From a virus: a stretch of DNA of 64,000 nucleotides. The notes beneath the pieces are model-generated. The model did not search any database. It was not told where the DNA came from and saw only the letters and a list, made by a program, of their open reading frames with translations. Below are positions 1-64,000 of the stretch, piece by piece. The stretch spans positions 1-64,000 of the IMG/VR virus record IMGVR_UViG_3300024999_000004; one strand, given 5' to 3'. The translations under genes and the position numbers were made by a program. The first letter of the stretch is position 1. Every line of letters begins with the position of its first letter.

Positions 1-3000
1 TCTGTTCCGTTCATGGCCGCAAGAGCGGGGGCACCTATCCCTGGAATATTGAGTTCACTGCCCGCAACATAAGCCCACACGGTACCGTTCCAACGATACA
101 TGCGGAGATCTCCGTTAGTTGCATCGATAAATGCCGCCTCAGTAGCACTCATGGCCGCAAGAGCGGGGGCACCTATCCCCGCAATATTCAGGTCCACCCC
201 CACCTGCTGACCTCCGCCCCACTGCACCCCACCCCCTTGGGAGCCTTCAAACTCCATGCCAGCGACCTTGCAGGAGCCGCTGGCCGAGATATAAAACCCA
301 GACTTAGTCCCATCAATAGTCGAGCCGCTTTCGTCATACCTGTCGCCTCCTCTCATGCTTCCGCCCGTCAATATTTTCACATACTTCGCAAAGAGCCTGT
401 AGATCATTGCTTCTATGTACGTTGTCCCTTCCGTAATCACAATAGGGGTAGCCAGACAATTGAGCCTGAAGATATCTTCAAGTGCTGCAGAGCGCATCTC
501 TCCTGTGACTCCTGTCTGTGTCCAAGCACTTCCGCTCCACAGGAAAGTTGCAAGAGTAGAGACTCCGGCATTGTAGTAGTTAAGCATCCAGTCATTGACG
601 TTCGGAGTTATCGTGGTTGTGGCTGTTACCGTTCCATTCACGGTTATCACGCCCCCGACAAAGGTGGAGGCGGACACTTCATAGCCTGCGAAGTTCGCGG
701 TTCCTGTAGCCGCGAGACGGCCTATTCCCCTATAACGCGGAGCATTGGACGCTACTATTGTTGTTGCAGTCCCCCCTATCGACACCCCGTCAACGATCCA
801 GCTTGTCGTGTACTTGTACCACTGAGAAGTGGTCGTCATATACACCGTATCCCCGTATATTTCCCCGGTAAGCGCCGCCAGCTCGGTAGAGTTTGCAACG
901 TCTCCGTACTGCTTGGCTTTTATCCGCACGGAGTTTTCAAGAGTTACGGAAGGCGCGGCAACCGTGCAACGATAGATCAGAAGAGGCCCGGTGGAATCGT
1001 CAAGAAATTCATCACCAATGACGGCGTTGTTTGTTGCGTTCGCCACCGCAAGGGAAGCCCATACCGCAGTCTTGTCCACCGCAATGGACCCCGCCCCCTC
1101 CCCCTGCGTCAGCGCCATATCCACAGCCTGCGCTCCGGGGCTCTGCTGTGCGTAGTTCCTCTCTATCGTATTGACCACGGCCCTCACCACAGGAGCCGGA
1201 ACCAAAGAAGCATTCTTCGTGATCCTTGAGTTATGTGCGCCTATTCCGGCCTCCGCCGTATAGACCGCTGCGTTGTATTCCACCAACGTCAGCTTTGCGG
1301 AGAAATCGTCATTCAACTCGGTGGCGACAACCAAAGCTTCCGTGGATTCAAAAGCAGTCTCCCCGAAGAAAACAAGTTGCCCCGACTCAACTGCGGAGGT
1401 AAGAACACCGACAGGAGTGACGGTATTTGAAAGCGAGGTTCCGGGGTTGCTTATGGTCGCATACTCACTTCCGGTCGCAGTCCTTATTCTGACACAGTAA
1501 CTCTCCCCTGTCGTATACTGAAACAGTTCATCCGCAATGAAGGAGCTTACGTTCCCGCCGCTCCCGTACGTTACGCTCTTGATCCTTCCCTGACCCAAGC
1601 CCCAAAGCGGAACGTCATGGGACACCCGCACAAGATCCCCTCTGGTGACGACAAGGGATTCAAAATCTTGGCTGACCGTGAAGGTTTCAGGGCGGAGTCT
1701 TCGGCACGCGAGAAGGTAGCGACCGAACTTCTTGACGGTAGCTGAATCCGTGATTCCAAGGTCTTTCACGGAAAGCGATTCGAATTCGGATGCAAGAGTA
1801 TAGGCCCCGTCCGCAGTCCTGTCGGTTCCGGCGTAATCTTTTAATATCCCATCGCCATCGGTATCCCACTTGTAGCCGTCGTCAAGGACGACCATCTCAT
1901 CTTCAGCCCAGTTCTCCGCCGCGTTGATGAACTTGATCTTGTAAGCATGAGGCATCTTCTCGAAGCTCTTGGCTCCGGTGAACCCCCATGAATTTCTCGG
2001 GGAGATGTGCTGTACAATAGTCGTCTGTGCTTTGTCCGTAACACTTGAGTACAGCCCATCCTTCAGCGTTAGTGAGGAACGGCAGGATGCAAGGATCTCC
2101 GTGAGCATCTGCCGCAGGGTTGTATCGGAAGTGTAGACACGGTTGAACTGGAAAGCGTTCGTCACGCAATAGGCGTACAAAACCCCAAGCTCGGCAAGGT
2201 CTATCTTCGTTGTATCCGTGATCGGTCTCGGATTGATGGGGCCGGTCAAAGCATGGAGGAACGCCGCAGCAGGGTTCGTACTCAGAGTCTCATCGGCATT
2301 GACTGCCCAGTCCGTTATCGCGGAACCCGCGCCGTCATAGGTCCGGTACACCTGCTCGACAACGCAATTGAGTTTCTCGATTGATCCGGACAGGGACTCG
2401 GAGGCCCGGGCCTTGACCGCAAGGAAGCACACGCCCTTCATGTCGTCGTCGGATAAGCCTATGGTATCCTGGCCTGTGATGGAGCGGAGGGCAGACCAGA
2501 CCACGGCGTCCGTACGGTCGCTGTTCTGCGCATCGAAGGTTTCCCTCTGTACGCGGACCTCATACTGCCCGGAAGTCAAGCCCGTCTTGGTTCCGGTGTA
2601 CCGGATTGTGTGGGGTATTTGTTTGGTGAAGACTCCCGAGGAGGAGCCGGAGAACGCCGTGCCTTCGATCCATGGGACGGAGTCTTTCAGGCGGTAGTAC
2701 CACTTTACGGTTGTGGTACAGTTCTGTCTGTCCCCTTCGTTCCAGCCTATGAGTCCGGAAGGGAACTCAATCTCCACTGCAATGGAGGTGGTCTTCTTGG
2801 AGGTCTCTATGGAGGGAGAGGAAGACGACCAGTATTGTGCGAGACCGGTGGCTGCTTCCGTCACAAGAGTCCCGGAGCCGGATACCTTGAATGAAAGGCC
2901 GTTGGGGGCTACGTAGGAAACGGGGAAGGTCCACGAATTCGTGGGGCTGTCGTAGGTGACAAAATCCCCGACCTGCAAGGCACCATACTTTACGTCGTCG

Positions 3001-4232
3001 TCGTAGGAGAGGAAGCTTCCGGAGTTCCGTGTTATTGTGCGCGTGGAGGAGTCCACAGCGAAGGTGAGGGAGCTGGCTCCTTGGTAGGCGGTTATGTTGG
3101 CGGTCTCGGGGGTTATTTTCCCTGATTCTGTGGTGGAGTAAAAGGTAGAGCCGTAGACCGAACGGAAACCAAAAGCTCCGTTGAATGCGGGATTGGTATA
3201 CCCGCTGATATTCACGGGACCTGCGGTGGACTCCAAGCCGGACCAAAAACCACTTGTGCCTGCAAAGTTGAGATAGCGTATTCCTGCACTTTGAGAAACA
3301 CCTGTAGTTACGCTACCTGTAAATATCTTGGCTCCTACCGTTGCCCCCTGCTCCGCTCTCCACCTTTCAAGAGGAAGATTGAGATTCTGCTCCTTGATAA
3401 CCTTCCCTACCCCAAGAAGATCAAGATACGTTTTGCTTGAAGCTGACCCCTGATGGATAGAGACTTCGACCGTACCCACTGTTCCTGTGGTAACATCGAT
3501 CTGGGAGGCTGCGTCTATGGTATTGCGTCTGTCTCCTGCGTTGGAGGCAACAACAGAGTCCCCAAATTTGATGTCGGAGACCTTCACACTTCCGTCGGAC
3601 CTTGTCTTGTCCGCATAGCCGAGAGCGAAGAGCATGTGAACGTACTTGTCTTCCCCATCCGTACCGGATATCGAGGTATGAGGAGTTGTCCAATAAGAAG
3701 GGGTAAGAAGGTGCTTTCCGAAAATTATAGGAACGGGGGCGTCCTGCTCGGCTGAGTTGGAGGCTCCGGATACGTCCTTGCGGCGATCTGTGCTTCGGTC
3801 TCCGGTATCCGTGGCTGTTTCCGCCCATGCGGACATAACCATGCTGCTTCCTATGGACATCATGGCATAGCCTACGACGGCTCCGAAGCCAGTCCAGCCC
3901 AAAACCCCTACACCTATTGCACCGATTCCTGCAATGAGCGCGCCACTTCCTATAAGGAGTGCATCCCAAAAGCTTTCATCTTTTGTGCCCGAGGAGTTCG
4001 GGCTTATTCCAGCAGGCACGACACGGACAAGAAGAGTATCTTCTCCCCCCAATAGCGTAGCTTCAAACGACTCCTCGGGCAACCTGTCATCATTCAGCAC
4101 TACAAACAAAGAGCTTTCTTTCTTCAGCCCTTCTATTGAATCCAGAGCCTGCCTTACGGAGAGCCCTTCCGCAACTTCGAGAATCTTCCGCTCCGACATC
4201 AGGGGGTGAAGAAAGGCGACTACTCTGGGCAT
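1..4232 (-). CDS. Large central tail-tip / host-specificity protein (lambda J-like with N-terminal I-like region), truncated at window edge, >1400 aa
   Basis: Absent from the ORF track because it has no stop in the window. I read it open from ATG 4232 (RBS AGGAG; MPRVVAFLHP) through PVPIIFGKH, TNPAAAFLHALTG and RLRPETF...VTRGDLVRVSHD, motifs typical of J-like tip proteins. It follows the NlpC/P60 gene. Confidence 0.85.
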   Translation of the reverse strand, partial: MPRVVAFLHPLMSERKILEVAEGLSVRQALDSIEGLKKESSLFVVLNDDRLPEESFEATLLGGEDTLLVRVVPAGISPNSSGTKDESFWDALLIGSGALIAGIGAIGVGVLGWTGFGAVVGYAMMSIGSSMVMSAWAETATDTGDRSTDRRKDVSGASNSAEQDAPVPIIFGKHLLTPSYWTTPHTSISGTDGEDKYVHMLFALGYADKTRSDGSVKVSDIKFGDSVVASNAGDRRNTIDAASQIDVTTGTVGTVEVSIHQGSASSKTYLDLLGVGKVIKEQNLNLPLERWRAEQGATVGAKIFTGSVTTGVSQSAGIRYLNFAGTSGFWSGLESTAGPVNISGYTNPAFNGAFGFRSVYGSTFYSTTESGKITPETANITAYQGASSLTFAVDSSTRTITRNSGSFLSYDDDVKYGALQVGDFVTYDSPTNSWTFPVSYVAPNGLSFKVSGSGTLVTEAATGLAQYWSSSSPSIETSKKTTSIAVEIEFPSGLIGWNEGDRQNCTTTVKWYYRLKDSVPWIEGTAFSGSSSGVFTKQIPHTIRYTGTKTGLTSGQYEVRVQRETFDAQNSDRTDAVVWSALRSITGQDTIGLSDDDMKGVCFLAVKARASESLSGSIEKLNCVVEQVYRTYDGAGSAITDWAVNADETLSTNPAAAFLHALTGPINPRPITDTTKIDLAELGVLYAYCVTNAFQFNRVYTSDTTLRQMLTEILASCRSSLTLKDGLYSSVTDKAQTTIVQHISPRNSWGFTGAKSFEKMPHAYKIKFINAAENWAEDEMVVLDDGYKWDTDGDGILKDYAGTDRTADGAYTLASEFESLSVKDLGITDSATVKKFGRYLLACRRLRPETFTVSQDFESLVVTRGDLVRVSHDVPLWGLGQGRIKSVTYGSGGNVSSFIADELFQYTTGESYCVRIRTATGSEYATISNPGTSLSNTVTPVGVLTSAVESGQLVFFGETAFESTEALVVATELNDDFSAKLTLVEYNAAVYTAEAGIGAHNSRITKNASLVPAPVVRAVVNTIERNYAQQSPGAQAVDMALTQGEGAGSIAVDKTAVWASLAVANATNNAVIGDEFLDDSTGPLLIYRCTVAAPSVTLENSVRIKAKQYGDVANSTELAALTGEIYGDTVYMTTTSQWYKYTTSWIVDGVSIGGTATTIVASNAPRYRGIGRLAATGTANFAGYEVSASTFVGGVITVNGTVTATTTITPNVNDWMLNYYNAGVSTLATFLWSGSAWTQTGVTGEMRSAALEDIFRLNCLATPIVITEGTTYIEAMIYRLFAKYVKILTGGSMRGGDRYDESGSTIDGTKSGFYISASGSCKVAGMEFEGSQGGGVQWGGGQQVGVDLNIAGIGAPALAAMSATEAAFIDATNGDLRMYRWNGTVWAYVAGSELNIPGIGAPALAAMNGT
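11..179. repeat. 31-bp perfect direct repeat (11-41 and 149-179), 138-bp period, encoding 46-aa repeats (GIGAPALAAM) in the tail-tip C-terminus
   Basis: TCATGGCCGCAAGAGCGGGGGCACCTATCCC occurs twice. Confidence 0.9.
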
Positions 4233-4255
4233 GTTGTCTCCTGCTAAAAGCGATA

Positions 4256-4651
4256 CTATAAGCGGTAAAACCCTCTGACCCTGGATGCAATCCTTATGTC
4301 GGAAAGGCGGGAAAGACGCGAGGAATCCCGCCCGAGGATATCTGAATGTAGCACGTTATTGGGGGCCACGTAAAGGCCGACGTGACAAGGAAATCCACGA
4401 AAGGTCATAAGAACAATGTCGCCTTCGGCGGGGACATCGACTTTCGTCGGGCGGAGGGATGTTATCGCGTTATCGACCACTTCGGCCAGCCACTCCTTTT
4501 CCGGCTCCCCGTAAGAACTGGCAAAAGAAGGAAGGTCTTTTCCATATTCGTTTTTGAGAACCAGTCTGACGAGGCCCCAGCAATCGCAGCCTTCCAGTGT
4601 ACGCCCGTGAGGGACAAAGGGTATTCCGGTATATAAGGATACGTTCAGCAT
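4256..4651 (-). CDS. NlpC/P60 tail tip assembly protein (lambda K-like)
   Basis: GIPF..GR...GCDCWGLV and HVGLY...VLH catalytic motifs; position in the tail-tip module. Confidence 0.9.
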   Translation of the reverse strand: MLNVSLYTGIPFVPHGRTLEGCDCWGLVRLVLKNEYGKDLPSFASSYGEPEKEWLAEVVDNAITSLRPTKVDVPAEGDIVLMTFRGFPCHVGLYVAPNNVLHSDILGRDSSRLSRLSDIRIASRVRGFYRL

Positions 4652-4666
4652 AACCACCCTTATGTT

Positions 4667-5176
4667 CTAGCCAAACAACCCCGGAGCGTTCTGCGCGGTA
4701 GCCCGTACCGGCCCCATCTGGTTATCAAGTCTGTCCTCGTATACGAGATCCCCGGATACCGTGTTCACGTCGTATGTGACGGCTTTCAAAGAATATTCCC
4801 AAGGCACCATCTCCTCGAAATCCCCCACGCCGTCATTGGGAAAGAACATGGCACGGGCTCGTATTGTCGGGGAGTTTACGAGGATTCGTATGGCCGAAAT
4901 AACGAGCTGATCGACGGCGGATATGGTTATCCTTGCATTTGTTATGCTATCGTCAGTTTCTCCTGGATACTGGATGGAGAAGGGGAAGGGAAGATACACA
5001 TGACCGCTATAAGTGATGGATTCGGTGTTGTTGCAAAAGTAGATTGTGTCCGCTCCGACCAGAGTTGCGAACGCGGCCTCCGCCGAGTATATTTCAAGGA
5101 GAGTAGGGGTCTGCGCGAATGTCTGTGCCGCCTGCATTGCCAACTTGGCGGCGGCGGAAATTGTGGCTCGGCTCAA
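4667..5176 (-). CDS. Minor tail protein (L-like / DUF1833-type)
   Basis: Y.PFPFSIQYPGE...ARITISAVDQ pattern; lies between Dit-like and NlpC genes. Confidence 0.75.
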   Translation of the reverse strand: MSRATISAAAKLAMQAAQTFAQTPTLLEIYSAEAAFATLVGADTIYFCNNTESITYSGHVYLPFPFSIQYPGETDDSITNARITISAVDQLVISAIRILVNSPTIRARAMFFPNDGVGDFEEMVPWEYSLKAVTYDVNTVSGDLVYEDRLDNQMGPVRATAQNAPGLFG

Positions 5177-5517
5177 GGTAATACCTCCAACGAAAGAGAA
5201 GCAACCAACTCAAATCCGAGCAACGGAAGGTCCGGGGGCTCCAGGAATCTCACGGACAGGGAACCCCCTGTCAAAGGATCGGTGTAATCGAAGGGAATTG
5301 CCCCTCCGGCCAAAGTGTCGTAATAGAGGGTATCAAGAATAGTCTTCTGTGCGCGGGAAAGCCTTAAACTATGAGTTACCGCAGTGGGAACGGCAGAGTA
5401 TCTCCTTCGCTCTACAGTGGGCTCACCCTCCTTGGACCTGAGAACTCCGTCTGCGCTCTGCTCGGAGAAGTTGTCCTGAAGGGGAAGGGCAGGCAATGTT
5501 GAAGGCCAAGCAGCCAT
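5173..5517 (-). CDS. Distal tail (Dit / lambda M-like) protein
   Basis: WPSTLP...VLRS...RRR...FDYTDP...VRF..PP, 114 aa, strong RBS AAGGAGG. Confidence 0.75.
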   Translation of the reverse strand: MAAWPSTLPALPLQDNFSEQSADGVLRSKEGEPTVERRRYSAVPTAVTHSLRLSRAQKTILDTLYYDTLAGGAIPFDYTDPLTGGSLSVRFLEPPDLPLLGFELVASLSLEVLP

Positions 5518-5579
5518 TTAGACAGCCCTCCTTTTGAAATTTCCGGCGCTAGGTGGTGACTTCGCCCCATACTGTACGC

Positions 5580-6410
5580 TCAACTTGTCGCCCGCACAAC
5601 AATACTTGCAATGAACTCCTGCCCATTCGGCGTATACCTCGGAGCCCCTACAAACTTGACTGAGGAGGTAGCCTCAGTATAAGGGTTCGGCCATGTAAAA
5701 GCAACCGTTCCGTGCAAGGTATCGTACCTCCAGAACTCGTCCAACAATACTTTCATCGCTTTGTCCACAGCATACGCACAAGTATAGCTCGCGGGAGACC
5801 ATGTATGCCGGACCCGGATCTTGTCATAGCCTGTATCCATCTTCGACCTTATGGTTCTGGGAGGAATGGCTTCGGATGCGGAAATCGGAAATTGCGGAAG
5901 TACAACGTAGGCGGAAGGCGACAAATAGATTCCCATGAAATCGGCAGGCATAAGCACAGAAGAATACCGCCTGAACTCGTCGATGACGCCGTTGCTGTTG
6001 CTTGTAGGGCTCAAGGTCCCCGAAGGAGCCAAAGTGGCGGAAGGAGCCAACGTTGCGGAGGGCGCAAGACCCGCAGTAGCGTACACGAATCCAGCGGGGC
6101 CGTTTCCGAGTACTCCTGTCGGGTAGGTGGTTTGGTCAAGAAATACAGCAGAACTCAATACAGGGAGGCCGTTGGCATAGACAGAGAGATTGGTTCCCGA
6201 TCTCGTATAGCCTAAAGAGTACCACGTAGCGTCAGCCATCACCGTCTGCGGAGAGGGGGCCGTGAAGGCTCCGTTTATTATGGCCCCGAGGTATCTGGTC
6301 GTCGGGTGGATTGCGAGGGGGCAATCATGCCGAAGCAATGGGGAGGTGAGGATTCGGTAGCTTCCTGCTACGTTGGTGCCTTTGTAGGAGAAGACTATGG
6401 ATTCAGACAT
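5580..6410 (-). CDS. Tail protein: C-terminal part of a LamG/ConA domain plus a Dit-like domain
   Basis: WYSLGYTRSGTNLSVYANG...GVIDEFRRYSSVL (LamG) followed by IRSKMDTG...FTWPNP...VKF...P (Dit-like); internal LAPSAT repeats. Confidence 0.7.
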   Translation of the reverse strand: MSESIVFSYKGTNVAGSYRILTSPLLRHDCPLAIHPTTRYLGAIINGAFTAPSPQTVMADATWYSLGYTRSGTNLSVYANGLPVLSSAVFLDQTTYPTGVLGNGPAGFVYATAGLAPSATLAPSATLAPSGTLSPTSNSNGVIDEFRRYSSVLMPADFMGIYLSPSAYVVLPQFPISASEAIPPRTIRSKMDTGYDKIRVRHTWSPASYTCAYAVDKAMKVLLDEFWRYDTLHGTVAFTWPNPYTEATSSVKFVGAPRYTPNGQEFIASIVVRATS

Positions 6411-6423
6411 TATGATACTCCAC

Positions 6424-7911
6424 TCACGATATCCTCTTCACGAGTACGGTAAGGTTTGCGCTCGCGGTTCCTGTTGCGGCGGCTCCGGCTGCGGTGGTCC
6501 CGAGCTTGACGGAGTTGATCGTGGCACCGTAGGTAAGGATCGTCCAGAAGTAGGTTCCGGAGCCTGCGGGCATTGTCAGAGTGCCTCCGCTTGCCACGTC
6601 TATCGCCGTCTGGTAGCCAACGGAACCTGCGGTGACTATGCTCGCAGGGTCCGTGCTTGCGAGGAATCCTGTACTGCTGTAGACGGCACGCGCATTCGGA
6701 ACCGCCGTCGCCGCGTCAATAACGGCACTGGGCTTGAAGGCTCCGGGGTTCTGGTACAGGGACCAGATTTCCTCTGCGGAGAGGGCGCGGTTGTAGATGC
6801 GGGGGTCGGTCTCTGTTGTTTCTACTAAACCAAAATTGCTGGTAGCTTGGTAGCACCCAAAATAGAGGGTTCCCGTTGTGGGAATCACGGGAGTGGTCAA
6901 TGTCGTTGTCCCGAAGTATACCCCGTTACGGTATGCCAGCACTACTCCGGTGGACCAGTTAATTACTATGCCATATGTCATTGCCGTAGTATCAAAGGAT
7001 GTAAAAAAGCTGCTGAAACTGTACTCCACTCTGGCAGATCCATTCCAGTAACTCAGGATCAGGTTGTTCGTGCTCAGAGCACGATATACCCATAAATGCG
7101 CCCCGGACACGGCCCCGACATTCAATATTCCTACTGACTGGACAGCACCAACCCCACCGGAAATTTTCCATGAGTGAAAACAAAAAACAGATGGCATGAT
7201 GAAATTATCTACCTTCGTGTAATCATTTGTTCCGTCCCGCCTCAGCCCCCTCCCCGCCATCGTATTGACCGGAGTCGCACCGTACACCGTGCCGTGGTTC
7301 CCGGAGCCCGAGGCATCAAGGGCAAGGGAGGAGTAGGTGCCGTCGCCGACGTAGATGAAAGACACGGATACCGGATTTGCATTGTTTGTCGTAGAGTTGA
7401 AAAGCAACTCTACGTCAGTAAAACTGGCTCCGGTGGTGATGTCAGTGACTCCGCTCGTCTGCCCCGCGATGGATTTGGTGACATGCGTCCCCGCTCCCGA
7501 GGTCCCTATCTCAAGAGTCGTCAGATCAGTTTGGGCGCAAGACCATTTGACGCGCACGGTTTTCGACGACACCGCGAGAGCTTTGTTCGCGCGAACAAAT
7601 GTTGTCGGGGCCGCTCCTGCGGTAAGCACCAATTTGTCAGAAGCGGCGGTGACGACGGTATCCGTCCCCATCGTGGCCCAGCCGTCCACGGTCGAGAACT
7701 TGATAGTCAGATAGGTAGGGGAAGGCCCATCCGGCCACTCGGGCAGGCCCCCGAGGGCAGGGGCGCAGATGAGGCCGGAGAGGAGGGATTTCTGTTCGTT
7801 CAATCTGTCCACCGTATCAACCATGGCGTTAAGATTCAATTCATCCACAGGTACGGTGAAACTATCATTATCGAAGACTCCGGGCTTTGTTCCGACCCAA
7901 GGTGTTGCCAT
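6424..7911 (-). CDS. LamG/concanavalin-like domain tail protein (putative receptor binding)
   Basis: ALDASGSGNHGTVYGAT...DGTNDY...AYRNG...RIYNRALSAEEIWSLY is a LamG-3 signature. Confidence 0.8.
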   Translation of the reverse strand: MATPWVGTKPGVFDNDSFTVPVDELNLNAMVDTVDRLNEQKSLLSGLICAPALGGLPEWPDGPSPTYLTIKFSTVDGWATMGTDTVVTAASDKLVLTAGAAPTTFVRANKALAVSSKTVRVKWSCAQTDLTTLEIGTSGAGTHVTKSIAGQTSGVTDITTGASFTDVELLFNSTTNNANPVSVSFIYVGDGTYSSLALDASGSGNHGTVYGATPVNTMAGRGLRRDGTNDYTKVDNFIMPSVFCFHSWKISGGVGAVQSVGILNVGAVSGAHLWVYRALSTNNLILSYWNGSARVEYSFSSFFTSFDTTAMTYGIVINWSTGVVLAYRNGVYFGTTTLTTPVIPTTGTLYFGCYQATSNFGLVETTETDPRIYNRALSAEEIWSLYQNPGAFKPSAVIDAATAVPNARAVYSSTGFLASTDPASIVTAGSVGYQTAIDVASGGTLTMPAGSGTYFWTILTYGATINSVKLGTTAAGAAATGTASANLTVLVKRIS

Positions 7912-7933
7912 ATACTCACTCTCCTAAAAATCG

Positions 7934-8146
7934 CTACAAAAGTATTCTTGACGCAGCGTTCGTAAAATCTCCGCCGTTCCCGCTTATTCCTTCAACGAGA
8001 GCCACGGAAGTCACGGTGCCATCGTCATCATATCCCGAATCGTCCTGCCCCGCAACAACGTTGAAGGAGAAATACTGTACCAGATTTGGTACGGAGACTT
8101 CAGCTCCCGATATCAGGCGTGCTGCGAGATCATAGGGCCAGTCCAT
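7934..8146 (-). CDS. Short tail ORF: Dit-like WP start plus N-terminal strands of a LamG domain
   Basis: MDWPYDL...LVQYFSFN...DDSGYDDDGT...GISGNGGDF; RBS AAGGAG. Confidence 0.65.
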   Translation of the reverse strand: MDWPYDLAARLISGAEVSVPNLVQYFSFNVVAGQDDSGYDDDGTVTSVALVEGISGNGGDFTNAASRILL

Positions 8147-8162
8147 AATATCGGCTCCTTAC

Positions 8163-8210
8163 AAAGAAAAAAGGAAGAATTGCGGCCCTTTCAGTAGAAG
8201 GGGACGCAGG
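8163..8210 (-). terminator. Probable intrinsic terminator after tape measure gene
   Basis: TGCG.CCCTT...AAGGG.CGCA stem followed by TTCTTCCTTTTTTCTTT on the minus strand. Confidence 0.55.
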
Positions 8211-10991
8211 CTACGACCTCCTGACCCCCCCGAATCCCGGGACCCCGCGCGTTTTCAATTGAGTATCCAGTTCTCCGTTGGCAATCATCGAACGGACAGT
8301 ATCCCGCAGGACAACACGAATCTGCTTTCCACCGGAGGAATTGGTCGTCTCTTCCGTAGTGGCGGAGACTCCGTTTACCCTGGTGGATTGGTCGATGACA
8401 ACGATGGAAGTGGAGCCTCCGACTGCGGACACGCCCAACTTACCACTTGCTGTTCTTGTCACGGGCATGATGGCCTCGGGGCCTTTCTCCCCCATGACCC
8501 CGAAGCCTCCCGCGTGATTGAACAGCGTGGGGGAGGACACGATGCCTCCGGATGCGAACGCGGATATCAGGCCGCTTGAACCATAGATGTTTCCGAGGGC
8601 ATTCGCGGTTACACCAGAGCCAGAGGCGGCTTTTTCACTTCGATCAGCATTTGCAGAGGCAATGCCCGAAACTACGGAGGTTCCTGCGGCAAGGGCTATG
8701 AGGCCCCAGCCTCGGGCGTCCTTCCCCATTGAGTTGATGAGTATGGTCAAGCCTGCGGAAAGGAACATTTGCGGAAGCTGCTTCAACAAGGATAGGCCGA
8801 TATTGCCTATGGCTGCGGCAAAGTCGTCGGCTCCTGCGGCTCCGTTGACAAAGAGTTCGCCCATGGCGAAGAGGGCGTCGAGGCCGGAGTTGGCGGCGAG
8901 ATCCCCTAATGCGCCTTTAAGGTTCTCCACAGCCTGATACATTTCTGCAAGTCTAGTTGCTTCCTCTTCAGCCCACCATGATTCCCCTTCGGGGAGAGCG
9001 GGGATAAGTTCCCACGGATTTCTTCTTGGAACTTCAGTAGCTCCGAAAGCCATCTCCCCCAAAGGGGTAGCGCTGGGGCCTCTGTTCATGGGAACAGGAA
9101 GAACATTATGACGGAGTCCTATATCAAGAAACTCTTGATTGCTACCAAAATCCACCATCTCACCGAGACTGGTTTCTGTGCGCCATGGGGTGTCCATGTC
9201 CCAGTCCCACCCCATCCCTTTCCCTTTGGCCGCAAGTCTGTCCATCTCTACTATAAAATCGAACAAAGGTTGCAGGAAAGCGTCGTTGATTCCTTGGAAG
9301 GCTATCCCGGCTTTGAAATCCGTGTCCTTCAAGGCAAGGAGGCTGGGAACGTATTCACGGGCGGAATCTGCAAGTTTTTGGTACATATCCGATTCAGACA
9401 TGCCGAGGGCTATGCGGGTCTTCTCGTTGGAGTACATTTGGTTGTACTTGCTGAGATCCCTCATGGTAGCGTCTACTGCGGATTCTCTCCCTCCATAACG
9501 AAAGGTGGTGCCTTTGTCTCCTGCTCCTGCAGCGGGAGTACCCAGCCTGCTCAAAGCAATATCCGAAAGTTTGAACTGGTCTTCCTTGAGCTGAAAAAGT
9601 TCTTTCTGAAGGTCCTTCACATCTATGAACAAGTTGTACCGGAAATCTTTGGTAGTAAGGTCCATAAGCCGCCGTATTTCGGCGGCGCGCTTTTCTGTGT
9701 AAGCTATTGCTGCAGTTATATCCCCTTTGGCTCCTTCACTACCAAGCACAGCCTTGAGATTTGGGGCGTCTATCGTCCCGGGGGTGAGCACAGAAACGAA
9801 TTTCTCCGCAGCAACCGTCAACAAGGGGAGCACAGAGGTGCCTATATCCGACAAAGCGAGTTTCCATGTATTCACTGCAATAGTAAGACGACCCTCGAAA
9901 GTATCCGCCATGGCTTCCGTGAATTTATAGAATCTTCCGCCTTCAGCGGTCAGCTTGGTAAGGGCAGCTTCGAATTCAGGAAGCCCTATCTCCCCTGCTC
10001 GGGTAAGCTCCCGTATCTTCATGGTAGTGGTGCCCATTACATCGGCGAGAGCTTCCATAATGGGGATACCGGCGTTTACAAACTGGTAAATGTCCTGCTG
10101 CATGGCCTTGCCTTGGCCACGTACCTGTCCATACACAAGGGCAAGATGCTCGAAATTCGAGCTGTTTCCTTGGGTGACATCCGCCAAGGTAAGCATGACA
10201 TCTTTTACTTCTTTCGCGGAGAAACCAAAGCCAAGGAGCGTCCTTGTCGCTCTATCCATAGCAGAAACAGTGACAGGGATTTCTGTGCTCAATTTCTTTA
10301 TATACAAAAGAAGATCCTCTCCTTCTACCTGTGTCGAGGTAAGAACGGAGTAGGATTTGGCCATAGTCTCCATGGCCGCTGCATTTTCCACCAACACTTT
10401 GGGTACAGCAGACAAGAGATTGTACAACGTCTGGAGACCGCGAACGACAAGGTAAGCTCCGGTGCCTAATCTGAGCATGGCTCCCAACACACCTTCCGCC
10501 CCTGTACGGGCATTCAGCAAGTTGGAGAACATATCAGTCCAGTCTTTCTGGGAGTTCCTTACTGTGGCTGCAGTCTTTTCGTGGGTAGAGGAAAGATTGC
10601 GCATTGCGGTAGCGTGTTTCTCCGCCACTTCGCCCATCTTGGCGTTGGCGGAGTAAAACTTGCGCATAACAGCATCGCTCGTGCCTACGGATCTTGCTGC
10701 CTTTTCGTGGGAAGTAGTAAGTTTCTGGAGTTTGGCAGAGTGAAGTTCAGTAGCCTCTGAGCTTCTCGTGGTTTGATCTGTAAGTTTCTGCTCCGCAACA
10801 CCCGTGCCAAATACTGCAGTTTTCAGCTTTTCGAGTCGCTCTGCTGTGCGAATGAGCGCCGCGTCGAATCGTTCTATCTGCGCAATAGTGGGCTTCGCGG
10901 ACATCCCCACAGCAGTGAGGGCTTGCTCAAAAGACTTTAACTGAGGGATTCCGCCGACTTTGGACTCTATAAGGAGGGAAGCATCCGCCAT
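8211..10991 (-). CDS. Tape measure protein
   Basis: 926 aa helical; LALVYGQVRGQGK...FVNAGIPI tape-measure domain; C-terminal FASGGIVSSPTLF...MGEKGPEAIMP. Confidence 0.92.
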   Translation of the reverse strand: MADASLLIESKVGGIPQLKSFEQALTAVGMSAKPTIAQIERFDAALIRTAERLEKLKTAVFGTGVAEQKLTDQTTRSSEATELHSAKLQKLTTSHEKAARSVGTSDAVMRKFYSANAKMGEVAEKHATAMRNLSSTHEKTAATVRNSQKDWTDMFSNLLNARTGAEGVLGAMLRLGTGAYLVVRGLQTLYNLLSAVPKVLVENAAAMETMAKSYSVLTSTQVEGEDLLLYIKKLSTEIPVTVSAMDRATRTLLGFGFSAKEVKDVMLTLADVTQGNSSNFEHLALVYGQVRGQGKAMQQDIYQFVNAGIPIMEALADVMGTTTMKIRELTRAGEIGLPEFEAALTKLTAEGGRFYKFTEAMADTFEGRLTIAVNTWKLALSDIGTSVLPLLTVAAEKFVSVLTPGTIDAPNLKAVLGSEGAKGDITAAIAYTEKRAAEIRRLMDLTTKDFRYNLFIDVKDLQKELFQLKEDQFKLSDIALSRLGTPAAGAGDKGTTFRYGGRESAVDATMRDLSKYNQMYSNEKTRIALGMSESDMYQKLADSAREYVPSLLALKDTDFKAGIAFQGINDAFLQPLFDFIVEMDRLAAKGKGMGWDWDMDTPWRTETSLGEMVDFGSNQEFLDIGLRHNVLPVPMNRGPSATPLGEMAFGATEVPRRNPWELIPALPEGESWWAEEEATRLAEMYQAVENLKGALGDLAANSGLDALFAMGELFVNGAAGADDFAAAIGNIGLSLLKQLPQMFLSAGLTILINSMGKDARGWGLIALAAGTSVVSGIASANADRSEKAASGSGVTANALGNIYGSSGLISAFASGGIVSSPTLFNHAGGFGVMGEKGPEAIMPVTRTASGKLGVSAVGGSTSIVVIDQSTRVNGVSATTEETTNSSGGKQIRVVLRDTVRSMIANGELDTQLKTRGVPGFGGVRRS

Positions 10992-11026
10992 GTTATTCTC
11001 CCCCTAAATTATCCCTGCAGTCCTCT

Positions 11027-11392
11027 CTACTTCTCCTTCATGATCTCCCCGATCACCGAAGAAGCCGCCTGATCCATGGACAGTATAGCAGAAATCTCCA
11101 CGGGCGTCAATTTGTATCCTGCCACGGTCTCGTAGGCCGCGATGTCCTGAAAGGAAACCCCTTCAGATCCTCTTAATCTTATGAATATGGTGAACAGATA
11201 CTCGAAGCCCTCGGGGACCGGAACATCCTGTGCAAGCTGGTCATCCACACTTCCGCTATCCGCCCCCGAAGGCAGTTGCCTGCGGACAGAAGTGAGCGTG
11301 CTCCGCAGGGTGTTTCCGTCCTTCCTCGGGTAATCGAGGGTGAACTTGCCCCGAACCGCTTCTGTCAGCTCTTCGGTTCGGGCTTGATAAAA
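11027..11392 (-). CDS. Tail assembly chaperone GT extension (-1 frame of the upstream chaperone)
   Basis: The -1 frame is open from about 11392 (FYQARTEEL...KFTLDYPRKDGNTLR...PEGFEYLFTIF...LTPVEISAILSMD) with no clear start of its own; lies directly before the TMP. Confidence 0.7.
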   Translation of the reverse strand, partial: FYQARTEELTEAVRGKFTLDYPRKDGNTLRSTLTSVRRQLPSGADSGSVDDQLAQDVPVPEGFEYLFTIFIRLRGSEGVSFQDIAAYETVAGYKLTPVEISAILSMDQAASSVIGEIMKEK

Positions 11393-11814
11393 TTGCTGCG
11401 GTACTTATAGTACTCAAGAACTTGCTCGCGGATCATGGGGACTTTGGTGTACAGCATCGTGGCGTTGGCTTTGTCGAATTTCAGCTCGTCCTTGCCCCAA
11501 GAGATGTTCTTCCAGTCCTTCGTGAGGCGTATGGCTCGGGCGACATCACGCTCCACACGCTCGGTGGCTTCTTTGTCAACAGGAAGGGGGGCTTCGGCTT
11601 TCTTGGTAGCAGCTCCTGCTGCGCGGGAGGCAAACATATCACCGAGCTTCCGGCTGTTCTCGCGCTCGGCTTCAATATCAATGCTCGCGGCTTCCTTGCT
11701 GTCGGGTCCGAGGACCTTGATTTGAGCGTCCAGGGGGTTGTTTTGTAAGTCGTTTACAACCATCCACGTGCCCTCGGCGCTAGACTCTTCGGTGTTGAAA
11801 GACTTGAAATCCAT
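11365..11814 (-). CDS. Tail assembly chaperone G
   Basis: IKVLGPDS...LTKDWKNI...IREQV...RSNF; canonical position between tube and TMP. Confidence 0.85.
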   Translation of the reverse strand: MDFKSFNTEESSAEGTWMVVNDLQNNPLDAQIKVLGPDSKEAASIDIEAERENSRKLGDMFASRAAGAATKKAEAPLPVDKEATERVERDVARAIRLTKDWKNISWGKDELKFDKANATMLYTKVPMIREQVLEYYKYRSNFIKPEPKS

Positions 11815-11958
11815 GTCGCTTCCTTTCTATGGAGAGAGGGGAATAAGGCTCCCCGTACGGAGAGTCAACAAACAATAAACTGACAACGCCGAAAGGAAAT
11901 CCATGGCACTTCCTTTCTATGGAGAGAGGGGAATAAGGCTCCCCCGTATGGAGGAGCC
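11806..11958. repeat. ~55-bp direct repeat, 90-bp period, duplicating hairpin + RBS + ATGGATTTC start of chaperone G
   Basis: GAAATCCATG..CTTCCTTTCTATGGAGAGAGGGGAATAAGGCTCCCC at 11806 and 11896. Confidence 0.9.
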
Positions 11959-11965
11959 TATTTGA

Positions 11966-13276
11966 TTATGCAGGATCGAGCCTCGAAACACGCATGTTCG
12001 TAGTGGCCGCACCTTTGGTGTTGGCGGAAGGAGTCAGTTCAATCGCAGTCCATGTGACTTCCTGTATCACTTTCTTGGGGTCCGTGGTTTCCGTAAGTCC
12101 CATGATCTGAATGTTGGGCAGATCAAAAGCATACCCCATGCCCGCGCCTTGGGTGGTCAAAGTAGTGCCGAAATCCGGGTCCATCAACCGCACAGTGAGA
12201 CCAAACTTCGTCTCCGCCCTGAACTTGGTCCAATAGCTATTGTCTGTAAGGAAGATGCTCATGGTTCCACTGATGACAGAGTTCCCTTTTCCAAGACCGT
12301 AGGGATATCGGGCACCCACAGGAAGCAGGGATTCGATGTCGTTGGTACCGTTGATTGTTAGTGCCGTGACTACCGCAACAGGAGTATTATCCTGCGTGAT
12401 GTAGGCCAAAATGTCATTGGCAGTAAGGACGGAATTGGTGTCAGCCGCTACGATCGATGCTCCAGCGGCCACTGTTGAGTACACAGAAACATCAGTGGCT
12501 GCGGCGGCACGGGTATCTCCCTGCCCGAGCACACGGCCCATAAACTCGAAGGCTCCGGTAACTATGGAGTCGGGGTTGATGGTCAGGGAGAAGGTATTGG
12601 CGATGCATCCGATGGCCATCTTGACCTGAACGAGAGTAGCTGCGGTGTTGGTGAGAGTCTGCTCAAAAGCAAGGGATTTCACAGAGGTTCCAGGGGAGAC
12701 ATAGGCCATTCTGCGAATGACCACATCCGCATGGCCCGGAGTCGCGTGGGCCACCATAGTGGCATAGTTCGGGGTCACTATGGTGATGCTGGTATCGTTG
12801 ACAAGGGCCGAAATTCGGTAGTACCCATTGTTACCCAAATCAGTTGTCAAGAAACCGGAGAGGCGTATCCATTGGCCTACTGCGAGGGTTCCGGTCTCTG
12901 TGACCGTAAGTAAGGTAGTGGCCGCAGGCGTCCCTACAATTACGTTTTGTGCCGCCATAGCTGCTTCAGCAGCAGTGAAGTCCGCACACATCCAACTTTC
13001 CAGAAAATCGTCGAACTGCATCGATCCTGCAGTATGCCCGCCCGAATAGGAAAGTTCGAAAGGAACCGACACAGCGGGTGTGTGGGCCCCAAGGCGCACG
13101 GATGTCAGGGCACGCCTGGTGTTCAATTCAGCAGTGGTAAGCTGCGTCCTTCCTTCACCGATGGAGGCGGCGGGAAGCTTTCTCACAGATGTGAATGCAG
13201 TTATGGGAACTGCCCAAGACGTTTCTTTACAATAGCCCAAATACGCGCCGGTCCCCTCGACTATCTCACCTGCCAT
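11966..13276 (-). CDS. Major tail tube protein
   Basis: YCKETSW...FELSY...FDDFLES...FSLTINPDSIVTGAFEFMG...ISGTMSIF; expected position before the chaperones. Confidence 0.85.
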   Translation of the reverse strand: MAGEIVEGTGAYLGYCKETSWAVPITAFTSVRKLPAASIGEGRTQLTTAELNTRRALTSVRLGAHTPAVSVPFELSYSGGHTAGSMQFDDFLESWMCADFTAAEAAMAAQNVIVGTPAATTLLTVTETGTLAVGQWIRLSGFLTTDLGNNGYYRISALVNDTSITIVTPNYATMVAHATPGHADVVIRRMAYVSPGTSVKSLAFEQTLTNTAATLVQVKMAIGCIANTFSLTINPDSIVTGAFEFMGRVLGQGDTRAAAATDVSVYSTVAAGASIVAADTNSVLTANDILAYITQDNTPVAVVTALTINGTNDIESLLPVGARYPYGLGKGNSVISGTMSIFLTDNSYWTKFRAETKFGLTVRLMDPDFGTTLTTQGAGMGYAFDLPNIQIMGLTETTDPKKVIQEVTWTAIELTPSANTKGAATTNMRVSRLDPA

Positions 13277-13360
13277 GGTATTTCTCCTCTAGCTTATACA
13301 CTATATTGCTCTGTAGGCTGGAAGCCTACCCTAGAAAGAATCAGGTCAAACAAAAGTATA

Positions 13361-14242
13361 TCACGGAGAAGAGGTTATAGCAATACCCTGCTGTTCATTG
13401 TACTCTTTCAGATATTGCCAACGATGTTTTTTGTAGCTTTGCTTGTACCCTTTCAGACAGGCAACTAAACCGGAATAACACTTTGCGCCGGGGTCGTACT
13501 TCTCTGCAGCTTGCGCCAATGAGTCAAATACTTCCTTGGTATCCAAACAAACTACAGGGACTCCGTGAGTCTTTCTTTTATTCTCTCTGAACTTTGCTCT
13601 ATCTTCCTCTGTAAAAGGATGCTCTATATGGTACATTTTGAGCGCGGCACTCAGTCTACCTCTCGCTTTGTCAGGATCAGAGAATTGTTCCCATCCGTAG
13701 CCTCCTCTTGCCATTCGTGTAGCTCTAGCTTTGGTGATCTGCTCCGCCGTAATATTTCGAACATTGGGATGGCTAAAGAACTTTTTTCTTTGCTCTTCCG
13801 TCCACTTTTTGCCTACGTTGGCAAGACGAAGTTTTTCTTTGCATTCGGGGGATCTTGGTATGCCTCTCTTCTTGGCTGCCGATTTTTCATTGGCCTCCGC
13901 AGACCGAATTCTTCCTTTGGAAGAACCGCAGGAGTCTGTCTTCAGATTATACCCAAACTTCGGATGTATGGAATTCGTGGCCCACATCCATCTCTCTTCC
14001 TTCAAAGAGAGATCCTCCGCAGTATCCGCGTAATCCACAACGAACCAAAAGAACGCCTCGGGACCGTGCTTGAATATTGAATTGTGAAATCTATTTGTGG
14101 AACGCTTCTTACCGTGCCACAGATGCGTAGCTTTACGCCTTTCCAGACGCATCGTGGTCTTCCCCACGTAGTACTTTTGCGTAACAGTGTTAACCGCCGC
14201 ATAGATAATCCCATACGGCCTCACGTTCTCCTCGATACTCAT
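13361..14242 (-). CDS. Free-standing GIY-YIG homing endonuclease with NUMOD3-like repeats
   Basis: GIIYAAVNTVTQKYYVGKT...R...H, E..W, GYN; basic RS.E repeats; C-terminal PVVCLDTKEVFDSLAQAA HTH. Start overlaps the upstream stop (ATGA). Confidence 0.88.
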   Translation of the reverse strand: MSIEENVRPYGIIYAAVNTVTQKYYVGKTTMRLERRKATHLWHGKKRSTNRFHNSIFKHGPEAFFWFVVDYADTAEDLSLKEERWMWATNSIHPKFGYNLKTDSCGSSKGRIRSAEANEKSAAKKRGIPRSPECKEKLRLANVGKKWTEEQRKKFFSHPNVRNITAEQITKARATRMARGGYGWEQFSDPDKARGRLSAALKMYHIEHPFTEEDRAKFRENKRKTHGVPVVCLDTKEVFDSLAQAAEKYDPGAKCYSGLVACLKGYKQSYKKHRWQYLKEYNEQQGIAITSSP

Positions 14243-14685
14243 GCGTATACATCCGCCCAGAATTCCGCACTCACTATAAGCCCGTACCACGAGTCCGAAA
14301 TTTTTGGAAAATGACGAATTCCCGGAGTCATCATGTGTACGTACTGTGTAGGCGCGGCCGTCGGATACCCAATCGAAGTCCCGCGCTTGAATGCCGCCGC
14401 TATGGTGTTGGCCGCAACGAAACCATCATACAATCCTGCCGGGTTTCCATCGACCGTAACCTTCGGGACCCGGATCGTGATCTGTAAAAATCCCTTGTGC
14501 CTATCTGCGGCTTGAGGGAAGAGCCCTGCGGCGACGGGTTGGGCGTAGAGAATATCTACGGCGTAATTCATTTGGGTGACAGGGAAATCCACGCTGGGAC
14601 CGTTAGGATATGAGGTATAAGCATCGTATCCCAAGGCGGAGAAATGTGCGATCAGAGCGCCGTCGATATCAGATTGCTGGCCCAT
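14239..14685 (-). CDS. Tail terminator-like protein
   Basis: YPN...F..GFLQITI.VP...A..IAAAFKRGT; gene order. Confidence 0.7.
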   Translation of the reverse strand: MGQQSDIDGALIAHFSALGYDAYTSYPNGPSVDFPVTQMNYAVDILYAQPVAAGLFPQAADRHKGFLQITIRVPKVTVDGNPAGLYDGFVAANTIAAAFKRGTSIGYPTAAPTQYVHMMTPGIRHFPKISDSWYGLIVSAEFWADVYA

Positions 14686-14699
14686 TCAGACCCTCCAGA

Positions 14700-15179
14700 T
14701 TATGCTCCTGCAAGGTACTTTCTTGCTTCGGACGCTACAATAGTATCCCACGTCAGGGCATTTACTCGAACAAATCCAGCGACCGCCTGTGAACTGAAGC
14801 CTCCGACAGTACGCCCCGTCTTGCTGGGGCTTGGATATTGCCCATACTCCAACATTTGAGCATACTCGCTGTACAAGGAAGCAAAAACGGACTCTCCTTC
14901 CGAGGGCTTCCAACTTGCTGCCGCTGCTCTGACTGCCGCTTTCGCCGCCTCTCCGGAACGGTCGTTACGATGGACTTCCGAAGGTTCGGAACCAGCCTCT
15001 GCATTCCAATCACCTCTTGCCGTAACATCGTCGGGGTCTGTTTCATCGATGGGCGTTTCTGAAATAATTTTATCCATCAAAATTATGAAGCTCCTCCTAG
15101 CCACCTCATCCGGGATGCTCTTGAGCTTCAGCTTCATTGCATCCAGTTGCAACAGAAATTGACCTATGTTGCTTTCCAT
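14700..15179 (-). CDS. HK97 gp10-like tail completion protein
   Basis: TPID...ARGDW...YAQMLEYG...GFSSQA..GFVRV. Confidence 0.75.
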   Translation of the reverse strand: MESNIGQFLLQLDAMKLKLKSIPDEVARRSFIILMDKIISETPIDETDPDDVTARGDWNAEAGSEPSEVHRNDRSGEAAKAAVRAAAASWKPSEGESVFASLYSEYAQMLEYGQYPSPSKTGRTVGGFSSQAVAGFVRVNALTWDTIVASEARKYLAGA

Positions 15180-15206
15180 TGCAATTCTCCCCCGTCCATT
15201 ATTGCC

Positions 15207-15284
15207 TTATAGAACAAGCCAGAAGTACAGAACCAATGCTCCGTTGATCCCCCCTACAAAAAGAGCAAACAACAGATACTCCAC
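15207..15284 (-). CDS. Possible 25-aa hydrophobic peptide (MEYLLFALFVGGINGALVLYFWLVL)
   Basis: GTG start 1 nt after the upstream stop; one TM-like helix filling the intergenic gap. Confidence 0.4.
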   Translation of the reverse strand: MEYLLFALFVGGINGALVLYFWLVL

Positions 15285-15285
15285 C

Positions 15286-15717
15286 CTACGCCCTGCACTG
15301 AAGCGTCCACAGGATCGTAGTAACTACTCCCGAGGTTTCATCCTCTCCCGGCTGCAAACTCTTTACAGAAACGATATTTAGCACAACACTTCCTAAGACC
15401 AGTTTGTCCGCCGTAGTCGGATCTGTGAGGTCTGAAGTTATGAACTTCCTGTCAGAAGACATTATCGAAGTCCCGTCAATCTCCGTGGCCTCATACTTGC
15501 TCTCAACCACACGCCCCGCCACCAGAGTCACCGCAGTAGCCGGATCAACGTACACAATGACATGGGTCGTGTTATTCTCCCACTGATACCGGCTCTGCCC
15601 CGCGTTCCACGTCTTTGTATAGCCTGCGGAAGTTCCGGGGCGCTGCAAAGAAGCAGCCTTCCCGTTCTTATTGATGAGCCTCTGAGCCACGTTGGTTTTT
15701 ATCTTCGCGTATTGCAT
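15286..15717 (-). CDS. Head closure / head-tail adaptor protein
   Basis: A.RLI.KNG...IDGTSI.SSDRK...P...DKL...V..LQPG...LQCR. Confidence 0.7.
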   Translation of the reverse strand: MQYAKIKTNVAQRLINKNGKAASLQRPGTSAGYTKTWNAGQSRYQWENNTTHVIVYVDPATAVTLVAGRVVESKYEATEIDGTSIMSSDRKFITSDLTDPTTADKLVLGSVVLNIVSVKSLQPGEDETSGVVTTILWTLQCRA

Positions 15718-15718
15718 C

Positions 15719-16228
15719 TCAGCACCTTAAAACAGACAGAGACCCTCTTCCACCCACAACGAGGGGGGAGATCATGGCCGCAATCGTCGGGTACACGGTG
15801 GCGGAAGACGCGCCTTCAAAATACTCTATGGTGATGATATCCACTTTCTCGCTCTTCACCGCCCCTCCTCTATCGCGCGAAGCGAGAAGTGCTCCGGGAG
15901 TTGCAAGTTCGATAAGAGCAGCTTCCGCCGTCACGTTCTTCAGGATGACAGGGACGCCTGTGAGTTCGAATTCCTCGGGGTAGGTGTAGGCATAGCTTCG
16001 GGGCCAGTCGAGGGCCTGCGCGTAAGAGAACTTCTCGCCGCGCCACTGCCCGGAATACAGGGAATCCAGGGATCGGGTGGCACGCACGAGGGCAGTTTCC
16101 TTGTCAGCCGTCAGGGCGGCTGCCCATGCGGTATTCCCCATATCCGCGTGATATGTGTCGGCGGCAGTTACTGCCAAATAACTCGTCGCGGTCGAAATTC
16201 CTGTGCCATCCTCAACGACAAAAGCCAT
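15719..16228 (-). CDS. Head-tail connector (DnaT-like phage family)
   Basis: MAFVVEDGTG...ATSY...AD.YH...KE.ALVRAT..LD...QALDWPR...EKVD.I.IEY. Confidence 0.85.
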   Translation of the reverse strand: MAFVVEDGTGISTATSYLAVTAADTYHADMGNTAWAAALTADKETALVRATRSLDSLYSGQWRGEKFSYAQALDWPRSYAYTYPEEFELTGVPVILKNVTAEAALIELATPGALLASRDRGGAVKSEKVDIITIEYFEGASSATVYPTIAAMISPLVVGGRGSLSVLRC

Positions 16229-16289
16229 AAGTATCTCCTACTGATAAGGAAGTTTAGCACAAAAACCGCATGCGGACAATAGCCACAGC

Positions 16290-16850
16290 TTAGAACTGAA
16301 GCTCAAACAATATCTGGCTTATGTTAAATATGATGTCTTTCCCTGAACCGTTCACCACTTCCATGAGTGTCTTTCCTGAATTTGGCCTTATGATGTTGAC
16401 ATCCGTTTGAGTACTCCCGCCTCCGCTGCTCTGGTTCGTGCTTCCTGTCCCCACGAGCCATTCCAGCGCCGACTCTCCCTTGACTGTTCCGGTAGGCCCT
16501 TCCGTCAAAGTCAACTTGGACTCCCCACCGATTATCGTATTCAGATTGTATGCATGGAGCAAGGTCCCGCCCGAATAGTTTGTTCCTCTGTAGACAATGA
16601 CGGTGACGGGGCCACTCGTAGTAGAAAACTGTGCGGGACGCAGAAACACTACTTTGTTCAGTCCAACCAACGTTGTGTAGTCCAGCAAAATAAGAAGGGA
16701 GGCCCCTGTCAGGATAGTGAAGTTCTTCTGAAGCAGGAAGCCTGCTCCTCTTACTGTGTAATCGTCGGCGTAGGTTGTAGTCCTGCTGGCGTCTCCGGAG
16801 AAAGAGCGGGAGTTCTCTGTAAGTTCCGCCACCCTTTCCATAGCGCTCAC
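16290..16850 (-). CDS. Putative virion protein, similar in layout to 16853-17416
   Basis: Beta-rich, Gly/Thr-rich; in the structural operon. Confidence 0.6.
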   Translation of the reverse strand: MSAMERVAELTENSRSFSGDASRTTTYADDYTVRGAGFLLQKNFTILTGASLLILLDYTTLVGLNKVVFLRPAQFSTTSGPVTVIVYRGTNYSGGTLLHAYNLNTIIGGESKLTLTEGPTGTVKGESALEWLVGTGSTNQSSGGGSTQTDVNIIRPNSGKTLMEVVNGSGKDIIFNISQILFELQF

Positions 16851-16852
16851 GG

Positions 16853-17416
16853 TTAGCCCCTGGATTCCTCGTAGAAAGGAAGGTCGAAATACCCGGTGGT
16901 GGCAGTGGCCGCTCCGATGTTCGTGAACTTCACGAGGTAAAGGGTCCCCGGCTTCAGAACGATTTCCTGTGTTCCTCCTGCGGAGCCTCCTGAAGCATTA
17001 CCCGTACCCGCAGCGCCCGCTCCATCCTGCCCTACGATGGTTCCGTAAACTGGATTGGCTACGCCCACCGTGACAACAGTACCAGCAAGATTGGAGGAAT
17101 TCCTGTTGCGGTTTATGGGAATATAAGCAGAGCCATCGGTCGAGGAGGTGCCCTCGTACACTTGCACCGCCAGGAGATTGGCTGTGGACAGAAGTTTGGC
17201 GGGACGAAGATGGATGTACTTGCCTGCCGAGGCTACGGGAGTCAACAGAGTGACAACGTACACGGCGGCGGCAGCCAGAGATCCCGTATTCCCGATCACG
17301 CTGAAGCTCTTCCCTTCGTGTATCTCTCTGTGGTCGTTATCCATGACTCCGAGGGCTCCGGTGAAGGCGTCTCTTGCCCCCTCCAGAATTTCCGTTGTTC
17401 GTTCGGGGGCGCTCAT
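16853..17416 (-). CDS. Putative virion protein
   Basis: HREIHEGKSF...PINRNRNS...EIVLKPGTLYLVKFTN...FYEE; RBS AGGAG before ATG 17416. Confidence 0.65.
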   Translation of the reverse strand: MSAPERTTEILEGARDAFTGALGVMDNDHREIHEGKSFSVIGNTGSLAAAAVYVVTLLTPVASAGKYIHLRPAKLLSTANLLAVQVYEGTSSTDGSAYIPINRNRNSSNLAGTVVTVGVANPVYGTIVGQDGAGAAGTGNASGGSAGGTQEIVLKPGTLYLVKFTNIGAATATTGYFDLPFYEESRG

Positions 17417-17417
17417 A

Positions 17418-17798
17418 TTAGGGTCTCCTCTGGAGGTTCTTCCTGACAAACTTGGGCTGGTGGGGGGCTTCAGCGGCAGGGGCTTTCACTACTACAGAAG
17501 CAGACGCTTCCGCTTCGACCGGAACTTCCGGGTCTTTCCTTACTACGGAAGGCTCGGAAGTGACAACTTCCGCCACCGGGGGAGGAGCCGGAGCGGGGAC
17601 AACGACTTCCACGACAGGAGCTGGATCTTCAACTACAGGCGCGGGAGCCGAAATCACCTCTTCCCTGAACTTGCACTTCCGCAAGATGTCAATCTCTTCC
17701 GGTTTGTCTGTAGCATATTCCCCTCCAACAAAAGAACAGAGGGTTTTGTTGTTGCCCGGGTCCCATACATGGCCGTTACCAAAGAACTTGATTTTCAC
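17418..17798 (-). CDS. Hypothetical protein with Pro/Ala/Val/Glu-rich tail
   Basis: ORF with RBS AGGAG following the terminator. Confidence 0.6.
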   Translation of the reverse strand: MKIKFFGNGHVWDPGNNKTLCSFVGGEYATDKPEEIDILRKCKFREEVISAPAPVVEDPAPVVEVVVPAPAPPPVAEVVTSEPSVVRKDPEVPVEAEASASVVVKAPAAEAPHQPKFVRKNLQRRP

Positions 17799-17820
17799 TT
17801 GATTCTCCTAAATCCCCACG

Positions 17821-17858
17821 AAAGAAAAGAGCCCTCCCTCCATACCGGAGGAGGGCCC
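17821..17858 (-). terminator. Intrinsic terminator
   Basis: GGGCCCTCCTCC-GGTAT-GGAGGGAGGGCTC followed by TTTTCTTT. Confidence 0.75.
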
Positions 17859-17866
17859 TACCTTTA

Positions 17867-19036
17867 CTACGCCGTGGTGCTGAGTCCACCCGCAGCTGCG
17901 GCAGTCGGGGCACCGACGTTGTTGAACAACTGCGTACCGTTGGCGGTCACGTTCACGGAGGCACAGTCCTGCAGGATGATCTTGTCGGTCGATCCCGTCA
18001 CGATGTGCAGAGCCGCAGGGACAGCCGTGGACAGAGCGTAATTGAACAGACAACCACGGAAAGCCGTCGGGCGACCACCAGAGGTACTGGCGCTCTTGAT
18101 CGCGCCGTGGGCGGTTCCTGCGGTCACGTACCCCTGGACCTCCACGCCGAGGAACCTGTTGCGTGCAACGGCTCCGCTCAGGAGGATCTCGGAAGCGGCG
18201 TTGTTGCCCTGCGCCACGGTATCGGACCCGATGGTTCCGCCCTCGAAGCAGGCCTCTTCAGCCGCATCCAGCTTCAGGCTATAGTTGGTGGCGGCGGTGG
18301 CCGCACCCATGGCTCCTGCGATGTGGCAGTTGCCGAAGTAGTTCCGGGCACCGGAGACCACGACGCCACCGATTTCGAGGGCGTTGGAACCGCCGTTCCA
18401 CATCATCGTGTTGTAGAAGGCGTTGTTGGAACCGGAAACCGTGATGAGGTTGACGTTGATGCTGGTCATGGACGTATGCGCCCCGACGGTGAGAGTCCCG
18501 GTGACGGTGATCGACAGGGCAGAAACCGTAACGACCGTGATGGCGGCGGCGTTCACGTTCGTGATGAACTTCATCCCCGCCACCCAGCCATCGGTAATGA
18601 AAGATCCCGTGGCGCGGGAAATGGAAGTGTCCGCCACAGCCGTCAGCGTCGCTGTCGTGACGATGCTCTTGTTGGCCAGACGCGAACGCATGAAGCTCTG
18701 CACAGGAGCACAGGCACCGACAACCGTGATTCCGTGCTTGTCCCAAGCAAGTTCCTGAGTGGCATAGCTCGTGGTCTGGGACGCGGTTCCGGTTCCCCGG
18801 GAGAGCAGGACGATGCCGTCACCGGCTCCGCTTACACAGCGGTCGTACGCGCCCGAGGAATCGAAGAGGGAAGCGAGGGCGCGGTCGGTCGAGATGCCGT
18901 CGGCTCCGTTGGTTCCGGAGGTCGGATCTACCCAGTACCACGTTCCCCGGATCGGGGGCAGGGGACCGGCAGCGTTGAGGGCAGTGAGGTAGTCGCGGGC
19001 GGACGGCCAAAAGCCGTCGGGAATGGAAAGATTCAT
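17867..19036 (-). CDS. Putative head-associated fibre/decoration protein with beta-helix-like region
   Basis: WYWVDPTSG.NG.DG...AL.SL...AYD.C.SG.GD.IVL, then ITVSGSNNAFYN and VVSGARNYFGNC beta-helix-like repeats; strong codon bias; RBS AGGAG. Confidence 0.65.
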   Translation of the reverse strand: MNLSIPDGFWPSARDYLTALNAAGPLPPIRGTWYWVDPTSGTNGADGISTDRALASLFDSSGAYDRCVSGAGDGIVLLSRGTGTASQTTSYATQELAWDKHGITVVGACAPVQSFMRSRLANKSIVTTATLTAVADTSISRATGSFITDGWVAGMKFITNVNAAAITVVTVSALSITVTGTLTVGAHTSMTSINVNLITVSGSNNAFYNTMMWNGGSNALEIGGVVVSGARNYFGNCHIAGAMGAATAATNYSLKLDAAEEACFEGGTIGSDTVAQGNNAASEILLSGAVARNRFLGVEVQGYVTAGTAHGAIKSASTSGGRPTAFRGCLFNYALSTAVPAALHIVTGSTDKIILQDCASVNVTANGTQLFNNVGAPTAAAAGGLSTTA

Positions 19037-19041
19037 GATGT

Positions 19042-19764
19042 TTAGCTCCTGGCCTGAATCACCCGGAGACCGGGGTAGATGGTGAACGTGTTGATCGCAG
19101 CCGATCCAGCACGACAATTGAGTGACAAGGTAAGGGAAACAGTGGGAAGGCTGGCCGAGAAAGTCGCAACTTTCACCCCGTCAAGGAAGAAAGTAGCAAG
19201 GGTCCCGTCCCAGTCAATCTCGTACTCGCGGGCCACGACGCCCATGGTCCCCGCAGCCGCAACAGCAGTCTGCGTTCCCGCAAGGTAGCTGTGGCAGTTG
19301 ATGGTCGTGGTGTTGTCGAGCTTGCAGAAGAACAGGCCCTCCACAGCAGTGTTGATCCCATGGGAGACGCTCGTGACAAGGAGATCAGTCTTGATGCCGC
19401 ACAGGCCGAACAGGAAGTCAGACTGCGTGGCTTCAGACAGCTTGATCTCACAATACGCCTTGAAGGGTTTGCCTGCTTCGCACTTGACGAGGGCTCCCTT
19501 GACCTGTGCGTTGATGCCCGCAAAGTCTTCCGCCGAAGTGGCGATGGTTATCAGTTCTCCGGATGTCACCGAAGGCACTGCCGTAGGGGTAGTCCCTACC
19601 ACCGTCAGCGTGAGCGGAGCCACACCTTCGGAGGGGGTAAGGATCACTTTCTGGACATCCCCCCACGCATCATGCCACCGCACTCCGATCCCGGTTACGT
19701 TTTCCTCCAGGATTCCGAGGGTGGTTGAAGCGGGAGTCAGGGGTCCCTGCTTGAATATGCTCAC
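19042..19764 (-). CDS. Putative capsid accessory protein (ConA-like beta-sandwich)
   Basis: YEIDWDGTLATFFLDGVKVAT; downstream of the MCP. Confidence 0.55.
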   Translation of the reverse strand: MSIFKQGPLTPASTTLGILEENVTGIGVRWHDAWGDVQKVILTPSEGVAPLTLTVVGTTPTAVPSVTSGELITIATSAEDFAGINAQVKGALVKCEAGKPFKAYCEIKLSEATQSDFLFGLCGIKTDLLVTSVSHGINTAVEGLFFCKLDNTTTINCHSYLAGTQTAVAAAGTMGVVAREYEIDWDGTLATFFLDGVKVATFSASLPTVSLTLSLNCRAGSAAINTFTIYPGLRVIQARS

Positions 19765-20720
19765 TGTACAGCCTCCTTATCTTCAGTACAAATAGGACAG
19801 AGTTCTCTTGTCACTGTACCACAGATAAACGGCTTGTTGCAAGAGGTACATTTGATGCGGAACCTCCGAAGGTACAAGGACTTATCAGGGTTCTTGGGGC
19901 TCTTGGGGCTCTTGAGAGGTCTGTTCGTCGTCGTGTCCACAGGCAGGGGCTCAAGGATCACGGAAGGGTCGGTCTTGAGTACAAAGACCGTCTGGTAATC
20001 AAAATGCTGTGGGACGTAGGCGTAGCCGTCTTTCCGCAGGATGTTGAGCTTCCTCCATCCGTACTTGGACTTGCATTCGGGGCAGAATTTCTTATGCGTA
20101 GCGTTGGATTCGAATACGGTATCACAAACTACACAGGAGACAGGTGTAAGTTTTGCTTTGGGACACTTCCTGCCTCTATGCGCTCGGGACATGTTAGCTA
20201 GGGCTTCTGTGGTGTGAGGAATTCCCTTATTTGGGGCAGGTTTTCCCTTTCGTATTGCTGTAAGATGCGCCTTCGTCTCGGGGGAGTAAACTACCTTCTT
20301 CCCTTTGTTGGGAGAGATTATCTCCCCTGAGGCGTACTTTCGTTTAAGTGTAGCACTTATTTTAGGTGCTGCCTTAATATGCGCAAGCCTACTTATCTCT
20401 CTGGCTTCTTCCGTAGCCATAGAGGCTCCCTCCCCTCCGTGAGTAAGGTTGTACCCACAGCAAGAGATGGCGGTTGAAAACAAATCAATATACTCCCGCT
20501 CAAGATCGCACAACACTTCGTTGTCGTCGGAGTGCTCCAAAATCTTCCACGCAAAGTTCTCGGGTCCGTACTTCAGAAGGGCGGCATGGAACACAAAGCC
20601 GTCTTTTCGACGAGCACTGTTTAGATGACAATGCCTTCGTCGGGTAAGAGCGGAATCCCTGCTCTTTCCGATGTACATTTTCCCGTTTACTCTGTTGGTT
20701 GCGCAGTAGACTATTCCCAT
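19761..20720 (-). CDS. Free-standing GIY-YIG homing endonuclease with NUMOD3-like repeats and C-terminal Zn fingers
   Basis: MGIVYCATNRVNGKMYIGKS...E.EYI...GYNLTHGGEG; PNKG repeats; two CxxC...CxxC clusters. Confidence 0.88.
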   Translation of the reverse strand: MGIVYCATNRVNGKMYIGKSRDSALTRRRHCHLNSARRKDGFVFHAALLKYGPENFAWKILEHSDDNEVLCDLEREYIDLFSTAISCCGYNLTHGGEGASMATEEAREISRLAHIKAAPKISATLKRKYASGEIISPNKGKKVVYSPETKAHLTAIRKGKPAPNKGIPHTTEALANMSRAHRGRKCPKAKLTPVSCVVCDTVFESNATHKKFCPECKSKYGWRKLNILRKDGYAYVPQHFDYQTVFVLKTDPSVILEPLPVDTTTNRPLKSPKSPKNPDKSLYLRRFRIKCTSCNKPFICGTVTRELCPICTEDKEAVQ

Positions 20721-20742
20721 GGGAAGCCTTATGTAGGAGGAA

Positions 20743-20782
20743 ACAAAAGATTAGGGACGAAGATTAAAATCTTCGTCCCTAA
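20743..20782 (-). terminator. Strong hairpin / terminator after the major capsid gene
   Basis: Perfect inverted repeat TTAGGGACGAAGATT-AA-AATCTTCGTCCCTAA followed by TCTTTTGTTT on the minus strand. Confidence 0.75.
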
Positions 20783-20790
20783 ATTACACT

Positions 20791-21741
20791 TTACGCGGTA
20801 GCGAGTCCCGTGAGGGTGCCGTGGTAGGTCTCGGCGCTGTAGTCAATTCCGCACTGACTGTACATGTAGCCTCCGTATGCCGCAGCGGAGGCTGCAGTCG
20901 GCTGCCACAGAACCTCGGCTCCATCCATGGAGAATTCCATCCCGCCGTTGCTGAGAGGCACGATGGGGACGTACACCGGGGAAAGAACGGAGATGTCCGC
21001 GATCAGGAGCGTTCCCGCAGGAATCTGGGGATCGTAAACCACGCCCATCTGAGCAAAATCCGTCTCGATGAGCTGAATGTTTGCACCACCAACCGTCCGG
21101 CTCTGGGGCACGTACTCGTACAGATGCGAAAGCTGTTGCTTCTGATAGCCGTTGACGAAGATCACGGGGTCGGTGAACGGGGAGCCGTTGTCGGCCATGG
21201 TCCGCAAGAGCTTGTCGATGAGGGGCTTGGTGAGAGCAGCACCCGCAGCCGCCACGGTGTTCGTGGTGATGCCAGTGATGATTCCGCGAGTCTTGGCCGC
21301 AGTGGCGGTCGTGGTCGCATTCGCGTAGACACCGTTCAGGAAAGCGTACTCCATGTCGAGAGCCATCTGCTTGAGCTGGACATTCTTCTGGAAGGTCAGT
21401 TCGTCCACGACCGGATTGGGGTCGTTGGTGTTGATGCCGCTCATGAAGCCGGAGGTGCTCTGTTTCTTCAGCGACACTTGCACGGTGTTCTGGAAAATCT
21501 GCACCGTGTTGGTGGCCTCGGAACGGGCCGTGGTCGTCGGAGTCAGGGTCCCTACGGAGTCATCTTCCGAGATCGCGGGCTGGGAAGCCGCAGCAAGGGT
21601 CCACGTCTGGGCAAGGGGAAACAGGAAGGCACCGGAGCGCCGGGACCTGCCCGCGATGAGGTTGAGGAAGGGGGTCTGCTTTCCGCCGATCTGGAGAAGC
21701 TCGCCACGATAGTTCAGGGTATCGGTCTTGGTCATGGCCAT
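20791..21741 (-). CDS. Major capsid protein (DUF5309/SU10-like HK97 fold)
   Basis: TPFL...N.VQIFQNTVQVS...DELTFQ...MALDMEYAFLNG...TRGI...IETDF; strongly biased codons. Confidence 0.9.
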   Translation of the reverse strand: MAMTKTDTLNYRGELLQIGGKQTPFLNLIAGRSRRSGAFLFPLAQTWTLAAASQPAISEDDSVGTLTPTTTARSEATNTVQIFQNTVQVSLKKQSTSGFMSGINTNDPNPVVDELTFQKNVQLKQMALDMEYAFLNGVYANATTTATAAKTRGIITGITTNTVAAAGAALTKPLIDKLLRTMADNGSPFTDPVIFVNGYQKQQLSHLYEYVPQSRTVGGANIQLIETDFAQMGVVYDPQIPAGTLLIADISVLSPVYVPIVPLSNGGMEFSMDGAEVLWQPTAASAAAYGGYMYSQCGIDYSAETYHGTLTGLATA

Positions 21742-21802
21742 GGTGTTCCACCTGTTTTACGTAAGGACCTTTGCTCTCAGGGGCTTCGCGCCCCCAATTA
21801 CT

Positions 21803-22588
21803 TTAATCCTTCATTTCGGAAGCCAACTTCGCTTTCAGCATAATAGCTAATTCTGTTCTGCCGCTTGCGAGGGCTTCCTGATATAATTGCTCGGTCGATT
21901 TGGAGCCCCCTATGGACCCCGCACCTCCGGCACCTGACGCTCCGCTTCCCGAGGACCTCGGAGGAGCAAGGATGCTTTTGGCAAGAACGCTGGTATCGGC
22001 CCAGTTCTTGATGTAGTCAAGAGGCGTAACCTCCATCTCCACACCGCTGTCGCCTTTCATGCGCGCATACACGCGCCGCGTACCGTCCTCACCCACATCG
22101 ATCTTGATGTCACCGGACAACAGACCAAAGACTTCATCGGACATGCTCGGGTCCTTGAGCGACAAGGAAGAGATGGCCTTGCGGAGTTCGGCGGCTTTCA
22201 CCGTCTCGTTCAGGATTCTGGATTCTTTGTCCACCTGATCCTGGAGCTTCTTCGCCAGCTTCTCGAATTCCTTGTTCTGCTTGGAGGTGCCTTGAAACTT
22301 CGCGTTCACCTCGTCAAGTTCTTTCTGCTTGGACTCCAGAATCTTGTCCCGGTCCTCAAGTTGCCGCAAAACCTTGCTGAACTCCTCGGGGTCCGCAGAC
22401 GTGACTGTCTGGGCCTTCGCTTCCAGCTCGCGTATCTTGGTCTTCTGGGCGGCGATGCTTGCAGCGCTTTCGTTGAATACCGTGCCCATCTTCTCGAAGA
22501 TACCCGCCGATTTTTCCGTGAACTCTTCCTTCTTGTCTTCAGGCACAAATCCAACCAGAATGTCCCGAAGCTCGTCCTGAAACGCCAT
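21803..22588 (-). CDS. Capsid scaffolding protein
   Basis: Coiled-coil, Gly/Ser-rich C-terminal linker; between portal and MCP. Confidence 0.75.
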   Translation of the reverse strand: MAFQDELRDILVGFVPEDKKEEFTEKSAGIFEKMGTVFNESAASIAAQKTKIRELEAKAQTVTSADPEEFSKVLRQLEDRDKILESKQKELDEVNAKFQGTSKQNKEFEKLAKKLQDQVDKESRILNETVKAAELRKAISSLSLKDPSMSDEVFGLLSGDIKIDVGEDGTRRVYARMKGDSGVEMEVTPLDYIKNWADTSVLAKSILAPPRSSGSGASGAGGAGSIGGSKSTEQLYQEALASGRTELAIMLKAKLASEMKD

Positions 22589-22691
22589 GCAACCTTCTTT
22601 GCCAATCGGCAATGCAGAGAGATGATTATTTTGCCTCTGTCGTAGGCTCAACCGGGCCTGTCCAGAAGCAAACCGTATACTAACATTGTCT

Positions 22692-22720
22692 ATACTACAA
22701 CAAGAGTTACAAAGTGTCAA
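22692..22720 (-). promoter_or_regulatory. Sigma70-type promoter for scaffold/capsid
   Basis: TTGACA-17-TAGTAT. Confidence 0.65.
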
Positions 22721-22747
22721 GCGGTGATTCCACCGCCTTATTCCAAC

Positions 22748-24313
22748 TTATTTAAGCAAGCCTGAAGTCGCGGACGCCGTGGTCAAACCACCTTCCGCAG
22801 GAGGCGCTACAATAGGAGGAAGTGCCGCGATCTCCTTCATGTGCTTCTCGAAGCTCTTGTCTCCGCGCACGAGGCCTCCGGCGACAATAGCTTCGTAGAA
22901 TTCCTCGTCGCTGATCTTGTTGGCCGTCCTCGCTCCGATGAGGGCAATGAGAGTCTGGCTGTCAATATTCCCCGGCAAATAGTTGGTGGACAATCGATAG
23001 GTGATTTCCTGCCTGTCCTTGCCTTTCAGACCCATGAATTCGGCCATGCATCTGAGCGCGGACGTGAGGGCCAAGGAGATATTGTTGGCCATGGTGGCAA
23101 GGATTGCCTGCTCTCCCGCGCGGTGGATGGCTGCGGTCTCGGCGGCTTCCGTCGATTTGGCATCCCCCGCGAGGATCTTGTTTCCGAGGACTGACATATC
23201 GTCCACATATTCACGCATCAACTCTTTCGTGGGATTGATGCCTTCTCCGGTCATTTCCAGGAAGGTGGCGCTTCCTCCCTCGGTGAGCATGATAGCCGAA
23301 GTCGGGCCGAGCTTGATGCTCTTTGCCACCTGCCCGTTCTCGTCCATCAACTGCCCGCTGATGACGGGGGTGGGAACATCCGCCCAATGCACCGCATGGT
23401 TGCGGTCGGCAGAAGCTTGGTAGTGGTGGATATTCAGGAACGCCATATCGAGCAAGGGCGGACGCTGAACCTTCATGGTGTTTTCCATGGGGCCGATGGG
23501 GTAGAAGGGGATATAGTGCATGGGTTCGCCGTCGCAGAAAATGTAGCCGGAATCCAGCGGGAGCATCTTCTCTTTCGTCCCCACCAAAGCATCGGGATCA
23601 ACTTCGTAGACCTCAAAGACGCAGTTGACCACTCCCTCGGATTCCTCAAGACGGAATATCCTGACGCGGGTGGATATCTTCGTTTCGTAGGTATACAGGG
23701 AAGTTCCGGAGGCAAAAGGCTCCTCATAGGTATCCTGCAATTTAAGGTACGTCAGCACCCTTCTGTTTCCGATACGGCCTTCCCTCCAGTCGAGGATATT
23801 CTCCGCCGTGTACATAATGAGGTAGGGCCTGATTCCGTAGTTCTCCACGTCCATCCTGACCAGTGGCTCCTCGGGCGTGACCGGGTACTCAACAAGAATA
23901 CCCACCCTTCCGGGAGTAAGTGTTTCGGCCAGGGAGTTCATGGCAAAAGCGTCCAGGGGGACGCCTGTCAGCGTGATGTCGGATTCAAGAGCCCTGATTT
24001 CTTTGGGCGCTTCGAACGTGGGCTTCTTCCTTCCCACAAGACCCAGCATGGCATCGATTGCGCGTCCCGTGAATCCAGTGAAGGAGGCGCGGTTCAGGTA
24101 GGCAAGGTACTCGGATTCGTTCATGCCGTTGGGCTGGGGGAGGTAGGTTGTCTTGTTTTCCTTTACAACATCCTCGCCTTCGACGACATCACGCATCAAG
24201 GCCCATCGGCCCTTGTTGGCTTCATATTCACGGTGCACGGTCATCAGACCCACGGGGATGGGGACGGCGGAGCCCATGGAGGCTGCGGCTACGGAGGCGA
24301 GGGTATAGTCCAT
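22748..24313 (-). CDS. Portal protein (DUF4055-type)
   Basis: H.EY....W..MRD...GE..VK....YLP...Y..YL.RA.F; YTAENILDW; PPLLD.A.LNI.HYQ.SAD; E.AETA.I. Confidence 0.9.
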   Translation of the reverse strand: MDYTLASVAAASMGSAVPIPVGLMTVHREYEANKGRWALMRDVVEGEDVVKENKTTYLPQPNGMNESEYLAYLNRASFTGFTGRAIDAMLGLVGRKKPTFEAPKEIRALESDITLTGVPLDAFAMNSLAETLTPGRVGILVEYPVTPEEPLVRMDVENYGIRPYLIMYTAENILDWREGRIGNRRVLTYLKLQDTYEEPFASGTSLYTYETKISTRVRIFRLEESEGVVNCVFEVYEVDPDALVGTKEKMLPLDSGYIFCDGEPMHYIPFYPIGPMENTMKVQRPPLLDMAFLNIHHYQASADRNHAVHWADVPTPVISGQLMDENGQVAKSIKLGPTSAIMLTEGGSATFLEMTGEGINPTKELMREYVDDMSVLGNKILAGDAKSTEAAETAAIHRAGEQAILATMANNISLALTSALRCMAEFMGLKGKDRQEITYRLSTNYLPGNIDSQTLIALIGARTANKISDEEFYEAIVAGGLVRGDKSFEKHMKEIAALPPIVAPPAEGGLTTASATSGLLK

Positions 24314-24481
24314 TTACTTCTTTCCTTTTTTCTGTGCAGGCTTTTTGGAGGATTTCTTGCTTTTGCCCGCCTTCTCTAAGGCAATAGCTACGGCCTGCTT
24401 ATGGGAATACTTCCCGCTGTGTTCAAGCTCGGAGATGTTGGCAGAGACCGCTTTCTGCGAGGAACCTTTCTTCATGGGCAT
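24314..24481 (-). CDS. Small basic protein ([18 protein letters not shown]...KQAVAIAL)
   Basis: Recurrent small phage protein pattern next to packaging genes; RBS AGGAGG. Confidence 0.7.
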
Positions 24482-24567
24482 CTTGTGGCCTCCTGTAGGA
24501 GCGGACAATTACATACAAGTATACAATGAAACGGCGGAAGACGCAATACTGCGGAGATACGGGGAGG

Positions 24568-25860
24568 CTAGGCTCCTGTCACGGGGACTCTCTGCATCCC
24601 GTTTTTGAGTGGAAGTTGTGCCATAATCAGATATCCTAATGCATCACCTATATGACCTAATGGCGACTTGGGATCAGGAATCCGGGTTCCTTCCACATAG
24701 GTGAATCCGTCCAAGGACTTTTTGATATGCTGGGTGGACCCTCCTTTATGGAAGAGAAGGCGTCGTTCCCCTGCCGCAGAACAAAGAGCGGCATTGACGG
24801 TATTGATCCTGTCAACAACGTGATATTTGGTTCCGGGGTCGTAGACCTGAAATCCTGCCTTGCGGAGGATGGTGAAGTCGGTTGTTCCGGCTGCGGCGGA
24901 GGTATGCCGGGAACCACCCGCAGGATCAGGGAAACAATAAACCGGGTTATCGGGGTATCTTCTCCGTATTTCCTTCGCCATGAGTTCGGTGTTGCTGTCG
25001 GGAATTTCAATGTCATCGATGATATGGAGATCCCGTCCTCTGCGTATGCCTACAACAACAGCCCCAGGGCTGATATTGAAATCCTCGCCTATCAAGATAG
25101 TTGTTTCTCCATCCTGCGCCATGAGCACAGATTCAGACAAATCAACTACATTCTTATCCCTGTCAAAGGCGTAGTAAACACGTCCTGCCATGTTGACAAA
25201 ACTTGCATTGAACTCCTGCTCGAACATCCGGGGGTCCATGTCCCGTCTTGCAGCTTCTATTTCTTCCTTCGGAACGTTTCCACCATCTTCCGTGGTGTAA
25301 TGATGATAGCCCCAAGAGGGGTCGCCCTCATGCTTATTCTTCAAATCATATACCCAATCAAAGCCGTTTGGAGTGGTTATGAATAAGGCATCCCCCTGTT
25401 TATCCGCCAAACTGGGGCGTATGACTTCCCACGTATACGCAGCCTGATCGCGGGCTTCGTCGAAAACCACGAAATCGAGGGGATCTCCACGGAGAGAATC
25501 AGGGTTGTCCGCACTCTTTACTGTTATGGTAGACCCGTTCAACAACTCGATGGACAGATCGGTTTCATTCTTATCTTTGATGTACGCCCTTGGAAGAAAC
25601 TCCTTGAGCGGCTTCCAAAGCAGGCGCTTCCCCATGCCTCTCGAAGGTGCAATAAACCATATATAGGAGTTTGCTTTCCTTACGGCGTACTTGGAAACTT
25701 CATACTTTCCCAGATACGTCTTCCCGAAACGTCTCCCGGCAACCACCACCCTATTTCTGGCAGGATCATTGAATATCGTCTCCTGCGGCCCCGTCATTAT
25801 GAACTGGAGGGGAGGGAGGATGTTGCCTCTTTTTCTGCGCGGCGCTATGGGTGCTGACAA
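24568..25860 (-). CDS. terL: Terminase large subunit
   Basis: Walker A VVAGRRFGKT, LRG..LDFVVFDEA, FITTPNG, EQEFNASF; nuclease G.DFN..P, FPDPAG, H..DALGY. Confidence 0.95.
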   Translation of the reverse strand: MSAPIAPRRKRGNILPPLQFIMTGPQETIFNDPARNRVVVAGRRFGKTYLGKYEVSKYAVRKANSYIWFIAPSRGMGKRLLWKPLKEFLPRAYIKDKNETDLSIELLNGSTITVKSADNPDSLRGDPLDFVVFDEARDQAAYTWEVIRPSLADKQGDALFITTPNGFDWVYDLKNKHEGDPSWGYHHYTTEDGGNVPKEEIEAARRDMDPRMFEQEFNASFVNMAGRVYYAFDRDKNVVDLSESVLMAQDGETTILIGEDFNISPGAVVVGIRRGRDLHIIDDIEIPDSNTELMAKEIRRRYPDNPVYCFPDPAGGSRHTSAAAGTTDFTILRKAGFQVYDPGTKYHVVDRINTVNAALCSAAGERRLLFHKGGSTQHIKKSLDGFTYVEGTRIPDPKSPLGHIGDALGYLIMAQLPLKNGMQRVPVTGA

Positions 25861-25872
25861 ACGTTGCCTTCC

Positions 25873-26358
25873 TTACGTATACACAAGAGATTCTATCTGT
25901 TTATACGTGTCGGGATGGAAACGCATCTTTTCCTTGTTGGCTTCCCACCATGCCTTCGTATCGGGGGTCCCTTGGGCCTTTCCAGCTCCGACCCAATCAC
26001 AGTACATCTCAAGGATCGCGGAAGGGTGCATAGGGATAAGTTTCTCTTGTCCCCTCTCTGTTGCCAGGACCCAGTACTGCCAATGATGCTGATGAAGCCT
26101 TGTATGAACGAACCACGCATCCTCGAATGCTTTGTTTCCTGTGTCCGTGGGCTTGTAGTATCCTGTAGCGTCCCTCTTCTGTTTCTTGCTTCCATCTTTG
26201 TTGTAGAACAGATTGGCGTAGGCAAAGAAAGAGAAGGGCAGGAATTTATCCCAGTCGTGGATAAAGCCACGCCAGAACAGGCAACGATTGAAGCACTCAA
26301 GGAGAACAAACCATTTATGCACCGCGACGTACTTGAAATAAGCCAAGTATCCTCTCAT
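25873..26358 (-). CDS. HD-domain-like phage protein
   Basis: HKWFV...HDWDKF...AW..H...HQHHWQYW...EMYCDW.GA. Confidence 0.7.
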   Translation of the reverse strand: MRGYLAYFKYVAVHKWFVLLECFNRCLFWRGFIHDWDKFLPFSFFAYANLFYNKDGSKKQKRDATGYYKPTDTGNKAFEDAWFVHTRLHQHHWQYWVLATERGQEKLIPMHPSAILEMYCDWVGAGKAQGTPDTKAWWEANKEKMRFHPDTYKQIESLVYT

Positions 26359-26367
26359 GGAAGCTCC

Positions 26368-26790
26368 TTATTCATTATAGTGTCCATTCTCCCGCAGCAC
26401 TTCCACAACCCCCGCCATCATGTCCCCGATCAGATAACAAAGGTCCTCTTCGGCGTCATCGATTCCCGCCTCAGCTGTAGGGAGTTTCCTTCCCGCAGCG
26501 CGGCTATAAGCAAGAGCAAGATGCGTGCATTCATGCGATAATACCCTTGTCCCTAAAGCATCCTCGGAGACAAAGAGATACGCGAACGGAGCATCCCCGC
26601 TATACCCTGTTCTCCTGACCAAGGCTCTTGTTCCTTCCTCCCACACATCCTCCCGTTTATACACTCCCCTGTAAAAGTCCTTTACGTACTTCTCCAGCTC
26701 GTCATTATCGCGTACTACGTGCATCTCGAAGAAGAAAGGGAGGGAGTCCTTGCTCAGGGTGTAAATGGCTACGTCATCTTTTTCAATCAA
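26368..26790 (-). CDS. HExxH metallopeptidase-like protein
   Basis: VLSHECTH...EEDLCYLIG. Confidence 0.6.
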   Translation of the reverse strand: MIEKDDVAIYTLSKDSLPFFFEMHVVRDNDELEKYVKDFYRGVYKREDVWEEGTRALVRRTGYSGDAPFAYLFVSEDALGTRVLSHECTHLALAYSRAAGRKLPTAEAGIDDAEEDLCYLIGDMMAGVVEVLRENGHYNE

Positions 26791-27118
26791 GAGGACCGTC
26801 CATGGGAAGCAAAGCTACCGTCTTCCCCGCCAGTGCGTGAGAGCAGTCGGACAGGAATTCGATATTTCCATCACGGACGAAGGAATGGCAGAGAATGTGG
26901 ATTGCCCCTTTCACGTGTATTCCGTCCGGTGCAAGGACGGTGTTTCCCTCACTGTCAAACTCAGGTTCCCAACCTTTGGGCGTGTTCCAGCACGGGCCTA
27001 CTTTCAGGCTAGGGGAGAAGGTTGGCTTCACCATGTCCCCGTTGAACGACCACCTTGAGTCAAAACTGTGGTGGCTCCGGCATCCGGGGCACCAGAATGC
27101 GAGGGCTCCATCGGACAA
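26783..27118 (-). CDS. Zn-binding protein (CPGC..H...W.FNG...PTFSPS...CHSFVRDG.I.FLSDC.H)
   Basis: Conserved Cys/His pattern of a DUF6527-like family. Confidence 0.7.
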   Translation of the reverse strand: MSDGALAFWCPGCRSHHSFDSRWSFNGDMVKPTFSPSLKVGPCWNTPKGWEPEFDSEGNTVLAPDGIHVKGAIHILCHSFVRDGNIEFLSDCSHALAGKTVALLPMDGPLD

Positions 27119-27137
27119 CTTGATAAGGACATCGGGT

Positions 27138-27422
27138 TCAACAAAAGAAAGTCTCCTCCATCCAGCTATGGGTAACGTCCCTGAACTTCCCCTTCCTTAC
27201 GTCTGCGAGGAAATCATCTGGTCCGTACACGGGCTTCATAATGTCCTGCACGCCATCTTCGTTTCGCTCCGTAGGCACATAGATTTCAGGTTCGTACTTC
27301 CTGTCTCTCCATGCGTAGTACAAATAGGCGTCTTTTTTGGCCTTCTCGATGTCTTCGTATACTCCGAGAGGGAAGGCATGGGACTCTTCACCGCCGTATC
27401 TACGGGCAATCAATACAAACAA
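27138..27422 (-). CDS. Hypothetical protein
   Basis: ORF in operon, with RBS. Confidence 0.55.
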   Translation of the reverse strand: MFVLIARRYGGEESHAFPLGVYEDIEKAKKDAYLYYAWRDRKYEPEIYVPTERNEDGVQDIMKPVYGPDDFLADVRKGKFRDVTHSWMEETFFC

Positions 27423-27433
27423 GAGAACCTTCC

Positions 27434-27553
27434 CTACATGCCCGGCTTCAGAATGACCCCGTCAAGATCGACAAAGTACATTCCGTCCGCAGTCTTGATC
27501 CACCCAAGATACCCGACATCAGCAGGAAACGCATACAAACCAAAATCAAACAT
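27434..27553 (-). CDS. 39-aa hypothetical protein
   Basis: ATG with RBS GAGGGGG directly after a GAAGTC motif; fills the gap. Confidence 0.5.
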   Translation of the reverse strand: MFDFGLYAFPADVGYLGWIKTADGMYFVDLDGVILKPGM

Positions 27554-27653
27554 TTTGTGCCCCCTCGAAAATTTCCGGCCCTAATCGCCGACTTCGCTCA
27601 ATAGAACAAACAAAAGATAGACAAATAACACTACCTTCCGCCCCAAAATTGAC

Positions 27654-28031
27654 TTATTCCTTCCTGCTAACCACCGGCTGCGGAATCTCCGGCACAGAAT
27701 TCGAAACCGTCTGCTTGTTCCCCCACCTCTCCGAGTACAGCCTTTCAAGCAAGAAACGATTCTCTGTGGAAATCCCCCGCATCTCGTTCTGAATCCTGAT
27801 ATTCTCCAAGCTCGAAGCCAGAGTGAGTTCCTTCTTCTTGTGCCTGCACAAGCACTGGTACTGGAACGCCTCGTCGGCATCCAGAAGATCCTGCTCTTCG
27901 TACGAGAGTTCGTTGGCAAGGTAGGCGCTGTCGATGTCCAGCCCGTAGCCCACGGCTTCGAGAACGTGCTTCTTTATGTCTTCGAGCGTCCTATGGGAAG
28001 GGAAGCGCCCGTCATCAAATGTAGTATCCAT
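27654..28031 (-). CDS. Probable terminase small subunit
   Basis: Helical N-terminus and FLLERLYSERWG motif seen in TerS proteins; upstream of TerL with its own promoter. Confidence 0.6.
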   Translation of the reverse strand: MDTTFDDGRFPSHRTLEDIKKHVLEAVGYGLDIDSAYLANELSYEEQDLLDADEAFQYQCLCRHKKKELTLASSLENIRIQNEMRGISTENRFLLERLYSERWGNKQTVSNSVPEIPQPVVSRKE

Positions 28032-28072
28032 CCCCTGCTCCTTGCCGCCTGTCGCTACACGTACCTAAGTCC

Positions 28073-28101
28073 AGAATACGGCAAGAAATGGGAAAAGTCA
28101 A
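28073..28101 (-). promoter_or_regulatory. Sigma70-type promoter
   Basis: TTGACT-17-TATTCT. Confidence 0.55.
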
Positions 28102-28532
28102 GCACCTCCTGCTGCCACGAAAGGTCCTCTAAGAGGGCACAGCGCTTCCATGACCTCCGCAAGAGAGCAGGCAAACACCCCACCATTCCTTTGTATTATG
28201 TTCCCCACCTGATTCAGGGATCTCAACTGCCCCTCATCAAATCCATCTTGCAACACACAAAAGACTGTGTGGTACGGTCTTTTGTTGGAGTCGTCCACAG
28301 CTTCCGCAATAGAGTACACTCCCGTCATCTCTTTCGTTATCACGTACAGACAAATATTGTTGCTGCCGAAGGCTCCGCACTCCTCTCTCTGTTTCCTCTC
28401 TTCCTCCATGCATTCGAGAGTCCAGTCGGGGACAACAGGATTGAAGTAGTCTATTCCTCTTTCTTCCAGCAAAGGAATAAGGGCATCACGCCACGTGCTT
28501 TCGTTGCAGGTTCCTCCGAGAAATACTTTCAT
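28098..28532 (-). CDS. Nucleoside 2-deoxyribosyltransferase-like protein
   Basis: KVFLGGTCNESTWR...YFNPVV.DW...E...LYVIT..MTGVYSIAE. Confidence 0.8.
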   Translation of the reverse strand: MKVFLGGTCNESTWRDALIPLLEERGIDYFNPVVPDWTLECMEEERKQREECGAFGSNNICLYVITKEMTGVYSIAEAVDDSNKRPYHTVFCVLQDGFDEGQLRSLNQVGNIIQRNGGVFACSLAEVMEALCPLRGPFVAAGGA

Positions 28533-28732
28533 CCTTCCGTTCCTTCCGATTGCATATCCGCAATCTGGAGTCTAAGGCTCAGGGCGCTGGCCACTTTGGC
28601 TACCACTGCTTCGTAGCTCCTTCCGGCGATGCGCAATTTGATTGCCTGCCACAAGGTAATATTCAAATTCAGTTCAATGAACGCCTTACCTACTTGCTCT
28701 CGGTACTTCACGTCAGTCCTCCTTTTTGACAA
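28529..28732 (-). CDS. Hypothetical protein
   Basis: Translationally coupled ORF. Confidence 0.5.
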   Translation of the reverse strand: MSKRRTDVKYREQVGKAFIELNLNITLWQAIKLRIAGRSYEAVVAKVASALSLRLQIADMQSEGTEG

Positions 28733-28910
28733 CAGCTACAGGCCTTTCGAAAAACCTCTCTTCAAGTTCCTCCCTCAGATAATACCTCCGCCCTCCCGGA
28801 GTCCTCCGCGCAACAAGTACGCCTTTGTTGTCCCAATTCTGCAGGGTCTTTATGGTGATTCCGAGGAAAGCCGCAGCCTTTCCGGTGGTCAGAATGTATT
28901 CGTTACTCAC
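28713..28910 (-). CDS. MerR-type HTH / excisionase-like DNA-binding protein
   Basis: LTTGKAAAFLGITIKTLQNWDNKG.L...RTPGGRRYY. Confidence 0.85.
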   Translation of the reverse strand: MSNEYILTTGKAAAFLGITIKTLQNWDNKGVLVARRTPGGRRYYLREELEERFFERPVAVVKKED

Positions 28911-29380
28911 GTCAACTTACCTCCGTCCGGTAGTGGCATAGGTGGGGAGGGCAACAATTCAAGACATTCCTTGAGCCCTTGAATCTCGGATTCAAGGGTC
29001 AGGATTCTTTGCTCCATGTCCTTGATCTTTCCCCCGCTGGAGTCGAAATTGCCGAGGGTTGCCCGCATCGGCTGGTGAGTGAAGGGGTGAATACCGGTGT
29101 ATACTATGGGCTCGGGCGGCACCTCAGCGGAGGGCGTAGATGAGAACGGGAGCTTCGAAACTTCCCCAGTGGAACAATCGTAGAGGGTAGATTCGGAGGT
29201 CCATGGCACCTCGGGTGCGGGACTCAAGGACTCAATGGCTTTGACTATAGCCAGCAGGTTGTACTCCGCCCTCCAATAGCAGACATCACACAGCTCTGGA
29301 TGCTTCCCCGCCTTCCTTCCGTGGAGGTGCTCGTTGATGGCATGGGAACCGCATTTAGCGCAGCTGATGTGGTTATTCAA
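28907..29380 (-). CDS. Hypothetical Zn-finger protein
   Basis: CAKCGSHAIN...LCDVCYWR; TTG start with RBS GGAGG. Confidence 0.55.
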   Translation of the reverse strand: MNNHISCAKCGSHAINEHLHGRKAGKHPELCDVCYWRAEYNLLAIVKAIESLSPAPEVPWTSESTLYDCSTGEVSKLPFSSTPSAEVPPEPIVYTGIHPFTHQPMRATLGNFDSSGGKIKDMEQRILTLESEIQGLKECLELLPSPPMPLPDGGKLT

Positions 29381-30044
29381 CTTGTACCTCCAGTGCTTTC
29401 TTGTACGTTCGGGCGTTATCCGCAATCATCATTGCGAAGTTGGCAACGTCAACGGCTTCATCAATGACTCCGTGGATCGTGGAATCCGTGATCTCCAGAC
29501 AAGCAAGACGGAAAGCTGCTTGGCCAAGTTCCGCTACTTCCTTTTCCAGCAAAACAAGCAACTCCGAGAATTCGGAGGCATTCCAACCTCCCTTGTGGTC
29601 ATTCTCCCTCAGCTTGGCCTCCATGCGCTCGGCAAACCAGAGGACGGAAGGACGTGGCTTCCGGGAAAGCACAGGCTCAGGGGTCCAGTGCTTCCATTGG
29701 ACGGGCGGGCCTGCGGAGGGGGTGCTTACATTGGGGCGAGGTAAATCAGGAGCAGGGGTCCATGGCATCGTGGGCTCGGGACTCAAGGAATCCATGGCTC
29801 TTGGCTCGCTGTCTACAAGTGAAGCAACCCATTTGCACAGCAACGCTTCCGTGCGTTGAATTGCTCCGTCGCTTTCTTCGAGAACATCTTCTACAATCTG
29901 CTCTGCAATTTCTCTTGGTGAACACGTTTCCACTTCCTTTGCATCCGTGGCTCGGGGCTCAAGGGTCTGGAGGTATTCGTCCATCTCGTCCTTTGAATAC
30001 ACCGCTGTGGTTTCTCTTGCATAGAAGGGCTCGGGTCTCTTCAT
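29373..30044 (-). CDS. Hypothetical protein with C-terminal MazG-like domain
   Basis: FAERMEAKLREN..KGGW...EKEVAEL...DEAVDVANFAMMI. Confidence 0.6.
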   Translation of the reverse strand: MKRPEPFYARETTAVYSKDEMDEYLQTLEPRATDAKEVETCSPREIAEQIVEDVLEESDGAIQRTEALLCKWVASLVDSEPRAMDSLSPEPTMPWTPAPDLPRPNVSTPSAGPPVQWKHWTPEPVLSRKPRPSVLWFAERMEAKLRENDHKGGWNASEFSELLVLLEKEVAELGQAAFRLACLEITDSTIHGVIDEAVDVANFAMMIADNARTYKKALEVQVE

Positions 30045-30559
30045 TCGGGGGCTCCTTGGGTCTTGAGTGAGGCGCGGGCTCTGACACGGATATCTTCGAG
30101 TTGCACTAAATAGGACTCTTCTGCTTCGTGCGTTGTCATGCTCGGATTTGATGGGGCGTGGATGTGGGCAAAGTATTCCAGTGCCTCCCGCATCCGATGA
30201 ATCCGGGATTCAAGGGGCTCCCTTTTTTCCCTGTCCTGCCCCTCCATTCTCATCCGCAAATCCATCATTTCACGTAACCTGCGCACCTGCTCTTTCAGAT
30301 TCACAATTTCGAGGCTGGCTTCGTGGTACTGCGTTTCGAATGACGGGCAACCAATCCTGCCCTCCCTTTCGTCGTATAAGCACTTTACCGTCTCCCCCGG
30401 AAGAATAAAACCCGGGCCGTAGTCTCCGTGGTGCTTGCATATCTCACGGCAATAAGCACTTCCAAGCATCACTGTCCCTGTCACTCCTTGGGCCTTGTGC
30501 GGGCAGGGGACAAGGCATCTGCCGTTGAGCATGTCGTACGGAACTGGATATTCGTTCAT
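30041..30559 (-). CDS. Hypothetical protein
   Basis: Cys-rich N-terminus and coiled coil; ATGA coupling. Confidence 0.55.
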   Translation of the reverse strand: MNEYPVPYDMLNGRCLVPCPHKAQGVTGTVMLGSAYCREICKHHGDYGPGFILPGETVKCLYDEREGRIGCPSFETQYHEASLEIVNLKEQVRRLREMMDLRMRMEGQDREKREPLESRIHRMREALEYFAHIHAPSNPSMTTHEAEESYLVQLEDIRVRARASLKTQGAPE

Positions 30560-30873
30560 ATTTTCTTCCTTTGTACGTTGCTCATACAACCACGCATATT
30601 TGCTCTAACCCACCACCACACGCTTCTGCCGCTCGACTCTATCAGCTTCGCGTTCTGCAGTAGCCATTCCCCGCGTTCTGCTGAAATCTTTTTTACTCTG
30701 CGGAAACCGTTCCCTCTGAATAGCTTGCCGTTTGAATCCACGATGTTATGGCGCGGGGGCTCATGGGCGGTCAAGGATTCGTAAAAGCCCACGGCCCAAT
30801 GGTCCTGTGGGTCGCCATCGACGTACTTTGTGGCGAGGACGTAATCGCCTTTCTGGAGATTAGGCGCGTTCAT
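30556..30873 (-). CDS. Hypothetical protein (GDYVLATKY.DGDP.D.W.VGF)
   Basis: Coupled ORF. Confidence 0.6.
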   Translation of the reverse strand: MNAPNLQKGDYVLATKYVDGDPQDHWAVGFYESLTAHEPPRHNIVDSNGKLFRGNGFRRVKKISAERGEWLLQNAKLIESSGRSVWWWVRANMRGCMSNVQRKKI

Positions 30874-31067
30874 CCGAGGGCTCCTTGGCTCTTGCTGGTC
30901 AATTCATCCACAATGAAAGAAAGTTTGTGCTGGGGCTCGGGGGGTCCTTGAGGCGGGGAATCCGTGGCCACGGATTCAAAGGCCCGTTGGAGGCAGTCAT
31001 TAATAGTGCGGGACTTCCCGTTCCTTCTTCCGAGGCAGAAAATACGTGATTCATTGGCTCCGTGCAT
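30870..31067 (-). CDS. Hypothetical protein
   Basis: RBS AAGGAG; coupled to the next gene. Confidence 0.45.
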   Translation of the reverse strand: MHGANESRIFCLGRRNGKSRTINDCLQRAFESVATDSPPQGPPEPQHKLSFIVDELTSKSQGALG

Positions 31068-31301
31068 CTGTGGCTCCTTGTGGCGTTGGGTCGGAGAATC
31101 CGGGCTCGGGGGCTTTATACATTCCCATCAAGCACCTTTTGAATTGCCTCAAAAATGGCGTTGTATTGCCCGACGGTAAGATTTGGCTCTCTTCTTTCCT
31201 CCATATTCTTTTTTGCTTCTTCGAATATCACCCGAGTCATTACGCGAATCTTTCGATTCAGATTACCTTCCATCCTGTTACTCCTTGTCCTACTTTACTA
31301 T

Positions 31302-31330
31302 ATATTACCACATAAACCATTGCCTGTCAA
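31302..31330 (-). promoter_or_regulatory. Leftward sigma70 promoter
   Basis: TTGACA-17-TAATAT with extended -10 TG. Confidence 0.7.
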
Positions 31331-31573
31331 GTCCCTTCTGTCAGGAAAAGTGCACATACTCCTGACAAACGAATAAGCGGCCTGTCCTCCGTCTTCACGT
31401 ACATGAAGTGTATAAAATGCTCAGACTGTTCCTAACTACGGAGGGGATGAATCCGGCCCCACCTATAGCGTCGGTCCATACCCCCTCCCCTCCTACGCTA
31501 TAGGTAGCGCCCCGAGCCCTTGAACCTTCGCACTACAACACCATAGCTAGCGTATACCTATGTATAGTATGAC

Positions 31574-31680
31574 CCTACGCTACATGTAGCGTAGGCCCCA
31601 GGTTCACTGAACCCATTCACCTAAATATCGGTTACTGAACCCATTCATTGAACTAGACTCACTGAACCCATTCACCTAAA
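31574..31680. repeat. 22-bp perfect palindrome plus three ACTGAACCCATTCA direct repeats
   Basis: CCTACGCTACATGTAGCGTAGG at 31574-31595; repeats at 31606, 31634 and 31661. Confidence 0.9.
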
Positions 31681-31738
31681 CAGCCCCCATGCGTCGCTTG
31701 ATCCTCTAATAAATCGAATCGAATTCTCCTTTATTTAC

Positions 31739-31766
31739 TTGCGCTTTTCGCGGTATCGTGTATAAT
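31739..31766 (+). promoter_or_regulatory. Rightward promoter for the early gene cluster
   Basis: TTGCGC-16-TATAAT with AT-rich upstream sequence. Confidence 0.6.
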
Positions 31767-31803
31767 GATTATAGGTGATTAGAGCTTACTTGGGGGTGAC
31801 GAG

Positions 31804-31977
31804 ATGAACCAAAATACAGAGTTGACTATATCGCAATTGCGTTTTTCGGAAACCTGGCTTGCGCAGTCTTTGCGCGCAGTAACTCCGGTATATTTCGAGC
31901 ACGAAAAAGCCGCCTTTGAACGGTTGACGTGCGAGCTTGCGCAGGTACGTGCAGAGATTGCAACGCGGAGGGCGTAA
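31804..31977 (+). CDS. Early hypothetical protein (57 aa)
   Basis: First ORF after the promoter; RBS GGGGGTG. Confidence 0.55.
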   Translation: MNQNTELTISQLRFSETWLAQSLRAVTPVYFEHEKAAFERLTCELAQVRAEIATRRA

Positions 31978-31978
31978 A

Positions 31979-32167
31979 ATGCAACACACTAACCCGACCA
32001 TAGCCCCCGCGATGCAATCCGCCATTGACCGCCTTCGTTCCGCTCTTGCACACGGTGCGAGCATGGACCGCGACTATGCGGACGAATGGGCGCGCATGAG
32101 GCGAGCGAGCGCGCGGAATAACGGAATTGCGTACCGTAGTGCGCGCATAGCGCAAGAGGCGGACTAA
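31979..32167 (+). CDS. Early hypothetical protein
   Basis: RBS GGAGG; tightly packed. Confidence 0.55.
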   Translation: MQHTNPTIAPAMQSAIDRLRSALAHGASMDRDYADEWARMRRASARNNGIAYRSARIAQEAD

Positions 32168-32329
32168 ATGGAATACGCTATAAGCATGATCGAATCGCAC
32201 GGGTACCGCGTAGTGTCGCTAGATGCCTTGATATTCGCGGTACTCCATCGCGGACTATTCTATAATGCGATGGACCTTTATTCTGATTTATCCGCAAGCT
32301 TGCGCGATGGAATTATTGAAGAGAGCTAG
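32168..32329 (+). CDS. Early hypothetical protein (53 aa)
   Basis: ATG abuts the previous stop; RBS GAGG. Confidence 0.5.
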   Translation: MEYAISMIESHGYRVVSLDALIFAVLHRGLFYNAMDLYSDLSASLRDGIIEES

Positions 32330-32384
32330 GGACCATGGGCGCGCCGTATGGCGTCGCCTTAGCTTGAGCATAGGAAGGCATAAA

Positions 32385-32669
32385 ATGACTTACTTTGTAG
32401 GCATGATGCAAACGCATAACAAACGGTGGAACAACTTGACGCGAGAACTTGAAACCGTTCCGGAATACCTTATCGATTGCATGGGCTCCGATAGCTATAC
32501 AACGGTTGACGGGAGACTCTCCCGCGACCATGCGATCATGGAAGCGCATAGCGTAGCGGCGAAGCGCGGAAGGCCTGCCTTCTTTGTTATCAAGGCTTCC
32601 AGCTTCCATAATTTTCTTGACTTGCGGGATTCAGGGAAAGGGAAATTCATCCGGACGGTGACAAGATGA
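32385..32669 (+). CDS. Early hypothetical protein
   Basis: RBS AGGAAGG; GSD...VDGRLS. Confidence 0.6.
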   Translation: MTYFVGMMQTHNKRWNNLTRELETVPEYLIDCMGSDSYTTVDGRLSRDHAIMEAHSVAAKRGRPAFFVIKASSFHNFLDLRDSGKGKFIRTVTR

Positions 32670-32908
32670 AACCGCTCATCCGAGATGGAATCTCCATGAT
32701 TCAATCGAATTCCGGCTTGATCAAAATCAAATTCCCCGATAACCGCGAAGCATCCCTCCTTTCCAACGGTCGCCGCCTCTCATGGGATACCTTCGACGGC
32801 TTCCTCCGCGCGGCCCATCGTCCGGAAGGATCAAAGGGGAAAGTATTCGGGAAGAGCGAACGGTACGCGGAAAACGTGAGCGCAGGAATCAGGGAGGCGC
32901 GGAGATGA
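32666..32908 (+). CDS. Early hypothetical protein
   Basis: ATGA coupling. Confidence 0.55.
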   Translation: MKPLIRDGISMIQSNSGLIKIKFPDNREASLLSNGRRLSWDTFDGFLRAAHRPEGSKGKVFGKSERYAENVSAGIREARR

Positions 32909-33276
32909 TGAACCTTGAAGCAAAGGCCCTTTTCGATCAATTCGGACGCAAACTTGAAACAGGGAAGCGGGAATTTTACCGCAAGATCCGCGCCATAAAG
33001 GAAGGCCATATCAACGCGGCAGACTTCCCCGCTACTTTCGCCTGGGAAAGGTCCTGCTATCGCGGACCGGCATATAATGAGGTAGCGATGCACGCACTTT
33101 CCGAATTGCTTGAATGCTACGGCGTAGAATCCATAGACTCAAGCGAAACAAAAAACGGAGAGTATATTGACTACCTGAACGTAGGCGATCCTTACATACC
33201 GACCGTTGTAAGGTGTACCGCATGGACCCATGAATTCAGACTCGCAAAAGGAGGATACGCGGAATTCGTGAAATAG
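32905..33276 (+). CDS. Early hypothetical protein (YGVESI...YLNVGDPYIPT)
   Basis: RBS GGAGG; pattern recurrent in phage early regions. Confidence 0.65.
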   Translation: MMNLEAKALFDQFGRKLETGKREFYRKIRAIKEGHINAADFPATFAWERSCYRGPAYNEVAMHALSELLECYGVESIDSSETKNGEYIDYLNVGDPYIPTVVRCTAWTHEFRLAKGGYAEFVK

Positions 33277-33374
33277 TGCGCTTGCGGGATTCTCTTTATG
33301 GTTTATACTATAAAGGGAATGATGCAATCGAACTATGAGCGATTGAAGTCTAAGCGAGAAGGAAGGTATTGAAT

Positions 33375-33749
33375 ATGAAGGCAAAAAGAGTCTATGACTT
33401 CAGGGGCTTTGAAGGTCCGGACGCTTCGCTTGAAATATCACTTTTTGAGTATGGCCTCGCTTGGAAATGCACAAGCAAAACAAAGCAAGATTATTGCTTT
33501 GTATACGGCGTGCGCGCAAGCGATAAGGGAGAATATGACCGCTTCACCTATGCTACTCTTTCCCTTGACGACTGGAAGTCAATTGTCAATGAATCATGGT
33601 TCAAGGCGGAATCGGTAGGAAATTACTTCGAACGTTCCGCCGAAACCTTGATAGAAGGATTCCCTGAATCTTTGCATGAGGGCGTGATATACCATGGAAC
33701 GGAGAATATTTTCGGTTCTTGCTACCATGAAGGGTTTGTAATAGTATGA
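33375..33749 (+). CDS. Early hypothetical protein (DASLEISLFEYG)
   Basis: RBS AGGAAGG. Confidence 0.65.
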   Translation: MKAKRVYDFRGFEGPDASLEISLFEYGLAWKCTSKTKQDYCFVYGVRASDKGEYDRFTYATLSLDDWKSIVNESWFKAESVGNYFERSAETLIEGFPESLHEGVIYHGTENIFGSCYHEGFVIV

Positions 33750-33910
33750 ACGCGCTGGCGAAATTCGAAGCGGAACCGTGTATCGGCGTACCGCTGGAAT
33801 GGCTTCAACTGATAAAAGCCCACGCGCTTGAGCAAACACGGATTGCATTGATATCGCGCGAGCTGGACGATATGATCGATAGCGCGTGCCTTGACAGCGA
33901 CGAAGATTGA
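33746..33910 (+). CDS. Early hypothetical protein (54 aa)
   Basis: ATGA coupling. Confidence 0.5.
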   Translation: MNALAKFEAEPCIGVPLEWLQLIKAHALEQTRIALISRELDDMIDSACLDSDED

Positions 33911-33925
33911 AAGGAGGGTAGAACC

Positions 33926-34219
33926 ATGAAAAGACAATTCAAGCCAGTACCTTGCAAGTATGGTGCACCTATGGGAAGGGATTCCTTCGGAGACCCGCGC
34001 AAAGTATCGGACAAGCGAATTTCACTTTTCCGCGTCCGTATGGTTGACGGAGACTATGACGACGGAGGCGCGTATTGGGGTGGATATCCTTCCTCTCCGC
34101 TCTACTGCGCAAGGACCGGCGACGGTTCAACCTATCGGGACTTCGCGCGCGCGAAAAGCCGGAAGGAAGCGGCGGAGATAATGGAAATTCCGGACTCCAA
34201 GCTTAAAATAAGGGCATAG
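33926..34219 (+). CDS. Early hypothetical protein (YGAPMGR...GDYDDGGAYWG)
   Basis: RBS AAGGAGG; recurrent phage motif. Confidence 0.7.
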   Translation: MKRQFKPVPCKYGAPMGRDSFGDPRKVSDKRISLFRVRMVDGDYDDGGAYWGGYPSSPLYCARTGDGSTYRDFARAKSRKEAAEIMEIPDSKLKIRA

Positions 34220-34305
34220 AGGGCTTCCCTTTCCTTCCTTGTATAAAGGAAGGATGAGGAAACGCTTTATGCGCTTCATATCCATTTACTAAGGAAGGTA
34301 CTATC

Positions 34306-34548
34306 ATGCGTTCCAAACGTTCCGACCTGATTCGCCGCGCCTTGCGCCTCCGATCCTCGGCCCTCCGCGCCTCCGACCCTCTCATGTGCGCGCTCCTGCT
34401 ACGGCAAGCGAACGCATGTTTGCTTAAATCCGAGCGGCTTGACTCGATACTTCCGAGGAATCCGGTACGCGACTGCCGGGCGGCTATCATCGAAGGTCCC
34501 TATCGTGCCATGGCGCGGGCTTCAAGGTTCGCGGGAATAGAAGACTGA
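34306..34548 (+). CDS. Early basic hypothetical protein
   Basis: RBS AAGGAAGG. Confidence 0.55.
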   Translation: MRSKRSDLIRRALRLRSSALRASDPLMCALLLRQANACLLKSERLDSILPRNPVRDCRAAIIEGPYRAMARASRFAGIED

Positions 34549-34564
34549 AGGAAAGGAAGGAAAC

Positions 34565-34957
34565 ATGAAAGCGGATATATCGAAGACTCAAGGAATGGAT
34601 AAGTTTTCCGTAGGAAACTATCGGGAAAAAGAATTGTACTACGGCTACAAATGCGTAGACAAGAAGGACGAGCGCGCAATCATCGATCTCCGCCTATACG
34701 CTTCCCGGTCCGATAAGTACGGACGCAAATATGCGGTTATCTGGACGAAAGACGGAGCGGGGAAAGGATACGCGGGCGGTTACGGGTATGACAAGAAAAG
34801 CGCAGCCGTAAGCTCCGCGATAGAAGACGCGGGGATAAGCTTGAGCGAAAGGATCGACGGGGTAGGGGAAGATGCAATCCGCTCCGCGCTTTCCGCGATC
34901 ATGGAAGCATACGGCTATACGCCGGAGGCTTGGATTCTCGTCGAATTCTACGCGTAG
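34565..34957 (+). CDS. Early hypothetical protein (G.AGGYGYDK.SAA)
   Basis: RBS; recurrent phage motif. Confidence 0.7.
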   Translation: MKADISKTQGMDKFSVGNYREKELYYGYKCVDKKDERAIIDLRLYASRSDKYGRKYAVIWTKDGAGKGYAGGYGYDKKSAAVSSAIEDAGISLSERIDGVGEDAIRSALSAIMEAYGYTPEAWILVEFYA

Positions 34958-35044
34958 AACGCTTCGCCTGCCTTCCAGTACCTATTGGAAGGCGGATCGA
35001 ATCGCTTTATACACGATTCAATATATTCTCGCAAGGAGCGTACT

Positions 35045-35428
35045 ATGGAAGCAAGGAAAGCAATCGAACAGATCCGGAATGAAGCCTATCACAAGGAACA
35101 AAAGAAGGAAGCCCGCAAAGCCCTGAAGGCCAAAATCGGCTTCATCCCCAAAACCATCGATATTCAAGGCAAGGAATGGTTCGATAAAACGTACGGCAAT
35201 TCTTACTTCTCCGCCGTCGTAACGCTCGATTATCTCCTTCCTACGCAAAAAACCATCGTCCTGCCCTTCCAGTACGGCTACGGGGATTCCTACACGCAAG
35301 CGGCAGCCGAGGCCCTGGGGCTCAAGGCTCCCCTGTCATACTCCGCAAGGGAGGCGGGGATCATGCTGCGCGCGAATATCGAATGCGGATGCCTCCAGAG
35401 GGATGTCAAGAGGTGGGGGAGGGAATGA
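35045..35428 (+). CDS. Early hypothetical protein (WFDK.YGNSYFS...PFQYGYGD)
   Basis: RBS AAGGAG. Confidence 0.7.
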   Translation: MEARKAIEQIRNEAYHKEQKKEARKALKAKIGFIPKTIDIQGKEWFDKTYGNSYFSAVVTLDYLLPTQKTIVLPFQYGYGDSYTQAAAEALGLKAPLSYSAREAGIMLRANIECGCLQRDVKRWGRE

Positions 35429-35850
35429 AGGAAGATCCCCGCGCAAAATTCAAGGAAGAATTCGACAACGAATGGAAGGCCGAAATATTCTCTCCATACG
35501 AGGATATCCCCCTCCTTTACTCTCCCGATAACCTGGAGCGCTTCAAGGAGCGTGTGAAAGTAGCTGCGCTCCTCCGCTATCGGCCTGACGATGAGGGAGT
35601 CCCGATCAACTGGTTCGCAGTCATTCAGGATTTAGGGATCGATTATACGTACATCATAAGGACACCGGAATTCATGGTCCAAAGGATCGAGGGCTACATG
35701 GACCGGCTATATGAATCGGAAGGAGCCTTGATCCGGCTATACAACGGCGGGGCTATAGATATCATGGGGCTTGATTCCGTCAATGCTCGGATTCTCCCGG
35801 AGATTCTACGGGAGATAGCTTTGTACGAGGAAAGGAGCGTATCAAGATGA
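35425..35850 (+). CDS. Early hypothetical protein
   Basis: ATGA coupling; RBS GGAGG. Confidence 0.6.
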   Translation: MKEDPRAKFKEEFDNEWKAEIFSPYEDIPLLYSPDNLERFKERVKVAALLRYRPDDEGVPINWFAVIQDLGIDYTYIIRTPEFMVQRIEGYMDRLYESEGALIRLYNGGAIDIMGLDSVNARILPEILREIALYEERSVSR

Positions 35851-36062
35851 AGGAAGCCCGCTGGAAAACTGCAGTGAAGGAAGAGGCGAAGAAAGGAAAG
35901 GAGGGCTCTTTTATTCCGGCAATAAAGGAGCACAGAAAATTATGGGCAAGAATCCATGAATCCTGCCCCCTGATTCCTATGCCGCTACTATCAAAAAGCA
36001 AGGAAACCATAGAACGATACGCCCTGAAGCAAGGGCTTGTGTTTGTGCGGTTCAGGAGCTAG
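35847..36062 (+). CDS. Early hypothetical protein
   Basis: ATGA coupling; RBS AAGGAG. Confidence 0.55.
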   Translation: MKEARWKTAVKEEAKKGKEGSFIPAIKEHRKLWARIHESCPLIPMPLLSKSKETIERYALKQGLVFVRFRS

Positions 36063-36085
36063 ACCCTACTAAGGAGCACAAGGAA

Positions 36086-36199
36086 ATGAAGAATTCCATC
36101 GTAGTAGACGGGAAGAAGCGAGCTTGTCTTATGAAGCAAGGCAACAAATTCAAGGAACTATTCGACAAAGAATGGCAAGGAGAGTGCTATAATGAATAA
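36086..36199 (+). CDS. 37-aa chimeric mini-ORF (recombination scar or pseudogene)
   Basis: Start identical to the 36502 gene; second half similar to the start of the 35425 gene. Confidence 0.45.
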   Translation: MKNSIVVDGKKRACLMKQGNKFKELFDKEWQGECYNE

Positions 36200-36407
36200 G
36201 GCTTATGTTATTCGAAACAATAAAGGATATATACGTATCTACGAAGATGCGGGATGCTTTGAAGTAGTAGAGGATATCTCTGATGCTACATTCTATGACT
36301 CCGAAACCTTTGCGTATGAGGGGCTGCTCAAACTAGGAAACGCCCTTCGCAGTTTTTCCGTTGAATTCTACCTAATACAATGCGTGGCTATAGTCTACGC
36401 GCGATAA
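36192..36407 (+). CDS. Early hypothetical protein
   Basis: RBS AAGGAG. Confidence 0.55.
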   Translation: MNKAYVIRNNKGYIRIYEDAGCFEVVEDISDATFYDSETFAYEGLLKLGNALRSFSVEFYLIQCVAIVYAR

Positions 36408-36501
36408 CCACAAGGAGGCCGCAGCGACAATATGCACAGTCATAAAATCAGCTTATAGGCGGCGAATTCACCCACAAGAATACAAGAAGGAGCATATCAA
36501 G

Positions 36502-36798
36502 ATGAAGAATTCCATCGTAGTAGACGGGAAGAAGCGGACATGCGTCATTTACGACAACGGAGGGCCGGACGCGCCCGACGGCTCCATAGACCGCTATACC
36601 GTCATCCTCCGGGCCTATCGGGACAAGGGGCTAGGATGCATGGTATATCCCTACCTTGCGTGCTCGGAATCCCCCTTCCAGTCATTCGGGCAGAATGGGG
36701 ATTCATACGAATCAATCCGTGGTAAGCATCTAGGAAAGCGCGTCACCTTCGAAGACGCTCCAGAAGACGTGAAGGCGTTCATACTTCAGGAATTCTAG
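36502..36798 (+). CDS. Early hypothetical protein (YDNGG...DRYTV...HLGKRV.F)
   Basis: RBS AAGGAG; recurrent phage motif. Confidence 0.7.
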   Translation: MKNSIVVDGKKRTCVIYDNGGPDAPDGSIDRYTVILRAYRDKGLGCMVYPYLACSESPFQSFGQNGDSYESIRGKHLGKRVTFEDAPEDVKAFILQEF

Positions 36799-36847
36799 CG
36801 CCCTCCCCTGCATAGGGAGGGAATCAAAGGATCAAGGAAGGAAAACG

Positions 36848-37159
36848 ATGGAAGCGACAAAACTAGCGGGAATACTCGCAGAACATGCAGCATGGTTGAA
36901 AGACCTCACGAAAGGAGAACGCGCGAACCTCCGGGGCGCGAACCTCCGGGGCGCGAACCTCCGGGGCGCGAACCTCGATTTTTCCTGTTTCCCCCTCTGG
37001 TGCGGGGGGACAAGATTCAAGGCGGGTGACAAGTTGATCATGCAGGTTCTGGCGCATCTTTGCTCCTGGGAAGTATCAGAGGAGGCGAAGGAAGAACTCG
37101 ACAAAGTAAGGGAGTATGCGAAAAAGTCGCATAGAGCGGAGGAATGCGGTATCCTCTAG
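36848..37159 (+). CDS. Pentapeptide-repeat protein
   Basis: ILAEH..WL...GERANLRGANLRGANLRGANLDFS..PLWCG; 15-bp tandem DNA repeat. Confidence 0.85.
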   Translation: MEATKLAGILAEHAAWLKDLTKGERANLRGANLRGANLRGANLDFSCFPLWCGGTRFKAGDKLIMQVLAHLCSWEVSEEAKEELDKVREYAKKSHRAEECGIL

Positions 37160-37190
37160 CCCGCGCGGCTTAATAAGGAGAAAACCTTAT

Positions 37191-37598
37191 ATGGATCTAG
37201 CTATAGGCTACTTATTGTTCCTCGCATTCGTCCCGCAAACAGAAAACGCAACCTTCCATCCTGTCTACGGGGGCTTTGAACAAAGCATTACAGAACCCGC
37301 GTTCGTAGCATCCATGGGCCTTAAGTTCACTCTAGGAAGATTCACGCTCTCCCCTACCATAGAAACGTACACAATGAAAAGCAAGGAATCTCCGTTTTTC
37401 AACCCCTTCCGCTCGGACTATGAAATCAGGGCGGAATTCCGGCTCTCCGATAAGGACGCGCCAACGCAAGTAACGGCGGGCGCATGGCATGAATGCGTGC
37501 ATCCCGTGGACTCCGGGGACCTCCCCTCCGTTGTCAACAGATACGCGGGAGGGGAAACGCGATTTTATCTCAAGATTCAAGGGCTCACGGGTCCCTAG
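37191..37598 (+). CDS. Putative exported beta-strand-rich (outer-membrane-like) protein
   Basis: Hydrophobic N-terminus, amphipathic strands, WHECVHP motif, terminal FYLKIQG; RBS AAGGAG. Confidence 0.5.
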   Translation: MDLAIGYLLFLAFVPQTENATFHPVYGGFEQSITEPAFVASMGLKFTLGRFTLSPTIETYTMKSKESPFFNPFRSDYEIRAEFRLSDKDAPTQVTAGAWHECVHPVDSGDLPSVVNRYAGGETRFYLKIQGLTGP

Positions 37599-37694
37599 GA
37601 GGCCGCAGCGACAATATGCACAGTATATAGAAGGAAGTTGATCCAACTCACGCCTATAGGCCCGAAATTGCCTCCCTGGGCGGCGACTTCGCCC

Positions 37695-37835
37695 ATAAAA
37701 GACCCCGCGCATGGGGATAAAAGACCCCGCGCATGGGGATAAAAGACCCCGCGCATGGGGATAAAAGACCCCGCGCAAAGGGCAAAAGACCCCGCGCATG
37801 GGGATAAAAGACCCCGCGCAAAGGGCAAAAGACCC
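37695..37835 (+). repeat. Tandem array of ~6.5 units of 21-22 bp (ATAAAAGACCCCGCGCATGGGG / ...GCAAAGGG), each a small hairpin
   Basis: Read directly; no spacers. Confidence 0.95.
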
Positions 37836-37866
37836 TATACGGGAGTACAAGAAGGAGCACAGACAA

Positions 37867-38385
37867 ATGAAATTCGAAGAAGGCAAGAGCTACAAAATAA
37901 TAAAAAGTGCGACGAATCCCCCCGGCCCTCCTGTCAGTCTACACGACGGCTCACCTCATCTCTGCACCAAAGCCGTACCCGAAAGTGCGAACGTACACGC
38001 AAGCTTCGATTGCGACGAATCCCCGGCCCTTATGACGATCTACACGCCGGAGGATATGGCGGACTTTCAGGAGGTGGCCACCGCCCGCAACGGAGTATTC
38101 ATGGAAGCTTCCTACTTGGAAGCAGGCAACGAAAGCAACAAATTATTCGGGGTAGATGCGAACCACCTGAAGGACAAAACCATCGAAGTCCTCCGCATAG
38201 GGGAAGGAGAAAACACGGAAACGGCCGTCCTGATGGCCATAAGGAGCGGGGTCCTCACGTCCCGGGATCTTGCGGCCTTCACGGCGTATACGATCAGCGA
38301 AGCCTACGGAAAGGCTCAGATGAGGGAAGCCGCCCCGGATTCGCTCACGGCCCTCATGGAAGCCCTGAAGGGATATCGAGGATGA
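37867..38385 (+). CDS. Early hypothetical protein
   Basis: RBS AAGGAG before ATG AAA TTC; the upstream in-frame extension is only the tandem repeat. Confidence 0.6.
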   Translation: MKFEEGKSYKIIKSATNPPGPPVSLHDGSPHLCTKAVPESANVHASFDCDESPALMTIYTPEDMADFQEVATARNGVFMEASYLEAGNESNKLFGVDANHLKDKTIEVLRIGEGENTETAVLMAIRSGVLTSRDLAAFTAYTISEAYGKAQMREAAPDSLTALMEALKGYRG

Positions 38386-38678
38386 AAACCACGGAAGCAA
38401 GGATATTCTGCGGCAGAGATGCCGAAGGCCCTATCATCATGGTCGGGGGGACGAAGGAAAAAATCTGCGGCATAGACGTGATTCAATACTTCCAGAAGCC
38501 TCCCTACAAGGAGGCTGCGAAGCATACAAAGTATGTATGCTGGGAAGGAAGAATCCGGACGGATATCGTCCCGGGAACCATGCTGGAGGAATCAACGGAA
38601 GACTGCGCAGACCTGATCGAAAGGTTCTTCCCCTACGCCACAATAAAATACGTCACCTTGGAGGAGGTGCTGCAATAG
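38382..38678 (+). CDS. Early hypothetical protein
   Basis: ATGA coupling. Confidence 0.55.
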   Translation: MKTTEARIFCGRDAEGPIIMVGGTKEKICGIDVIQYFQKPPYKEAAKHTKYVCWEGRIRTDIVPGTMLEESTEDCADLIERFFPYATIKYVTLEEVLQ

Positions 38679-38691
38679 GTACAGGGAATCA

Positions 38692-38736
38692 GAGGCCCCG
38701 GAGGCAAGGAATCCATGAATCCGGGGCCTCCATTTT
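38692..38736 (+). terminator. Terminator closing the early cluster
   Basis: GAGGCCCCGGA...TCCGGGGCCTC followed by CATTTT. Confidence 0.6.
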
Positions 38737-38918
38737 AATACAAAATCAAGGATAACTTGGCATGAAAACCCTCGAACGAATTTTTACGATTTTTTATTTT
38801 TTCTTCGCGTATAGAAGGTGTAAGTGTATGATTTTTCATACGCCTGACGATATTTCGACATTCATCGAAATCTAAATATAGAAAAATTCATCGGTATGGA
38901 CATTTTGGAGATAAAAGT

Positions 38919-39886
38919 TAAGTCCTTATATAGAAACAAGTTACGTGAGATTTTGGCGGAAAAATGCATAAAATGAGTTTATTTTAAAGTCATACAGGGT
39001 AAGGAGTTACGCTAAGTTTTTCGTACATATAGAAAATAATATACTGTAAGTCCTTACTGGATAAGGAATTAAGAAAACATTACAATCATTATAATTATAA
39101 TGTTCACATACAGTGACGAAAAACGTAACTCTTTACTGGATAAGGAATTACGTTTTTCTTTGGTGAAAAAATAATTTACTTTTCTGGCAAGAGTGGTGTA
39201 ACTCTTTACTATGCAAGGAATTATTTTACACCGGAATCTGGGTTTTTGGCGCATTTTGCGTGGACGCTAATTCCTTTCTATGTAAGGAGTTATGCATAGG
39301 CACTAAAAATTCCTATCTTTTCCCCAAGATATGCGTAGTTTATACACCAAATTCGGAAACGACCTATGTAAATCCTTACAGGGAAAGGAAATATTCGTTT
39401 GTGTTTTATGCATAAAATATACAGAAAATAGGAAGGTTTGCACTGAATGAGCAAGAGTCAGGGGAGCATAAGAACTCGGGTTCAAAGTAAAGCTACACCT
39501 AACAAGGAGTTATGAAAAAGAGAGTCCGGGGGTCCAGAGGCAGAAATTCAAAGAATACGGGAAAAACGCATACAATTATGCAGTGAGTGGAGATGAAGAA
39601 AAATAAAATTCGGGGCTCGGGGCTCGGGGGTAGCAAGAATCGTACCAAGCGGGAATCTTAGACAAGACTAACAATGAAATAACTCTTTATGTAGCAAGGA
39701 TGTGGGGGCCCTATAGGGAGGGTTTTCAATTATTTTTCTTTTTATTTATATTTTATTACCAAATATGAACATTTCTGAAAAAAGCAAAACATTATAATTG
39801 TAATGTTTTGAAAAAAGTTTTGATTTGGTGAAAAGATATAAATAAACATAATTTTTCGCTGTAATTCGTGGCTATGTATAGAGTTA
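38919..39886. repeat. Ten dispersed 25-bp imperfect palindromes TAAnTCYTT-N7-AAGGARTTA in an AT-rich non-coding region
   Basis: Copies start at 38919, 38985, 39047, 39126, 39199, 39268, 39369, 39488, 39680 and 39862. Confidence 0.85.
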
Positions 39887-40071
39887 AGGTGTTTTTCTGT
39901 TGTTTTTGTTTTCCCTTCTAATGCCTTTTGGCGGAAAAATAGACGTTTTGTCGTATGCATTTTGGAGCCCCGAGCCCCGAGCCCCGAGCCCCGAGCCCCG
40001 AGCCCCGCCAACCAGTAGTCAAGAGCCCCGAGCCCCGAGCCCCGCCCACCAGTATTCAAGAGCCCCCGAGC
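39612..40071. repeat. GAGCCCC heptamer arrays (6x at 39965, 3x at 40023, 1x at 40060) with an inverted GGGGCTC array at 39612, flanking a very AT-rich tract
   Basis: Read directly. Confidence 0.9.
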
Positions 40072-40088
40072 TAAAAACTTAAAACTTC

Positions 40089-40117
40089 TTGACAAAAAAT
40101 AAATTAAAGAGTATATT
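40089..40117 (+). promoter_or_regulatory. Sigma70 promoter
   Basis: TTGACA-17-TATATT. Confidence 0.75.
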
Positions 40118-40141
40118 ATTTAAGTATTAATTACACCGCGT

Positions 40142-40345
40142 TTGATGGAAGCCAAGATGCACGAAGGCAGAAAAGAAGTTAAGGTATTGAAAGTTCCGGA
40201 GGGCGATGATTTTGTTCTCGGCTTGCCGCGTTACTTCGTCCGGGACCTGCACAACCGGGGAGTGGAGTATGTACGTTTCACTGTGAAAGGGGCAGTCATA
40301 ACCATCGAGCCAATGAACCCCGGATTCCTTGCTCCCTCTCATTGA
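40142..40345 (+). CDS. AbrB/SpoVT-like DNA-binding protein
   Basis: KVLKV..GDDFVLGLPR.FVRDL...VRFTV.G..ITIEP swapped-hairpin pattern. Confidence 0.65.
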   Translation: MMEAKMHEGRKEVKVLKVPEGDDFVLGLPRYFVRDLHNRGVEYVRFTVKGAVITIEPMNPGFLAPSH

Positions 40346-40357
40346 TGAGGGCATTAA

Positions 40358-40591
40358 ATGATCAATTTTCACAGTGACTCTCTGGGGGTAGACGGGACAG
40401 TAGACAAGACCGTCAAGATCCCGGAAGGCCGCAGCAAGCAGTTTGTCCTCTCCCTTCCCGTAGCTGCGGTAGACGCCATGAGAGACCTTGGAGCCAAGAA
40501 GGTCAGTGTTATTGTGCTGAAGGAAGGCGGCATACTCATTGTCCCCGTGAATCCTCCCATAAACCATAACCCCTATAAGTTTCCTTCCTAG
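40358..40591 (+). CDS. AbrB/SpoVT-like DNA-binding protein (second copy)
   Basis: KTVKI..GRSKQFVLSLP...RDLG..KV.V...GGILIVP. Confidence 0.6.
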   Translation: MINFHSDSLGVDGTVDKTVKIPEGRSKQFVLSLPVAAVDAMRDLGAKKVSVIVLKEGGILIVPVNPPINHNPYKFPS

Positions 40592-40606
40592 CACGATAGA
40601 TATTCC

Positions 40607-40635
40607 TTGACATAACATCTATTGTATGATAAGAT
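40607..40635 (+). promoter_or_regulatory. Sigma70 promoter
   Basis: TTGACA-17-TAAGAT, extended -10 TG. Confidence 0.75.
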
Positions 40636-40672
40636 AGCCATATATTCCTTGTAAGCCCAGGAGGCTACTACA

Positions 40673-41848
40673 ATGAGCGTGCCCGCAACGAAAGATATTT
40701 CTATTGTCAAGACAATCCTTTCCCACGGAGGGGACTGTGGATGTTTTCCTTGTGTTGAGTGTCCTTTGTCCCAACCAGAGGGCGAATGCCCCCGTGAAGG
40801 TGCTGATGACGACACTCTAAAGCTCGCGCAGGAGTGGCTGAAGAAGCACTCGCCCTCTTCCATTGTCGAGGTCGTAATCGCGCAGGAGGGGGAGTGCCTT
40901 GGGTTTTCTTGTTTCTCCTGCCCTTTGGAGGGCGAATGCGAACTAACTGACGCTTCCTCTTTCTCTGCGGCACTGAAGTGGATGGAGGAAAATTCGCCTT
41001 CCCCCCGCGCGGGCGTCAGCAGCTGGACGAACAACCAAGGCGAAGTCTTCCATATAGGAGACGAAGTTACAGGAGCGGCCTCCCCCGGAATCAGAGGGCG
41101 TATTCATTGTCAGAGCCACGCGCCGGATTTGGTTGTCGTTGTCCTCAGCGGGGATACTGCCCGGGGGTGGGGGAAAAGCCACAGCGACTTCCCGAAGGAT
41201 CTCCCTCCTGAAGCAAAGTGCTGGAATGTCGCGGCGGAGTGTTTACGCAAAGCGCCTGCTGTTCTCTCCGGAGTAGAGGGATTCCGCGACAGCCTCGGAA
41301 CTCCTATTGCTATCGGAGCCCGGATTCTCTGCTCCGATGCATCCGCTGCCTCCGCAAAGGCGGGGGTGGAAATCCATACCTTTGTGGGGATGCTTCCGGA
41401 CGGAAGATACAAGGAAGATCGGGATTTTGGGTGGAGGTATTGCGTTGCAGTCTCCACCCCTCCGGTGGAGGGCGAGGGCTCAGAATTCAAGCCCGGGGAT
41501 TTCGTGAGAAGCGAAGACTACCCTAACTTGAGGGGCTATATTCACTGTATGAAAGCAGACGGTGCTTATATTGTCATCCGCACCGACGGGGAGGGGTGGG
41601 ACAAGAGCACGGAAGCCCTGACACAGGATCTCCCGGAGGGGACGAAATGCTGGAAGGTGAGTGCGGGGAGTTTAAGGAAAGCTCCTGCTTCGGATTATAC
41701 CTCCCGAGGAGTAGGAGGGTCGATGCACGCGCAACTGCTTGCCGGAGGGGAGCGAATAACTCTTGTTTGTCGCCCTTCTCCTACTCCTCTTCTTTCTACT
41801 ACTCAGTCTTTTGACGAAATCCGGCTGCAGCTGCTCAGGGGGATGTAG
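40673..41848 (+). CDS. Modular protein: two Cys-rich repeats plus two SH3-like GW...LP..KCW domains
   Basis: G.C....C..CPL..GEC x2; F..GD.V...RG.IHC...GW.K...DLP...KCW.V x2. Confidence 0.7.
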   Translation: MSVPATKDISIVKTILSHGGDCGCFPCVECPLSQPEGECPREGADDDTLKLAQEWLKKHSPSSIVEVVIAQEGECLGFSCFSCPLEGECELTDASSFSAALKWMEENSPSPRAGVSSWTNNQGEVFHIGDEVTGAASPGIRGRIHCQSHAPDLVVVVLSGDTARGWGKSHSDFPKDLPPEAKCWNVAAECLRKAPAVLSGVEGFRDSLGTPIAIGARILCSDASAASAKAGVEIHTFVGMLPDGRYKEDRDFGWRYCVAVSTPPVEGEGSEFKPGDFVRSEDYPNLRGYIHCMKADGAYIVIRTDGEGWDKSTEALTQDLPEGTKCWKVSAGSLRKAPASDYTSRGVGGSMHAQLLAGGERITLVCRPSPTPLLSTTQSFDEIRLQLLRGM

Positions 41849-41925
41849 AGCATTCTTGCCTGTGGGGTGTTTCCTGCTCGGTGGGGCGAAGTCGGTGACT
41901 ACAGGCGAAAATTTGGAGGATTCAA

Positions 41926-42486
41926 ATGGGCTGGAAGAACACTTCAGGGTATTGTTTCAACATAGGCGATATTGTGGAGGACGCAGAAGATCCCTTGGTC
42001 AACGGGAAGGTTGTGGCTGTAGACTCCTCGGGGAATAATCTTGTCATCATTCGTTCCGATGGGAGGGGGTGGCCCAAGGAAGATCACGATTACACGCAGC
42101 ATCTCCCGGAGGGAACGAAGTGCTGGCATGTTTTGTTGGATGACTTGAGGCCACACAGTACGGAAGCTTCCGGATTCAAGGTCGGAGACTTCATCTGCGA
42201 CAAGAGCAGCAATAATGTCATTGGGCGTATTCTCCTTGTCGATGAGGTCGGGGATTATCTGACAGAACGTGCCGAGCACCTGCCGAAAGGAACGAAGTGC
42301 TGGGGGGTACTGAAGAAGAACGCAGCCATGAGTACGCGGCCATGGCAGGAGATGTCCTTTGCAGGCCACGTCGGGAGCGAGCATATTATCCCCCTCCTGC
42401 GGCGTACCCAAGCAGAAATGAGAAGCGCCCGCGTAGTGGCGGACACCTTTGATAGCATCCGCCTGCAACTTCTCCGTGATTTGTAA
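41926..42486 (+). CDS. Paralog of the 40673 protein (two LP.GTKCW domains)
   Basis: Same repeat and same C-terminus FD.IRLQLLR. Confidence 0.7.
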   Translation: MGWKNTSGYCFNIGDIVEDAEDPLVNGKVVAVDSSGNNLVIIRSDGRGWPKEDHDYTQHLPEGTKCWHVLLDDLRPHSTEASGFKVGDFICDKSSNNVIGRILLVDEVGDYLTERAEHLPKGTKCWGVLKKNAAMSTRPWQEMSFAGHVGSEHIIPLLRRTQAEMRSARVVADTFDSIRLQLLRDL

Positions 42487-42513
42487 TAGCCTACCGTTCA
42501 TTATAAATAGTAC

Positions 42514-42542
42514 TTGACATTACATACAATACATGGTATAGT
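42514..42542 (+). promoter_or_regulatory. Sigma70 promoter
   Basis: TTGACA-17-TATAGT, extended -10 TG. Confidence 0.8.
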
Positions 42543-42615
42543 GAATCCGGCATCCTGTATGGGCGTGCCTTAGTTTTGTACCGCCCCTGACCTAGGGTAG
42601 GGGCATGGAGCCAAC

Positions 42616-42936
42616 ATGAAAATGATCGAGTTCATCCGCAAGACCACCGCCGAAGTCATTGACGACATGAAAGCCCCGTTTCGCATGAGCATGATCTCCC
42701 GGACCTTCGATTCCCTGATCGACAAGGCCGAGGAGACCCGCCTGGACGTGGAAACGAGCCTCTTGGACGAGCGGAAGGCGCTGTCGCTCTCCTCCGACGA
42801 GATCGAGGCGAAGGCGCACATCAAGCAGATCGTCGAGCTTCAGATGAGGCTCGCGGCTGCGGAGGCGAATGCCAAGGCCGTGGGGGCCGAGAAGGTCTTC
42901 GAGTTCGGGGATGCTCCCGCTGGCGGGCAGAAGTAG
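42616..42936 (+). CDS. Coiled-coil hypothetical protein
   Basis: RBS GGAG; biased codons. Confidence 0.65.
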   Translation: MKMIEFIRKTTAEVIDDMKAPFRMSMISRTFDSLIDKAEETRLDVETSLLDERKALSLSSDEIEAKAHIKQIVELQMRLAAAEANAKAVGAEKVFEFGDAPAGGQK

Positions 42937-43003
42937 GGGGCAATTCGGGGCTCCTGCCTGTTTTATTTCTTCCGCTGTATCTCTTGACTTGAAAGGAGTA
43001 AAA

Positions 43004-43411
43004 GTGAGCTATTTCAAGGAAGAATTCGAGGATGCTGTCGGTATCAAGTGGACCAAACGCATCATGGTTGCGGTGGCCGTCCTCGCGGTGTACATTGCCA
43101 TCTCTTTCTTTTCCGGCATCTGGCCCTTCTCTGTTGCGTCGGGCCTTGCCAAGGCCGTGGTGAACGAGAAGGCCATCATCCACAACTACGAATGGTTCTA
43201 CGACCAATTCTCTTCCATTGTCGCGCAGGAGGCCAACGTCGCCGCCATGGAAGGAACCCCTGAGCAGCCGCCGATGATCATGGTCCTGAACAATGCAATT
43301 GCCGAGTACAACAGCAAATCGCGTATGGCTATGACGCGAACCCTTTGGAAGGCGGACGACCTTCCCTACCAGATCCCGTTCTATACCCGCACTACAAGGA
43401 GCCCTGAATGA
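43004..43411 (+). CDS. Membrane-anchored hypothetical protein
   Basis: N-terminal TM; NYEWFYDQ...IAEYNSKS...LP.QI; GTG start with RBS AAGGAG. Confidence 0.65.
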   Translation: MSYFKEEFEDAVGIKWTKRIMVAVAVLAVYIAISFFSGIWPFSVASGLAKAVVNEKAIIHNYEWFYDQFSSIVAQEANVAAMEGTPEQPPMIMVLNNAIAEYNSKSRMAMTRTLWKADDLPYQIPFYTRTTRSPE

Positions 43412-43962
43412 AGAAATTCTTCTCCCTCGTTTTGTTTGTCGTTTTCGCGCTTTCCCTCAACGTCTGCCCGGTTTTAGCCGAAGGCACCCCCGACGCCCGT
43501 TCTCAGGCTGTCACGCAATCACAGGCTACGGCACGTACTGCGAGGACAGCGGTACCCATTCCTCAGCTTTCCTACTTCCAGGAACTCAAGACGGCGGCGC
43601 GGTGGGCGGAAAGATGGGACAAGCCCTCGGTAGTCACCTTTGTCTACCTTGTGTCCTTCGGAAAGGTCTTGGGGTACTACGTTGCCGACGGAAAGCCTGC
43701 GTCCACGAGATCTTATATAACTCCGGAAAGCCACATTGGGGGCGGAGGTACGGCAGGGTACTATGAGGAATCCCTTCCTGATCTCGATGGCACCTACGGA
43801 GAGAACAATGTCGGCATACGATTCTTCACCGCAGAGGGAGTTGCTTCCGAGTGGGGCGGAAACGGGATGTGTTATTTGTACACCGACGCTCCCGCAGACT
43901 TCGGGTACGAGGTTCCCCGGCTTTATAAGAAGGCAGGCGCAGGAGCTGCGGGGAAGAAGTAG
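43408..43962 (+). CDS. Exported hypothetical protein
   Basis: Signal peptide; GYYV.DGKP.S..SY...DGTYG.N..GIRFFT...EW.G. Confidence 0.7.
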   Translation: MKKFFSLVLFVVFALSLNVCPVLAEGTPDARSQAVTQSQATARTARTAVPIPQLSYFQELKTAARWAERWDKPSVVTFVYLVSFGKVLGYYVADGKPASTRSYITPESHIGGGGTAGYYEESLPDLDGTYGENNVGIRFFTAEGVASEWGGNGMCYLYTDAPADFGYEVPRLYKKAGAGAAGKK

Positions 43963-44036
43963 AAAGGCAGGCCCCGGCAGGATATGTCGGGGCGAAGTCG
44001 GCGACTACAGGCGGATTTTTTGAAGGAGGCCTTCCT

Positions 44037-44303
44037 ATGTTGTTCGAAATATCCGATGAGGACATCAGGACCCTTGAGGAGGCTTCCTTTGAACTTGCTT
44101 GGGACACAGCCTACGGGAACGTGGGGGCACGCACAGCCATGAGGTCACTTGACGCCCTCGCACGAAGGATGCGTGAAGCCCAAAGAGAAACCGTTCGTGG
44201 CTCCTCCCGAGCCCGGATTCTTGGAGCCGTCGCATACTTGCTCCTTGCCATGGCCGGTATCCTCGGCGCTTGCTGGTTATATACTCTATCTCTTCCGAAG
44301 TAG
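44037..44303 (+). CDS. Hypothetical membrane protein
   Basis: C-terminal TM; RBS AAGGAGG. Confidence 0.6.
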   Translation: MLFEISDEDIRTLEEASFELAWDTAYGNVGARTAMRSLDALARRMREAQRETVRGSSRARILGAVAYLLLAMAGILGACWLYTLSLPK

Positions 44304-44355
44304 CCGCCTGCCTCGCGGGTAGGGGCTGGTTATTTGCCTTCAGTAAAAGGAGCCT

Positions 44356-44940
44356 ATGATGCAGGATTCACAGATGCTTGACCCCCACGCCGTGTTTTGT
44401 TCCCTTTTTCGTGGAGGAAGCAAGGCTCACGGTCAGCTTCTTCGCGGTAAAGTTTACTCCACGATCTTTGGGCCGACGACCCCCGCCGACTACGCCTCTC
44501 ATCTGGCGGGGCACATAAGCCTCGGGATCGTCCCTGTTCTTGACGACGGATCTTGCCGTTTCGGAGTCATCGACGTGGATTTGATTCCGTCCATTTCCTC
44601 GGGAGGGGAGGCGCATTTGATCCGCGAAGCGTGGAAGCTCGGGCTCCGCCCGTTCCGGTCAAAAAGCGGAGGGCTTCATTTGTACGCTTTCTTTCGTGTC
44701 ACGGAAGCTGCGGAGGAAATTCGTGACTATCTTCTTGAACTTTGTCAGGAACTCAGTCTCCCGCAAAATACCGACATTTTCCCTCGGACATCAAGGGACT
44801 TCCTGTCATGGGTCAATCTCCCTTATTTCGGGGATACCCGACGCATGATTATGCAGGATGGGTGTGAGGTCTCTTTTCATGAGGCCATGGAATCTCTATC
44901 CCGATTTCTGCCTTCAGTAAAAGGAGCCACAGATGCTTGA
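44356..44940 (+). CDS. Stand-alone archaeo-eukaryotic primase (AEP / prim-pol) catalytic domain
   Basis: HL.G..SLGI.P...CRFGVIDVD (DxD), RSKSGGLHLY.FF (SxH), IFP...VNLPYFG. Confidence 0.75.
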   Translation: MMQDSQMLDPHAVFCSLFRGGSKAHGQLLRGKVYSTIFGPTTPADYASHLAGHISLGIVPVLDDGSCRFGVIDVDLIPSISSGGEAHLIREAWKLGLRPFRSKSGGLHLYAFFRVTEAAEEIRDYLLELCQELSLPQNTDIFPRTSRDFLSWVNLPYFGDTRRMIMQDGCEVSFHEAMESLSRFLPSVKGATDA

Positions 44941-45529
44941 ACTCCGTATCGTCACTTTCGTGTTTATCTTGTGGGGAGTCGCTTCCCTGTCCTTCTCGCT
45001 CGGGTTTATCTTGTGCTCTTTGTTCAAAATATCCCCGCCGGAGCCAGACTCCCCTGTAACCAGCGGGGAGATCGAAGTCGGCTCCCGTGTCTCTTTTAAG
45101 TCGGCTGGCGGCTACTGTTGGAGCGTTCCTCATCAGAATTTCTACGGGATCGTGGAAGAGTTGGGGGCAACTTCCTGCAATGTCGCCATCTACGACAGGA
45201 GAACAGGGAAGAGAAGCCAGATTCTTGACTCCCGGCATCCCGAGCCATGGACCTTCCTGTTTTCGGAGATTGGGTTGGAGGAAAAGCCGAAACTCGATCC
45301 GAAATTCAAAGTCGGAGACAAAGTTGTTCCGATCAGCAAGTCAGTGGGGGATACTTTGGAAGGGTCCTTCGCGTGGAAAGAGGCCAAGGCAGGAAGAGGC
45401 TTCCTTGTTTTTGAGGGAATCGACATTGATATTCCTTGTCTCGTCTGCGACGGCGATTTCTTCCTCGAAGAGGATCTTGTTTTGTACGATCCTCCGGCCT
45501 CGGGGCCTGTGCATCTTCACGAAAACTGA
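44933..45529 (+). CDS. Membrane-anchored protein with SH3-like domains
   Basis: N-terminal TM; KFKVGDKVVP.SKS. Confidence 0.55.
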   Translation: MLELRIVTFVFILWGVASLSFSLGFILCSLFKISPPEPDSPVTSGEIEVGSRVSFKSAGGYCWSVPHQNFYGIVEELGATSCNVAIYDRRTGKRSQILDSRHPEPWTFLFSEIGLEEKPKLDPKFKVGDKVVPISKSVGDTLEGSFAWKEAKAGRGFLVFEGIDIDIPCLVCDGDFFLEEDLVLYDPPASGPVHLHEN

Positions 45530-45582
45530 TTTTCAAGTTTTTCTTTGTTTGAAGTCGCCGCGTAAGAACGAAGATAATTGTA

Positions 45583-45611
45583 TTGACATAACATCTACTA
45601 CATGATACAAT
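45583..45611 (+). promoter_or_regulatory. Sigma70 promoter
   Basis: TTGACA-17-TACAAT, extended -10 TG. Confidence 0.8.
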
Positions 45612-45637
45612 AGAGTCTAAGATTCAGGAGGCCCTAG

Positions 45638-46015
45638 ATGGATAATTTGTTCGAGAAAGCGCTGCGCATGAAACTCCGGTTCCCGCTCCTGGGAAGTCTC
45701 ACCTGCGAGGACCTGTGGGATGTCGGCGTGGAGCAGCTTGACGCCTGCTTCCAGCTCCTTAGTCCTAAAGGGGTAGCCGGGGTATCTTTGCTCAAACCCG
45801 AGGGCTACAAGGACGAGAAGCTTGAGCTTCAGCTTGAAATCCTCCGCCGTGTCGTGGAGGTAAAGCTGGCGGAAGCACAGGCCAAGACCGAAGCCAAGGC
45901 CCGCAAGGCCAAGCGGCAGAAACTCATGGAAGTCCTCGAATCCAAGAAGGAAGGGGAACTCCTCGGGAAGACGACCGAGGAACTCCAGAAGATGCTGGAC
46001 GATCTCGAAGGCTGA
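45638..46015 (+). CDS. Conserved phage helical protein (FEKA.R.KLRF...G.LT.EDLWD)
   Basis: Recognisable phage pattern; RBS AGGAGG. Confidence 0.75.
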   Translation: MDNLFEKALRMKLRFPLLGSLTCEDLWDVGVEQLDACFQLLSPKGVAGVSLLKPEGYKDEKLELQLEILRRVVEVKLAEAQAKTEAKARKAKRQKLMEVLESKKEGELLGKTTEELQKMLDDLEG

Positions 46016-46081
46016 GGAAAAGGCCGGAGCGCCCCTTCCGAGCAAACGGCGGGGGCGCTATTTTTGCAAAGGAGTAAATCA

Positions 46082-48277
46082 ATGGAATTCAAGCAGTTCA
46101 AGAAGGCTCTTCAGGACCACGTTGCGGTTATGTTGTCAGGAGGGGATCAGCTCTTCCTTGTCAATATCCCCGACTTTCCCCCTGTGCCGGGGAACACCGC
46201 ACCCGGGGCCAATTCTCGCCTGTGGAACACCTACCTCAACACCTTCCCCGCAGGCACCAACGAAATCTTCCGCGAGCGAAGGGAGTACGATTGCAGTGCC
46301 TGCAGATCCTTCATCAAGGAGCACAACGGCACCGGGCTCTCCTCCGGGGGTATCGGCAACGTAGTCACGATCAAGGAAGGGAAGATAACTTCCATTTGGG
46401 ACTTCTGGGATTCCTTGCCCGAAGACAGCGAGTACAAGCCCTCGGTAAAAGCAATGTCCGCTATCGTGCGTCATGCTGCCATGGCCGAGGACGGGATCTC
46501 CGATGTCTTTGTCTATCAGTCCCCCTCCTTCGGCATCGACAAGAACAGGGAGGAGGCCACAGACGGGAGTATCCTCACTTGGGAGCACCTGCACGTGAAG
46601 CTCCCTCCCGCCTACGCTTCCAAATGCTCCTCTTCCGTCGCCCCCGCGACAGCGGCCTTCCGCGACGCCCGCAACGTCTTCAAGCGTTCCCTGGACGAGA
46701 TCACCATCGATTCCACAGAGACCGTGCTCGAACTCATCGCATCCAATTCCCTGTACAAAGGAGAGGAAAATACCGGCCTTCTTCAGGCCTTCCTTGCCCT
46801 CCAGAAGGAGTACAACAACCTTCATGCGGATGGTCCTGCGCGTTCCCTGTACGCTTGGGAGAAATCCGTCCTCATAGGACCCGCGCTCGCCAAGATCCGG
46901 AATCACGCCATCGGGACGCTCCTGACCGACATATCCTGCGGAGTAGACTTGGACGAAGCCGTCCGCAAGTTCGAGGCCATGGTCGCCCCCGCCAACTACA
47001 AGCGGCCCAAGGCCATCTATACACAGGCGATGCTCAAAGCTGCCGAGGAGACCGTCTCCTCCCTCGGGTATTTTCCTTCCCTGAAGCGCCGCCATGCGAA
47101 GCTGGACGACATCTCGGTCGGCAACGTTTTGTTTGCCGACCGAGATGCCGCGCCCTTGATAGCAGGGGACGTATTTTCCTCCATGAAGGAAGAAGCCGCT
47201 GCGGTAAACCCCAAGAACTTCTCCAAGGTGGAGGAAGTGGGCATCGATACCTTCGTATCCGACATCCTGCCGTCCTCGGCTTCCTGTTCCCTGCTTCTCG
47301 AAGCCCGCCATTGCGGCAACCTCGTCTCCCTCATCGCCCCCGAGGATAAGGACGCGCCTTCCATGTTCAAATGGCCCAACGGCTTCTCCTGGGCCTACGC
47401 GGGCAACATGGCCGATTCCATGAAGCAAAGGGTCAAGGAAGCCGGAGGGAAAGTGGACGGGGACCTCCGATTCTCGATCCAGTGGAACGATGACCCACAG
47501 AATCCTTTGGCTGACCAGAATGATCTGGACGCGCACTGCATCGAACCCGGAGGCAATGAAATCTACTACGGCACGGCGAAGGGCAGAGCCATTCATCGCT
47601 CGGGAGGAGAGCTGGACGTGGATATCCGCGTTCCCGGAATGTCTGTCGCCGTGGAGAACATCACGTGGCCGGACAGGGACCGGATGCCCGAGGGTGTCTA
47701 CAAGTTGTTCGTCCGTAATTTCGACCATCGCGGAGGCAGGACCGGCTTCAAGGCCGAGGTCGAATTCGACGGCCAGATTCATTCCTTTGTCTACGGGAAG
47801 GAAGTGAAGCAAGCCCAGAACGTTCAGGTAGCCGAGGTGATGTACAGCAGATTGGGGGGTTTTGATATCGTCGAGAAGATTCCCTCCGAACTGGGGGCGG
47901 GCTCTTCCCGCAAGGTGTGGGGCGTCAACACCAATACCTTTGTTCCCGTGGTCGCGGCCATGCACAGCCCGAATTTCTGGCTTGATTTCTCCAGTGATGA
48001 AGCAGAGCGGGCCTTACGAACGGGAGTCGGCAACAAGCACTTCTTCTTCATGCTCAAAGGTTGCGTCAATCCCGAGCAGCCCAACGGCTTCTTCAACGAG
48101 TACCTGAAGGAAGAGTTGATGCAGCACAAGCGGGTCTTCGAGGCCCTGGGCGCGAGGATGAAGGTGGCGGAGAGTCCTGATCAGCTCTCGGGAGTTGGAT
48201 TCAGCTCCACGCAGAGGAACCATTTCTTTGCGAAAGTAGAGGGTCGGGTGGCTCGGGTTCTCAAGGTCATGGTTTGA
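46082..48277 (+). CDS. Large conserved phage protein with C-terminal YfaP/TerD-like beta domain
   Basis: LW..YL..FP.G.N.IFR.R.EYDC..CR.FI; KRR.A; LRFSIQWN...DLDAHC.EP...LDVD...AVENITW; QLSG.GFS.T. Confidence 0.75.
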   Translation: MEFKQFKKALQDHVAVMLSGGDQLFLVNIPDFPPVPGNTAPGANSRLWNTYLNTFPAGTNEIFRERREYDCSACRSFIKEHNGTGLSSGGIGNVVTIKEGKITSIWDFWDSLPEDSEYKPSVKAMSAIVRHAAMAEDGISDVFVYQSPSFGIDKNREEATDGSILTWEHLHVKLPPAYASKCSSSVAPATAAFRDARNVFKRSLDEITIDSTETVLELIASNSLYKGEENTGLLQAFLALQKEYNNLHADGPARSLYAWEKSVLIGPALAKIRNHAIGTLLTDISCGVDLDEAVRKFEAMVAPANYKRPKAIYTQAMLKAAEETVSSLGYFPSLKRRHAKLDDISVGNVLFADRDAAPLIAGDVFSSMKEEAAAVNPKNFSKVEEVGIDTFVSDILPSSASCSLLLEARHCGNLVSLIAPEDKDAPSMFKWPNGFSWAYAGNMADSMKQRVKEAGGKVDGDLRFSIQWNDDPQNPLADQNDLDAHCIEPGGNEIYYGTAKGRAIHRSGGELDVDIRVPGMSVAVENITWPDRDRMPEGVYKLFVRNFDHRGGRTGFKAEVEFDGQIHSFVYGKEVKQAQNVQVAEVMYSRLGGFDIVEKIPSELGAGSSRKVWGVNTNTFVPVVAAMHSPNFWLDFSSDEAERALRTGVGNKHFFFMLKGCVNPEQPNGFFNEYLKEELMQHKRVFEALGARMKVAESPDQLSGVGFSSTQRNHFFAKVEGRVARVLKVMV

Positions 48278-48372
48278 GAGTAGTGGTGTGAAGGGAGGGA
48301 GGAGATTGTTTTGTGGTCTCCTCCCTTTGTTTGAAGTCGCCAAATAGTAGCAGATTTTTCAGGAGGAAACTC

Positions 48373-48702
48373 ATGTTGTACTTTGTTTTCGGAATCGTTG
48401 CGGCTATCGTTTTGCTCGCCCTGCTTGTGTGGTTGGCAAACGATGCTTGCGAATGGTACAATATCATGGCGGGTGTGCTGGCATTCGTCCTCGGCGCGTT
48501 CATGTTTATCATCCTCGTATGTTACTGCGTCTTCCTGAAAGACTGGATCGGCTCCGAGTACAAAGCCACCGTCTTGAATAGGGAGTATGGGGCCTCCTAC
48601 ACCCGGGAGGAGATATTCTACGCCTCCGATGTCATTGATACCATTCGGCAGCTTGACCGGACGCGGATGGAGATAAATGGGGATCTGATGAAGAAAGAGT
48701 AA
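48373..48702 (+). CDS. Two-TM membrane protein
   Basis: Two hydrophobic helices; RBS AGGAGG. Confidence 0.65.
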   Translation: MLYFVFGIVAAIVLLALLVWLANDACEWYNIMAGVLAFVLGAFMFIILVCYCVFLKDWIGSEYKATVLNREYGASYTREEIFYASDVIDTIRQLDRTRMEINGDLMKKE

Positions 48703-48783
48703 GGCGGGATTCCCCGCGCAGGATCTTGAAGGGAGTGTGCGGAGAATTCTTTGCTTGAGGTTGTCGTCTGAGAAAGAATCTTA

Positions 48784-48812
48784 TTGACATCCAATCTCTG
48801 ATGTGATACACT
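48784..48812 (+). promoter_or_regulatory. Sigma70 promoter heading the kinase/vWA/AdSS operon
   Basis: TTGACA-17-TACACT, extended -10 TG. Confidence 0.75.
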
Positions 48813-48834
48813 ATCTCTATATGGAGGCCCTAAG

Positions 48835-49227
48835 ATGAAGCACCAGCTCTACAAGAAACAACCGAAGTCGAAGAAAACAAAGAAAGGCACCTACCCCAAG
48901 CTTTACCTCGAAGCGGAAGGCCCCGGCAGGAAGGAAACCCGGAAGCGTTGGAGCATGGCCGGACGCATGTCCTCTACGGGAAAGTTCTTCGGCGGAGTCA
49001 AACCCAAAGCGCTCGCGGGCGAGTTCCTCATGAACAGGTACCTCTCAGGGCGGAACATGGCCTCCTTCCCCTCGTGGTTCGGGTGGAAGAAGAGTTCCAC
49101 GATATCCGCCGCCTCCGGGGGGAAGGATGAATACAGGGAGCGGATGAAGGCGGCGCGGGGGCGGTCGTGGTGGTACGATAAAAGGACGGTGCGGCATCCT
49201 GCTCCGGTGCGGAAGGCTTCAGTCTAG
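48835..49227 (+). CDS. Highly basic hypothetical protein
   Basis: RBS GGAGG; K/R-rich. Confidence 0.6.
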   Translation: MKHQLYKKQPKSKKTKKGTYPKLYLEAEGPGRKETRKRWSMAGRMSSTGKFFGGVKPKALAGEFLMNRYLSGRNMASFPSWFGWKKSSTISAASGGKDEYRERMKAARGRSWWYDKRTVRHPAPVRKASV

Positions 49228-49268
49228 GAGCCCGGATTCTTTGCACCACGAAGGAAGGAGACCTGAAG

Positions 49269-50267
49269 ATGCTCGCAGCCAAAGCCATACTTGCAGCAAA
49301 GAAACCTGAAGACATCTTCTCTTCTCCTGCCTCTGAAGATTCCTTGAAGAAGGAATTCCGGGCTTTGGCGAAGAAGTGGCATCCTGATGCTTCCGCCTCA
49401 CCCCACGTCTCCTTAAACGGTGAAGTGTTCTCCCACATTGCCTCATTGTACGGAAAGGGCCTTGACAAGATTGCTTCAGGCACTTGGGGCGCGGAGGGGT
49501 TGCTCGTATTGGCGGGCAAGAAATACCCCTACCTGTCTAGTTCCCCCACGGATTCCGGAGATGTCTTTGTCGGTGATTCTTTCCTCGCTTACTTTGTGAA
49601 GAAGGAGTATTTCTCTCTCCTGAAGAACATCCCTATGTTGAAGTACAAGGATTCTTCCATGGAAAAGGAGATGAGTCGTTTCTTTGGGAGGGAAATATCC
49701 GCAACCGCCATAGCGAGGGCCTCCGCACCTGACGGCACCTACCTCCTTTACGAGAAACAGAAGGGTGAGTTTCTTCTCTCCGACGTTGTAAAAGCAGGCA
49801 CCATTCCCCCCAAACAAGCGGCATGGATTCTCAGTCGCTTGTACAACATCTCCTGCTATCTTCAATGGAGCGGCCTCGTTCATTGCGACATCAATAGCGG
49901 CACGATCTTGATTGACCCCGCGAACCACGGACTCCGGCTTGTAGGTGGCTGGTGGAACTGCCACAAGGAAGGAGAGCACCTCTCTTCCTTGCCTTCCAAG
50001 ACGTACTCCGTGCTCCCGCAGCGGCTTCTTGAAAAGAAGGAAGCTGTTCACGTTTTCGTGCAGGAGCAGATAAAGGCGGCGGGGAGGGAGATATTTACCG
50101 GGTCGGATGTTCCTGCGGCAATCAGGAATTTCCTCGAACTACCATGTGCCTCGGACAAGTCAGCGCAGTTTTATTTCTCGAAGTGGTATGAGGATATTCT
50201 TGGCAAGGCCTTCGGCCCGAAGAAATTCGTGCCCTGGGATCTTTCGGACAAGGATGTGTACAAGTAA
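49269..50267 (+). CDS. J-domain (HPD) fused to an atypical protein-kinase-like domain
   Basis: LKKEFRALAKKWHPD; AAWILSRL...LVHCDINSGTILID...LVGGWW. Confidence 0.75.
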   Translation: MLAAKAILAAKKPEDIFSSPASEDSLKKEFRALAKKWHPDASASPHVSLNGEVFSHIASLYGKGLDKIASGTWGAEGLLVLAGKKYPYLSSSPTDSGDVFVGDSFLAYFVKKEYFSLLKNIPMLKYKDSSMEKEMSRFFGREISATAIARASAPDGTYLLYEKQKGEFLLSDVVKAGTIPPKQAAWILSRLYNISCYLQWSGLVHCDINSGTILIDPANHGLRLVGGWWNCHKEGEHLSSLPSKTYSVLPQRLLEKKEAVHVFVQEQIKAAGREIFTGSDVPAAIRNFLELPCASDKSAQFYFSKWYEDILGKAFGPKKFVPWDLSDKDVYK

Positions 50268-50320
50268 GTACTCCCGTACGGGGGTGCTGAGTTTTCTGAT
50301 CAGTGAGAAGGAGTAACATT

Positions 50321-50449
50321 ATGGGTTTGGGAATTGACGAGGGATTCAAGGATTACGGCAGTGCCGAAGCGTCCGTGCAGGCTGCCCCGGTAGCCACAGA
50401 AACCGCCGCAGAAGAAGCCACAGAAACCGCCGTGGAAGGGGAGGCCTGA
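50321..50449 (+). CDS. 42-aa acidic peptide MGLGIDEGFKDYGSAEASVQAAPVATETAAEEATETAVEGEA
   Basis: RBS AAGGAG; stop 1 nt before the vWA start; below the ORF-track cut-off. Confidence 0.65.
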   Translation: MGLGIDEGFKDYGSAEASVQAAPVATETAAEEATETAVEGEA

Positions 50450-50450
50450 T

Positions 50451-51377
50451 ATGGGAGGAGGAAGCTGGAGCCCGAGTTCATGGGCCACTCACGCAACCGC
50501 TACCGCGTCGATGTCGCGCTCGGCATTGTACTCAAGCCGGGGCATCAAGAAGGAACTTGACCCCAAGGGCGTTGCCGTCAGGGAATCCCGGGACTCCACG
50601 GAGCACCCTGAATCGACGGCCATTGCCGTGTTCCTCGATGTCACCGGGTCCATGGGGTTCATCGCGGAGAAGATCGCCAAGGAGGGCCTCGGAACCTTGT
50701 TCCAGGAAATCCTGGACCGCAAGCCCGTGCCCGATCCGCAGCTCCTGTTCGGGGCCATCGGCGACGTAAGGTGCGACAGCGCCCCGCTTCAGGTGTCCCA
50801 GTTCGAGTCCGACAACAGGATCGTGGAACAGCTCACCGGCATCTACCTCGAAAGCGGCGGCGGCGGAAACGACACGGAAAGCTACGATTTCCCTTGGTAC
50901 TTCGCGGCAAAGCACATGGCCGCAGATTGCTTCGAGAAGCGTGGCAAGAAGGGTTATTTGTTTACCGTCGGCGACGAGTCCACCCCCGCAGGAATCTCCC
51001 CGGAGCATCTGAAGGAGTTCCTCGGCAGCGCAGAAGAAATCACCGAGGAACTTTCCGCCGAGGAGCTTCTGGCCATGGCGGAGAAGAAGTGGAACTGCTA
51101 TCACATCATCGTCGAGGAAGGGAACTATTGCAGCTTGCGCGGGCGTGATGCCGTCCTCCGCAAGTGGCAGGATCTCATGGGCCAGCGGGCCGTTCCCCTT
51201 TCTGACTACACCAAGCTTCCTGAAGTCATCATCTCCCTGATCCAGCTTTCCGAAGGAGCTGACAAGAAGAAGGTGGTGGATTCGTGGGACGGTTCAACGT
51301 CGGTAGCGGTCGCCGCTGCTTTGGACGGGATAGTAGCCCGCTCGGGCGGCTCGGGCGCGGGCATGGTCGCCCTTTAG
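50451..51377 (+). CDS. vWA-domain protein
   Basis: MIDAS-like LDVTGSMG; AIGD; ESGGGGN..ESY; FTVGDE. Confidence 0.85.
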   Translation: MGGGSWSPSSWATHATATASMSRSALYSSRGIKKELDPKGVAVRESRDSTEHPESTAIAVFLDVTGSMGFIAEKIAKEGLGTLFQEILDRKPVPDPQLLFGAIGDVRCDSAPLQVSQFESDNRIVEQLTGIYLESGGGGNDTESYDFPWYFAAKHMAADCFEKRGKKGYLFTVGDESTPAGISPEHLKEFLGSAEEITEELSAEELLAMAEKKWNCYHIIVEEGNYCSLRGRDAVLRKWQDLMGQRAVPLSDYTKLPEVIISLIQLSEGADKKKVVDSWDGSTSVAVAAALDGIVARSGGSGAGMVAL

Positions 51378-51394
51378 GACATAAGGAGAATCGA

Positions 51395-52564
51395 ATGAAA
51401 GGAATCGCCGTCATAGGAGCCAACTACGGAGACGAGGGGAAGGGTCTTATGACGGACTTCCTTTGTGCAAGGGAAGCCAAAGCAGGAAAGCAGGTATTCG
51501 TTGTCCGGCACAACGGAGGCGCACAGGCGGGGCATACTGTGGTGGCTCCTGCCTCAGAGGGGGGCTTCCGGCATGTCTTCCATCACTTTGGTAGTGGAAC
51601 CCTGCAAAGCATCCCCACAATCCTCGCCAAGGATTTCATTCTCAACCCCATATTGTTCCGGAAGGAATACGAGGAGCTTGAAGCTGCGGGGTACGCTCCC
51701 GAGGTTTTCGTAGACGTAAGATGCCGGATAACAACTCCGTGGGACATGGTGTACAACCAAGCACAGGAGGAAGCTAGGTCCCCCGCTGTGGCGGGAGGAG
51801 AGCGGCACGGAAGCTGTGGCGTCGGAATCAACGCCACGGTGGACAGGAATGAGGTGATTCCTTTCACTCGTGAGTCGGGTTGCCTGAGTTCGTTGGAGAG
51901 GATATCCGGGCACTACAAAAACAAGATGTTCCCTGCAGGGGTGCCATCAGAAGCCGAGAATTCTCGATTTTTTATGTCTCCGGGACTGGAAGAGGTGGGC
52001 CACGCATTCAGCTCTGATCTGTACTTCCTGATTAGGCACACTTCCGTCATGGATTATCCTCTTTGTCAACACCCCAATGCGGACAGCTTCACCTTCATCT
52101 TCGAAGGAGCCCAGGGCCTCGGACTCGATGAATATATGGGCTCCTACCCCCATGTCACGAGGTCCAATACGGGCCTGCGGAACGTCGTCGATTTCTGCCG
52201 GGAGCACAAGATAGACCTTGACGAGATTGTCTACGTGACCCGGAGCTACCTCACGAGGCACGGGAATGGGCCCATGGAAGGAACCCTATATTCTGAAGAA
52301 GCGTATTTCGAGGACAAGACGAATGTTCCGAACCCGTGGCAAGGGACTCTTCGTCAGAGTGCCATGGATGAGGAAGCCTACTTCAATATGGCGGAAAGAG
52401 TTGCATGGGATACTCAGTCAGTGGGAATGGGAAGCAAGCCGATATCTTTGGCTATCACTCACAATGACCAATTAACGTCCGAAGATTGGGAGTACTCACT
52501 TATTCCTGTCAAGTACAAAAGCTTCGGGGAGACGAGGGAAGATGTGAAGGAGACCAAAAAATGA
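51395..52564 (+). CDS. Divergent adenylosuccinate-synthetase-like protein
   Basis: GANYGDEGKG, RHNGGAQAGHTV, HGSCGVGI, FEGAQG..LD, YPHVTRSNTG, YVTRSYLTRHGNGP. Confidence 0.85.
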   Translation: MKGIAVIGANYGDEGKGLMTDFLCAREAKAGKQVFVVRHNGGAQAGHTVVAPASEGGFRHVFHHFGSGTLQSIPTILAKDFILNPILFRKEYEELEAAGYAPEVFVDVRCRITTPWDMVYNQAQEEARSPAVAGGERHGSCGVGINATVDRNEVIPFTRESGCLSSLERISGHYKNKMFPAGVPSEAENSRFFMSPGLEEVGHAFSSDLYFLIRHTSVMDYPLCQHPNADSFTFIFEGAQGLGLDEYMGSYPHVTRSNTGLRNVVDFCREHKIDLDEIVYVTRSYLTRHGNGPMEGTLYSEEAYFEDKTNVPNPWQGTLRQSAMDEEAYFNMAERVAWDTQSVGMGSKPISLAITHNDQLTSEDWEYSLIPVKYKSFGETREDVKETKK

Positions 52565-52836
52565 ACAAAACGCCTGTTACTGAACAGGAAATAAAAGAAA
52601 TATTCCACTCTTTCCTTCGAAGTAGAATTTCTGCAGGTGGATGGGAAGGCTATGCTTATACTGAATTCTGGAAATACCGAAGCGCATGCAACGAATTTCT
52701 CGAAGAACATGGTTATAAAGCCAGTTGGGCGTACTTTGAACAAACCCTGTGGGGTAATGGTGGGTGGGGGTACAAGGACAAGATGGCTTGCTACTTGCGG
52801 GTAGTCCCTGCCCACAGTCACTGTGAGACCAAGTAA
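52561..52836 (+). CDS. Hypothetical protein
   Basis: ATGA coupling; RBS AAGGAG. Confidence 0.55.
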   Translation: MNKTPVTEQEIKEIFHSFLRSRISAGGWEGYAYTEFWKYRSACNEFLEEHGYKASWAYFEQTLWGNGGWGYKDKMACYLRVVPAHSHCETK

Positions 52837-52873
52837 GCCTCTCCTCCGTCCGCCTTCATAAAGGAGCCCACAA

Positions 52874-53368
52874 ATGTCTGATACCGAAGAAAAGAAACTG
52901 ATCTGGGTCCCCGCATCATGGGCCACCGAATTCGAGGCCGCTGCTAACGAGGCTGCCCAGCGTAAAGTGATCGACGATATCCTTGCAAACACCAAGACCT
53001 CCATGCGCGGAGACCTCGAACAACTGGAAGAAGATGCCCTCCGATTCAGGGGCCTGCTCCTGGGGTACAAGGAAGCATACTCCAAGGCCCTTCAGGAACA
53101 CTTCGACGCCAGCTACAAGGTATGGGAGGATCTGGATTCCAAGATGCCTTCCATGAAGGCGAGTGCGGACAAGCTGTTGCGCGAGTTTTCGGAGGTCAAG
53201 CCTGCGGTGGAGGAGGTTGCCTCCCGAATAGCGATTATTGCAAGGGGAATGGAGAGCGTCAACACGTATCATCTGACCAGGATGATCGATCTTATCAAGG
53301 CCATCGAAGGCTGCGACGAGAAGACAAAGGATGTCCTGCGGAGGGTGCTTTCGCAGCCTTCTGTTTGA
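52874..53368 (+). CDS. Helical hypothetical protein
   Basis: RBS AAGGAG. Confidence 0.65.
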   Translation: MSDTEEKKLIWVPASWATEFEAAANEAAQRKVIDDILANTKTSMRGDLEQLEEDALRFRGLLLGYKEAYSKALQEHFDASYKVWEDLDSKMPSMKASADKLLREFSEVKPAVEEVASRIAIIARGMESVNTYHLTRMIDLIKAIEGCDEKTKDVLRRVLSQPSV

Positions 53369-53406
53369 AGTCGCAGACTATAGACGGGATTTTTAAGGAG
53401 CCTATC

Positions 53407-53838
53407 ATGGGAACAAACTACTACTGGTACCCCGAGCCCCCGTGCCCTTGCTGCGGGAGGAGACCTGAGCCCGTGCATATCGGGAAATCGAGCGGAGGCT
53501 GGTGCTTTGCTTTGCACGTGTATCCCTTCTCGGAGGACAGCGAACCGGGAACTTTCTCTGTTGATTCTCTCGAAGCATGGAAGAACAGGTTCGAAACGGA
53601 AGGCTCTTTCATCGAAGATGAATACGGAGATCTTGTATCTGTGGAGACCCTGCTGCAGGCTATAACAGAAAGGAGCGCAAGGACTCCCGATTCTGCGTAT
53701 CCGTATTCTTGGTACGAGCAAAACCACGCCGTTCCCGGACCCAACGGCCTTGCGCGTCGTCAGATAGACGGGGACTTCTGCATCGGCCATGCGCCGGATG
53801 ACGGGACCTGGGATATTTGCATCGGGGAGTTCTCGTGA
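53407..53838 (+). CDS. Conserved phage protein (MGTNYY...HIGKSSGGW.F...I.DEYG...GEFS)
   Basis: Recurrent phage pattern; RBS AAGGAG. Confidence 0.75.
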   Translation: MGTNYYWYPEPPCPCCGRRPEPVHIGKSSGGWCFALHVYPFSEDSEPGTFSVDSLEAWKNRFETEGSFIEDEYGDLVSVETLLQAITERSARTPDSAYPYSWYEQNHAVPGPNGLARRQIDGDFCIGHAPDDGTWDICIGEFS

Positions 53839-54047
53839 TTCTGAGGTTTCCTTTGGATAGCTTTTACTCGGCGCTCAATCCGGGGGATGTGGTTGATTAC
53901 TACGGAGTTTTTCATAAGGTAGTCAGCAATTGCTTGGAAGAAGATGAGGAAGGCATGCTTGTTTGTGCGTTTCAGATGGAGGAAACGTTTCCTGTCCCGA
54001 CTCCTCTTTTGAGGGTAAGCAAGAGAGAAATCACTTTTGATATCTGA
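53835..54047 (+). CDS. Hypothetical protein
   Basis: GTGA coupling. Confidence 0.45.
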   Translation: MILRFPLDSFYSALNPGDVVDYYGVFHKVVSNCLEEDEEGMLVCAFQMEETFPVPTPLLRVSKREITFDI

Positions 54048-54259
54048 AGAAGGAGCAAACCATGATCTATAGCGTCGTGATCGGAAGGGCCACACGAAAA
54101 GGGTCCGAACCCCTTGTTACCAAGTCATGACGGCGCACTACGAGCAGGAACTTGTGAAGGAAGTGAAGAAGATGGCGGACGAGCTGAAGTCACGGATTCC
54201 CGCAACTATTGCCGAAGAGATATCCAAGACGGTGGTGAAGTATCTCAAGTAGGAGGAGC

Positions 54260-54823
54260 ATGAAATCAAAACGTATGGCTTTATTTCTGGCAGTGGTATT
54301 AATGGCCTCCCGGGCATTCGCCTCCCCTCCCGAGCTTCCGCAGCACCCTCAACCTTTGTCAGAGCCCTATTACTCTTTCGTGATCGATCTCTGCACCAAA
54401 AATCATCTGGCTTCCACCTACACCCTGAACCTGATATGGGCCGAGAGCCTTAACAACCCGAAAGCCGAGAACTGGAACTACCGGTGGATCAATACTTCCA
54501 ACACAGGAAAAGACGGGAAAACAAAATGGATATGGCGCTATCTCCCCGTATCTTGGGATCGTGGATTCTTCCAGCTCAATCAGGACTCCCTCCCCGATTT
54601 CTCTGTCCGATACAATGGAGGGAAGCCCATAGATCCTTTTGACTGGAAGACCAACCTGAGAGTGGGGATAGCCCATCTCGCATATTGCAGGAAAATGACG
54701 GGATCGATGTTCGGAGCCGTGGCATCCATGAACATGGGGGAGAGGGGGTATGCCGAGTGGCTGGAAGGGAAGAGGGAGATGAGGTACTCGACCAAGAGGT
54801 TGTTGGAACTGGTGTTTCAGTAA
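54260..54823 (+). CDS. Lytic transglycosylase (SLT) with signal peptide
   Basis: IWAES (catalytic Glu), DRGFFQLN, DPFD...NLRVG..HL, AVASMNMG. Confidence 0.8.
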   Translation: MKSKRMALFLAVVLMASRAFASPPELPQHPQPLSEPYYSFVIDLCTKNHLASTYTLNLIWAESLNNPKAENWNYRWINTSNTGKDGKTKWIWRYLPVSWDRGFFQLNQDSLPDFSVRYNGGKPIDPFDWKTNLRVGIAHLAYCRKMTGSMFGAVASMNMGERGYAEWLEGKREMRYSTKRLLELVFQ

Positions 54824-54850
54824 TGCCACTATTTTGAGAGGGAGGACTAG

Positions 54851-55060
54851 GTGGAAAAGATAAGAACTGAAGTAAGACATTCACAGACAAAAGATGCTTG
54901 GAATGTTATAGGAACCCAAGTCGGTGGAAAATACAAAATTGCCAGAGTTCCCTATCAGGTTGTCCCGGGCAGTGAGATATGCACGACTCGCAACAAGCAC
55001 GAGGCGATGGAGCACGCACTTTTTATAAGCAAATGTTTCAATGAATATACCGACACCTAA
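54851..55060 (+). CDS. Hypothetical protein
   Basis: RBS GGAGG. Confidence 0.55.
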   Translation: MEKIRTEVRHSQTKDAWNVIGTQVGGKYKIARVPYQVVPGSEICTTRNKHEAMEHALFISKCFNEYTDT

Positions 55061-55088
55061 CAACTACCACAACATGATGGAGCCCTGA

Positions 55089-55403
55089 ATGGACGAACAC
55101 GGATACCCCGAGGCCCAAGACATTGCGCATCTGAAAGAAGAGCTTTCGCACATGGATTTCCACCGGGGAGCAAACGCCATAGCGCAGCTTATCGAAGCAA
55201 CAGGCTACGGCACCGCGTCCCTGCTGGGGGCCAGTGGAACAAACCCCGGAAGACTCGAAGTTTCTACCGGAGGCTGGTCGGGATGCGAAGAGATTCTTTC
55301 CGCAACACACAATACCTTGTGGAGGATGGCGTTTTGGGAATCCGTGCATCGTGGAGGCCTTGAGGTTTTCGTAGACGCTCACGGCATAGGGGGCAGCCAA
55401 TGA
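55089..55403 (+). CDS. Hypothetical protein (STGGWSG.E..RGG)
   Basis: Recurrent phage pattern. Confidence 0.65.
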   Translation: MDEHGYPEAQDIAHLKEELSHMDFHRGANAIAQLIEATGYGTASLLGASGTNPGRLEVSTGGWSGCEEILSATHNTLWRMAFWESVHRGGLEVFVDAHGIGGSQ

Positions 55404-55645
55404 AATCCTTCCTTAAACTCCTCGCAGAAAAAGGCGTAACGGAAATCCGGAACACCCTGACTTCCTTGTATGCCAGGTACAATGATGTTTATGTGGATAT
55501 AACAAAAACACCTTCACAGTCAGCTGCTTCTTCATGGCACATGGAGGTTGTGGACTTTGCAGGACCGAATTTGATGCGCAGGCGCAAATGGGACGGCTCC
55601 GTGAAAGAGCTTCTCGTTGTTCTGCAGCGTATTGATTTTGATTAA
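55400..55645 (+). CDS. Hypothetical protein
   Basis: ATGA coupling. Confidence 0.5.
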   Translation: MKSFLKLLAEKGVTEIRNTLTSLYARYNDVYVDITKTPSQSAASSWHMEVVDFAGPNLMRRRKWDGSVKELLVVLQRIDFD

Positions 55646-55663
55646 GGTATTCAGGAGGCCCTG

Positions 55664-55921
55664 ATGGACGATATGCGAATGGACTGCATGGTGCGGATAT
55701 GCAAAGCCTACTACGACATGCCCGAGCACGGAACCGGAGGAAGTCTTCATATTGTACTGGACGACGACAACGTAGACCATGGCAGTGTTCTCTCTTGCAT
55801 CAAGTTTGCGGAAGAAGAGGGGGATATTATCGGGCAGGGAATAGGGCTCATGCTCTCCCGGATGACGCGGATAGAACGCTCACGGTTGGTGTCCCGCTAC
55901 AAAGAATATGCACTCTCGTAA
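55664..55921 (+). CDS. Hypothetical protein (GGSLHIVLDDDN)
   Basis: RBS AGGAGG. Confidence 0.65.
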   Translation: MDDMRMDCMVRICKAYYDMPEHGTGGSLHIVLDDDNVDHGSVLSCIKFAEEEGDIIGQGIGLMLSRMTRIERSRLVSRYKEYALS

Positions 55922-55928
55922 GTTTTGA

Positions 55929-55957
55929 TTGACACCAGAGAGTATACGTGATATAAT
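55929..55957 (+). promoter_or_regulatory. Perfect-consensus sigma70 promoter
   Basis: TTGACA-17-TATAAT, extended -10 TG. Confidence 0.88.
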
Positions 55958-55982
55958 TGCGCGTTAACAGGAGAACAACAGA

Positions 55983-56198
55983 ATGCTTTGTTTCCAAGAC
56001 CGCACCTTCTGCCCTTTTTATGAGACCTGCACCAAGGGCGTTACTTGCAGGGCCGCTCTGACTGAAGAGATTGTGGCGGCTGCGGAGGAGTGGTTCGCCT
56101 CCTGGGTCAAAGACAGAAGGCCGGGGGAGCAGGCTCCGGTGATGGTTCATTCTTCGGAGCCTTCTTGTTTTGTGCCTGCTGCGGGGGAGGACCAATGA
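55983..56198 (+). CDS. Small Cys-rich protein (MLCFQDRTFC)
   Basis: RBS AGGAG. Confidence 0.65.
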   Translation: MLCFQDRTFCPFYETCTKGVTCRAALTEEIVAAAEEWFASWVKDRRPGEQAPVMVHSSEPSCFVPAAGEDQ

Positions 56199-57157
56199 AA
56201 CTTGAAGATATTGGATTCTACTCCCTGTCTGATGCCCGCGCCGCTTCCGTGACGTGGGAGAGTGATCTTCAAAGGTGTGAGTTGATCCTGACCGATAGAT
56301 GCAATTTTCGCTGTACTTATTGCAGGGGCATCGGGGAGGATCTTCGCGGCGACCTCCCCCTTGAACAAGCGAAAGAGGTGATCGATATTTGGGCATCAGG
56401 GAACCTCCGCAACGTAAGGTTTTCGGGAGGAGAACCTGCTGTGTGGAAAGACCTTCTTGCCCTCGTGAAGTACACCCGAAGCTTCCCTTGTTTCGAGCAT
56501 ATTGCCTTATCCACCAACGGCAGCTTCCCTATCGCATACTACCATGAACTTCTTCTTGCGGGGATCAATGACTTTTCCATCTCCTTGGACGCTTGCTGTT
56601 CCAAGACTTCCGATGCCATGGCAGGAGTAAACTCTCACTTTGATCACATCTCCGAAGTAATCCGTTATTTGTCAAAGCTGACCTACGTCACTGTAGGGGT
56701 CGTGCTTGACCGGCAGAACAAGGAAGAATTGAAGGATATCGTAGAGTACGCTTCCAGTCTGGGCGTCTCGGATATCCGCATAATCCCTTCAGCTCAATCA
56801 AACCATTTTCTCGACATTGATATTGAGACAGACCTTCCTATATTGAGGTATCGAATAACTCACCTGAAGCAAGGACGGCATGTTCGCGGACTTTCCGAAT
56901 CAGATTGTCACAAGTGCCATCTGGTGAAAGATGACATGGTGGTCCTTCACGGAAAGCATTTTCCTTGTGTTGTCTACATGAGGGAGCAGGGGCCTGCCAT
57001 AGGGGATGTGTACGGAAAGACTCTTGCTCAAATAAGGCAGGAGAGGAAAGAGTGGTTCGAGCGGACGGATACACATAAGGAAACGATATGCAAGAGGAAT
57101 TGTCTTGATGTGTGCATTGACCATAATAAGTGTGCGGAGAAGGAGGAGATGCAATGA
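56195..57157 (+). CDS. Radical SAM protein
   Basis: CNFRCTYC, FSGGEP, STNGS, SISLD; C-terminal Cys cluster (HFPC..Y.RE, C..NCLDVC). Confidence 0.9.
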   Translation: MKLEDIGFYSLSDARAASVTWESDLQRCELILTDRCNFRCTYCRGIGEDLRGDLPLEQAKEVIDIWASGNLRNVRFSGGEPAVWKDLLALVKYTRSFPCFEHIALSTNGSFPIAYYHELLLAGINDFSISLDACCSKTSDAMAGVNSHFDHISEVIRYLSKLTYVTVGVVLDRQNKEELKDIVEYASSLGVSDIRIIPSAQSNHFLDIDIETDLPILRYRITHLKQGRHVRGLSESDCHKCHLVKDDMVVLHGKHFPCVVYMREQGPAIGDVYGKTLAQIRQERKEWFERTDTHKETICKRNCLDVCIDHNKCAEKEEMQ

Positions 57158-57348
57158 AAGCCTTTTTCAATTCCATGGGTGCTCTCGTCCTTGCTCCGGA
57201 AGACAATACGGAAAAGTATGCTTTAGGTAAATGGGTCAATGAAAACAGCTCGGGGAATTCCTGCGGCCACGGTGTATTTCTTTTCACCGGCAGAATTCTT
57301 TCAGCGGAAGAGCTGAAGGTGGAAAAGGGGGAGACTTCATGTTCATAA
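57154..57348 (+). CDS. Hypothetical protein (paralog of 59011)
   Basis: KAFFN...PEDNTE.Y.L..W. Confidence 0.55.
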   Translation: MKAFFNSMGALVLAPEDNTEKYALGKWVNENSSGNSCGHGVFLFTGRILSAEELKVEKGETSCS

Positions 57349-58493
57349 TGCAAGGAAAGCACAATATCGCCCGCGTGATGCTGAAGGACGAATCTTTTCT
57401 TGACGGGCCCTCCCGAGCCCAGATTCAGGGATTCCTGAATTCCCCTGCCTTTGCAGGAAAGCCCATAACAATCATGCCCGACGTGCACTACGGGAAAGGC
57501 TCCTGCGTGGGCTTCACGATGCCTCTGTCTTCGCATATCCTGCCAGCTCAAATTGGGGTAGATATTTCCTGTGGCGTACTCGCAGCAAATTTCGGCCAAA
57601 TCAGCGTCTCCGTGGAAGCTTTCGATTCTTTTGTCAGGGAAAACATTCCCTCCGGGCACAAGATAAATACCGACCCCGTGTACATGCACAAGGTATTTGA
57701 CAGCTTTCCCGGAGCGCTCGTGGATCTGATTGATTTGGCTGGAGCAAACCACGACAAGGCAGCGGGCGCTGTAGCCTCCTTCGGCTCAGGCAACCATTTT
57801 TTGGAATTGGACCGCGACGAAGACGGGAACCTTTGGTGCGTCCTGCACTCAGGAAGCCGGAATCTCGGGCTCCGCGTAGCCGAGCACTTCATGACCAAGG
57901 CACAGGAAAATCTTGCAAGGTATTTTATTGAAGTTCCCAAGGACGAGGCATGGATTCCCCTCGAAGACCCTTTGGCTGTAGCTTATCTTGAGGCGGTCAA
58001 GCTGATGCAGGGGTATGCGGAGCGCAACAGGAATGAGATGATGTGGAGGGTAGCTTCTTTCGTTCGCAGAGGTCCTCTTGAAACAGTACAATCTATCCAT
58101 AACTATATTGATTTCTCCGGAGTAGGGGGCTCCGCAATCATCCGAAAAGGAGCGATCTCCGCAAAGAAGGGCGAACGCTGCATCATCCCTTTCAACATGG
58201 CCGAGGGCTCTGCAATCTGTATCGGAAAAGGAAACCCCGAGTGGAACTTCTCCGCTCCTCACGGAGCCGGGAGACTTCTGAGCAGGACCAAGGCGAAGGC
58301 AAGCCTCAATGTAGAGTCTTTTGTCTCCCAGATGGCGGAAGCCGGGGTCTACAGTACTTCGGTAGGAGCAAGCACCTTGGACGAAGCCCCGGGGGCCTAC
58401 AAGGACAAGCAGATGATCCTCGACGCCATCGCGCCCACGGTATCCGTGGTTTCGTGGCTCAAGCCGTTCTATAATTTCAAGGCTTCTTCTTAG
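57339..58493 (+). CDS. rtcB: RtcB-family RNA ligase
   Basis: MPDVH.GKG, GVDISCG, GSGNHFLE, HSGSRNLG, HNY, RKGA, SAPHGAGR, DEAPGAYK. Confidence 0.93.
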   Translation: MFIMQGKHNIARVMLKDESFLDGPSRAQIQGFLNSPAFAGKPITIMPDVHYGKGSCVGFTMPLSSHILPAQIGVDISCGVLAANFGQISVSVEAFDSFVRENIPSGHKINTDPVYMHKVFDSFPGALVDLIDLAGANHDKAAGAVASFGSGNHFLELDRDEDGNLWCVLHSGSRNLGLRVAEHFMTKAQENLARYFIEVPKDEAWIPLEDPLAVAYLEAVKLMQGYAERNRNEMMWRVASFVRRGPLETVQSIHNYIDFSGVGGSAIIRKGAISAKKGERCIIPFNMAEGSAICIGKGNPEWNFSAPHGAGRLLSRTKAKASLNVESFVSQMAEAGVYSTSVGASTLDEAPGAYKDKQMILDAIAPTVSVVSWLKPFYNFKASS

Positions 58494-58512
58494 AGAGGAG
58501 AAAAGGAGTATC

Positions 58513-58770
58513 ATGCACACCGTATACGGAATGCTCGCTTCAGGATCTTGGGCTTTTGCCGTGGGTGATGATGGAGCAATTTTTCATCGTCTGTTTGCAG
58601 GAGAAGCACCACCTTATGGCCTTGATTTCCCTGAGTCCGTTGAAAGGTTTGATTCCCGGTACGGAAAGGGCTGCTGGAAGCTGGTCTTCGTGGAAGACGA
58701 GGACGCTTCGTATGACAAAGTTCTGCAAGACCTTGTGGAAGGGTCTTTTATATGGGAAGAGGGAAAATGA
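58513..58770 (+). CDS. Hypothetical protein
   Basis: RBS AAGGAG. Confidence 0.55.
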   Translation: MHTVYGMLASGSWAFAVGDDGAIFHRLFAGEAPPYGLDFPESVERFDSRYGKGCWKLVFVEDEDASYDKVLQDLVEGSFIWEEGK

Positions 58771-59009
58771 CCCTCACAGATGCTTCCTTATGGGACTTCT
58801 CAGAACCCCTGACCCCGGATTCTTCGGTCCAATGCCCCGAGTGCCATGAGTGGTCCCCGATCGCAGATTGGAGGGAAGGATCGGTTTACTGTGAAATTTG
58901 CAGCGAGCATACAGCAATTGTTTGCCCGAAGTGCTTGGAGCAGTTTGATTGGCTGGATGAGGATATTGTTTTTGAGGTGCGTAGCAGGTCAACAGAGAAG
59001 GAGGTGTAA
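58767..59009 (+). CDS. Zn-ribbon protein
   Basis: Three CxxC pairs; ATGA coupling. Confidence 0.6.
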   Translation: MTLTDASLWDFSEPLTPDSSVQCPECHEWSPIADWREGSVYCEICSEHTAIVCPKCLEQFDWLDEDIVFEVRSRSTEKEV

Positions 59010-59010
59010 C

Positions 59011-59196
59011 TTGAAAGCATTTTTCAATAGAGACAAGGTGTTGGTGATAGTTCCTGAAGACAACACGGAAAGGTATGTCTTGCATCAATGGAGCAATCCT
59101 CGTACTTATCATGGTGGACCTTCTCACGGGCCTCTTTTTGTTACGGATGTCATTCTTTCAGAAGATGAAATTTTGGCTGAGATGAAGGAGACATAG
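59011..59196 (+). CDS. Hypothetical protein (paralog of 57154)
   Basis: TTG start with RBS AAGGAGG; KAFFN...PEDNTE. Confidence 0.55.
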   Translation: MKAFFNRDKVLVIVPEDNTERYVLHQWSNPRTYHGGPSHGPLFVTDVILSEDEILAEMKET

Positions 59197-59200
59197 AGTT

Positions 59201-59590
59201 ATGATAATCACAAGACTCCGTTGCTGGACCACGAATCCCGGAGAGAGCGAAAGAATAGAAGAGGAGTCCCTCTCCGCCCTCGGGCGCAGGATCGGACTCC
59301 CCTCCCTCTCCAAAGCCCGCAAGGGCCGCTCCGTATTTGACCATCAGGGATTCAGGATTCACGTGATCTCCTCCCCCACCGGAGGAAGAGGAGCCGAAGC
59401 CGACCTCGGACCCACGGAAGCACAGATGCGGAAGCTGGCGCAAGAGGCGGAGCTGAAGAGGAAGGTTGCGAGGAATCTGGCGGCTTCGTGCAGGAAGTAT
59501 AATAAAGAGGGAGAGAGCAACGCACGAAAAGATGGCCCACTTTTGAGGGGGCTCGTGACTCATGGGCTCGGGCAGCTTTGGCGATATTGA
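59201..59590 (+). CDS. Hypothetical protein
   Basis: RBS AAGGAG. Confidence 0.5.
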   Translation: MIITRLRCWTTNPGESERIEEESLSALGRRIGLPSLSKARKGRSVFDHQGFRIHVISSPTGGRGAEADLGPTEAQMRKLAQEAELKRKVARNLAASCRKYNKEGESNARKDGPLLRGLVTHGLGQLWRY

Positions 59591-60013
59591 ATGAGAGCCA
59601 TACTACGAGCATTCCTGATTTTGTCTCTTTCGTTTGCTGTTATTTACGGGGAGTACCAGATATTTGTCAAAGGACCCGAATATGCAAAACCGCATAGCGG
59701 CACCGTGCTATCTTCCTATGAATCAAAAGGCAGGGGCTCTTGCTGGTTTTCTGTGGTTGACTTTGATAACGGCGACGTGCAGGAGGTCAACACAGGCCAC
59801 ACAGAGTATAGAGCAGGAAGCCGCTTTACCGGAAAACTCTCGTGGAATCCTTTGCTCGGAGTTTCCGGAACCGCGTATAGCTGGAATCCGGGAGACTGGC
59901 TCATATTTGTGTCCATGCCCGCTATAGTATTCAATGTAATGCTGTTCGTTGGCGGGATAACAGCAATCTTTGTTTTTGCTTTCGGAAAACAAGGAAAGAA
60001 GGAGGAAGCATGA
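59591..60013 (+). CDS. Two-TM membrane protein
   Basis: N- and C-terminal hydrophobic helices. Confidence 0.55.
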   Translation: MRAILRAFLILSLSFAVIYGEYQIFVKGPEYAKPHSGTVLSSYESKGRGSCWFSVVDFDNGDVQEVNTGHTEYRAGSRFTGKLSWNPLLGVSGTAYSWNPGDWLIFVSMPAIVFNVMLFVGGITAIFVFAFGKQGKKEEA

Positions 60014-60337
60014 ATTATTCCTTGTCTCTGCTGGCTTACTTCTGTATTTTGGCTCAGGTTCTTACGCTCTTCCTAGGCAAGTTGGAAGTCACAAACGCAA
60101 CTTTGTTTACGACCGTCGTTCTAGGCATCGTGGCAATTATGTGCAAACTTGGGCACATGATGGAAAAGAAGGAGTCGAAATGAAAATGGTATTGTTCTTC
60201 GTCTCTTACGGAGGTCTTATCCTCTTCCTTATTGTGGCGGCGGTAGAAAAAACAGAGGTGACAAACCTGCATCTCCTTGCTGCTATGGTCGCTGGAGTCA
60301 CCACAATTCTCTACAAACCCGAGTAAGGAGGCACGAA

Positions 60338-60613
60338 TTGAGTGGATGCTACGGCGATAGCGAAGAAGACAGAGGCAGAGCTGCTCAGCTCGATCGTCAT
60401 TTACTGGAAGAGTTCCGAGAAGTTCCTTGTGCCGGATGCCACTACTTGTTCGAGGCATCCGAGCTTGACGAGGACGACTTCTGCAAAGACTGCGCGGAGC
60501 AGGATGACGAGCTGGATGATATTGAAGAAGATCAGGATTCCTCGGATGAGTTTGGCTTTGATCCTGATTTGAAGCAGAAAGATTTTGCGCCCAGTACGGA
60601 GGAACTGAAATGA
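60338..60613 (+). CDS. Acidic Zn-finger protein
   Basis: CAGC...CKDC; Asp/Glu-rich; RBS AAGGAGG. Confidence 0.6.
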   Translation: MSGCYGDSEEDRGRAAQLDRHLLEEFREVPCAGCHYLFEASELDEDDFCKDCAEQDDELDDIEEDQDSSDEFGFDPDLKQKDFAPSTEELK

Positions 60614-60960
60614 CACCAAAAGAAATCGCGCACGGAATAATTGACTCAGGGGGCTGTTGCCCGACTCCCAAAGGCGACACAGTTTCCTGTAGGACATGCC
60701 CAGCTACCAACGCTACGAGCTGGGGAGGTTGCGGAAGCGATGACCGTGATGAAGACCGTCAACGTCGTGTCGAGGTATGCCGGAGTTTTCTGAAGGTCTT
60801 GGGAGTGGACAAACCCAAGAAGAATCCCCGCCCCACAGTCAGGCAGTTGTACAAGATGGCAGTAATCTCCTCCGGAAGATTTGAGGGTGGGGATTCCGAT
60901 GAGGTTGCGATCTGGGTCGGAAGGGTGGCGGACTCGCTGTTGCAAGAGGACAAGGAATGA
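60610..60960 (+). CDS. Cys-rich hypothetical protein
   Basis: ATGA coupling; GGCC...CRTCP...C. Confidence 0.6.
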   Translation: MTPKEIAHGIIDSGGCCPTPKGDTVSCRTCPATNATSWGGCGSDDRDEDRQRRVEVCRSFLKVLGVDKPKKNPRPTVRQLYKMAVISSGRFEGGDSDEVAIWVGRVADSLLQEDKE

Positions 60961-61538
60961 ACCTCGCCCCCTCCTACCTTCACTGCAACGAACCCAAGCC
61001 CGGCGTCCTCCTTGTGTGCGACATACGGAACGAACTCACGTTCGAGGAATCTTTGGAAGCTGTCGCGCAGTTCAAGCGGGAGATTCTTGAAGAGCAGCAA
61101 ATAGGAGCGAGCATGTACACCGAAGACGAACTTCTCGACAAAGCAAGCGACCTGTTCAGAAGGCTCGGAGGGATCGGAAACTCCGACGCCCGTATTGTCC
61201 GGGGCCTCATCGAGAGAACGGAGCGCAAACCCTGTATTGGTGGTTATCTATCCCCCTCCGGAACTCCTCCGATGTGGATCAACTTCGAAAACGAGGACTT
61301 CACGTGGGACGAGTTGGCGGAGGTCCTTGCGAAGAGGTTCGGGAAATCCGACATCGAAGAACTTATTCGCTTATTGGGGGAGAGGCTGAATCCTGATACT
61401 GAAGTTTCCTGCCGAACATGCGAGCATGACGGGCAACAACATTTGTACCGCGTCGCTTGTACAGGCTGCGGTACGGAAGAGGAATCCCGGAACTATTCCC
61501 GAAAGGTACTATTTCTTGACCCTCTACATAAGACCTGA
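60957..61538 (+). CDS. Hypothetical protein
   Basis: ATGA coupling. Confidence 0.55.
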   Translation: MNLAPSYLHCNEPKPGVLLVCDIRNELTFEESLEAVAQFKREILEEQQIGASMYTEDELLDKASDLFRRLGGIGNSDARIVRGLIERTERKPCIGGYLSPSGTPPMWINFENEDFTWDELAEVLAKRFGKSDIEELIRLLGERLNPDTEVSCRTCEHDGQQHLYRVACTGCGTEEESRNYSRKVLFLDPLHKT

Positions 61539-61715
61539 CCCCCGGACCTTCGATTCCCCGTCCATGGGCTCTGTGGAGTGGAAGATCCTCACGCCGTCGA
61601 GAAGGATTGCTTCGGGGCTCCGCGCGGATCTTGCGAAGGCTTTGAATGATTCGCACGATGTGTATGTGCGGAGGGAAGAGGTGGAAGAAGCAGAGGATAT
61701 TTTGGAGGAAGACGA

Positions 61716-61985
61716 ATGAGCACCTACTATGCCCAAAAAGAAATCACAGGTCGCGTGAAATCCGTGGCCTTTGATTCCGGACGCATTGATCTTGCGGACA
61801 AGGAAAAGACGGTTCTTTTCTGCCCTTCGAGTTTGTTGTTGTCCTTATGCAAGGAGATCATGGACCGACCCATTCTTACCTTTGTCATTGACGGGAAAAT
61901 TGTGGTATCTTTCAGGCAGCATAGCTATGAGGAGATAAACCGATGGAAAAGCCTGAACCACTCACCCTTACGCGAACAGGGTTGA
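61716..61985 (+). CDS. Hypothetical protein
   Basis: RBS GGAGG. Confidence 0.5.
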   Translation: MSTYYAQKEITGRVKSVAFDSGRIDLADKEKTVLFCPSSLLLSLCKEIMDRPILTFVIDGKIVVSFRQHSYEEINRWKSLNHSPLREQG

Positions 61986-62266
61986 TCGAGACCAGTTGGG
62001 AGGTTGACTCGGAGTTTTCGTATTACTCGGTCAATGAGATGGACGCCTACCTCGCCGACCTTGAGGCAAAGGTTATTCGCGCTGAAGCTGCGGCAAAGCG
62101 CGAGGCAGGTGACTGCGAGAAGGTACAAGAGGAAAACAAACGAATGCGGAACGCGCTGGCGTACGTAATTTGCTGCGACGTAGACCCGCGCACAAGCACT
62201 CTTACTGCAACTTCCCGCTTGAGGTTGGCGGCAGAAAGAGCCCGCGCCGTATTGAAAGGAGCCTGA
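61943..62266 (+). CDS. Hypothetical protein
   Basis: RBS GAGGAG. Confidence 0.55.
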   Translation: MEKPEPLTLTRTGLIETSWEVDSEFSYYSVNEMDAYLADLEAKVIRAEAAAKREAGDCEKVQEENKRMRNALAYVICCDVDPRTSTLTATSRLRLAAERARAVLKGA

Positions 62267-62271
62267 ATAAC

Positions 62272-63027
62272 ATGCCTCCCTCCCTCCTTCCCCCCATGCT
62301 CCGCGCCCTCACGCTAGCCCGGGACTCCGCGATCCTCCTCCCCCCGAGAACCGCTGTCCTGAAAGAAAGGTTCATGGACCTCCACTACAAGTGCGGCAAA
62401 CATTCCGATGTCCAGACCAGCGAAAACATCCCCATAGAGAGGCACCTGAAAACCATTGACAGGATCAGCAGGAGCGGGAAGGGCCTCCGGGAGGATATCA
62501 TGGAGTACATGAAAGGCCACCACCTTCTCCCGGGAGAGGCCCAGACATATAATATGAGGCTATGGGCAAGATATGAGCTGGAAGAGGATGAGGGGGATGA
62601 TGGATTCGGAACCTCTGTATATCCCAGTTTCGGCTCCCTCATCATGGCCTACGCCCATAAGAAGATTGGAACGGAAGGCACGGAGCGTATCCGTCTGAAG
62701 GCCACGAATCTGTGGTATCTCTATGGGCTTCCGAATGAGGGGGCCGAAGATGGGCTCTCATCAGGAGATCCTGTCTTCATTGACAACGTGAATGAGTGGA
62801 GCGCAAGGAACCCAGGAGTCTTGCCGTATGACAGGGCATGGACAAAACGGCCAACGAGGATGTCTTTTGTTTTGTATCAGGGACTCATTCCCTTGAACGA
62901 AGAACACCCCGAGAGGAGGGTGGCCACAAGAAAAGGGCATTCGGGGTTCAGGGCTCCGGATGGTGGGGTATTTTCTCTTGATGAATTCCAGGTCTCGGGG
63001 TTGTTCCGGGGGAAGCACAAGAGGTGA
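62272..63027 (+). CDS. Hypothetical protein
   Basis: RBS AAGGAG; 251 aa. Confidence 0.6.
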   Translation: MPPSLLPPMLRALTLARDSAILLPPRTAVLKERFMDLHYKCGKHSDVQTSENIPIERHLKTIDRISRSGKGLREDIMEYMKGHHLLPGEAQTYNMRLWARYELEEDEGDDGFGTSVYPSFGSLIMAYAHKKIGTEGTERIRLKATNLWYLYGLPNEGAEDGLSSGDPVFIDNVNEWSARNPGVLPYDRAWTKRPTRMSFVLYQGLIPLNEEHPERRVATRKGHSGFRAPDGGVFSLDEFQVSGLFRGKHKR

Positions 63028-63046
63028 CATAAGGTAGGGAGCAAAG

Positions 63047-63250
63047 ATGAAAAAGCAATCACGTATTTTTGACTGGGAGTTTATCCGGCACGATAGCTGG
63101 GTACAACTCGTCGGAACTTCTTGGGGGGACCCAAGATTCCCTGACGGAGAACGCATCAAGACCTCCATGGTGGAGAGGGTGGACTTCGTTGCGGGTTTTG
63201 CAGAGACAAAGAACACGATCTATTCACTGGAATGGGGGCACGGATGCTGA
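63047..63250 (+). CDS. Small conserved phage protein (DPRFPDG..I.TS...ET.NT.Y.L)
   Basis: Recurrent phage pattern. Confidence 0.65.
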   Translation: MKKQSRIFDWEFIRHDSWVQLVGTSWGDPRFPDGERIKTSMVERVDFVAGFAETKNTIYSLEWGHGC

Positions 63251-63474
63251 TCAACCTGACCTATTTCAAGAAAAGCGGAAAGTACTACGGAGAGGGGGCA
63301 TACGAGTCGAACTTCGAGCAGATGTTTGAGGTATTCGATGAAGTACGAATTTTGCCGTTTCACCCGGGTCTTTCCGGAAGATGGGATGGTCCCATCCTTG
63401 TGACATGCGACAGTGAAACAGGCTGCCCGGGGCTGGTGAATCTGGGCTCGGTGCGTAGCAATACAGCGAAGTAG
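63244..63474 (+). CDS. Hypothetical protein (YFKKSGKYY)
   Basis: Recurrent phage pattern. Confidence 0.6.
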   Translation: MLINLTYFKKSGKYYGEGAYESNFEQMFEVFDEVRILPFHPGLSGRWDGPILVTCDSETGCPGLVNLGSVRSNTAK

Positions 63475-63483
63475 GGAGACAAA

Positions 63484-63696
63484 ATGAAACAGGCAACACC
63501 AACAGTTCGTGCCAACGGGTTATGGAATCATTTTACAGGGAAAAAGAGATGGGTAATCACTTGTGGGGAATGCGCGCACACATGGGCGGAGAAGGTATTC
63601 ATTGTCGAGCCTTCCTCCGCAATTTGTCCTTGCTGCCATACACAGAATGTGTGGTCTGCGGCTGCGTTTGAACGGGCGTATGAGGAGACAAAATGA
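63484..63696 (+). CDS. Zn-ribbon protein
   Basis: CGEC...CPCC. Confidence 0.55.
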   Translation: MKQATPTVRANGLWNHFTGKKRWVITCGECAHTWAEKVFIVEPSSAICPCCHTQNVWSAAAFERAYEETK

Positions 63697-63938
63697 CAGA
63701 TGATGAGAAAGCCGAGAAACTTCAGCTAACTCGCTTGTGCGAAGACAGGGCGAAAAAACTCCTGAAAGAGGGAGATCGCGTAGGATGTACAAAATGCCCG
63801 GGAACAAAACGCATATTTACTTTTGTTGGTTGGGCAGGTCATTGGATGTTGTCGAAATCAGGCATTGATGATCTTCATCCTTGGAACGTATACTCGGTCA
63901 ATGGAGTCCCGATGGATTTCAAAGAGGGGCCACAATGA
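63693..63938 (+). CDS. Hypothetical protein
   Basis: ATGA coupling; RBS GAGGAG. Confidence 0.55.
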   Translation: MTDDEKAEKLQLTRLCEDRAKKLLKEGDRVGCTKCPGTKRIFTFVGWAGHWMLSKSGIDDLHPWNVYSVNGVPMDFKEGPQ

Positions 63939-64000
63939 CCAAGAAACCCCAAGATATTTCCTTCCTCGAAGCCGCCCGAATCCTCGAAGAGTACGCAATG

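Follow-up and report, generated by a model that had tools for sequence, protein, structure and literature searches.

The window analyzed here, a 64,000-nucleotide stretch from a complete phage genome of 93.6 kb, carries on its + strand a gene cassette that follows a promoter-like site at 48784 in the order J-domain/kinase-like protein, 42-amino-acid (42-aa) acidic peptide, vWA protein, and PurA-like enzyme. A preliminary description of this DNA had placed four genes here on this strand, and we found them there. The site itself (48784..48812, +) is a predicted sigma-70-like promoter, TTGACA-17-TACACT with a TG, which matches the consensus at 10 of 12 positions and belongs to a family of three related sites (40607, 45583, and 48784). 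The same description had one promoter and then tightly linked genes. The promoter-like site is present, but a 130-aa basic ORF with a GGAGG RBS (48835..49227, +), absent from the earlier list, comes first after it and separates it from the J gene. No relatives of this ORF were found, and because it is missing from all related loci, we place it outside the conserved cassette. Immediately 5' of the J gene lies a 21-nt dispersed element (49227..49247, +) of repeat family D7, which has four copies within 36 to 56 kb.

The core of the cassette comprises three conserved genes, coding for a J-domain pseudokinase (332 aa; 49269..50267, +), a MIDAS-bearing vWA-fold protein (308 aa; 50451..51377, +), and a remodeled paralogue of adenylosuccinate synthetase (389 aa; 51395..52564, +). 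Between the first two, the acidic peptide is encoded at 50321..50449 (+), with the ATG at 50321 as its best start and its stop 1 nt 5' of the vWA ATG. For the PurA-like enzyme, starts at 51392 and 51284 were rejected in favor of the ATG at 51395, which stands behind the RBS AGGAGA. A stem-loop directly 3' of the J-pseudokinase stop (50267..50288, +) is common to an 80%-identical relative; its stem bases differ there, and judged by eye, pairing apparently is still possible. At the other end, the ATG of a 91-aa ORF (52561..52836, +) overlaps the PurA-like stop as ATGA. This ORF matched no family and was not enriched 3' of the PurA-like gene across phage loci.

The linkage between the vWA and PurA-like genes is far above chance. 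In 77 of 80 viral contigs, the neighbor directly 5' of the PurA-like gene is a vWA homologue, typically at a spacing of −7 to +25 nt. Among 80 bacterial loci, the PurA-like gene is next after vWA in 78, and a J-kinase gene lies 5' of vWA in 61. Pairwise identities of the vWA and PurA-like proteins correlate as well (r = 0.79; 144 paired loci). In phages and bacteria alike, the three genes are passed on together. The preliminary description had proposed neighborhood conservation as a check, with genes not conserved together counting against its reading; they are kept together.

Searches of the phage database gave 219 records with the vWA gene and 238 with the PurA-like gene. About 200 mycobacteriophages carry the set, and some of their vWA genes contain an intein, as in Blackbrain, where the order is kinase, intein-split vWA, and PurA-like. 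Vibrio phage phiKT1024 and Rhizobium phage RHph_Y65 likewise have the vWA and PurA-like pair. Apparent natural fusions of vWA and enzyme look like frameshift artifacts. The system is not phage specific, as the same triad was detected in bacterial chromosomes of many phyla, including isolates of Massilia, Acetobacter, and Paracoccus, and the vWA partner family amounts to about 890 clusters at 50% identity. Since the triad is found in bacterial chromosomes, often beside an NrtR-like regulator, the counter-defense or host takeover proposed earlier is not the sole candidate role. When neighboring ORFs were clustered across 84 phage and 80 bacterial loci, this regulator was the only further recurrent family. 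Our literature search found no published description of the cassette.

The J/kinase-like protein carries an HPD at residues 38 to 40, together with VHCDIN and GGWW; the sequence thus agrees with the preliminary reading of an intact HPD, an HCD, and GGW in place of DFG. Its DnaJ match in Pfam (E = 5e-5, 23.8 bits) falls below the gathering cutoff of 27.8, and it also matches the PHROG "kinase" (1.7e-5). An AF2 model (pLDDT 88) gave as its best PDB match the DnaJB1-PKA chimera 4wb7. Within the J-domain, H38 and P39 are invariant and W37 and D40 are conserved at 90% or more. A mycobacteriophage homologue matches Pfam Pkinase at 2e-9, in agreement with a protein-kinase fold. Among 21 homologues, none of the β3 lysine, the catalytic-loop aspartate, and the DFG aspartate is conserved; the aspartate of the HCD in the window is lineage specific, and GGWW stands in the place of DFG. 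Because these three residues are not conserved across the family, the protein is predicted to be a pseudokinase scaffold, and the kinase control suggested earlier is unlikely. A search of the phage genome for an Hsp70 gene found none, so that the partner of the J-domain would be the host DnaK.

The vWA protein matched no Pfam or NCBIfam family and only PHROG 2971, to which no function is assigned. Nevertheless, its AF2 model (pLDDT 92.5) matched the vWA domains of integrin beta-I, Ku80, and CMG2 in Foldseek at a probability of 1.0. The fold and the motif both uphold the DVTGS MIDAS of the preliminary description. The metal site is full and invariant (D63-x-T65-G-S67, N140/E143, and T172-x-G-D175), with D-x-T-x-S as a variant of D-x-S-x-S, and the intein of some vWA genes adjoins the T-x-G-D-E motif. 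The N-terminal motif MG-x-G-x-W is near-invariant; 142 of the 150 best family representatives begin with MG at the starts set by the gene caller, and the bacterial proteins do likewise. The acidic peptide begins similarly (MGLGIDEGF). The 80%-identical relative keeps its ORF, which differs there by a 9-nt indel that preserves the frame, and the peptide is lineage specific, being retained in the related loci L180 and L181 and missing from other J-type loci.

The PurA-like protein matches PF00709 with an E value of 1.8e-37, over profile positions 1 to 278 of 416 only, and is about 70 C-terminal residues shorter than PurA. It scored 104 bits against the NCBIfam PurA equivalog, with a cutoff of 402, and 48 bits against PurZ, with a cutoff of 300. 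In the tree, canonical PurA forms a clade with a support of 98, the vWA-linked proteins form a separate clade with a support of 96, and phiVC8 PurZ is a distant outgroup. All five cassette-bearing bacterial genomes tested also contain a full-length normal purA. All four motifs listed in the preliminary description (GDEGKG, AQAGHT, HGSCGVG, and TRHGNGP) are present in the enzyme.

To describe the active site, we took a census of 156 family members, with positions in E. coli PurA numbering. The roles given to the residues of the aspartate, IMP, and base sites are those that we take them to have in E. coli PurA structures. The catalytic core is kept: Asp13, Gln224, and Thr239 were found in 156/156 and His41 in 155/156, and the P-loop GDEGKG retains Asp13 and Lys16. 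The window enzyme has Asp13, His41, and Gln224. In the L-aspartate pocket, by contrast, Thr301 is replaced by Gln (156/156), position 303 is S, T, A, or N, and Arg305 is deleted. The clamp for the IMP 5'-phosphate is partly replaced (Asn38 to Gln in 152/156 and Thr129 to Cys in 141/156); Arg143, which the partner subunit contributes to this clamp in PurA, is not conserved, while Thr239 is kept. His273 (156/156) and Asn298 are invariant residues specific to the family, and the guanine-reading Asp333 is kept in the subfamily of the window.

The subcutoff scores, the separate clade, the replaced aspartate pocket, and the coexisting normal purA set the enzyme apart from both PurZ and housekeeping PurA, in agreement with the earlier proposal. 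These features bear on the possibility that the cassette simply supplies AMP, with a divergent but functional adenylosuccinate synthetase raising IMP-to-AMP flux during infection and the vWA and J-pseudokinase proteins stabilizing or regulating it. The invariant P-loop, Asp13, His41, and Gln224 leave a core compatible with IMP-plus-aspartate chemistry in a differently built pocket, Asp333 fits as well, and nucleotide-metabolism genes are frequent in large phages; the phiKT1024 copy adjoins ribonucleotide reductase. However, every aspartate-binding residue has been replaced, and by other invariant residues. The score far under the PurA cutoff, the distinct clade, and the normal purA retained by cassette-bearing bacteria point the same way, as does our search of the phage genome for a lyase, which found none of its own. 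To our knowledge, PurA has no obligate vWA partner. We consider this explanation rather unlikely and judge from the sequences that the cassette is something other than housekeeping AMP supply.

The same census bears on whether the protein is a ligase. By analogy with MoxR-vWA pairs, it could have lost its ligase function and serve the vWA protein as a chaperone or as a switch that depends on a nucleotide. P-loop NTPases recurrently pair with vWA proteins (NorQ/NorD and other MoxR/VWA systems), and the substrate pockets are strongly altered here. Yet Asp13 (the base), Gln224, and His41, which serve purine activation only, are invariant in 155 to 156 of 156 members, as would not be expected of a plain GTPase, and the fold is not AAA+. 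A switch of this kind therefore seems very improbable.

In the best reading, the enzyme is a putative purine-nucleotide ligase that depends on GTP, takes a new amine or acceptor, and acts with the vWA protein. The distance from PurA and PurZ, the replaced pocket, and the coexisting purA favor such altered ligation over simple AMP supply, as the preliminary description had proposed. Substrate, nucleophile, and product are deduced from residue conservation mapped on E. coli PurA numbering. On the PurA-like enzyme, GTP would serve to phosphorylate a purine nucleotide at its 6-oxo group, and an amine would then be coupled; this amine may be other than free L-aspartate, or the acceptor may be held in a different manner. 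The vWA protein would be an obligate partner, its metal site and fixed N terminus presenting or regulating the substrate. The J-pseudokinase would be a noncatalytic adaptor that brings host DnaK, and in most phages another small protein would occupy its position. We give an even chance to the proposal that the window contains a copy of a widespread cassette of altered purine ligase, vWA, and J-pseudokinase devoted to something other than AMP housekeeping.

The fixed vWA N terminus suggests one candidate amine. After removal of Met, the α-amine of vWA Gly2 would replace aspartate and be ligated to C6 of IMP, giving an N6-linked AMP tag, with the 42-aa MG-x-G peptide as a possible second substrate. 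Consistent with this are the MG start of the vWA representatives, in bacteria as well, the loss of the pocket arginines that bind carboxylate, and the resemblance of the conserved peptide N terminus to the vWA start. On the other hand, the N terminus is so nearly invariant that covariation is uninformative (a mutual information [MI] scan gave clade signal only), other lineages lack the peptide, and a fixed N terminus may be structural. We regard such N-terminal purinylation as improbable. Slightly more doubtful is its extension, in which the pseudokinase would recognize the tag on vWA, and perhaps on the peptide, through its nucleotide-binding pocket, and the J-domain would pass the complex to DnaK.

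As to biological role, our leading guess is that the proposed ligase takes part in phage-host conflict through a nucleotide conversion linked to NAD/ADP-ribose. A purine nucleotide from NAD+ or ADP-ribose breakdown would be converted or rebuilt, with an NrtR-type sensor as the switch in bacteria, and phages would use the system against NAD- or ATP-depleting immunity. The basis of this link is adjacency: an NrtR-like Nudix and winged-helix regulator adjoins the operon in 42 of 80 bacterial loci, whereas it is missing in this phage and rare in the sampled phage loci. In RHph_Y65, moreover, the module lies four genes (~2.7 kb) 3' of NAD-type genes annotated as a phosphoribosyltransferase-like protein and an NMN adenylyltransferase/Nudix, and the patchy spread of the cassette within one genus (5 of 61 genomes) fits as well. 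Against this, a search of this phage for NAPRTase, Nudix, and NMNAT or other NAD-salvage genes found none, homologues of the RHph_Y65 NAD genes occur in only 1 to 2 of 84 phage loci, Nudix/winged-helix regulators are able to sense other ligands, and no chemistry is known to connect a PurA-type reaction with NAD. We consider this role unlikely.

PurA is a standard enzyme of purine metabolism, and the case of PurZ made clear that paralogues of PurA in phages are able to rewrite DNA chemistry. The cassette enzymes form a third, large branch of the PurA family, with a rebuilt substrate pocket and ties to vWA and a J-pseudokinase. The family can be pursued in tractable hosts, namely, ~200 culturable mycobacteriophages, Vibrio and Rhizobium phages, and the bacterial isolates named above. 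Such work might uncover a nucleotide or a protein modification not seen before, or a further level of the conflict over nucleotides between phage and host; N-terminal purine ligation, if true, would be a kind of protein modification so far not known.

Compared with PurA (EC 6.3.4.4; E. coli, PDB 1ADE/1GIM family), the cassette enzyme shares the fold, PF00709, GDEGKG, Asp13, Lys16, His41, Gln224, and Thr239. It differs in having Gln38, Cys129, His273, Asn298, and Gln301, in lacking Arg143, Arg303, and Arg305, and in coexisting with a true purA, in its own clade and beside an obligate vWA neighbor. PurZ/PurZ0 of the phage 2-aminoadenine pathway is likewise a phage PurA paralogue that has a different substrate and is shortened in its C-terminal part. 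PurZ uses Ser at the PurA-13 position, which admits the 2-amino group (bioRxiv 10.1101/2025.10.22.683976). The window enzyme has Asp where phiVC8 PurZ has this Ser, and no vWA partner accompanies PurZ in phiVC8. ToyG-type homologues of deazapurine antibiotic pathways are PurA paralogues whose substrate is a modified purine nucleotide; they still use aspartate and have a dedicated PurB-like lyase. The likeness is that of a PurA paralogue; the cassette has no lyase, and its aspartate pocket is gone. With the TerY-P triad (vWA TerY, Ser/Thr kinase, and PP2C phosphatase), the common point is a vWA gene beside a kinase-fold gene, and Deinococcus DRA0331-0334 is reportedly a similar vWA-kinase operon (bioRxiv 10.64898/2026.01.23.701218). 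The cassette, however, has no conserved PP2C or FHA partner, its kinase fold is noncatalytic and joined to a J-domain, and its third member is PurA-like. The Ter-type comparison drawn earlier fails on the missing phosphatase, and we rejected TerY-P identity because there is no active kinase and no recurrent phosphatase in the neighbor clustering of 84 phage and 80 bacterial loci, which is not a PP2C-specific scan. Finally, MoxR AAA+/vWA pairs (NorQ/NorD and CbbQ/CbbO) likewise couple an NTPase gene to a MIDAS vWA gene, but the NTPase of the cassette has a PurA fold with intact purine-activating residues rather than an AAA+ ring.

The virus record is complete at 93.6 kb, with direct terminal repeats at its ends, and no near relatives of this phage were found in the isolate-phage collection. 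A sigma-70-like site with a consensus-like sequence (48784-48812, + strand) lies 5' of the cassette gene block. After it come a 130-aa basic ORF with a good RBS and no detected relatives (48835-49227), the J-domain/kinase-like gene (49269-50267), a stem-loop (50267-50288), the gene for an acidic peptide of 42 aa (50321-50449), the vWA gene (50451-51377), and the PurA-like gene (51395-52564), all on the + strand. The true start of the PurA-like gene is the ATG at 51395, preceded by the RBS AGGAGA, and its stop codon is overlapped by the ATG of a 91-aa ORF, also on the + strand. The motifs quoted in the preliminary description were all found in the window sequence.

The promoter-like element (about 31 nt, TTGACAT..N..TGATA..AT) is present in three window copies, at 40607, 45583, and 48784, and each copy stands at the head of a successive + strand gene block. 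Another element, of 21 to 27 nt (GGAGCCCGGATTCT..), occurs four times in the window, at 40315, 41315, 44208, and 49227, the last copy being 22 nt upstream of the pseudokinase start. Upstream of the cassette, 46064-48277 encodes a 737-aa protein of PHROG 1735 (E 7e-236), a family with no function assigned there; two viral contigs (L053 and L084) likewise encode homologues no more than a few kb away from the cassette. Downstream of the cassette, a lytic transglycosylase (SLT) domain (E 6e-8) was recognized in the 187-aa product of 54260-54823, the N-terminus of which resembles a signal peptide by eye.

To describe the cassette in phages, we used 80 viral contigs fetched via the PurA-like protein. 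A vWA homologue lay immediately upstream of the PurA-like gene in 77 of the 80; two of the three exceptions were truncated at the contig end. The distance from the vWA stop to the PurA-like start was mostly -7 to +25 nt in these contigs. Neighbour clustering of 84 loci (the 80 contigs, three named-phage records, and the window) revealed two mutually exclusive forms of the gene upstream of vWA. In 63 loci it encoded a protein of about 213 aa with a Met-rich tail (e.g., positions 4433-5074 of contig L039), which had no family match in Pfam or PHROG; its consensus reads as a beta-rich N-domain followed by a Met-rich C-terminus like the GroEL tail. In 13 loci, the window among them, it encoded the J-domain pseudokinase. 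Gene order was identical in Vibrio phage phiKT1024 and Rhizobium phage RHph_Y65. The Bixzunavirus mycobacteriophage Blackbrain has homologues of all three window genes, which its annotation calls "serine/threonine kinase," "hypothetical protein," and "PurA-like." In L005, a viral contig of the pseudokinase form, an inserted 159-aa ORF (4593-5072), which might encode a homing endonuclease, separates the pseudokinase gene from the vWA gene. Across the phage collection, the vWA protein matched 219 records and the enzyme 238. The enzyme-only surplus came from Listeria, Staphylococcus, Acinetobacter, Salmonella, and unnamed phage records without a vWA gene; PurZ is carried by some Acinetobacter and Salmonella phages.

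The same arrangement was found in bacteria. A vWA-profile scan of species-representative genomes returned at least 564 stretches, of which 80 were kept for locus analysis. The PurA-like gene was next downstream of vWA in 78 of these loci and the pseudokinase next upstream in 61, so that the neighborhood conservation named as a check in the preliminary description was borne out in phages and bacteria alike. Carriers included Competibacter, Massilia, Acetobacter, Paracoccus, Inquilinus, Melainabacteria, Clostridia, and Acidobacteria, among others, and the cassette flanks in three annotated isolate genomes were not phage-like. Since the vWA gene was present in just 5 of 61 genomes of one carrier's genus, the cassette is accessory. 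The vWA profile matched 892 clusters (E <= 1e-30) in a set of 1.84 billion representative proteins, and the pairwise identities of the vWA protein and the enzyme were correlated over 144 paired loci (r = 0.79). One bacterial locus (L150) has two vWA copies in tandem (6001-6978 and 6991-7992) followed by the PurA-like gene. A Nudix plus NrtR-type winged-helix regulator adjoined the operon in 42 of the 80 bacterial loci, mostly divergently; a further neighbor family, p199, was discarded as shadow ORFs on the regulator gene.

The J-domain scored slightly under the Pfam cut-off (E 5e-5), and its HPD was invariant in 21 aligned homologues. The AF2 model of the window protein (pLDDT 88) had a DnaJB1-PKA chimera as its best solved-structure match, which confirms, at the level of a predicted structure, a J-domain fused to a protein-kinase fold. 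Neither the beta3 Lys, the catalytic-loop Asp, nor the DFG Asp was conserved across the family. The HCD of the window protein is a lineage feature, and the conserved positions of the kinase region are GGWW, an AW pair, and a His. Judged by these residues, the protein is a pseudokinase scaffold bearing a working-looking J-domain, and the "kinase control" that had been proposed for the system is unsupported as stated. No Hsp70 gene was found in the window phage; the J-domain partner would therefore be the host DnaK.

The acidic peptide was compared with that of an 80%-identical metagenomic relative. The relative keeps the RBS, the first 14 or so residues, and the acidic tail of the peptide; its ORF has an in-frame 9-nt indel and stops 1 nt before the vWA start. 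By this comparison of sequences, the peptide is a real ORF within the window lineage. It was absent from the other J-type loci (those with the pseudokinase upstream of vWA), where the pseudokinase-vWA gaps hold unrelated inserted genes.

The vWA protein had no match in Pfam or NCBIfam. Its model (pLDDT 92.5) has a fold that matches the vWA domains of integrin beta-I, Ku80, and CMG2, and the MIDAS residues (D63-x-T65-G-S67, N140/E143, and T172-x-G-D175) were invariant in 68 homologues. With starts taken from independent gene callers, the protein begins with MG in 142 of the best 150 representatives, followed by aromatic residues at positions 6, 11, and 14; the MG start is likewise seen in phage and in bacterial loci. 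Gly after Met favors removal of the Met, a step that would set the glycine amine free, and the N-terminus fits a possible role as the amine substrate of the enzyme. Because this N-terminus is nearly invariant across the family, covariation is uninformative on that role, and inter-protein mutual information over the 144 paired loci reflected the subfamilies (clades) alone and carried no information on contacts. Gene 260 of Blackbrain (locus L088, 2203-3987) is a vWA homologue split by an intein (Hint module), located after KGY and just before the MIDAS T-x-G-D-E; a second intein-bearing homologue is P0134 of the metagenome protein set. Many Bixzunavirus mycobacteriophages carry the vWA intein and other members of the cluster lack it. 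Three apparent vWA-PurA-like and kinase-vWA fusions (metagenome proteins P0131 to P0133) resemble artefacts of frameshifting or read-through in GC-rich contigs, as judged by their Arg-rich linkers and internal MG start, and were rejected as evidence of a protein complex.

The preliminary description had proposed a phage counter-defense role for the system, which is not supported as stated. PADLOC returned a weak kinase match only (PD-T4-6, E 1e-3) and none for the vWA protein or the enzyme. In Acetobacter malorum (locus L153), an AbiEii-type toxin gene (3070-3777) lies two genes away from the regulator of the cassette, a weak hint, from one genome, of a defense-island setting. The NrtR-type regulator of the bacterial loci points to an ADP-ribose- or NAD-related signal. 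RHph_Y65 has genes annotated for NAD-salvage enzymes, with the module four genes (about 2.7 kb) downstream of them; homologues of these Rhizobium phage genes were rare in the phage sample, and searches of the window phage found no NAPRTase, Nudix, or NMNAT gene.

We then mapped 156 family members of the enzyme to E. coli PurA numbering; the residue roles are those of the E. coli PurA structures. Asp13, Lys16, His41, Gln224, and Thr239, the chemistry core, were invariant. In the aspartate pocket, all 156 members carry Gln in place of Thr301, with Arg303 lost and Arg305 deleted. The IMP-phosphate clamp is also changed (Asn38 to Gln in 152/156, Thr129 to Cys in 141/156, and Arg143 lost), as are Val273 (His in 156/156) and Gly298 (Asn in 147/156). 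The family forms two subfamilies: the J-type, to which the window and bacterial copies belong, retains Asp333, the guanine-reading residue of PurA, and the subfamily with the 213-aa partner mostly has Asn at this position. New invariant pocket residues beside an intact catalytic core make a changed substrate likelier than decay. No PurB-type lyase gene was found in the window phage.

Full-text searches of the literature turned up no account of the cassette. The original observation stands, and the interpretation offered with it is supported in part: the system is real, conserved, and undescribed and has a non-PurA enzyme, and neither the kinase control nor the phage counter-defense is supported as stated. 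A 2025 preprint gives Ser14 as the hallmark of PurZ and classes all other phage enzymes as PurA without further distinction (bioRxiv 10.1101/2025.10.22.683976). The window enzyme scored 104 bits against the NCBIfam PurA model (cut-off 402) and 48 bits against the PurZ model (cut-off 300), and by these curated scores it is neither. All five cassette-bearing bacteria examined carry a full-length canonical purA elsewhere in the genome. A quick maximum-likelihood tree placed the six canonical PurA sequences in a single clade (support 98) and all 58 vWA-linked enzymes, from phages, bacteria, and mycobacteriophages, in a separate one (support 96), with the PurZ of phiVC8 far outside both. The phylogenetic comparison proposed at the outset thus sets the vWA-linked enzymes apart from PurA and PurZ alike.
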